Part shown: one piece after another, positions 1 to 32,416 of the stretch
How the letters are laid out: each line of letters begins with the position of its first letter
Position numbering within the stretch: the first letter of the stretch is position 1
From: Asterionella formosa
Lineage: Eukaryota
DNA length: 32,416 bases
NCBI GenBank assembly: GCA_002256025.1
Contig: NKIB01000458.1
Span: 1 to 32,416, forward strand
Direction: 5' to 3'
Position numbers and translations under genes: made by a program
Notes under the pieces: model-generated
The model's database searches: none
Seen by the model: the letters and a program-made list of their open reading frames with translations, nothing else
What the model was told of the DNA's origin: nothing

Positions 1-778
1 TCATTGCAAGAGCGGTTGCAGTAACTTCAGCGTTTCCTACCAGTTCCTCTACTGCACCAAAGTTACCTTGCGTAGACCAAAATCCAAAGTTAAGTGGAAG
101 ATTCATTGCGGAGCAGATGATATCTGCATCTGTTGGTCCCATTCTGGCTTTGTGACAACCCAAAATAAACTGTTTGTTGATAAAAAAGAGTTTTGCTAAT
201 ATTGCGTTATTTCTTATCTCATCATTTCTGTCTCCATTGCTGTTGCTTCTTGCAGGTTCGAGTTTAGAAATCAGTTTCTGACAGTTCAAACAAGAGACTT
301 TGAATTCGCTTGCCAAGCCGTAATTTTTGGTAGATACAACAATCAACGGTTGTTTCATTGTTGAAATCGGAAAGTCAAACACATCCTGCTCCAGAAATGA
401 TTCACATTGCTGTTCAATGGACTGCTTTTGTTGTCTATTTGATGTAAAGAAAGTTACAAAGTCACGAAGTGATTGTTTGCAATATTCTTTACAAATTTAT
501 TCACACAACCTTTGCAATACATATCTTCCTGCAGAAATTTCGAAAAATGTATTATAGTCGATTATATGATTCATGTTCAGTTGAGAGCAGTCTGTTTTAA
601 TTGGTGATGATGTGATTGCTAGTTCAATTGGTGAAGTGGTTGTTGTAGGGGGGAGGGGACAAAAAGGGATCTTAGAGGTCCACCAATTTTGATTTTCATT
701 GGACGCTACTATATTTCGTCCTCCTTGACCACCAACACCAATTTCGGAAATGAGACGGTTACCACTGGAATGTGGCAT
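1..778 (-). pseudogene. Kolobok/Mutator-like (PF20700-type) DDE transposase, N-terminal part, interrupted by one in-frame stop
   Basis: ATG at 778 and TAA at 499-497; the same frame then stays open to the window edge: ...KNYGLASEFKVSCLNCQK...FFINKQFILGCHKARMGPTDADIICSAMNLP... This resembles the GLASxxxxxCxxC and INxxxxxxxxxxGxGxxxxxxxCxxMN(L/M)P motifs. An alternative frame across about 545-495 gives KFLQEDMYCKGC (CxxC), implying compensating 1-nt indels in T and A runs. Confidence 0.6.
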
Positions 779-959
779 GATTTTGTCTTATAATAGTTGG
801 TGTTGCTGTTTTTAATGGCTGGTTGATTCGTTAGATTGTGTAAAAATAAAATTTATTTGAAATTCATGCCACCTCACTTCTAGAAGGTTTTGAAACATCG
901 TACGTAGGTGGATTGAGGTTCTTGATTTACTAATGAAATAAATGAAAATCGTAAAAACA

Positions 960-1457
960 CTAATCACTAATAGATTTAGAACATTTAGAACGTTTGGAAG
1001 TTGGTTTGAAATCAGTGTACACTTCGTTTGGGTCCTTGTTCTTCAAAAGAGATCGAACCCCCTTCAAACAACAGTCAGGAAGTTGCATCCGAACACCTTT
1101 TCCCAATGGACCACTGAAAACTCTGATTAGAAACTTGTACAGAAGATTGCGGGCTCTTGATGCCGTAATGTCTTCATCCTTCAACCTGGTAAGAATGGAT
1201 TCACCTTCCAGAAACTTCTCCACCAACTCTTCGACTTCATCCCATTGGCACTGACATTCAGGGCAGCAAAAATCGCAGCATTCGCAGAAGATATGATCCT
1301 CACATCCCTCCACATACAACTCTACAATCAACCGGTCTTGGCAGGTAGGACAACTATCATGACTGTCGTTAAATTCGTCATTACCGTTGTCATCAATTTG
1401 ATGTGTAATTTCGCTCATGGTTGATTGTTGCTTTTTTTGTTTCTTACCGGTAGTCAT
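960..1457 (-). CDS. KolX / P2X7 C-terminal 'ballast' (nanor-like) Cys-rich protein
   Basis: Cys cluster CPTC..C..H..CECCDFCCPECQC followed by RNLLYKFLIRVFSGPLGKGVRMQLPDCCLKGVRSLL...EVYTDFK, matching the RxxxYR...GxLGKGxRxxxPxCxxxxIR...YTGF signature. First ATG is at 1457; the ORF track opens at GTG 1493. Confidence 0.7.
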   Translation of the reverse strand: MTTGKKQKKQQSTMSEITHQIDDNGNDEFNDSHDSCPTCQDRLIVELYVEGCEDHIFCECCDFCCPECQCQWDEVEELVEKFLEGESILTRLKDEDITASRARNLLYKFLIRVFSGPLGKGVRMQLPDCCLKGVRSLLKNKDPNEVYTDFKPTSKRSKCSKSISD

Positions 1458-1951
1458 CAACAATATTTGCCATGCTGCCAGCTCGTCTGACACATATATG
1501 TTGATTGTATGATAGGGTATTTAAACATTGAGCGATTCAGAATGTGTATGTATATATTTATTTAATTCGAAAAGGAATCTATGTATGTACGCGCAAATTT
1601 CCAGTGATTTCAATATTTCAAATGGAATCACGTCATTCAAAATAAACTCATAAAAATTCTTAGTTCCAGGGAATTTCGGCAACCCTAAGCAATATTTTTA
1701 TTTTTGCGTATGGGTTCAAATGCAGGAACCTTAACATACAGCATGATGTATAAGAAATATGTAACCATGCATGATAGCTACAGTACCAGGTTACAGTGCA
1801 TTTTGTGAAACATGAGCGATGGTTCCTGTAGTACTACCGGTGCTCGTTCTCATTTGATCACAATCCAATTACAGCCCACTCACTTGTAGTACAATTGGTA
1901 TCTCCCCTCTCGTTGCATTTCCTTGCCTCTCACTAATAGTGTGCCTGCAAA

Positions 1952-4669
1952 ATGCCCCGAATCATCGTCGGCTCTAGAAAGAGGTTTGGAACGGCAGATA
2001 ACAAGGAATATACGCGTGTCAAACCCAAAGGTTCCTCATGGGCTGACTATGACGCTGGCTTGACCCAGGAGGCTCCAACAATTCAAGAAAGCATTTTAAA
2101 GCTTCATCCTACTTCTCTTTCAGGATCGATTTGCAACAAGCTTATTTCATCGCGTGGACGAAAGAAATCACGAAGAACAACATTTTCATCGAATGACTGC
2201 GATGTTCCGCTGCCACAGTACACCACATTGAAACAACCTCCTTGTGCTGATGCCGCTGCGAGACTAACAGATGTTGTGAAAGTCTCTGAAAGCACCTCTG
2301 AAACGCGAAATAAACTCCAAAAACAAGCAGCTGTTTCCATCACGCTTGACATGATTACACCGCTGCAATTCATTGGAGGGAAGCACTGTCCCATTACAAT
2401 TGACGATGTCAGAGTGCAGAGTACTAGCCTTCAGGTTAGCGAGGCAATAGCAAACACCAAAATGACGCAGAATCAGATGTCAAATTTAGACTTATCTAGA
2501 AAACGGATTGACTTTGAGTCAATAAATGTATGTCGTAGCGAGTCAAATGAGAAAACATGCTCGTCCAAAGCCAAGGAGTTAACTCCTTCCTCAACGATTA
2601 CACCTGGAGACCGAGTCTTTGATGTATCTGACGTAGCGACAGAGTCTCAAAACGAGTGGAAAATATGGAGACGGATGAGCATGTCTATCTCACCATCGCG
2701 TCACAAGGAAATGATAGAGTCTCATGAGGAGTGGCCAGTCAATCAAGCAAATTCCAGATCATCTGCTGTCAAACTCACCTTTGAAAATTGCATCCATCTC
2801 AATATTGAGAAGGACTTGTACTTAACTGAAACCGCGGTAGCTCCAGTGCCCATCTTGGTGAATTCCATGTCATTGCAAGGCTTGAGTTCAGGAAAATACA
2901 AACGCCAAGGAGTCATGGAAAATAACATTCGATGGAGGCAAGTTGGTCCAAAAGCATTTTGTCTGGAGCATGAAGTGTTGAGAGAGTATGATAATACAGA
3001 TGATATGTTTACTACTACGACTGCAGGTCGGGACTTGCGGTGGGAAGCTCATGTACTGAAACGAATTCACAAATTTTCGATTTGCCCGTGCATTCCAAAC
3101 CCGATTCATCTTTGTGTGTCTGCAAAAGACAAGGCTTTGTGTCTACAGATGGAATGTGATTTTACGCTTGATATATTTGGCACACTGGAGGAATTTCTAT
3201 GTTCACATTCTCAATACAATAATGGTGGAGTTCCTGAGTTAGTGACTGCATGGTTGACTGTTCAAATCATGTCGGTATTGAATGATGTGCACAGCAGTGG
3301 GGTGTCACATAACAATCTTTCTTTACAATCGTTTTTGTTGGTGCGAATAAGCAATGGAGATAACTGGTGTTTAGTTGTCACTGGCTTTGGTGCCAACGCT
3401 TCGATGAACGACGATGAGAAGGAGGGTGATTGGTGCTTTGCTCGTGATTTGTACAGTGTTGCCAGCATGATATGGACTCTTCTCACTGGACTACCGTTCT
3501 CATGCAATAAGAGGGGCAGAAAGGTGGAGCTTGACCACAAAGAATTTATCACCTCAAATCGTTTCCTGCGCGGTGCGCTGGGTTGGGAAGACCTCTTTCT
3601 GACTTTGCTGAATCCTCTCCGGGTTCACCACGGCTTTCACTCCATCGATGACTGGCATGACTTGTCACACTCTCTTGACATGCTAAATGCAATGGTACCA
3701 TCTTCTAACAAGGACACACCTGCATTCATAGCAGCCTTCTTTGATACTCTCATGAGTCACAAGAAAGGCAGTATTGATCGCTTGACAAGGGACCATGTCC
3801 AAACGGAGGAGAACATAAACAAGATTGAAATGGCTAAATTGAAAGAGCTTGTCACTGAATACCAAGCAAAATGCCTTCTTGTCGAGCAAGAAAAAGTTCT
3901 CATGCGGGAAAAAATGGAACACAACCACTTCCAGTCATTCCCATTGTTTGAAGAAAAACACAAGGACAATATGAGATGTGTAAATGATGACGCGGAAAAA
4001 GCGCAATGCGAATTTGTAGAGTGGCAGAAAAAAACTGCGCTGCTTCGAAATAAAGTACTGAACCTGCAAGAACAGCTTGAAATTGAAATGAACAAGTTGA
4101 AGGCAAGCAACAAAGACAACGAAGACCTAAAATTACGGCTTCATAGTGTGATGGACGAGCTGCAGCAATCAAGGAAAAAGTGTGAGTCGGAAACCAGTCT
4201 GGACCTGCAGCTGAAGGTCCTGAAGGGCAAACTTGTTGAAAGTGAGCAAGACCAGGAGAAGCTACTCTCTCAAGTCAGCGATTTGAAGCAAGAAGTGCAA
4301 CGTTGGCGCAGCGCTGCGGACAAAATCAGATGCAAGGCATTAGAGCTTCAACAGAAAGGATTACAACTCAACAGGGTGCAAACTTCTCTCGGTCAATCAC
4401 TATCGAAACACTCTGTCTATCGCAAATCTCCAAAAAAGTTTCCTTCTCGAAACAAAAACGTTAATGAGTTCTCACTGGTGGCAACGATTGAAAAAATGCC
4501 AACCAAGCCTCCCTGTGACTTGCAACAGAGAGCCGATCCAACGACACCTGGCAATCTGTTGTTGAATTCTGGAAGGGCAACAAAGGATTGGAAAGTAATT
4601 CGACACAATGGCGACACTCAAATTGTTGTAGCAGAAGATCCATACTCATTGAATTCCGACTCTGAATAA
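1952..4669 (+). CDS. 905-aa protein: low-complexity N-terminus, degenerate Bub1/BubR1-like (pseudo)kinase domain (about 2920-3620), C-terminal coiled coil (about 3810-4380)
   Basis: Long uninterrupted ORF. Bub1-like segments WEAHVLKRI, GTLEEFL, GVPELVTAWLTVQIMSVLNDVHSSGVSHNNL, LVVTGFG, WCFARDLYSVASMIWTLLTG and WEDLFLTLLN. The tail is E/K/Q/L-rich with heptad periodicity. Confidence 0.75.
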   Translation: MPRIIVGSRKRFGTADNKEYTRVKPKGSSWADYDAGLTQEAPTIQESILKLHPTSLSGSICNKLISSRGRKKSRRTTFSSNDCDVPLPQYTTLKQPPCADAAARLTDVVKVSESTSETRNKLQKQAAVSITLDMITPLQFIGGKHCPITIDDVRVQSTSLQVSEAIANTKMTQNQMSNLDLSRKRIDFESINVCRSESNEKTCSSKAKELTPSSTITPGDRVFDVSDVATESQNEWKIWRRMSMSISPSRHKEMIESHEEWPVNQANSRSSAVKLTFENCIHLNIEKDLYLTETAVAPVPILVNSMSLQGLSSGKYKRQGVMENNIRWRQVGPKAFCLEHEVLREYDNTDDMFTTTTAGRDLRWEAHVLKRIHKFSICPCIPNPIHLCVSAKDKALCLQMECDFTLDIFGTLEEFLCSHSQYNNGGVPELVTAWLTVQIMSVLNDVHSSGVSHNNLSLQSFLLVRISNGDNWCLVVTGFGANASMNDDEKEGDWCFARDLYSVASMIWTLLTGLPFSCNKRGRKVELDHKEFITSNRFLRGALGWEDLFLTLLNPLRVHHGFHSIDDWHDLSHSLDMLNAMVPSSNKDTPAFIAAFFDTLMSHKKGSIDRLTRDHVQTEENINKIEMAKLKELVTEYQAKCLLVEQEKVLMREKMEHNHFQSFPLFEEKHKDNMRCVNDDAEKAQCEFVEWQKKTALLRNKVLNLQEQLEIEMNKLKASNKDNEDLKLRLHSVMDELQQSRKKCESETSLDLQLKVLKGKLVESEQDQEKLLSQVSDLKQEVQRWRSAADKIRCKALELQQKGLQLNRVQTSLGQSLSKHSVYRKSPKKFPSRNKNVNEFSLVATIEKMPTKPPCDLQQRADPTTPGNLLLNSGRATKDWKVIRHNGDTQIVVAEDPYSLNSDSE

Positions 4670-5660
4670 TAAACCGTTGCAGCAATGAACTCCAAAGTGG
4701 CTATCTCAGCTCCTACACTAGCGATAGTCGAAGTCTCGATCAATAAACGGATTAGACAGTGGCCATTGATACTCCTTGATTAGTCTTCCCATTCGGATCC
4801 TATGCCAGTGCAGCTTTATATTTTTCTAAATGAGACTACTTGATGATGCAGTGTTTAACGCCATTTAGAAAGTTCTGATCAGAGACAGTTGACGCTGAAA
4901 CAATCGCTGATGTTTAAATATTAATAGCTGAAATTTATGTAAATGTAAACCGAACAATAAGACTCACAACTTACTTCCAGTAAGGGTGTATGAATTCAAT
5001 ATTCCGTACGCCCGCTTGCAGCATATTGGGTTGCCAAAACACAGGATCCAACCCGGCGAAGTTCTCTCTTCGTCACCTCTATTAGCAAATAGATAATTCA
5101 TAAGAATCACGGATTGTTGAAATACGTTTTTGGTTGTTTTACTGTTCGCAAACATCTAGCTCACCACTTTGGAACAACGAGTCGACCAACCTTTCTTCAA
5201 GTATCATTGATGATTGCAAATCGTGTTTGGTTAAATTACCGTTCGCAAAGAAACAGCCAGCCAACCACCCTGAAACAAACGCATTCATCGAATTTCCTTC
5301 TTATTAAGTTAAGAAATCAGCCGTCGCCTGCTCCTCTCTTCAATCGTTTTTGCTATCTTTCGAAAGAAAATTTTCGTGTTCGGTCACAATCCTACTATCA
5401 TCGCCAGCAACTTCTCAGTAAGATGTGAAAAATGATTGTACACAAGGGATGAATATATCACCAGCGGGTAGTGTCGACAAAGTGAACCGAAATTCCTGAA
5501 TGTTCACTATCAGGGTCATCCGTTTCTAAGAAGAAGACGATTTCACAGCAAAATTGCAAAATTGAAGACCTGAAGTTTGACTTGCTAATCCATGGTTTCG
5601 AAATGTCGAAGGACGAATATATATTTATTTCTTTGAATTTTGACATTCCTTTTCACGAAA

Positions 5661-6059
5661 TTACACATCAATTTTTGCCTTCTTCTTGACTTGAGATCCA
5701 ACTTCATTCTTCATTTTCTGATTTTTGTGACGAAAAGGTGCATGCTCGGTCGCAATCGCAAGTTCATCGACCACTATTTCGCCATTTGCCTTCTCACGCA
5801 GATGGGCCAAAATGAGGGTCTTATGCAAATCTGGCATGGATCTCGTCAATGTTTGAATCGTTCTCCAGTTCAGACTCTCGCCTGTACCAATAACATGAAC
5901 GCAAAAGTCCGAATGCACGCGGTCAGGAACATCAGCGTACAAGACGAGTTCACACCCAAATTGAAGTCCTGAATGGACTCTATAGCCCTTGGCTTCGAAG
6001 TGGCGTCGGACGATCATATTTCTTTGTTCCTTCGATACATATTCATGAAGCGATGCCAT
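5661..6059 (-). CDS. tRNA-splicing endonuclease catalytic subunit (Sen2/Sen34-like), catalytic domain only
   Basis: RRHFEAKGYRVHSGLQFGCELVLYADVPDRVHSDFCV...LNWRTIQTLTRSMPDLHKTLIL matches the tRNA_int_endo domain, with Tyr/His/Lys triad candidates (VLY, VHS, HKT) and a basic NLS-like tail KKKAK. An upstream exon cannot be excluded. Confidence 0.8.
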   Translation of the reverse strand: MASLHEYVSKEQRNMIVRRHFEAKGYRVHSGLQFGCELVLYADVPDRVHSDFCVHVIGTGESLNWRTIQTLTRSMPDLHKTLILAHLREKANGEIVVDELAIATEHAPFRHKNQKMKNEVGSQVKKKAKIDV

Positions 6060-6218
6060 AGTGGCGAAAGGGGAGATCGCTCTACGAGTTTAAAACCGAA
6101 AGATACGCCTGATATACCTGATGTGTATTCCTCATCTTCATTTTTGTTTTTCGAAGGTTGGTCCGACGACAACCCAATGCATCCGCTCGTGGCGGGGCGA
6201 AAAGTTCCAATGCAACTA

Positions 6219-6335
6219 CCGGTATGTATTGGTACCAGGTACCTGGTACCAGGTACAAGGTAAACCATACAGGTAATGGTAACCTACCTGGTAACATCGT
6301 GACCTGGTAACCTGGTACCAGTGGTACCAGGTACA
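6219..6335. repeat. GGTACC/GGTAAC-rich degenerate tandem cluster
   Basis: Repeated units such as ggtaccaggtacctggtaccaggtacaaggta...cctggtaacctggtaccagtggtaccaggtac. Similar clusters occur at about 13245-13310, 13888-13940, 14020-14036, 19733-19836 and 31818-31972. Confidence 0.75.
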
Positions 6336-6931
6336 GAAACCGAGCATATGTTCACGTCTATGTAACTCATTAAAAACGCATATTTTCGAGTAAGCCGACC
6401 CTCACGTAGAAATTTTGTATGTTGGCTACATAATCCTTCATATCCAAACAGTAAAGACACTGGTGGTGCCAGCGAATCGATGCAACTGTTACTAGACAGA
6501 GGGAGTACTAGGTAACTGCAAGTTGCGGTCACCATCTTTCGGAAACTGACAACGTGACGCCTGACAGGCGCTTTTAATGATATTGAGCGTGCTTTGATAT
6601 GCAGTTATCATAATAAAAAATTGGGCGCGCTCTGATAATAAAAAATTTTTATATATCAAGTGTATTATAACACAAATCGTTGTACCCATAACCCCAAAAT
6701 TTGTGTTTGTGTTGACCAACTTCTTTACAGTTATACATAACAGTGCATTATATAAAAAGATGTTTAGACATGAATGACTATATAGAATTTCCCGGAATAT
6801 TTCAAGACTTGCTTGCTCATACTCAAAATGGCTTGCTCTTGCCAAAATAGGTATGCATATACATATGCATATCGTTACATATCAATCAACCTACTCAATA
6901 AATCGATTGTCATCGCTTTTAGATTTCGGCC

Positions 6932-7561
6932 ATGTCTTCATCCTCTTCTGGTCAAAGGAGAGCAGCCACCAGGGAGGGCTTCCCTTCCTCTCCAAGGCTG
7001 CTTGAACGTCGCCGTCACCAGCAACAAGAACAACAACAGACTCAACCAGAAGAAGAGGAGGAGGACGACGACAAGCATGAAGATGACACTGGTGCTGATG
7101 AGTTTGCCAGCAACGATGAGGACAATAGGATAGGTGTCCCAGGTTTTTCTCAGATTGGTGTTTCTTGGGTTACTCAGTCCCCATCAAGGAACAACAACGA
7201 TTTTTCACGTGCTCCTACTAGTTCAGTTTCAAGAACAGCAACTGCCAGGTGAGCACCAATGTTTCCAAGAGCTCGCTGAAGCATGCAGAGTTGGGATCAA
7301 CAGTTCAGGATCAATGAGATTCTCTCATTGCTGGAAGCCATTTCTACTCACCTGCCAATTGGGTCCCATGAATGGGAAGTTGTTGCATCACAGCACAACG
7401 AGAATTTCCCAGACAAAGAACGGACAGGACCTTCACTTCGCCGAAAGTTTTCACAGCTGCACAAAGTTAAGAAACCAACTGGGGACCCAACATGCCCTGC
7501 TGAGGTGAGATATGCCAATTTTTTTTCGAAGAATCGAGCAACAACCAGATGCAAGTGCTGA
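6932..7561 (+). pseudogene. Harbinger accessory Myb/SANT-like (DUF6818-like) DNA-binding protein, disrupted
   Basis: ORFs 6932-7252 and 7283-7561 are in the same frame, separated by TGA at 7250-7252 and 7277-7279. The domain FRINEILSLLEAISTHLPIGSHEWEVVASQHNENFPDKERTGPSLRRKFSQLHKVKKPTGDPTCPAEVRYA has the LPxGxxEW...LRRKF..L....PTGDP.CP..VR.A signature. Confidence 0.8.
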
Positions 7562-7802
7562 GATTGAATTCAATTATTGCTTCAAACATGATTTCAATGC
7601 AGCAAACAATGCAAAGCCAAAATCTAACCTCGACAGCAGGTGCCAATGCACAACAAACTTTGTCTGCCTCAACTCAATGTCAAACACCAAAAATCAACAG
7701 TGGTAGCAGTATTAGTGATGATGAATAATCTTAAATTAATTCATTCTAATATAATGTGAAAGAAGTGGTGCTAAATAATCATGAAGGAATAATTTCTTTG
7801 AA

Positions 7803-8796
7803 TTACATGGCATATCTATTAGCATTCCTATGCAAATAGGGCATATACACTGAAGCAATTTTGTTTTGACCAACTTTGCTAGTAGCACGAAAGTTGTAGA
7901 GCAATACAATCATTTGGAGATTTAATTTTCTCTCACCTTTTTCTTCATAACGAAATTTGTCTTTGATTCTCGGAAATGATCCCTGAAGGCATCGCATTCC
8001 CCATTCCGACAGCTGTCGGATGGAGGTGGCTTGGCGATTTATACCAAATCTTTGTCGAGGATTACCATTTGCATCAACATTGTTTTGATGCGATTTCAAC
8101 ATTGCATTTGATTTATTAGATGCAAATGCTGAATCCACAGCTACTTTTTACCAGTATCCCTGTAAACTGTTTCAATCTGATCATAGATCGATGATCAAAT
8201 TGCCATGGTGGAGTCATGTAGAACACCAGGTGCATTGAAATATGAACAGCGAATTTTTCCATCAGGCGAAAAAAGAAAGAAGTTTGTCACATAGTGTTCA
8301 TGAGTCCATCCATTGTAGAAGTTGTTCTGCTGTGTTTCATTTCCAGCCCGTTGCAGAATCAGTTTCAGACCATCCATTGCTCCCCAAAAATTTGTTATAA
8401 GTGGTTATTTCTGATTGATCATGGTTGCAAACAAGGTGGCTTCGTCTGCAGTAGGCAGTCTCACAACGGCATCTATGTGTCACCAGTACTTTTAACAATC
8501 ATTCGCCTTGAAAACCTCAACCAAACACTCAAAGAACCATGCTTTAATCCGAAAATAATCCGAAGAATCATATAGGAACCACGAGTCCTGGTCCATGCTA
8601 ACCCAAGCGCTAGACAACTGATGGAACAGAGGTATCTTTGCCGACCTTTCTTTGTTGTTGAATTTCTAACAATGAAATCCGTATTTTTTCTACAGGGAGT
8701 AAAGGAATAAAAACAAGGTTTGAACAGCTGGTGTAGGAGTTCGAAAGAAGCATGGTCAAACCCACACAAGGTAATCAGAGCATCATGAGGATCCAT
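7803..8796 (-). pseudogene. PIF/Harbinger DDE transposase (DDE_Tnp_4 type), fragmented
   Basis: Three consecutive fragments: DALITLCGFDHASF...LALGLAWTRTRGS...IFG (8473-8796); MDGLKL...QNNFYNGWTHEHYVTNFFLFSPDGKI...NAPGVLHDS (8195-8377); VDSAF...ATSIRQLSEWGMRCLQGSFPRIK...LLYNFR...VGQN (7803-8138). Candidate D, D and E residues are present, broken up by stops and frameshifts. Confidence 0.88.
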
Positions 8797-11082
8797 TGCA
8801 TTGTTGAGAAAAACCTCTTCGAGTCAGAGTGAATCTTGCTTAGTGATATGGTCATCGAACGATTTGTTCCATTGACGCTTTCCTAAAGGATGCAGAAACG
8901 GTATAGCAAGCTATTTCAATGGTTCTAGGCATATTGTTGAGTCCGATGGTCATGAAGAAGGCCTGCACACCATCTCGAAATGGAATGGAGAAACCAGTCC
9001 AATTCTGTAGAATGACATGCCGCACACCAGTGATGCAATGAAATATTAGCTCTTCGTTCTTTTCGGGGTCTGTCATCAGCTCCAAAAAATTTGTAGGGAA
9101 AGAAATCATTCCCCTCTAGATTTTTTTTAAGCTTCCAATGCAGCATGGGCAACATCATGTTGATTTTAGTAGAAAAGAGCTGCTGGGACACTAATACACA
9201 GAGTGTCACCACAGCAATGATAATAATATGATGTAATGACCAAGAGTATTCATCGCTACGAAAATTTAAATGTTAGAAATTAAAGGTAAATTTAATGGCA
9301 GATAAGTTATCTAAAATAATTTGATGCAGAGCTTAATGATGATATTATACATCAAATCACCAAAATTAATTTGTTTTATCATACACAAATGAAATAATAT
9401 ATTTTATTATCAGAGAATGTCATCAATTCACTGTTTGAAATCATCTGTAACATGATTTAGCTATGTAGGTCTTATGCTAATTTTATTCTTCCAAATATGA
9501 AAACGTCAAAGAATGGGCAAATTGCTAAAAAAGCAAATGAAAATGGAAGGTGAGCAAAAGTAAGCGAATTTTGCTTACTTTGATTTATTCTATCCAGGCT
9601 CAAAATTCTCATGCTTTTCCAGCCAAAGTGATGAAAACGACCAATTCTTAATCCATGTTCTCAAAGTTGTTGGGATTGAAATTTGGAACTGCCTGCCTCA
9701 TCATCATACCAACTACTACCTGACATAAACTATTATATATACTGTATGTATACTGTAAAAATATTATTTTAGTCTCGACAATTGACTACCGGTAATGAAG
9801 ATAATATCATACTGGTAAATTATTTTGAAATCTCATCCTGTGCTCATCCTCTTCAAAGCAAAGTTATAGCATTGAAATTTTTCAGTTGATTAGATTCATT
9901 TAAAAGGGATGACGCAAATTAAAGCAATAGCTTTGAAATACTTCAAATTTGTCGGTGCCAATACCTGCGTCCATGACTACACCAATTGCTGATACATTCA
10001 ATCAATGCTCAGCTCATAAATATATGTTTCACGTCATTTGCTTCAATTATTCAAAGTATTGCTCTATTATTAGTGGTACTTTATGTGCAGCTACTGTGAC
10101 GTTTCCAATCTGTTTGTACATTTTCGTTTTGAATTGTCCATATCTAAATTAAATGAAAAATGCGCTATCGGCGATGTCATTTCTCGTTTTCAATATTAGT
10201 GTTACTACAACAACAATTCGTTTACAATTGTATCGTTCTATATCTTGATTGATAGATGTTCTAAATAGGAATGCGTCGTTCTCAATTTTCGTGGAGACAT
10301 TCACTATTTCGTCATGGTCAAGGAGGAGCTGACACGATGCAGGATTCTCCAGCCGTTCACAACGACTTTGCTCTAGTGTTATATAGTAAATAAGTATATT
10401 TTAGAGTACGCTTTAAAAAAGCTCGACTTATGCGGAGGTTGGTGGGTCGCACTAGGGTGCAAAGCACCCCTCAACCAGTTTACGAGTGTTATCAGATGAT
10501 TTCGGAAGGGCGGAGGGGTTTGGTGCAGCGTACGAGGTACTGGGTGATAGTAGTGCCTTGCCGGCGCTTGTCGTTTTTGAGATAGTTAATTAAACGGGTT
10601 TGGCCGGCTTTGTAAGTAGCTATCCAGGCTTTCATATGATAGGGCGAAAGTTTTACTCATATTGGGTAAGTCGGAGGTCCCCTAACGCTGCAGCTAAGAT
10701 GATCACCTTTTGTGAAGATGGTTGGGGACTCACCTTCACTAACAAAACTAGGGAAGCACAGGTCTTGTTGGCAGGCCGCACAATGGTGAACTTGCCTTGA
10801 AAAAGGGGAGTAGGAATGGGCTATAAAACAGATTATCATTTAAAACGCTTTAAGAGTACTCATTTGCTAGAAGAGTAGACCACGTAGCGCTTCCTGGCGC
10901 TGCCAGCCCTGATGTTCATGTACTTTGTACTTACTTACCAACCCAGGATCATCCCAACAAACGTGATAACTTTGGGCGCTGGTGCGACGGGATCTGTACT
11001 GGTTTTAATCATCAGTATGGTACAACGGGAACCATTAGCCACATCCAGGAACCCTAGGGACTACATGAAAAAGAAAGACAGG

Positions 11083-11145
11083 TGGAGAATGTAGGAATCG
11101 AACCTGCCACCTATGAAGGCGTGCTATCCAACTAAGCAATCCCCC
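11083..11145 (-). pseudogene. tRNA-Ala-like relic lacking a normal anticodon/variable arm
   Basis: Minus strand GGGGGAT-TGCTTAGTTGGATAGC-ACGCCTTCATAGGTG-GCAGGTTCGATTCCTAC-ATTCTCC-A: 7-bp acceptor stem with G3:U70, discriminator A, A-box-like D region, intact B box GGTTCGATTCC, and a T-tract (TTTCTTTTT) just downstream. It is only 63 nt long. Confidence 0.75.
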
Positions 11146-12094
11146 CAGTTCTGATCATCAAAATGAGTATAACAAATTGCTTTCTTCTTTCACATCATCA
11201 TCACTTTTGTGGTTGCACAATCCAGAATCAAAGGCATATTGCTAAAATGATTCCTCATATACTTGTTGAGAAGAGGCAGTGACAAGAAAAAAGGGTCCTG
11301 ATGGATCTCTATTTTGCTGGAGATGGCCACAAGCAATAAATCGAAAAAGAACGAAAAAAAATTTTCAAATGTAGTTCCCCATTTTTTATCTTTTTATACA
11401 TTGAATTTACATGGATCTGTAGCTTGGAGCAAACCGCGCATTAGGGCTATTGAGCCTGAAAAAATCGTAGGAATCAAAATGGCCCTGGAGAAATTTGAAA
11501 TATCGATTCAACAAATACTAGACATTGGGACTGTCATACAAGAGAAATTACATGCATGTATAGATCATCAGTGGCGTCCTAAAACGACTAGTAAAAGACA
11601 TTGTAGTCATTGATTTTCTGAGTCTTTTTACTATTTTCAAGGACGGCGAGAAAAATCCGGTTCCGTTTCGCACATTTTCTTATTGGAACATTGCCCTTGC
11701 CTTTCCACAAAGTAATCGTACTCCGAAGGTGCTATTTCTGAGTACATTTCTCAGTTGCTTTGCTCCATCATTCCATGTACATTTGTGCATTTGAGTACCA
11801 GTACCAGGTAATAGTCTAATCTACACCATCCAATGTATTTTTAACTTGATCAACAATATGAGATTAAATTATTCTTTTAAGCTTACTTCTCCTGATCGTT
11901 ATGGAGGGCATCAATACACCAACAATGGGTGATGATTTGTTTTGACTTGTGAGTTTTAGGGGCTCCCGAAACTGAATCTATTTCTTGGTCTGAACCTACA
12001 TGAACCTACATGGTAATGAGCGGGACGAAAGGGAAATACTATTGGAATCCTATTTGAGGTTTCTCGTGCAATGTAAGAGATATATGAGTTAATT

Positions 12095-13093
12095 CTAATA
12101 TCTTTCATTCATTCGTTTCGCGACGTTTCTCATGGTATTGTACACTTTCCCAGGTGGTGCTCCCAGAATTAAATCACAAATAGCGTTTCGCGCCACCCTG
12201 ATATTCGCAAAACTGCCTAGCAAATGAATCCGAGTATCCGCGATGACAATTCGAGTCCTGGTAGCATTCTCAATGGCAAATCTAGTCTTTCCATCTTGAC
12301 CGGCAATTCGCCCAACGGCACGTGACAAGTGATCGCCCCTCAATAATTTGACATCAGTTACTTGAAAAGACTCTACAAAAAGGTCGTCCAACCGCAGCAA
12401 TGCGACAGCATCTTGTACTTCGAAGCCCAGCATGAATGCTGAACAGAAGTCAGCACCTTTTTGAAGAGCGCCAGAATCGATAGTATGTACGGACGTCTTC
12501 ATTTCAATAGATCGAGTCTTGGTATTGAATCGCACCTGTGAGCAATGAATAGGGAAAATATTTTAGAACGAGAAAGAAATTGACCATTTATTATTGTAGA
12601 ACCTCCACCCAACAAAGTAAATGCATCAGACTGCCACGTTGACGCGGCACCATGTAGTCCCAGACACGATGAGGCTTCCTGGAGGTTTGTGTCCGAAGAC
12701 GCCAAGAACAACTCAACGCGCTAATAATTTGGATTCTTGCTTCATATGCACGCATCTTCTCCTCCTTTCTCAAACATTTTGGCACTTGGTACCTACCTGA
12801 AGCTTGAGATATTCAACCAATGGAGTTAAAATTTGTTCCCAGGTATCTCGCAACGGTGTGTATCTATGCGGTGGGCATCGAACTCTGCGATACTCTGACT
12901 TGCCTTGTGATTGCTGAATCGCAGATAGCTGAGGAAACGTAGGCTGGTCGCCATCTTCCATGTCCACTTCTTTCTGGAGCGAAGTGCTCTGAAGGATTCT
13001 CGATTGAACGACGGATGGGTCAATTGTTGTTGCAGCACTGGACATGTCAATGTCGTGCATCGTCTCGACTTCCATATCAACTTCGGGAGTCAT
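12095..13093 (-). CDS. PNO1: Pre-rRNA-processing KH-domain protein PNO1/DIM2; exons 13093-12797 and 12535-12095
   Basis: EYRRVRCPPHRYTPLRDTWEQILTPLVEYLKLQ|VRFNTK...ALQKGADFCSAFMLGFEVQDAVALLRLDDLFVESF...HLSRAVGRIAGQDGKTRFAIENATRTRIV...GAPPGKVY. Phase-0 intron 12796-12536 (GTAGGT...CACAG, 261 nt). Confidence 0.95.
12592..12760 (-). ncRNA. Candidate intron-encoded box H/ACA snoRNA in PNO1
   Basis: On the sense strand: hairpin 1 closed by GAAGATGC/GCGTCTTC (12759-12752 with 12702-12695); H box ACACAA (12692-12687); hairpin 2 closed by ACCTCCA/TGGAGGT (12686-12680 with 12607-12601); then ACA (12597-12595) plus 3 nt. Confidence 0.6.
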
Positions 13094-13465
13094 GTTTCAA
13101 TTCACGGTTCGGCGGCTTGAACGTGTCAGTGGTGGTCTAGAGAGTTGACTGTAAAGTTAATATTGGGGACTTCAAAACTTAATCAATAACGAACGCAGAT
13201 TTTACGACCACTATGAATTATAATTCAATTATTTCGATTGACTATACCGTACCTGGTTACGGTACCAGGGTACGGTATGTAAACTGTACCGCTCACACCT
13301 GGTACCGATATGACTACATACCTCGGAACATGCATAAAATGGGTTTCTTTCTTCCTCTTGTCCATTTTTTACTGGTTCGTGTGCTCATCAGTCTGTCCAT
13401 AGCCACTCTTAGGTATCCCACCTTATGATATGCTCCACGCAGATGAGGTACCTGGTCCCATGGTA

Positions 13466-14865
13466 CCAGCAAGTTGCGGTCATTTTGCCGAAAATGGAAC
13501 GCGGCGCCGGCAAGCACTCATATTCGACTCCCCGCTAATATTACTTAAGCATTTAGAAAACTCTAACGGTTTCGCGCTGGCCAATAAATTTCATTATTAT
13601 CAAAATCTAATTTTAAAGAATAATTTTCTGAAGAAACCAGTTTCCGAACCTTGCTACCGGTACGATTGGGGGGTTTTGGATTGGGAGGTTTTCCCCCCAA
13701 TCACAATTTTGAGTTTCAAGACTCCTTATTCCAGAAATCTCCTAGTTTATATGCATTTCTATTTCGGTATAAGTCGTTGTGGTAAATATCGGTATGCATC
13801 ATACATAGGAGAACGACGTAGTACATCCATCTTGCATCCCTGTGTATGCATACCGGTATCAAATACCGATTCATAATGGAACCAGACTACCAGGTACCAG
13901 GTACCGGTACCGGTACCGGTGCCAGGGACCACCCTGGTACAATTGACTTCATGTCAGTTTATGGTTGTTAGTAAATAGCTACAAGCATGTATGTTCTTGG
14001 AACATGATGTTTGCCGGTTTGGTACCGGTACCGGTAACATCATGACAATGATGATACGCCTATTGTAAACAGATAAATCCCAAATTATAAACCAATTGTT
14101 GTTTTCAGCTTCTGATATTATAGAATATGTCTACTTGATGTACAACGGTTATGTACGAACTACTCGGGTTTTGATCCGGCAAGAAATCATGGAGATATTG
14201 TTGTTGCGGTCGAACGCCATGTTGCTTCCACCGATTTTCTATTTTAGCTATTTCGCAATGAATATCAAAGCTACGTGTTCGTTTCTTTCACTACTTGCTA
14301 GCGACACGTGTATTCTATCTAAGAAACTAATAATAATAGCGTTAAGCAGTTGTGTACAAAATCGAAAATTAATAATCAATTAATCATGGTAATGGGAAAT
14401 TTCTCATGTTCGTTCGATTCATGAGCGATTGTATAATTCTTATACCCGGTATGTACCAGTATGCAGAGAGCATACATATTATCCATATAACCGTATGTGC
14501 ATGTCCCGCTACCGGTATACCGGTATGTATTCCCGGACGTCTGCACTCCTTGGCGGGGGTCGACTTTCATGTTCTTTGATCTCTTGCCTTTGCCCGCATC
14601 TGACCCCGACGGAATCTAGCCCTCCGGTAAAACCCCCCAATTTCTTTTGGATTGGGGGTTTTTCGATTGGGGGAATGAGTTTGACCGTAATTTAGTTCCT
14701 GCCAAATCAAATTCTAGCATAATAGTATTCAAAACGATCATGCCACGAATGAAACATAACCGTTTTCCGAGCTAGCCAGATTCTATGTTTTAGTATTGGA
14801 TCTACAGGCGTGAATATCCGAGATGTCCAAATCGTCATTTCGGCAATTTTACCGCAACTTGCAGG
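13466..14865. mobile_element. 1.4-kb non-autonomous TIR element flanked by TA
   Basis: Left TA|CCAGCAAGTTGCGGTCATTTTGCCGAAA (13466-13493); right TTTCGGCAATTTTACCGCAACTTGCAGG|TA (14838-14865). This is a 28-bp inverted repeat with 4 mismatches. No recognisable internal ORF. Confidence 0.7.
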
Positions 14866-16290
14866 TACCGGTAGTTGCCTTTTCAGTTTTGCCAGACACT
14901 TCGATATTTACGTAGGTGAGATATCAACAGGCTACATAAAATGAATTCTACACGCGAGTGTACCACAGGACAGAATCCAGAATCCGATCGTATGCCATAC
15001 TTGATGTCGAAATAGGGCACCAAACAATTATAAAATATACAATGCATGTATGAAATCGTGCATGGATTTGTACGGTTCACCTGACATACATAGTACACTC
15101 AGCCAATGCACCACGTAACTAGCATTTGGGTCTGCTGAGAGTTCAACTCAATGAAACAATTCAATTTTCTGTCGAATATGTTGTTTTGAGCATAATGAAA
15201 GTCTTGCCTAGAAATAGGGGCGTACGAATGGGCTATAAAACATACTATCCTTTTTGATTTTTAGGATAATTTCACCGTCATGAAGAAGTTTATTAATTCA
15301 TGAATTTGAAATCGAGATTCGGTGTTGGTCCACAGACAGCCAGTTCAACTCGCGAAATGTAATACAATTTTAGTTGCATCCACTTTTTAAAACGAAAACC
15401 AACATAGCTGGTACTGAGTTGTTAAATATATAATCATAACAAAGGATATTAGCACATGTGTAGAGTGAAAATATATTTGGGTTTGCTCACAGATTCATTA
15501 AAAATCAAATTCTAATTGAGTGGAGTTCGAAGAAGGGAAGGTTGGAACGATAAGCTGTCAAACATTTAACATGGTTCTGCTGATCTGATTATAGCCAAGT
15601 TCTGTGCGCAGGATGGAGGGAAGGGAAAGATTTGAGAGAAAAAAATAATATAGCAGTAGCAAATCAAAAAAATAAACGAAGAAACAATAATTTTATAATA
15701 TTATCAAACATGCTTTACTACTTAACTCGCTTAGCTTGTACGTTTCAACCTGCATCAACTATTCAATGACTTCCTGCAAGGCCTACCAAGCGCAATAAGA
15801 ATTCTCCAAGAGGATGATTAATGTGGACAGCCACCAAGTCTTCCAGCAACGAAATGATGGAAAAATGACGCCATGGTGTGTAAGTGTGTTTATCGTGAAG
15901 CACCATGTCTCAAATTATTTCAAACACGCTTGAGCTCACGAAAATTTATCCGTTTACACAACACAGGATTCCATAAGTTAATTTAGCCTTTGATAGCATA
16001 CAATCGTCCGGGAGGACGTCGTGAGTAGAGCAATGACAGCTTGCCTTCGATAATGGATTGAACAACCGTGACAGTGGCAATGATCATGGGAAGGAAGAAA
16101 ATGATAGTTTGCTTGTTTTTATGAAAGGAACCATTAAATATCTAGCAGTATGGTCCATGTTAATGTAGAAACTATAGAAGTTGCATGGAAAGAATGTTAT
16201 TCTGTTCAAGTTTTAATTATGATATTGATATTTTTTCGGTTTCCCGTAAATATTTGAGCATGCAGCCGCTGTAAAGCAGCATGGGGCAGT

Positions 16291-16333
16291 ATATATTTAT
16301 ATATATACCCTATGATTATATATATATATATAT
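16291..16333. repeat. Interrupted (AT)n microsatellite
   Basis: atatatttatatatata...ttatatatatatatatat. Confidence 0.8.
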
Positions 16334-17023
16334 GTTCAATTGGTTTCAAACAAATTCTAAACAAGGAATTGCTTTAATTAGCAATTGAGAGTTTATAATT
16401 ATGCCTTTAATTTTTTCTAGTAAGCAAATCCTCATGTAGAAACATGGCATGTTCTCTACACCATAACCCATCCTAAAATTAAACTGCTTGGCATTTAAGT
16501 TGCTTGCAGCAAAGTCGCCACAATTATTTTTGCCCAGAGGGGGAGTGCCAGGAACCGGAAGATATAACTTACAACAGTACCCTTGAGCTACTGATATTCA
16601 TACTAGACAACTACAGCCCTACTAGCTAGCCTATGGTTTGTATATAGACTACCAGAACATATGGGTAGAAGTAGACTATAACTATGATTCATAAAAAGCT
16701 TTCAACTTCTGTTAGTCAGTAGCTAGAGCCACAATCGTTATTTATCGCTAGCAAAAGCGACAACAGATAGTTCGTAGGTCAAGCTTATGAGTTCTATCTA
16801 GGAAATGAGGAGTCTATGTGTAGTAAGAAGTTGCTATTCTTTATAGTATTTCTCCATGAATGATAGCGGTCTTTTTGTCTTCAGTTCCTGGTACATGGTA
16901 GACAACCAGTATGTAGTCTAACATAGTGAACGTTCAATTGTGTTTTGATGTTGTCTTGATGGTGTGTGCAACATCACTATCATTTCGGACAGTATTACCA
17001 GTATACCGGTGTAATAGTGTGGG

Positions 17024-17590
17024 TGTTAGGCTGTTGGTTTTGAAAGGTTTCCAAAGACAAGGTGTAGTCTGAGGAATGTCTGAATGTAAATAGACAGTAT
17101 ATATAAAGCAGAATAATATGCAAATGAGCAGCATGAGAAATATCTTGACTGGTCATTCCAGGGCAATACTGGAGTGTGCTAGGAAGAAGCACCACAAATT
17201 ACAACATGGTAGTGGGCTTGTTAGTAAAGTTGTTCATGAGTATGTGGAAACCAGAGGTTGACAGTTCAAGTCCTTTAACAGCAAGAAAAGAAAAAAGTAG
17301 AAATGCACCACGAAAATTCCTGTAGGAAAGGTATGGAGAGCATACACATTGGGATGATGTGGTAAGTTAAGCATCAATAGGGGAGGGTGCCAGAATGTGT
17401 CTGTTAGGCTGTTGATGTTGACAGGTGTCTGAGGACTAGATGTAACCTTAGGAATGTCTGAATGGAAATAGACATTATTTATGTAGCAGAAAAAATGGAA
17501 ACAAGTAGCACAAGAAAGGTCTTGACCAGTCATTCCAGGGGAGTAAAAGAGCATGCTGGAAAGAAATGCCACTAATTTTATCACATTAGT
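17024..17590. repeat. Diverged direct duplication, about 190-bp units at 17024-17213 and 17402-17590
   Basis: Collinear shared blocks tgttaggctgttg, aggaatgtctgaatg(t/g)aaatagaca, agcagaa, tcttgac..gtcattccaggg. Confidence 0.8.
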
Positions 17591-17792
17591 ACATATTTCT
17601 AGAGGCTTATGGTGCATCGTTGATTCATTCAATTATGAAGTTGAATCAAGGGGATCATGTTCATTGATGATTGCACCTAATAGCATTGGACAAAAATATG
17701 CAATTTTTCACTTTCATGTTGCACCTTCTTCACATTGAAACTCTTTCTTGAAACCGGAAGCTCTCACAAAGATCCAAATGTCAGGATGATTG

Positions 17793-18788
17793 CTAAACAA
17801 TTTCCAGCTCTCTATCTCCATAGCCAAACTTTACCTTGTTGTCATTAAAGAGCATATTTAGGCTCTCAACAAATTCGGCATGAGCTGCATCAACTTCTTC
17901 TATAGTAGGTGTTCCTTCCTCCTTGATGGCAAAGTACATTGGTTTTCCAAAGACAATGGTTGTTTTGACTGGAAGAGGGCAGAAAGGTGATCCCAAATAC
18001 CCAGCTACAAGCGGAAGGCATACACCCAGTTTTTTTACAAAAAAGACTCTCACATCAAATAGAAATGAGCTCGTGCGATAGTAATCGGAACATCCAAAGA
18101 CATAGGAGGGCACTACTGCAGCACCTTTACACATGGCAAGCTTGATGAAGCCCTTGCGCTGCTTCAAAAAGATGACTTCTTTCCCATATATTGTTCGAAT
18201 TTGTTCGGCTTCGCCACCTGGGATGATCAGCAGCGACATTCCCTTGTCCAATTGACGTTCTGCAACGGCTCTATGAGCATCCACACAGCCAGTCCAAAGA
18301 CTAACTTCTCGGACGAATGGCATTCGGAACAATACTGAGGCGGCCAAAGTCTTGATTTTACCGTGAGTACTGGGAAATACTTCTGGTAACATGCCATCCA
18401 TAAGGACTCTATAATCTGCCCATGATCCATGAGGAAAGATGCCAAAAACGAATTGAGCACCTTCCTTCTTTTCTTCGTTGGCAAGTTCTTTCGGAATTGG
18501 CGCAATGGTGAGCTGAAGAAACTGGCGCATTACATTAAAAATCCAAAAGTGATTCGAGAAAAGAGGCCAATGGGCGCCATCCTTGATTTCATCCCTTCTA
18601 ATAAATAAAGTGTAGGATAAGTAGGGGATGACCAGGAATATGCCGACTGTCTTTGGATAGAGGAAGGGCGCAAAGACGATGAGTAGAAATAAAACAGCGA
18701 TCGTCACGACAAGGGCTGTTTGAATGATATATCCCTGAATCAGGACTTTTGAGCTTGGACGAGAGTGTATGGCATCTTTAGTGGACAT
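17793..18788 (-). CDS. DGAT2: Diacylglycerol O-acyltransferase type 2 (DAGAT family), 331 aa
   Basis: Two N-terminal hydrophobic segments, FGIFPHG, LAASVLFRMPFVRE, PGGEAE, RKGFIKLA, VVPSYVFG, VFGKP and EEVDAAHAEF motifs. First ATG at 18788; intronless. Confidence 0.92.
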   Translation of the reverse strand: MSTKDAIHSRPSSKVLIQGYIIQTALVVTIAVLFLLIVFAPFLYPKTVGIFLVIPYLSYTLFIRRDEIKDGAHWPLFSNHFWIFNVMRQFLQLTIAPIPKELANEEKKEGAQFVFGIFPHGSWADYRVLMDGMLPEVFPSTHGKIKTLAASVLFRMPFVREVSLWTGCVDAHRAVAERQLDKGMSLLIIPGGEAEQIRTIYGKEVIFLKQRKGFIKLAMCKGAAVVPSYVFGCSDYYRTSSFLFDVRVFFVKKLGVCLPLVAGYLGSPFCPLPVKTTIVFGKPMYFAIKEEGTPTIEEVDAAHAEFVESLNMLFNDNKVKFGYGDRELEIV

Positions 18789-18937
18789 GGTGAGAGTTCC
18801 TTTGGTATCCTCGATCAACTTCCTGCCTCGGCACGGTCAACCAGAGAGTCTTGGGATGAGCGATGTGTTTCCAGTCAAAGCAATACATGGCATAAATTTG
18901 TACAATGCTAGACGAATATAGTGTATGATAAAGAGTA

Positions 18938-19735
18938 CCGTAAAACCTGGTGTCTCGTATCCCCCCTGATACCTGTACCCCCTTTCGTACATCTGGCACA
19001 ACACCCCCAAATATTTTATGTCTACAGAAAAAATAACAGCATATTATTGTATTCTAGCTATTTATTAATGCATTTACTATAATTGTATTCTTACCGGTCA
19101 CCATGAAACAACAATCAACAACAACACGAGCGATGCCAATGACATTTGCGATGGCGATATCCTTGTCCTGAGATCTATTTCAAAAGTCGAAGCTGCAACT
19201 TGCATGCTTGTTGTGGAGCGATTATCAAGATGAATGCTAAAGGCTCAGGCAGTTCTGGCCTTGATGTTGTCGGCTTGCCGGAAGTGTTAACAGAATCATT
19301 TCGTCTGCTGCCTCATGATGCAGAAATATTTCGTGAATGTCATGATTCTGGTCGAACAATCATATAAGTGATGTGGTTGGCTTACATTAATTTCCATCAC
19401 GATCCAAGTCGTAGAGTCTACACAAGTTAATACCGTTGTAGGATTAGGTACAAATGGGTACAGACACCTGGAATTACTTTTGATGCCATAACAAAACTCG
19501 GGCGCACCGGTGCACCAAAAATAGAAATTCTATTGATCATAGAAACTGTTTGAACCTACAACAACATATCTTTTAATATTGCTATTTACGTTTTAGACTA
19601 CGGAGAAAACGGTGGTGAAGTTGGTTTGCTCGTAGTGTTGGATTATCAAAAAAGGTCCGATGTCTTGTACTCCCCTCTAAGTAAAATCAGTCGTGGCTGT
19701 GTACATTGAGGGGTACGAGACACCAGGTTTTACTG
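18938..19735. mobile_element. 798-bp non-autonomous Tc1/mariner (pogo-like) element or MITE
   Basis: TA|CCGTAAAACCTGGTGTCTCGTATCCCC ... GGGGTACGAGACACCAGGTTTTACTG|TA: TIRs of about 26 bp, with TA duplication at 18936-18937 and 19736-19737. Confidence 0.85.
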
Positions 19736-20088
19736 TACCAGGTACCAGTACATAGGGGCCTCATCTAAACAATGTTTTGGTACATGTTCCCTGGTATCGC
19801 TAAGATCCGTATGGTACCAGGTTCCAGGTGCCTGGTAGTTTCTTCATTCATTCTGGTCGTATATACCTATATATCCGGTAACACCTATGTACCTACATAA
19901 AATACTGGTGTATTTATTTTTGGATCTTTCTTGCGAACCAAAAAACTGTTGAGCAATAATCATGGTGGTCACAATCGTCGACAAAAGGAATTGAAAATCA
20001 AAAAGAAAAGTTCTGCACCGATGAGGGAAGGAGAAAGCAGGGTTTGAACATTTTTCTGGTAGTGTGCGATATTATCTTCCATCTTTCA

Positions 20089-21941
20089 ATGTTTCATTCC
20101 TCTGTTTCGTATAGGCATGCAGCTCTTGTGCTGATGGTTTCACTGATGGTGCCCTTCACCAGCTGGGGTTGCACTGATGTTCTTGTAACTCCAGGTGCCT
20201 CGGACGATGGCTCGGCCATGATTGCCTATAACGCTGACAGTGGAGCTCTTATGGGATCCCTATACCATTATCCTGCTACGGAGGGAAGAGGCGGAGAGAT
20301 GAGACAAGTTTATGATTGGGATTCTGGTGTAAGTGGTGATTGAACCACCGAGTCCTACAAATCTACAGGAAAGTGCGAAGTTACTCATTACATCTTTCTA
20401 ACATCCCGAACCCGCATCAGCAATACCTTGGAAATATATCAGAGGTGAACCAAACGTACAATGTGGTTGGTAATGTCAACGAATTCGGTCTCTGTATCGG
20501 AGAGAGTACATTTGGCGGCCTTGAACTATTCGCCAAACAACTTGGGGCTGCTGTCGACTACGGATCCCTCATCTATATAACATTGCAACGCGCCAAGACG
20601 GCCCGTGAAGCGATTTCGATCATGGTAGCTCTAATGGACGAGTATGGTTACGCATCCGAGGGGGAATCTTTTTCAATTGCCGATCATTTGGGTGAAGTTT
20701 GGATCATGGAAGTGATTGGTAGAGGCGATACTGGAAGAAAGGGAGCAGTATGGGTGGCACTAAGAGTGCCAGATGGATACGTCACAGCACATGCTAATCA
20801 AGCCCGCATAACCACCTTTCCCCGTGATGATCCCAACAACTGCCTTTATGCTGATGATGTTGTGGATCTTGCAATTCATGCTGGCCTATTTCCCGTGGAC
20901 GCTGACGAGAATGAGTTTTCCTTTTCTGACATATACAATCCAGTTTCCTTCACCGGCGCGAGAATGTCTGAGGCACGAGTCTGGTCCATTTTTAGTCGCA
21001 TCGCTGATGAAGATGGCACCTTTCAAAATGAATTTGTTGACTATGCTGCTGGACGAAATCTGACACATCGGATGCCCCTTTGGATCAAGCCGTACAAGAG
21101 GCTACAACTAGTGGACTTAATGGCAGTCATGAGCAATCACTATGAAGACTCAGAACTAGACGCATCTTTAGATGTCGGAGCTGGCTTCTACAAGGATCCG
21201 TATCGTCCGCGCCCATTGCTATGGAAACACAAGGATAGCATGTATCACAACGAACGTACCGTTGGAACTCAGCAAACTGGATGGAACTTCATTGCTCAAA
21301 TGAGGAGTTGGATGCCTAGGGAGCTTGCTGCCCTTGTATGGTTCGCCGTCGACGATAGTTCGATGGCGCCTCGGGTGCCGGTATATGGAAGCAGCACTAG
21401 TATCAGTACGCCGTACTCGGGAAAAGGAAGCCAAGATGGAGTCGTAGAACCTGTCCTCAAATTCGACATTAAAAAAGCATTCTGGGTTCAGAATATGGTC
21501 TCCAACTTCGTTTATCCCAGGTTTGCGGAAATCTACCCTCATGTCAGAGACAAGATTGACCAAATTCAAGAAAAATATTTAGGAGAGACGGCGTTGACCG
21601 ACGAGAAAGCTTTGGAGTTATACAACAGTAATGGTCCGGGCGCAGCAATTGCATTTGTGACCAAATATGGCATAGGTGCGGGGGAGGAACTCCATGCACT
21701 ATGGTTCGAGTTTTATGGTTATCTATTTGCGCGTTTTCGGGACTTCTTTGATATTGTCCCTAACAGTGATAATCCTGGCTGCGGCTGCGAGGTGAAGGAG
21801 CCAGGCTTTACTGACGAGTGGAAACAACGAATCGTTGACGAGACTGGAAGCCACTACGAAGTTAAGTCGGGATCAATTATAAGTATGCCGAAACGTGTGA
21901 ATCTGAGAGCATCACAAACATCTGAAAAGAAAATGCAATAA
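20089..21941 (+). CDS. Peptidase family C69 dipeptidase (secernin-like Ntn hydrolase) with signal peptide; exons 20089-20328 and 20421-21941, 586 aa
   Basis: Hydrophobic leader then CTDVLVTPGASDDGSAMIAYNADS (N-terminal Cys nucleophile); GNVNEFGLCIGESTFGG, DYGSLIYITLQRAKTAREAI, GESFSIAD, HANQARI, EARVWS. Phase-0 intron 20329-20420 (GTAAGT...CTAAC...CAG) joins DWDSG|QYLG. Confidence 0.93.
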
Positions 21942-21962
21942 TGATTCATTAAAGCAAGAATC

Positions 21963-23882
21963 CTAGTCCTTGTGACTTTCTTCCCAAAGTTCGAGAAGGG
22001 GCTTGTCCTTGTAGTAACCTTGACCCTGTGCACCATCTTTAAATACCATTCCTTCAATATAACCAATGTACTCATCATTCATTCGAAAAGTGTCGTCGCC
22101 ATGGTCGGACCTTCGAATGAGCTGACTCAGTGTCCCCTGGTCCTTAGTTTCGCCAGTATTTGACACAGGCAAATGCAAGTTGAATCCACGTTTCGCCATT
22201 GCCGGAACAGCGAAATTAGCACTTTTGGCACCCATGATCGTGTTATCGCCTTCAACAGGAGCTTTCCCAACTTCATGAGGATGGTCTGGTCCACGCACGT
22301 CCAAGCGACGAATGCGATCTGGTAGGTCCTCCATCTTGTCTGTTCCATAATTTTGACGATCGATAAGGTCGTGCTGGTAATTCTCTGTATTAATATCGTT
22401 CAGTCCCAAAATTTCATCATCATCGTGTGTCCGCTTGTACTCTTCCAGTTGCATTCCCTTGTCGATGTAGGTACCGAAGCAGTCGTTATTTCCTTCATGT
22501 TCGGCCTGAAGGGCCAAGGCAATGGCATCATTCGGAATGGGACCAATGAAAGAATTTGAGAGTGGATCAGTGATAATCAAGGTAAAGGGCAAGGTCAAGC
22601 CATCTGCACAATTCTTTAGACGACTCAGAAACTCTCTATATCTGACGTAGTTAGGAGATGGAGAGCTGAAAGCCCCGCCATCATTGTCCAAATGGTGTTT
22701 CTTGCCAGCATCGCCAGATCCAAAGGGATTGGCAGAAGTGAGCCTCGAGTGCACTTTATTGAGGAGTCCTTCGACACTTGTGTAGACGCCATCCAATCCG
22801 CCTTCGTCAAGCTCCAATTCCAGTTCTGGAATGGAAAGACCAGCGGTGTCACTCTTGAGTACTTCTCTAGCGAGATCGTCCATGCTCGTGACCGACAAGA
22901 TAATCTTTGTACCGTATTTTGGAATGGCGCCACCACCTTTGATCTCATTTGACTTGAATCCACACAATTCACAAAAAAGCGACATGATAATAACTTCTTT
23001 AAAGTGCGGAATGTCAGTGAGACACATGCTTGTCTCGGCAGGTTTGAAACAATGAGGACACAATGTTCCAAACTTCATCACTTCTTCTTTGGCATTGAAA
23101 TCTCCGTCGACCATGTGTTTTCCCTTTGTACTGCTGTTGGCAGGATTCTTATGAGTAGGGTTGTTATCATCAATCCTGCCAGCTTCTATTGCTTGTTGGG
23201 ATGGTTGCAAGCCAATCGCCATGTCTTGTGTCGCAGTGCGAAAGTACTTGGCCGATGTCATGTTGGGATCTTGTGCTGGAGCGAGGGGATTCTCGATAAA
23301 TGAATTTCCAGCAGGATCGTCGAGTATGATATCGAAAGGAAACGAATTTTTGGATCCATCATCATCTTCATCGCCTTCCTCTACTGCATCTCCAGCACAC
23401 CGTCTCAAGCCGTCGATGACATTCTTGCATCGATGGAAATTGGCAACATCGCCCAACCGCAATCGCTCTGGTTGCAGGCTTTGCAAGTTGTCGGCTGCTC
23501 GCTTGAGCATTCCTTCTATCGTCGACATGGTTCCTCGTTGAGTCCCAGGAGGAATCTCCAAATCAAGTTGAGGAATCGTCATGCTGCAACTGTCTGACTT
23601 GATAATTTGTCGGTTCAGATCCTCAGCGGACATGACCCTCAAGCTGACTTTCTCGCCCTTTTCTTGAATCTCGCCTCCAAAGTTGATTTCCGTGTTTCTA
23701 TAGTTGCAATCTTCGCAGGAGAAGCTCATAACTATAATCTCGCGAAACAGAGGAACTTTGGTGGGTAGCATGACGGTTGTCCCGCCAGATGATTTACAGG
23801 CGGGGCAAAAGCAATTGTAGATAACGTTGAGGTCCTCTTCGTAGCCTTGGTGCCAGCCGACAATATCTGGAAGTGAAGCCAT
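21963..23882 (-). CDS. ZPR1: Zinc finger protein ZPR1 (two C4 zinc finger plus A/B domain modules) with C-terminal extension, 639 aa
   Basis: CPAC...LPTKVPLFREIIVMSFSCEDCNYRNTEI...DLNRQIIKSD...LDDPAGNSFIENP; second module CPHC...IPHFKEVIIMSLFCELCGFKSNEIKGGG...DLAREVLKSD...DPLSNSFI. First ATG at 23882. Confidence 0.95.
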   Translation of the reverse strand: MASLPDIVGWHQGYEEDLNVIYNCFCPACKSSGGTTVMLPTKVPLFREIIVMSFSCEDCNYRNTEINFGGEIQEKGEKVSLRVMSAEDLNRQIIKSDSCSMTIPQLDLEIPPGTQRGTMSTIEGMLKRAADNLQSLQPERLRLGDVANFHRCKNVIDGLRRCAGDAVEEGDEDDDGSKNSFPFDIILDDPAGNSFIENPLAPAQDPNMTSAKYFRTATQDMAIGLQPSQQAIEAGRIDDNNPTHKNPANSSTKGKHMVDGDFNAKEEVMKFGTLCPHCFKPAETSMCLTDIPHFKEVIIMSLFCELCGFKSNEIKGGGAIPKYGTKIILSVTSMDDLAREVLKSDTAGLSIPELELELDEGGLDGVYTSVEGLLNKVHSRLTSANPFGSGDAGKKHHLDNDGGAFSSPSPNYVRYREFLSRLKNCADGLTLPFTLIITDPLSNSFIGPIPNDAIALALQAEHEGNNDCFGTYIDKGMQLEEYKRTHDDDEILGLNDINTENYQHDLIDRQNYGTDKMEDLPDRIRRLDVRGPDHPHEVGKAPVEGDNTIMGAKSANFAVPAMAKRGFNLHLPVSNTGETKDQGTLSQLIRRSDHGDDTFRMNDEYIGYIEGMVFKDGAQGQGYYKDKPLLELWEESHKD

Positions 23883-24033
23883 GCTAGTACTGCGTGGGGA
23901 TGTAATGCGTCTGCTTCCGTTTGAGTACTGGGTACCGGTTGATCCAGTGACTGACTTGGAGCAAGGAGGCCGCAGGAAGAAAGCAATGTTAGCAAGAATG
24001 CAAAGGAGAATCAAAAATGAGGAATACAATATA

Positions 24034-24545
24034 GGGCGCGCTCTGATTATAAAAAACTATTACATATGACGTGTATTGTAACTAACACAAATCGTTATTA
24101 CCAATAACCAAAGGGGTGGTCAACACAAACACAAATTTTTACAGTTATAAATAACAGTGCATCATTAAAGAAGTTGTACAGGCATTAATGACTAATATCA
24201 GTGCATTATTTAAGAAGATGTATAGGCATTATGACTACATGGAATTTCCCAGAATATTTCAAGACTTGCTTGCTCATACTCAAAATGGCTTGCTCTTGCC
24301 AAAATAGGTATGCATACACACATGCATATCATTACATATCAATCAACCTCCTCAATACACTGATCCATTGTTGCTTTTAGATACATTTCAATAATGTCTT
24401 CATCTTCTTCCGGTCAAAGGAGACCAGCCAGGGAGGGCTTCCCTTCCTCTCGAAGGCTGCTTGAATGTTGCTCTCACCAACAAGAACAACAACGGATTCA
24501 CCCAGAAGAAGACAAGGAGGAGGATGAAAATGAAGATGCACACTG
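24034..24545 (+). mobile_element. Truncated second copy of the Harbinger left end (TIR through start of the Myb-like ORF)
   Basis: GGGCGCGCTCTGATTATAAAAA followed by near-identity to 6623 to about 7090 (e.g. aatatttcaagacttgcttgctcatactcaaaatggcttgctcttgccaaaataggtatgcatac; atgtcttcatc...agggagggcttcccttcctctc). Confidence 0.9.
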
Positions 24546-24988
24546 ACTCCAATGGTCGATCATAGTTTCAAAGCCCCACAGGCGGGCTGAAACCAAAATA
24601 TGCAGATGGCGCAATTACCACACCTTCTTTGTGCCAGTATTGGTAATTAAACAGTGATGATCACATCACTGATCACATCACTAAAAAAAGGGGAATTGGT
24701 GGGTCGAAAAAATCAAGCTGTCTGTCTGTCACCACGTCTATGACATTTTGATCCCCACATGAACTAACCACATGGTGATGAACATCGTCTCATTCACCAT
24801 CGAGATGTGGCTTGAAAATACCATGATTTATTATTAGCGATTCCATTTATTTATTTTCTAATCTATTTTATAAATACCAAAGCTAACGCATTGACCGCCT
24901 GGTTCAGTCAGCAACCGGAAGTTGCATTTCAAGTGATCAGGTACAGGTCGAACGCTCATATATTCAGGCCTTCAAGAAAAAACTAGCG

Positions 24989-26097
24989 ATGGCATCGATT
25001 TCACTCCTAGAAAAGCTCAAGGACTCCCTCACCGAGGATCCCACCACTTGGAAGGACTCCTCCTTGCTCAGTGTCACTCAAATTACTCCTGCGGGACTCA
25101 CTCTCCTCATGGAGACGGCGAAAGAAATGAAATCCATTGTACGAGAAAAAGGCGGCGATAACCGCCTCCAGCACAAAGTCTTGGCCACTGTCTTTTATGA
25201 AGCCTCTACTCGAACCTCCTGCTCGTTTCAAGCGGCCATGCAGCGCCTCGGCGGCACAGTCATCCATGTCGATGGACAGGGAAATTCGAGTGCCAACAAA
25301 AAGGGAGAAAGCCTTACCGATACCATTCGTTGCCTGCAATGCTATAGTGACGTGACTGTCCTCAGGCACCCTGTCGAGGGAAGTGTAGGACAAGCTATCG
25401 AGGCTTGCCAGAAGCCTGTCGTGAATGCAGGAGATGGAACCGGGGAACATCCAACCCAAGCTTTGTTGGATGTATTTACGATTTGTGATGAACTTCATGA
25501 TCATTTGGTGGCCAATAAGAAGGAAAAATCGACCATTGTTCTCTTGGGAGACTTGAAGCATGGTCGGACCGTCCACTCCTTAGCAAAGTTGCTGGCCCGA
25601 AGTGGCATGGCTGTTAAGCTGAGATATTGCTCCCCAGAGTCACTCGCCATGCCTGAATATGTTAAGGAATACGTGGCGGGCTGCAATGTAGAACAAGAAG
25701 AAATAAATGACTTGAATATTGCCGTTCATGGTGCCAATGTATTGTATGTTACAAGGGTTCAAAAGGAACGGTTTGAATCGCAAGACGCGTATGACTCTGT
25801 CAAGGTACGTTCTTTTATGGAAACAACAGAACGGCTGTTACCTGAACATTGGATATGTACTAATGTTTATCGAAATATCACTCATCCATAATATTCACTC
25901 ATTAGGGATCCTATATCGTCGACGCCGAACTAATGGCCAAGGCACCTGACAATATGATTGTTATGCACCCCTTACCACGTGTCGACGAAATTAGCACAAA
26001 TGTTGATTCAGACAAACGAGCTGCTTACTTTCGACAAATGGAAAATGGTATGTTTGTTAGAATGGCTTTACTGTCGTTAGTCATGGGCACTGTGTAG
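24989..26097 (+). CDS. pyrB: Aspartate carbamoyltransferase, monofunctional; exons 24989-25804 and 25906-26097, 335 aa
   Basis: [65 protein letters not shown]. Phase-0 intron 25805-25905 (GTACGT...TTAG). Exon 2 supplies [10 protein letters not shown]...[18 protein letters not shown]. Confidence 0.96.
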
Positions 26098-26495
26098 ACG
26101 AATGAAACACCGGAAATTCGCTCGATGTTGGCAACGCCACTGTATACACGACGATTCCCAGTTAATCATTGGTTGTTCAAGACGCAGCTCGTACCAGTTT
26201 AGTAATAAGAGAATGTTTTGCACAATGGGCGTATGATCACTTTTTCGTTTCTAGAACAAAGCCTCAGAAGCTATCTTCGCACTGTCCACCTATAACCAGT
26301 AGGCTATGTAAAACGCGTAATATGACAATCATGCACAACGACGACACATTGCTTCTGGCGTGACCAACACTACAGACACATGTAAAAGCCAAACGCAGAT
26401 CAAACTAGAACACATCAATTTTTTTAAACATAAACCAATAATAGTCTCAACGCGTAGCCATGCCATGATGATAAATGTCATGACATTCGAGGCGA

Positions 26496-28521
26496 TTAAA
26501 ATCCATTTGCTTCAATAACTTTGCGCCCCTCAATGAAATCCCTCACCATGAGGTCACTATTTCCTTTGCCACAATCAATCTCAGAGGGAAGGAAATTTTC
26601 AAATCCAGGCGCCATTACTTTGTTCAAGTCATTGAATGTAATGCGTTGCGTTTTCTCTCGAAAATCTTTATGCAACATTGGCTTAACCACAGGGCCCCAC
26701 ATTTTTGAGAACCATGAAGGTTGGTTTACAATCAAAAACATTTCCACTCGAGTGGGAACCTTTCGGCCTTGCACAGCCATCATCATTCTGTGGAAGTAAC
26801 TAACACTGAAATGATGCATCTTACAGTCTGACATGTTCATGATAAATCCGATTCCTCGGGACGACATTTGTTCGTCCTCCATCATGCAATTCATGACGTA
26901 GATGAGATTGTCAATTGCTGAATCAACAGGAGCTTCCCTTGGCGAAAACCGATTTGCTTGCATGTAAAACACTGCAGAGTGAAGGAGAAAGATTTTAGAA
27001 ATAGCTTTCCATATACCGGTACGTATAATGAACAAGAATGCCAATCAAACCACACTTACTACAATGGCCGAACCTATCCTTTAGCCCTCGACAAGGAAAT
27101 ATTATTTTTGATTTCAAAAATATCTCCATGGTTTCGATTTCTAAATTCAAATAACGGCGGTCGAAATTCTTCATGACTTTCCAGGCTGACTTGTAATCGT
27201 AAGGTGTTCCGGGGGAACACTTGGCGAACCGAAGGTACCATTCGTCCGGAAATCCACCGTGACCACCTTGTTCCCAATTTCGCTTCAAAGTGGATATAGT
27301 GATGCGATAAGGTGAAGGAAGAATACTTAATTGTTCTTCAAAATACCGTGGTCGATGGGGCTGCGGCAATGAAGGACGTAATCTGTCAGATTGATGCAAG
27401 CCACGACTGTAGATACCCACTAGTACTCCCTGTGAGCTGTGACTGTTGTGAGACACAGGACCCCGGCTGCCTTCACCTCTGCTACTTCCACTTATTCCAT
27501 CACGACTATTAGCACTCTCACGACTACAAAGAACTGATGATTCCTCACTACCTATCATATGACGGATGCCCTCAGAAGATGGAGGCCGTCCCGCCCGGAC
27601 ATATGACGATTTCACCATGTTGCGCTGTCGGCGACTGACGGTCGTATCTGGAGGAGGCACATCGTTGCCATGATCTAGATCACGATTCTTTTTGCGATCA
27701 TTTACAGGTTGATCAATAAAGCTTCCATTTTCCAATGACGAATTCGGGGCAAAAGTGTCATCATCGATGGCCAGGGACTCCATCTGCTCCATCCTCGTCT
27801 CCTCGTCGTCGTCAGTTTGAGATTCCCTAATTTGGGATTTCTTAACGTTTTCTTGGGACTGGTACTTGAGAAATGACTCAAAAGCCATCGCAGTTTGTAT
27901 CGCCATCTTGTCGTTCTGGCCAGATTGTTGCAAAAAACTCTGCAACATTTCGCCGTGAAAGGATACCATGTGTACGATCGTATCCGGCATGCGAGATACA
28001 TCATCTGCCGAATTATCTACATATATGGTTTCAAAAGGAGGTGCGTGCAAGCCAGCAGAACCAAAGGAAAGTTGGGATGATTTTGGGGTCTCAAATGTAT
28101 CCCAGTTTTGGTTTCTGGGAGCTTCTCTGTTCCTGTCTGAAGGGGTATATTCCCACCCTTCATTGCGAGCTGGCTGTTGCAGGAGAAAGTCGTCACAGCT
28201 TCCACCTCCTGAAGAAGATTCCTGTGGCAAACTTCTACCACTGGGTGCTTTAGATGTTTTCTTACTCGATTTCTTGGATGACTTCATCACCTTTTCAGGG
28301 AAATATTCCTCTGTGACTCCTACTAGAGGCGAACTCTTTGCTCCTCGTGACAATTTTAAATCTTTTGATATAAAGGAATTAAGTGACCTTGTAGCACCTT
28401 GGACGTTACTGCTGCTTCTATCGCTTATATTAAAGCTGTCTCCAAACCCCGAATTGAAGTCGCTCGGGAAAAAATCATCCTGACTGCCCAAATCGTTGGT
28501 GCCTTCTTGGTTGGATGACAT
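26496..28521 (-). CDS. CRAL-TRIO (Sec14-like) lipid-binding domain protein with long Ser-rich disordered N-terminus; exons 28521-27060 and 26971-26496, 645 aa
   Basis: WYLRFAKCSPG...AWKVMK (CRAL N-like); GLKDRFGHC|MFYMQANRFSP; IDNLIYVMNCM; GIGFIMNMSD; PTRVEMFLIVNQPSWFSKMW...VKPML; LPSEI. Phase-1 intron 27059-26972 (GTAAGT...TGCAG). Confidence 0.85.
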
Positions 28522-28813
28522 TTAGTTGGTGCTCTTTCTGTTTTCTTCGACGATATAGAAGAATGGTATTGACGAAATGCTTTCCTGGTCTTTGCTCGTC
28601 CAGCTGAAGGCAGGTACGCTGGTTGTTGTAGATTAAGCAACTTGGTCTTGATTTTTATTTTGGTCGATGTGGTGAATTCAAGCTGTTACCTACCATTATT
28701 GTGAATTGGCTGGTGTCCCCTGTTCGGAATATTACTTAGTATTGTGCCAGGGAATCCTGAATGCCACCATACCGGTAGGTACATGCAAAAACTGGTAAAG
28801 TACAGAAAATCAA

Positions 28814-29440
28814 CAAGATTCCCCCCTGGTCCCGCCTCAGCGTTCCAAGTAGCCCGGATGGGAAATGACTCGGAGGACTCAAAAATAGTAGTTCGCACTG
28901 TTCTGACTGGGTGGGTGGGGGATCGTAAAAATTGGCCTGAATGGCATAGAAGCCTTCACATGGCCAATTAGTATTGAATTCACAAGACAATAAGATAACT
29001 ACACCAAGCCGAATCCATTTTTGTAAAACCCTCTCTTATCAGCCATATGGCTAGTCCTTCAACCATCGCAACCAGCACTTCCTTGCAGGACTTAGATTTG
29101 ACACAGAGCTGATTGTCAGCTTTTACTTAGAAGTGTGTTTCGCTGCACTTATGTCCTCATTTGTTTTAGCCTCCTCACTGACAAGAATCAAGATTCCCTG
29201 GTCCCGCCTCAGTCATCATATTACTACTGCATCAATGTGATCAGACGACATGCATAGCAGCATGGAACTTTTAGTACTCTTAGCTAGTACTATTTCAAAT
29301 AATATACTCGTATAATTTGTTAATAGGTGTTGCTAACAAGTTACAAAGTGTGACTGACTATTTGTGTTCCAAATAACCTGGATTGGGAATGACTCTTCAG
29401 AGGACTCAAATATAGTACTAGTTTGCACTAGTATTCTGAC
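28814..29440. repeat. Local direct duplication; second copy split by an insertion of about 150 bp
   Basis: 28814-28907 (caagattcccccctggtcccgcctcag|cgttccaagtagcccggatgggaaatgactc..gaggactcaaa..ttctgac) reappears as 29189-29212 plus 29365-29440. Confidence 0.75.
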
Positions 29441-31570
29441 CTACCCTTAGGCATGCTGCCGCAGCAAGCTTATTTGTGGGAAAAGAATAATATCCAGTTG
29501 TCTGCATATGAAGCTGGTAGTTGGCGCGTATTTCCGGTAGTAGAGGAGCTGATGGGAAGCAACCACATTCACATGGTAAATGTTAACTGGAAAAATAAAA
29601 GGAAAATTTTTTTTGTTTAATTTTGAATAAAATGAAATAGTTTGTAGAATTCCAGCTGGCGGAATGTATACACTGTAGAAATGGTGGACATACCGCAGGA
29701 TATACTAATAGTAGAAGTACATAGCAGGCCAGCTTAGCTACCATGTGAGCACGAAGCTAGGCTTTTGGTGGTGTGTGTGTCAGCTGTTGGTGTTACCTGG
29801 GTTGCATAGCTACACATGGCATTGGTGTTGGCATTAATATAGTATATTTGTTGTGCTGAACTCCTGGAATGGCATGTGAATGTGCAAACTACCTGGGATT
29901 GCCCAAATGTTTTTCCTCGCATGATCTCTATGTGCTAGATAGTAGTACTTGGATGACCACCATTATAGGGGTGATTGTTTTATTAGTATTGAAATAATGG
30001 TCGCCAGTGAAGTGAGTGACGTTGAAGATGAGGCCCAATAGTATACTAGGCACAATGCTCTTGTATTGGTGAGTACCAATATTGTGCTTGGTAGGGGATA
30101 AGTGCAGTCGTTGTAGTTCCGTAAATGGATATGTCATTTCCGGTGGTGAATGGCCCATGAAGCAAGGAGCATGGGTAAAAGAGATGTAATTAAATCTCAG
30201 AATAGCTGCTTTAGTGGCTATAGTAGGTGGATTATAGTTGTAGAAGGTGTGCAGGGAGCTCGCATTTGGTCTTAATGAGCGGCATAGAACACACAATCGT
30301 GATTGTCAGACAAGCCATAAGGTTGTGTAGATAGCATGACAAAACGCCAGCCAGGGGCCGCCAGCATAACTTAAATAGTATTTGAATAGCCGTAAAACCG
30401 GTAGTATGTAGTATCATGCAGGCACACACTCTAAGGAAGTGTGCGGAGAAAGGGGACAATTCTTTTCTTGGTATGTAATAATGTATACTGTGCTGGCCAG
30501 GTATAGCTAGTTGTCTACGTTGTCTAACATTGGTAGACGTGATGAGTCTCATATTTCGGAATTTTTCCACATAAAGAGAGGATTATTTTGTTCTTTCCAC
30601 ATCCTCTGTGCTATTGCTTAAACCAAAGCAATGCGACAGTCTATGACTGTTATTTGTCGAATTTCCGATTTGGTTGCTTCTATGGTCCATTTAGATCGCT
30701 TCCATCGTTGTTTGTCGTTCCGTACTGTCGTTTTGATTCGATGGTATCTATCTACATAAGAACCAATGTATTTATCAATGACTACTCTTTGAAGATGTAT
30801 TGTGCTGTTGTTGATCATATTTGTTGATTTGTATAGTCATTGACAATGATGTCAATATTCCTGCCAAGCGATGCTTTTCTTCTTGTACCAACGCCCTTTG
30901 CTACCTTTCTAATACAAGTTCGTATCACAAGCTACGTAAATTCAGCTAGAGGGAGTCGATAGTGTTGGAGCTTCCTGCTGGCGATCATGATCAATCAGAA
31001 TGGATTGAAATGGAATGATGATCAGGGTTGTTTGGTGGGAGGAACGACTGTGGGCGAAAAGACTGCAAGCAACTTGGGTCACGCTACTACAACAGCGATG
31101 TTCATGGTTGCAGCAACCAGATCATCTACGCTACATCACAATGGAGATTTCAGTTGGGTTGAGGGTTTTTCTTCTTATCTGTTTTATTTTGTGATGGAAT
31201 TTTGCCTGTGTAAGTACTACAATATGTACGTCTCAACTGAAACTCCTATTTTTGCTTCATTTCTAACCCAAAACAATTTTTTCTAATTCTTATTTGATGC
31301 TACTTATTACATCGCATTTCATACTTTGGTTGCTCCAAACATCATGTCCAATTTTCATTGATGTTGCATGTTACAATCATTCTCCTGTGTTTTACGCTTG
31401 TTGTACCATCTCTATGCATATTGCCGTTATTCTGGCTGTCTTGCAAAAATCGGCAATTTTATTCCCAAAAAATTCAATATGCCCCATATTGCCCCTAAAT
31501 GAAAATTACTTAGAGCCTAAAAATTACTTAGAAGGTGGGGAATTTTAGGTTAAATTAATTGCCCCTGAGG

Positions 31571-31720
31571 GTCATTTTAGGTTATTCCGCACCTAAAATT
31601 CAGGAAATGATTGAGAATATTTTCTCGTCCTACAGACAAATGTTGGTACAAGGCTACAGACGAAGTTAAACTTCCTTTTCAGATCTTGGAATTTTAGGTG
31701 CGGGAAAACCTAATAATGAC
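31571..31720. repeat. Inverted repeat (31-32-bp arms, 87-bp spacer), probable MITE or transposon subterminal region
   Basis: gtcattttaggttattccgcacctaaaattc (31571-31601) versus gaattttaggtgcgggaaaacctaataatgac (31689-31720): 2 mismatches and 1 indel. The motif gaattttaggt also occurs at about 31540. Confidence 0.75.
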
Positions 31721-32416
31721 TCCCTGCATTCAATACTTTTGTACAGTGTAAAACGGATGACGGATTCTGATGGTTCATACCGTACTTAGCTTGAGGTCGG
31801 TACGTGATGCATTGGATGTACCGGTACCAGGCAACAGGTACCTGATAGGCACCTGACATCGAGCATTGATGTACCGGTAGATAAATAGAGAATTATACTT
31901 GACGGTACTTATGACTTACTATGATATTATGGAGTATCAATACCGGTACGAGGTACCAGGTACCTGGTACCTGATGGATGCGCATACATACATGTCAGTA
32001 CGTACCGGTGTGTTGTAGAATCTTGTCGGCATGAACTTTTCTTTGTCCTTGTCATTAAATATTGCGAAACCATATGATCGGTCTACATTTTGCCACGGCT
32101 CACCTTTGTCATTGCTAGCTACGGATGTGCTCATTTGTATGAAGCGATGATCGATTATCGCAGCAATCAACCGAAGTCCATGCTGTCTCGTCAATCTCTG
32201 AAATACTAGCTAGTAGTATGCAGCAAAATTGCGGGTGAACTTTGGGTTGTGGTATCTTGTGACAGTTGCATGTTGGTAATGCGACCACCATTCTAACAGC
32301 TCGTTGCATGTGTGGATGTGATTTTAAAATAGAATGTTGATGACTAGATATCATGACAGCCATGAAAATGTTCGTTTGATTATGTAGTCGTCTGATTTAT
32401 TCTGTTTACCATCCAT

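Follow-up and report, generated by a model that had tools for sequence, protein, structure and literature searches.

The window examined here is the whole 32,416-nucleotide stretch of Asterionella formosa DNA (NKIB01000458.1), and its first 1,734 bases almost certainly belong to a Kolobok cut-and-paste DNA transposon about 3.9 kb long, of which they make up the left 45%. The window starts at base 1 of its contig (C458 of G000, the organism's own genome), where the element is therefore truncated. What remains of it holds, on the minus strand, an accessory ORF (960-1457) and, downstream, the 5' third of a transposase gene (1-778, codons 1-256 of 791, with the ATG at 778), separated by an AT-rich spacer of 181 bp (779-959); the contig end precedes the catalytic core of the transposase. 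Outside the accessory ORF lies a 5' subterminal region (1458-1707, minus strand) that is conserved in all aligned copies and presumed to act as the promoter of the accessory gene. It is followed by a 23-bp left terminal inverted repeat (TIR; 1708-1730, minus strand), which starts with GG, departs from the common form at two of its 23 bases and pairs with a repeat at the right end in full-length copies. The TTAA at 1731-1734 is the target site, here the left copy of the target-site duplication; the homology of other copies ends at this point, and GG comes next on the minus strand. The ORF with its quoted motifs, the transposase start, the TTAA and the GGTTC/GAACC pair were all where the initial annotation had placed them, but what it called a hairpin is no separate feature: it is a 5-bp palindrome, GGTTC-N8-GAACC (GGTTC at 1713-1717, GAACC at 1726-1730), inside the TIR.

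A Kolobok element with TTAA targets and RR..YY ends, and with homology between copies stopping at 1734, had been proposed, and other copies in the own genome bear this out. In a DNA search with window 900-1900, most of the end-reaching matches stop at query 835 (window 1734) and no match extends past query 847 (window 1746), among the best 40 of 695 candidates. The flanks outside 1734 are unrelated between copies, with TTAA at 16 of the 19 junctions listed, and TTAA directly precedes 30 of 37 distinct termini among own-genome loci. The partner terminus that was expected to the left would lie beyond the contig end here and was seen in other full-length copies. Both ends were found in eight copies (L060, L063-L067, L069 and L074) from 20 stretches fetched around copies; these span 2.4-4.1 kb, the undeleted ones 3.86-4.08 kb, and their right ends are the inverted form of the left end, giving termini of GG..CC. 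Exact TTAA flanks both sides in five of the eight (L060, L063, L065, L066 and L074). The genomic copies were counted through a 24-base terminal pattern, which occurs with at most one mismatch at 326 places in the own genome (reversed control, 0), a figure drawn from a partly redundant assembly and including many termini that will belong to deleted derivatives. At L003 and L088, the end of the element meets another Kolobok-like end over one common TTAA (CC-TTAA-GG), an insertion into the neighbor's target site.

The 1-778 stretch had been taken as a transposase frame, and its start at 778 and its match to PF20700 (Pfam 'Mutator', E 6.6e-6) agree with this, but it is not one open frame. Alignment with 14 other copies reveals one inserted base near 547, after which the ATG frame runs into a stop at 497-499; a missing base near 491 then restores the frame. 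The window copy, 94-97% identical to its nearest copies, is a dead member of the youngest wave and is non-autonomous. Its transposase part is 85% identical to P0152, an intact 791-aa transposase on a 3,848-base contig that is 95% identical to copy L076 and matches PF20700 with E 3.8e-43; this profile matches 116 places in the own genome. In an alignment with 55 long relatives, P0152 shows D308, D403-405, the DxxH signature D455-P-S-H458 and E582, all 96-100% conserved, and thus a DDD/E core with C/DxxH between the second Asp and the Glu, a region that lies beyond the contig end in the window copy. A CCHC finger (C347, C350, H363, C365; 96-100% conserved) follows the first Asp, a second zinc finger (H517, H522, C525, C530; 100%) sits between DxxH and the last Glu, and a C-terminal knuckle is conserved in the same 55 relatives. 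The signatures found in P0152 are those of Kolobok in the available portions of Kojima and Bao 2022 (PMC9587614).

The Pfam label might instead suggest a Mutator/MuDR element, and piggyBac also uses TTAA and can carry this accessory gene, but we find either assignment barely credible. MuDR elements have long TIRs and non-specific duplications of about 9 bp, in place of the 23-bp TIRs and 4-bp TTAA duplication seen here. For P0152 the only match was to PF20700, with none to the piggyBac domain DDE_Tnp_1_7, and the ends read GG..CC rather than YY..RR. Compared by eye, the transposase also has motifs in common with published Kolobok transposases (those seen of PMC9587614 Data S5). A PDB sequence search with the transposase gave no match, and no relative of the transposase or of the accessory gene appeared among viral contigs. 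The prokaryote-genome search yielded one decayed transposase relative (L101, 30% identity) on a contig that is probably eukaryotic; no KolX-like gene lies within 4 kb of L101, which is the one outside transposase relative with context.

The host had been described as having a diatom-type genome. Seven silicon transporter matches in the own genome (best E 1e-171), along with diatom-named relatives (the Attheya transposase P0163 and the Thalassionema protein P0147), support this. According to the parts of PMC9587614 at hand, diatoms (Fragilariopsis cylindrus) are among the hosts of Kolobok, and the kinship of KolX with P2X7 is already in print. The closest published counterpart that we noticed there is Kolobok-1_FraCyl (Kolobok_1_FraCyl_2p in Data S5), which likewise comes from a diatom, has a CCHC finger after the first Asp and, by eye, has lineage-specific motifs before DxxH in common with P0152. 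The '2p' in its name hints that the Repbase entry includes a second protein, in which case the tandem accessory gene could already have been annotated. This is a known kind of element, and possibly one already in Repbase under that name.

By every feature tested the family is Kolobok, including the 4-bp TTAA target-site duplication, the 5'-RR...YY-3' termini with TIRs (GG..CC, 23 bp) and the second zinc finger; by two features it falls outside Kol0, and its KolX-like gene is of a short, non-animal type. Kol0 (type Kolobok-1_XT), the lineage to which KolX is assigned, has in common with it the TTAA duplication, the RR..YY ends and a second gene with the C-terminal half of the ballast (P0001 compared with L094). 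In the portions of PMC9587614 available, however, Kol0 is listed from animals, and the CCHC finger is listed for KolobokP, E, D, Kolobok5 and solitary families and not for Kol0, whereas the transposase of the window family has this finger. The KolX gene of Kol0 also has a CxCxxC..CC..C zinc motif and is convergent to the transposase (L094, L100), in contrast to the upstream, same-strand gene of the window family, whose cysteine spacing is different; the seven-cysteine zinc motif of the ballast is absent from it, judged against the animal KolX proteins L094 and L096.

The accessory ORF (P0001) encodes 165 aa from its first ATG, with a TAG at 960-962; the second ATG, at 1418, is the probable start and gives 152 aa. 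It had 150 scored genomic matches among 318 candidates, while a search of the ESM Atlas at 0.9 returned no match for P0001 or P0126. The tandem order of the two genes, as first proposed, was found in 58 of the 59 own-genome loci that have both, many of these being repeats of a single copy; the exception comes from an artefactual 3-base overlap at a deletion. The upstream position is retained in a subfamily as far removed as 45-56% transposase identity. The accessory gene of the window copy had also been called intact. Its frame is open, but it carries a private G149D (1011-1013) within a near-invariant motif: among 36 distinct genomic segments, position 149 is G in 33, V in two and D in the window copy alone, and it is Gly in 54 of 56 distant relatives. 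Thus 'intact' is true of the frame but probably not of the function. Residues R103, Y107, G116, G119, R123, C129 and G149 are near-invariant in the 56 distant relatives, and the most invariant residues are basic residues and glycines on the side of the GDP pocket discussed below.

We considered whether the ORF might be no more than a decayed passenger, or a piece of captured host sequence, without a role in transposition. The decay of the window copy would fit, as would a dN/dS of 0.82 for the accessory core within the young wave (370 pairs). Between subfamilies, however, the ORF has been under purifying selection, with dN/dS of about 0.3. Among 41 distinct copies, compared in non-independent pairs, the two middle divergence bins gave 0.33 (117 pairs) and 0.31 (252 pairs), and the most divergent bin, of 31 pairs with frameshifted copies included, gave 0.47. 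The upstream place kept over such transposase divergence also speaks against a passenger, as do relatives seen only inside transposons, and we consider this explanation very improbable. Some subfamilies have a mosaic look. L044 has a dS of 0.45 for the accessory gene and 1.05 for the transposase, and L070 has 0.54 and 0.30 (L044/L078 and L070 compared with L001/L007), which suggests a swap of gene modules between subfamilies.

A dense cysteine cluster, noted at the outset as unusual, occupies residues 36-70 (1248-1352, minus strand) with the pattern CxxC ... CxxC-xxx-CxxCxC, as seen in column counts and a cysteine census. With C129 it makes eight conserved cysteines, which probably bind two zinc ions. 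Three grades can be told apart. In most distant relatives the pattern is CxxC-xxxx-C, and the LPxC cysteine brings the total to four (presumably one zinc). The window family shares CxxC...CxxC-xxx-CxxCxC with about six distant relatives, which together with LPxC makes eight (presumably two). Animal KolX has CxCxxC..CC..C. The dense cluster is thus real and partly conserved, yet other than the seven-cysteine ballast motif. In an AlphaFold model of the accessory protein, pLDDT is above 90 for residues 71-150 and 47-61 over the cluster.

The proposed kinship with KolX and the P2X7 ballast holds for the C-terminal, GDP-pocket half only, where transitive profile comparison shows homology and structure gives a weak match. 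The direct profile match that had been expected is absent: Pfam P2RX7_C (PF20478) did not match P0001 or the L078 and L041 ORFs at E<=10, or P0002 at E<=0.05, and a genome-wide PF20478 search gave no candidates, its control being silent too. A profile built from 20 close relatives led to 98 representatives, and P2RX7_C matched 48 of the 58 distant ones scanned against Pfam (E<=0.5), 21 of them above the curated cut-off and almost all at profile positions of about 130-192. The profile of P0001 with 67 relatives matches P2X7 residues 537-592 in the PDB (E 3.8e-5); this profile contains distant relatives, so the link to P2X7 is transitive. The close and distant relative sets (A2 and A4) align with 99.6% probability in hhalign. 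P0001 is 36% identical over 50 aa to the animal KolX L094 (pairwise E 1e-8), which itself matches PF20478 with E 1.9e-16. In VIA-align, with model residues 57-154 on chain residues 473-595, rat P2X7 (6u9v_A) ranked first of 48,161 chains at a weak Z of 5.9 (rmsd 4.4, 93 residues) that lies below the tool's reliability line; a subunit of complex I tied with it (5.5). Foldseek gave no match in PDB or BFVD at E<=0.001. Matches to NEMO/COP1 zinc fingers in the single-sequence and close-family PDB searches were rejected as noise.

The homologous part comprises residues 103-151 (1005-1151, minus strand), equivalent to human P2X7 546-592, with R103=R546, Y107=Y550, G116=G559, P127=P570, C129=C572, R135=R578, Y147=Y588 and F150=F591. 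The features kept are R103, Y107, a Gly/basic loop at 116-123, P127, C129, R135 and Y147. In contrast to the P2X7 ballast (PF20478; PDB 6u9v, 9e3m), the accessory protein is free-standing, aligns just the C572 equivalent of the seven cysteines, does not keep the WRF and FP motifs and has a basic Gly loop where P2X7 has an acidic loop. Two of the five GDP-contact residues (R546, H547, R574, R578 and K583) are kept, as R103 and R135; the equivalents of H547, R574 and K583 are N, L and N. These five were named by Rump et al. 2020, and in the accessible parts of PMC7016195 two of the five are kept in invertebrate members as well, and the ballast domain is called a metazoan invention.

The same short module is found in other transposons. 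Eleven loci came out of a metagenome scan that used ten distant relatives as queries: four of the short form and seven of animal-type KolX. Of the short-form loci, L091 and L093 are complete piggyBacs, with DDE_Tnp_1_7, TTAA-flanked inverted ends and a convergent accessory gene inside the ends, while the contigs of L090 and L092 are short and show a convergent C-terminal fragment that resembles those of the other two. L093 also has subterminal palindromic repeats within its TTAA ends and a Ulp1-type peptidase gene upstream of the transposase. In three of the four piggyBac-type loci (L090:244-1053, L092:1-660, L093:127-6883), the KolX-like module has a Rep-A_N (RPA70N-like OB) domain fused at its N-terminus. 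A convergent transposase is visible in the animal-type loci L094 and L100, and wherever context could be seen, the module lies within a TTAA-type DNA transposon: piggyBac in L091 and L093, Kolobok in L094 and L100. The consulted parts of PMC9587614 note KolX C-terminal-like proteins in a few piggyBacs and list two non-animal cases. Those of piggyBac-2_GrCh and piggyBac-14_PI (Data S6), compared by eye, are of the short C-terminal form as well, with CxxC-xxxx-C-x-W, a helix, R..xY, GxLGKGxR, LPxC and YxGF in common with the present proteins; they differ in that the carrier here is a Kolobok and the window subfamily has eight cysteines instead of four. The presence of one module in both Kolobok and piggyBac points to accessory-gene exchange between TTAA-targeting transposons.

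Overall, the best explanation is probably a two-gene Kolobok, multiplied in waves in a diatom-type genome, with an accessory gene that helps. An intact transposase from another copy would bind the TIRs, excise the element and insert it into TTAA using D308/D403/E582, and the window copy could at most be mobilized in trans. The accessory protein may be a small zinc-stabilized transposition helper, whose conserved face (R103, Y107, the GxLGKGxR loop, R123, R135 and YxGF) would contact a phosphate-bearing ligand while acting with the transposase. This ligand would most likely be DNA of the transposon ends or the TTAA target, or a guanine nucleotide. We put forward this helper role tentatively, at a little less than even chances. 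It is not an essential one, since PMC9587614, as far as that source was available, describes many families of Kolobok and piggyBac that transpose in the absence of KolX. Also counting against the helper reading are the lack of a KolX-like gene near the transposase relative L101, the missing direct P2RX7_C match, the weak structural ranking and the replacement of three of the five GDP contacts.

A more specific proposal is that the protein is a guanine-nucleotide cofactor, supplying in trans what the P-element transposase has as an inserted GTP-binding domain. The P2X7 ballast binds GDP/GTP in the very half conserved here (PMC7016195, in part), the equivalents of R546 and R578 are kept, the C/DxxH signature is common to P and Kolobok (PMC9587614, in part), and positioning of the ends by P transposase depends on GTP (PMC7776569, in part). 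The three other GDP contacts, however, are replaced. The same module rides in piggyBacs, which are not known to need GTP. P is also called unique in its use of GTP in the available parts of PMC7776569, and we regard the cofactor proposal as unlikely.

RNA evidence bears on another alternative. Contigs from four metatranscriptome runs were set on the full-length copy L064; of the 12 runs available, the others had small shares and were left out. Runs X2 and X4, from one study, have GT..AG joints opposite to the gene strand; the splice sites are canonical, and most copies have them. Both runs also have a deep RNA contig with a poly(A) end over the catalytic core of the transposase (depth 1604 in X2 and 1217 in X4). 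The antisense RNA lies at L064:4526-5391 and 5957-6440 (plus strand). It is spliced and non-coding, and is either driven by the element or read through from a host gene. The antisense exon has no conserved frame, and the long 'ORFs' that run antisense to the transposase were dismissed as shadows. In the window, two antisense introns used by other copies would fall at about 89-255 and 448-534 (within 89-535, plus strand), and both donors are mutated in the window copy. No sense-strand intron was found among the 15 joints listed of 46. RNA contigs cover the accessory region in all four runs, given with neither strand nor level, and these may be DNA. One contig of run X4 skips 3,572 bases (L064:3995-7568), corresponding to a short, internally deleted, MITE-like derivative.

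The abundant antisense RNA suggests RNA-level control of the family, and the accessory protein might then act on expression or chromatin, as a zinc-binding factor that attaches to the element and regulates it or counteracts its silencing, or as a recruiter of host repair proteins. VANC of the VANDAL elements is an analogue for an element-binding anti-silencing factor. The protein is small, Cys-rich, basic and separately encoded, and the fusion to Rep-A_N in piggyBac-type loci is consistent with recruitment, for which RPA70N-like domains are known. DNA-binding BEN domains appear in the structural ranking with weak scores (Z 4.6 and 4.0), but these are within background, and none of 58 relatives has a Pfam match to the BEN, CXC or VANC families. 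Such a regulatory role is somewhat unlikely in our estimation.

If the helper reading is extended across families, the short ballast-half module could be an ancient, swappable cofactor common to unrelated TTAA-targeting Kolobok and piggyBac elements of stramenopiles. It would bind a guanine nucleotide or terminal/TTAA DNA in trans, like the GTP domain of the P element in cis, with a zinc cap that re-evolved (four, seven or eight cysteines) and an RPA70N-like recruiter gained in piggyBacs. We rate this as speculative and improbable; if true, it would give KolX a function and the P2X7 GDP pocket a pre-animal origin.

The window copy itself is ordinary genomic debris, and the family is of modest importance. 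Its members are intron-poor, two-gene Kolobok elements that were active recently, and because intact products of 791 aa and 152 aa are on record, the question of KolX's role is testable with them. The family shows a KolX-like gene outside Kol0 that differs in its position and its zinc cap, and places the GDP-pocket half-fold of P2X7 well outside animals. The less described aspects are the tandem gene order, the non-Kol0 transposase, the short module in complete TTAA piggyBacs and the spliced antisense RNA. In literature searches whose coverage excluded Repbase Reports and subscription journals, we found nothing beyond PMC9587614 on Kolobok/KolX, the P2X7 ballast in transposons or diatom Kolobok transposases, and no mention of a Rep-A_N fusion of the KolX-like module; searches on piggyBac accessory or Ulp1 genes and on spliced antisense transposase RNA in diatoms gave nothing on point.

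Several neighboring features were also noted. A host gene at window 1952-4669 (plus strand) begins 218 bases from the element end, divergent from the element, and encodes a 900-aa protein with a degenerate kinase-like region and a coiled coil; it has a weak BUB1 kinase match (E 0.15) and no Pfam match. Probable mobile elements lie at 13462-14869, with 32-nt inverted ends (13462/14838), and at 18935-19738, with 29-nt inverted ends (18935/19710). A block duplicated at 83-93% identity 17.4 kb apart (6612-7074 and 24023-24530), with a perfect 23-nt inverted piece, is probably another. A retrotransposon polymerase, which we take to be Copia-type from its motifs, sits beside a diverged Kolobok copy (L077:1237-2967).

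Follow-up and report, generated by a model that had tools for sequence, protein, structure and literature searches.

Why does the PNO1 gene of Asterionella formosa carry an intron of 261 nt, and does this intron hide a structured RNA? The window analysed (the whole stretch of 32,416 nt) carries the gene on its minus strand. The gene is PNO1, since its exon 2 (12095..12535), which includes the KH domain and the stop codon, matches Pfam PF22891 (KH_PNO1_2nd, 2.7e-40); among named proteins, diatom PNO1 is the closest to the product of this exon. Exon 1 (12797..13093), with its ATG at 13093, is an open reading frame with translation that is covered by RNA contigs. The intron between them (12536..12796) is in phase 0, runs from GTAGGT to CACAG and follows the codons for KLQ. 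A joint skipping exactly 261 bases was found in the RNA contigs of three runs (X6, X7 and X8; depth 428/320/441), which bears out the intron that an earlier note on this DNA had claimed.

The same note had called this intron oversized. The claim is plausible in view of the relatives, where introns at the same PNO1 site measure 79-170 nt without the element described below and 261-332 nt with it, whereas the other introns of the window are only candidates from an ORF-joining script (GTAAGT..CAG; 92 nt at 20329-20420 on the plus strand and 88 nt at 27059-26972 on the minus strand). The predicted fold of the whole intron is ordinary (z = +0.15), with 106 of 200 shuffles folding as well.

A metagenome scan with exon 2 yielded 80 PNO1 loci. 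At the same codon position, 25 of them have a gap and 52 have none, and in the other 3 exon 1 is missing on the contig. We found an element shared with the window in the same PNO1 intron of 10 other distinct sequences from metagenomes; the PNO1 of these sequences has its best matches in pennate diatoms. The window intron aligns to these long introns at intron positions 109-176 only, and the block conserved in the alignments extends from a C box to 4 nt past a D box. From the 11 distinct sequences, RNAalifold predicts a terminal stem and three internal helices (H2b, H2 and H3). In the alignment of these 11 sequences (A1), 94.1% of 253 cells are paired, vs. 29-51% with slid partners, and compensatory changes on both sides were found in 8 of the 23 pairs; none of 500 shuffles reached any of the five measures. 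The whole-intron alignments give similar values (91.9% of cells paired vs. 34-52% slid). Both-side changes affect 4 of 6 pairs in the terminal helix (83% of cells paired) and 2 of 5 pairs in H3 (98%); H2 is paired in 97.7% of its cells, and one pair of H2b switches from C-G to U-A in 2 sequences. Since G.U pairs are present in every helix, the sense strand of the element is fixed. In comparison, the exon 2 coding DNA of nine relatives, five of them with the element, is 69-76% identical to that of the window.

These alignments suggest that the PNO1 intron probably encodes one box C/D-type snoRNA of about 131 nt on its sense strand (12621..12751, minus strand, as are all features below), with ends inferred from the terminal stem. 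A covariance model of the element (R1) scores 97 bits here and finds no other copy in the window. The predicted terminal stem, formed by UGCA (12747..12750) and UGCA (12622..12625), covaries over 4-6 bp and joins the C and D boxes in the manner of a C/D kink-turn. The D box CUGA (12626..12629) stands with GUCUGAUG, invariant in 11/11 sequences; elsewhere, CUGA is found in locus L045 and CGGA in the degenerate locus L060. Placed by the alignment of the 11 sequences, the C box AUGAAGC (12739..12745) departs from RUGAUGA at positions 5 and 7, the last A included, which counts against the box C/D reading. Nevertheless, G3, A4 and G6 of this box are invariant in 11/11 sequences, and position 5 is an A in most copies. 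The C boxes of the relatives read AUGAUGA, GUGAUGA, AGGAUGA, AGGAAGA, AUGAAGA, CGGAAGA and AGGACGA, of which two out of 11 are fully canonical: AUGAUGA in L016 and GUGAUGA in L017, where the 5' side may be UTR antisense.

Downstream of the C box comes a variable stretch, followed by a long conserved hairpin and, directly before box D, by a second hairpin that covaries. The long hairpin consists of the lower helix H2b (UGAG at 12712..12715 with CUCA at 12670..12673, from the alignment and covariation), a 3x2 internal loop and the helix H2. The 5' strand of H2, UUCUUGGC (12701..12708), is within the invariant block GUUGUUC, and RNAalifold predicts this helix independently; its 3' strand, UCCAGGAA (12676..12683), supported by the alignment and covariation, opens the invariant block GGAAGCCUC. 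The H2 loop (12684..12700) varies in length and an AAACC(C) motif recurs in it. The second hairpin, H3 (12632..12649), is supported by covariation. Across the 11 introns, the C-to-D span ranges from 114 to 125 nt, and 80-126 nt separate the D box from the 3' splice site. H2 was also considered as a C'/D' kink-turn and rejected by inspection, since the helix is neither preceded by a GA nor followed by a 3-nt bulge, and its pairs covary as Watson-Crick pairs.

The idea that the intron conceals an RNA therefore fared well, as a conserved structured element of the snoRNA kind explains the extra length, but the class first assigned to it did not. The earlier note had proposed a box H/ACA snoRNA, i.e. 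a hairpin, an ACACAA hinge, a second hairpin and an ACA, with a non-canonical rRNA pocket. All the strings that it named exist: GAAGAUGC (12752-12759) with GCGUCUUC (12695-12702), ACACAA (12687-12692), which falls in the H2 loop, ACCUCCA (12680-12686) with UGGAGGU (12601-12607), ACA (12595-12597) and UGCCGCG-UCAA-CGUGGCA (12632-12649). The excised candidate of 168 nt does fold into two hairpins, but no better than shuffles (z = +0.24; 115/200 shuffles as good), with z = -0.13 for hairpin 1 and about -1.0 to -1.3 for hairpin 2. The two basal stems are not conserved in nine orthologous introns: 42.4% of 99 cells are paired vs. 31-43% when slid, and shuffles equal this value in 54 cases out of 500. 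The ACA described as correctly placed is in a region (intron positions 191-210) whose identity to relatives, 0.27-0.32, is the same as that of the remaining flank; together with the 3' arm of stem 2 (positions 181-210, 0.27-0.36), it displays background conservation. Moreover, in strain X16 a C-G pair of stem 2 has become C.A through a substitution at 12606, and none of the variants listed would compensate for it. The sole conserved piece of the proposed structure is its extended second hairpin, which is the covarying H3.

The proposed guide strands do not fare better. The first, CGUGCAUAUG, coincides with the terminal stem and the C box and varies among relatives; the second, UUCUUGG, is one strand of the covarying internal helix. 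We compared the LSU motif named by the note with 51 contaminant eukaryotic rDNA stretches taken from genome contigs by a published 18S 3'-end primer pattern, two of them full units; the same pattern gave 0 matches in viral contigs. The first 14 nt of the motif were found in 5 of the 51 loci, and the next ~9 nt, on which the second pairing depends, differ in 5/5. The pairing proposed would itself leave 6 nt unpaired instead of the 2 of a pseudouridylation pocket, and an Rfam scan gave no H/ACA match. The H/ACA reading, already contradicted by the comparative data, is thus hardly credible.

We then searched with R1 for further copies. Among 274,645 bases from 81 sources, 17 matches were found at E<=1, every one in this intron. 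Fourteen are strong and three are weak; the matches include L060 (2.9e-5) and L045 and L050 (0.004), none of which had gone into the model. The element occurs in the window lineage as well as in loci with a PNO1 that has its best matches in Seminavis, Nitzschia, Mayamaea and Phaeodactylum, and is absent from the short PNO1 intron (79-170 nt) of Chaetoceros-like loci. In a quick PNO1 tree of low resolution, a single group of 16 (SH-aLRT 88) takes in 10 of the 11 element-bearing rows plus 2 degenerate ones, and the window belongs to its sister group (SH-aLRT 89). One contig, L017, carries both spliced PNO1 mRNA and the element-bearing part of the intron as a fold-back. A copy relocated to the opposite strand, upstream of the gene, was considered and rejected, because bases 1-83 of L017 read as the beginning of exon 2 in reverse complement; this antisense stretch marks the contig as a fold-back chimera that joins intron-bearing RNA to spliced mRNA.

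This distribution also bears on the possibility that the extra length has no function, either as a neutral long intron or as a multi-copy mobile element (MITE), in agreement with the ordinary fold energy of the single sequence. A neutral intron is already contradicted by the aligned sequences, as invariant blocks and compensatory pairs are kept at 69-76% coding identity. For a MITE, the window holds a single copy even with filters off (the next match reaches 12 bits), the 242 kb of related loci contain no further copies, and no read or contig was placed at two sites. Absence of function is therefore extremely improbable.

Rfam gave 0 matches in the window at the gathering threshold and 0 in the intron at E<=10. 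At E<=10, nothing was found on the element in nine whole related loci, and the introns of L016 and L022 gave just unrelated matches of 7-17 bits, off the element. Among the matches listed in literature searches, there was no catalogue of diatom snoRNAs and no occurrence of PNO1 with an intronic snoRNA or as a host gene. The class of box C/D snoRNAs is an ordinary one; the predicted member in the PNO1 intron is new and unmatched in Rfam.

The RNA libraries give a view of the intron-bearing transcript, their depth being a single mean per contig (word depth), from which neither the ends nor the level of a small species can be read. An exon-intron-exon unitig has a word depth of 122/42/60, vs. 428/320/441 for the spliced joint, i.e. 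intron-bearing RNA amounts to 13-29% of the joint depth, poly(A) library included. This unitig is not DNA carry-over, because the 3' flank (12000-12040) has a depth of 0 in the same runs X6, X7 and X8. A retained intron leads to a stop after 8 codons. An abundant non-polyadenylated RNA would be expected to raise the intron/joint ratio in X7 (labelled cDNA, type unspecified) over that in X8 (poly(A), same sample), but the two are equal (0.13 and 0.14), which counts against the box C/D reading to the extent that the unspecified type of X7 allows. In strain X16 (~98% identical), the variants listed within 12536-12606 are 4 substitutions and 1 insertion, and 12607-12702 has none listed. The record counts six differences, one of them unlisted (it may be near the record end), and leaves 12703-12764 uncovered; the distribution of variants is a weak hint of constraint on the element.

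If the intron encodes a box C/D RNA, it could be an ordinary 2'-O-methylation guide whose target (diatom-specific rRNA, a spacer or an snRNA) was missed and whose D' box is degenerate. The C box, D box and terminal stem would fit this, and several relatives have D'-like strings (CAGA, CGGA, UGGA) 8-12 nt upstream of the conserved block. We scanned 11 homologues for antisense to 17 rDNAs, none from diatoms and two of them complete (18S/5.8S/28S or 5.8S/28S), and no site of at least 9 bp combined conservation across the rDNAs with pairing in the majority of homologues. Among the conserved 18S sites, the best one, UCAAGAACGA, is shared by 8 rDNAs, and just 5 of the 11 homologues pair with it; RNAduplex found no site common to homologues and rDNAs for the two conserved arms, and the ungapped rRNA scan was noisy. 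The block CCCUCCAGGAAGC could pair with the 18S site GCUUCUUAGAGGGA, present in 9 of 16 rDNA loci; the pairing covers 14 bp in L016 and, for the consensus, 7 bp + C.A + 5 bp. This putative match, to non-diatom rDNAs, has a central mismatch, overlaps a covarying helix and has no adjoining D' box. Furthermore, the stretch before the D'-like strings is unconserved, Nitzschia-like copies included, as is the stretch after the C box; the place before box D is filled by the covarying hairpin, and neither position has a conserved site in the 17 non-diatom rDNAs. An ordinary guide is therefore a doubtful explanation.

Alternatively, the element could act in cis: the kink-turn and hairpin would bind a protein (Snu13 or PNO1) on the pre-mRNA and tune PNO1 splicing, the retained intron lowering output. 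The 14 strong and 3 weak copies are all in one intron of one gene, no trans target was found in the 17 non-diatom rDNAs, and the share of intron-bearing RNA given above, also seen in the poly(A) library, agrees with such a role; regulation of host splicing by intronic snoRNAs is reported (PMC10324135). Against this, the element is laid out like ordinary intron-encoded C/D snoRNAs and lies at their usual distance from the 3' splice site, and stable host association is usual for trans-acting intronic snoRNAs as well (PMC2817437). In Chaetoceros-like PNO1, the intron at this site is short and lacks the element, which is thus dispensable for the gene. The invariant block bears only a weak resemblance to a PNO1 binding site on 18S. 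No conserved pairing was found between the element and the flanking intron or exons; a pairing of the core with the end of exon 1 was rejected by eye (5 bp only, unconserved). A cis-acting element is thus unlikely.

For the predicted box C/D snoRNA, splicing would be followed by debranching of the lariat and by exonuclease trimming up to the protein core (Snu13, Nop58, Nop56 and fibrillarin, inferred from established snoRNA biology) on the predicted C/D motif. Given the intronic location and this trimming, PNO1 and the RNA would be made from one transcript. Although this is less certain, the predicted RNA is more likely a non-methylating snoRNA than an ordinary methylation guide, because its invariant part forms a helix interrupted by an internal loop and no conserved antisense adjoins a D or D'-like box. 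It might help in pre-rRNA folding or processing, or bind a specific factor. It is also conceivable, if quite improbable, that a guide-less C/D RNP is tied to its host: the invariant hairpin (GUUGUUC/GGAAGCCUC, 3x2 loop) would dock a 40S assembly factor, possibly PNO1, and the intron would either supply a dedicated snoRNA for 40S assembly, coordinated with PNO1, or respond to free PNO1 or snoRNP proteins and autoregulate splicing. This would explain both the 17 out of 17 copies in one intron and the 13-29% retention.

What emerges is one well-supported family, probably of diatom snoRNAs, for which there are now a covariance model, a constant site in the genome (the PNO1 intron) and a clear distribution. 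As it combines an invariant structured core with no recognisable guide, the predicted RNA may belong to the few snoRNAs involved in pre-rRNA folding or processing, and it is directly testable in transformable pennate diatoms. The locus also illustrates that an H/ACA reading of a single sequence can mislead even when the hunch that an oversized intron hides an RNA is right.

Compared with box H/ACA snoRNAs, the two hairpins, the ANANNA between them and the ACA after the second are a property of the window sequence only, unconserved and with the wrong pocket geometry. U3, U8, U13/snR45, snR4, U14 and U22 are longer than guides, have conserved internal structured domains and function outside the D/D' rule. 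The predicted RNA is like them in its length and structured core, a likeness that does not imply homology; their Rfam models give no score on the element, and here no complementarity to conserved 18S, 5.8S or 28S of the non-diatom rDNAs is shared by all homologues. Like the host-acting intronic snoRNAs of PMC10324135, it is strictly linked to its host and comes with a considerable amount of intron-bearing transcript, whereas here no pairing between element and flank is conserved, the stem GAAGAUGC/GCGUCUUC being restricted to the window. From intron-encoded box C/D snoRNAs in general it differs by the lack of conserved antisense at D/D', a hairpin directly before box D, a C box with A mostly at position 5, a length (~131 nt) above that of typical guides and no Rfam match at E<=10. 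It has in common with them a C box close to the 5' end, a CUGA close to the 3' end and a terminal stem that is short and covaries, as well as a single sense-strand copy per intron, located 80-126 nt upstream of the 3' splice site, and a ribosome-biogenesis host gene.

The gene hosting the intron was recognised from its second exon (12098-12535, minus strand), which matches the Pfam domain KH_PNO1_2nd (2.7e-40). The closest named proteins are those of Seminavis robusta (91%) and Nitzschia inconspicua (90%), followed by those of Chaetoceros tenuissimus, Phaeodactylum and Mayamaea (89% each), so that both the name PNO1 and the diatom origin proposed in an earlier note are borne out. The intron (12796..12536, minus strand) is 261 nt long, in phase 0, with the ends GTAGGT..CACAG. 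A spliced joint lacking precisely these 261 bases is present in metatranscriptome contigs from three runs, at word depths of 428, 320 and 441, and the runs containing the window stretch are labelled as lake or freshwater. By joining neighbouring long ORFs in frame, a script working on the genomic DNA predicted two other candidate introns with GTAAGT donors, of 92 nt (20329-20420, plus strand) and 88 nt (27059-26972, minus strand), consistent with the 88-101 nt given earlier for the remaining introns. The palindrome GGTACC occurs 28 times in the window against 3.1 expected (reached by 0 of 100 shuffles), often in tight tandem intergenic clusters, including immediately upstream of PNO1 (6231-6328, 13261-13467, 13893-14032, 31823-31971 and others). 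The palindrome could belong to a family of short repeats or act as a regulatory motif.

Relatives were gathered by scanning metagenome contigs with the exon-2 protein, which yielded 80 PNO1 loci. According to tblastn with both exons, 25 of the 80 have a gap at the codon position of the window intron, 52 have none (many are short contigs, possibly cDNA) and exon 1 lies off the contig in 3. The clean GT..AG gaps form a short class of 79-170 nt (L040, L025, L010, L019, L027 and L035/37/68) and a long class of 220-332 nt comprising all the others. Blastn matches between the window intron and the long introns are confined to intron positions 109-176. From the intron alignments and an alignment of 11 distinct core sequences, the conserved block begins about 5 nt 5' of a C-box-like heptamer and stops 4 nt past an invariant GUCUGAUG. 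Compared with the window, the relatives show identities of 0.81 (intron positions 81-90), 0.71-0.77 (111-130) and 0.80 (161-170), on a background of about 0.3 at 181-260 and 0.2-0.5 at 11-50. As the exon-2 coding DNA is merely 69-76% identical to that of the window (9 relatives compared, 5 with the element), neutral sites are saturated.

RNAalifold predicts, on the core alignment, a terminal stem joining both ends, a long internal hairpin made of two helices (H2b and H2) and a further hairpin (H3, 12632-12649) just before the D box. In this layout 94.1% of 253 cells are paired (29-51% with slid partners), and none of 500 shuffles reaches it on any of five measures; on the alignment of whole introns, 91.9% of 221 cells are paired (34-52% with slid partners). 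Eight of the 23 pairs of the core alignment changed on both sides. G.U pairs are present in every helix, and the folded strand is therefore the sense strand. The C box reads AUGAAGC in the window, AUGAUGA in the related locus L016, GUGAUGA in L017, AGGAUGA in L003 and L012, AGGACGA in L036, AGGAAGA in L008 and L022, AUGAAGA in L026, and CGGAAGA in L055 and L046; positions 3 (G), 4 (A) and 6 (G) are invariant. CUGA is invariant, directly preceded by GU. The 4-6 bp adjoining the boxes are paired, and 4 of the 6 positions show compensatory changes. Across 11 introns, the C-to-D span ranges from 114 to 125 nt, and the 3' splice site follows box D by 80-126 nt. Judged from the alignments, the predicted layout is the box C/D arrangement, in which box C stands close to the 5' end, box D close to the 3' end, and a terminal stem joins the two ends. 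In known box C/D RNAs these three parts together form a kink-turn, as they would here.

To search for further copies, a covariance model of the element (137 positions, 21 pairs) was run on the window and the 80 loci (274,645 bases). All 17 matches at E<=1 lie within this one PNO1 intron, 14 of them being strong (97-126 bits). With filters off, the window contains a single copy (97 bits), the next match scoring 12 bits, and no copy was found within 2.5 kb in any short-intron or gapless locus. Neutral or mobile DNA is contradicted as an explanation of the element, and we give it almost no credit. Three matches outside the training set, in L060 (2.9e-5) and L045/L050 (0.004), look like decaying or divergent copies. 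In L045:2266-2500 the internal hairpin remains, as does a CUGA, but the hairpin before box D is missing, and L060:577-796 has CGGA where CUGA is expected; the L045 and L060 copies may reflect decay or a variant form. L017 was considered as an exception in element location and rejected, since this contig (L017:1-313) is a fold-back chimera, in which reverse-complemented sequence is fused head-to-head to spliced PNO1 mRNA. Bases 1-83 correspond to the exon 2 start in reverse complement; next comes the 3' part of the intron with the element, then the spliced mRNA. The element of L017 is thus also located in the PNO1 intron, at 96 nt from exon 2. Such chimeras are a trap when gene order is read from short assembled contigs. 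In a related intron, 3' of the element, L022:933-1022 carries a canonical-looking UGUGAUGA with weak Rfam C/D matches (SNORD19B, E 4.6; snoR126, E 2.5), which is probably due to chance because CUGA is lacking.

Best tblastn matches of named diatom proteins over about 147 residues, which are not identifications, suggest that loci with the element are similar to raphid pennates (98% to Seminavis for L003, 95% to Mayamaea for L012, 96% to Nitzschia inconspicua for L022 and 93% to Phaeodactylum for L016). Over the same length, and with the same caution, those with a short intron are similar to Chaetoceros, L035/37/68 matching C. neogracile at 100% over exon 2 and L010 and L019 matching C. tenuissimus at 95-96%. 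In a quick PNO1 tree of low resolution, 10 of the 11 element rows and both degenerate ones fall in one group of 16 (SH-aLRT 88), and the window belongs to the group sister to it (89).

The earlier note had proposed an H/ACA snoRNA in this intron. All the strings it named are present at their positions, and its extended second hairpin is the conserved one preceding box D; the rest of its fold did not hold. The supposed structured core is unremarkable: the whole intron folds at z = +0.15 (106 of 200 shuffles as good), the excised 168-nt candidate at +0.24 (115 of 200 equally good), hairpin 1 at -0.13 and hairpin 2 at -1.0 to -1.3. Across orthologous introns, the two basal stems are paired in 42.4% of 99 cells of the whole-intron alignment (31-43% with slid partners; 54 of 500 shuffles reach this). 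The 5' arm of stem 1, the 3' arm of stem 2 and the ACA all lie in unconserved parts, and the hinge falls within a variable loop. In X16, a strain about 98% identical from another study, a substitution at 12606 breaks one pair of stem 2. Rfam yielded no match at gathering threshold anywhere in the window, and within the intron none even at E<=10. With a fold like that of shuffles, unconserved basal stems and ACA, and no Rfam match, an H/ACA snoRNA is contradicted and extremely improbable.

We then considered rRNA targets. The place before box D is taken by a hairpin and the stretch after box C is unconserved even among close copies; thus, the canonical guide rule finds nothing. A published 18S 3'-end primer pattern gave no match in viral contigs and, among prokaryote assemblies, at least 51 stretches of contaminating eukaryotic rDNA. 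These stretches (L081-L133) come from assemblies deposited as bacteria or archaea; in one MAG (G003), an 18S 3' end occurs on five different contigs. Two longer units were annotated by Rfam (L132: 18S, 5.8S, 28S; L133: 5.8S, 28S). The pairing scans covered rRNA-coding sequence of these non-diatom rDNAs. Neither the ungapped nor the RNAduplex scan found a site common to the homologues and these rDNAs; at >=9 bp and <=2 G.U, 11 homologues against 17 non-diatom rDNAs gave no site both conserved in rDNA and paired by most homologues. The most suggestive candidate pairing, from the ungapped scan, would join CCCUCCAGGAAGC to the 18S string GCUUCUUAGAGGGA (14 bp in L016; in the consensus, 7 bp, C.A and 5 bp). 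This candidate shares bases with a covarying helix and has no adjacent D'. As for the LSU motif invoked earlier, its first half was recovered in 5 of 51 rDNA loci among the matches listed, but the half bearing the second pairing differs in all five. Ordinary 2'-O-methylation guidance would need a free antisense stretch, whereas the invariant part of the element is a helix, an internal loop and a helix, with GUUGUUC opposite GGAAGCCUC; we consider this reading unlikely. For the same reason, we lean towards a non-methylating role, in pre-rRNA folding or processing or in factor binding.

A 316-nt unitig spanning exon 2, intron and exon 1 (12509-12824) has mean word depths of 122, 42 and 60 in the RNA runs X6, X7 and X8, i.e. 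0.29, 0.13 and 0.14 of the joint depth; with one mean per contig, these values pool unspliced pre-mRNA, lariat and any mature RNA, and ends are unreadable. In all three runs the 3' flank (12000-12040) stands at depth 0, so DNA carry-over does not explain the intron-bearing RNA. X7 (labelled cDNA) and X8 (a poly(A) library), from one sample, show an equal ratio, which lends no support to a highly abundant non-polyadenylated product, but the library type of X7 is uncertain. In intron-retaining RNA, read-through from exon 1 hits a stop after 8 codons. Among five of the six differences on record for X16, 4 substitutions and one 3-nt insertion lie in 12536-12606 and none in 12607-12702, 12703-12764 being outside coverage. 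The high share of intron-bearing RNA and the strict linkage of the element to PNO1 would suit a cis-regulatory role in PNO1 splicing; however, the geometry is that of an ordinary snoRNA and Chaetoceros-like genes retain the intron without the element, making such a role quite unlikely.

The element is probably a box C/D snoRNA encoded within the intron and belonging to a family outside Rfam: the spliced PNO1 intron would be debranched, then trimmed to the C/D core RNP. No Rfam match to the element was obtained in the window, the intron or related loci. Full-text literature searches turned up no catalogue of diatom snoRNAs and, among the papers listed, none that combines PNO1 with an intronic snoRNA or host gene; the locus might be found in supplements to small-RNA studies of diatoms (e.g. 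PMC4247016). Box C/D snoRNAs are a well-known kind of RNA, of which this one appears to be an undescribed member.
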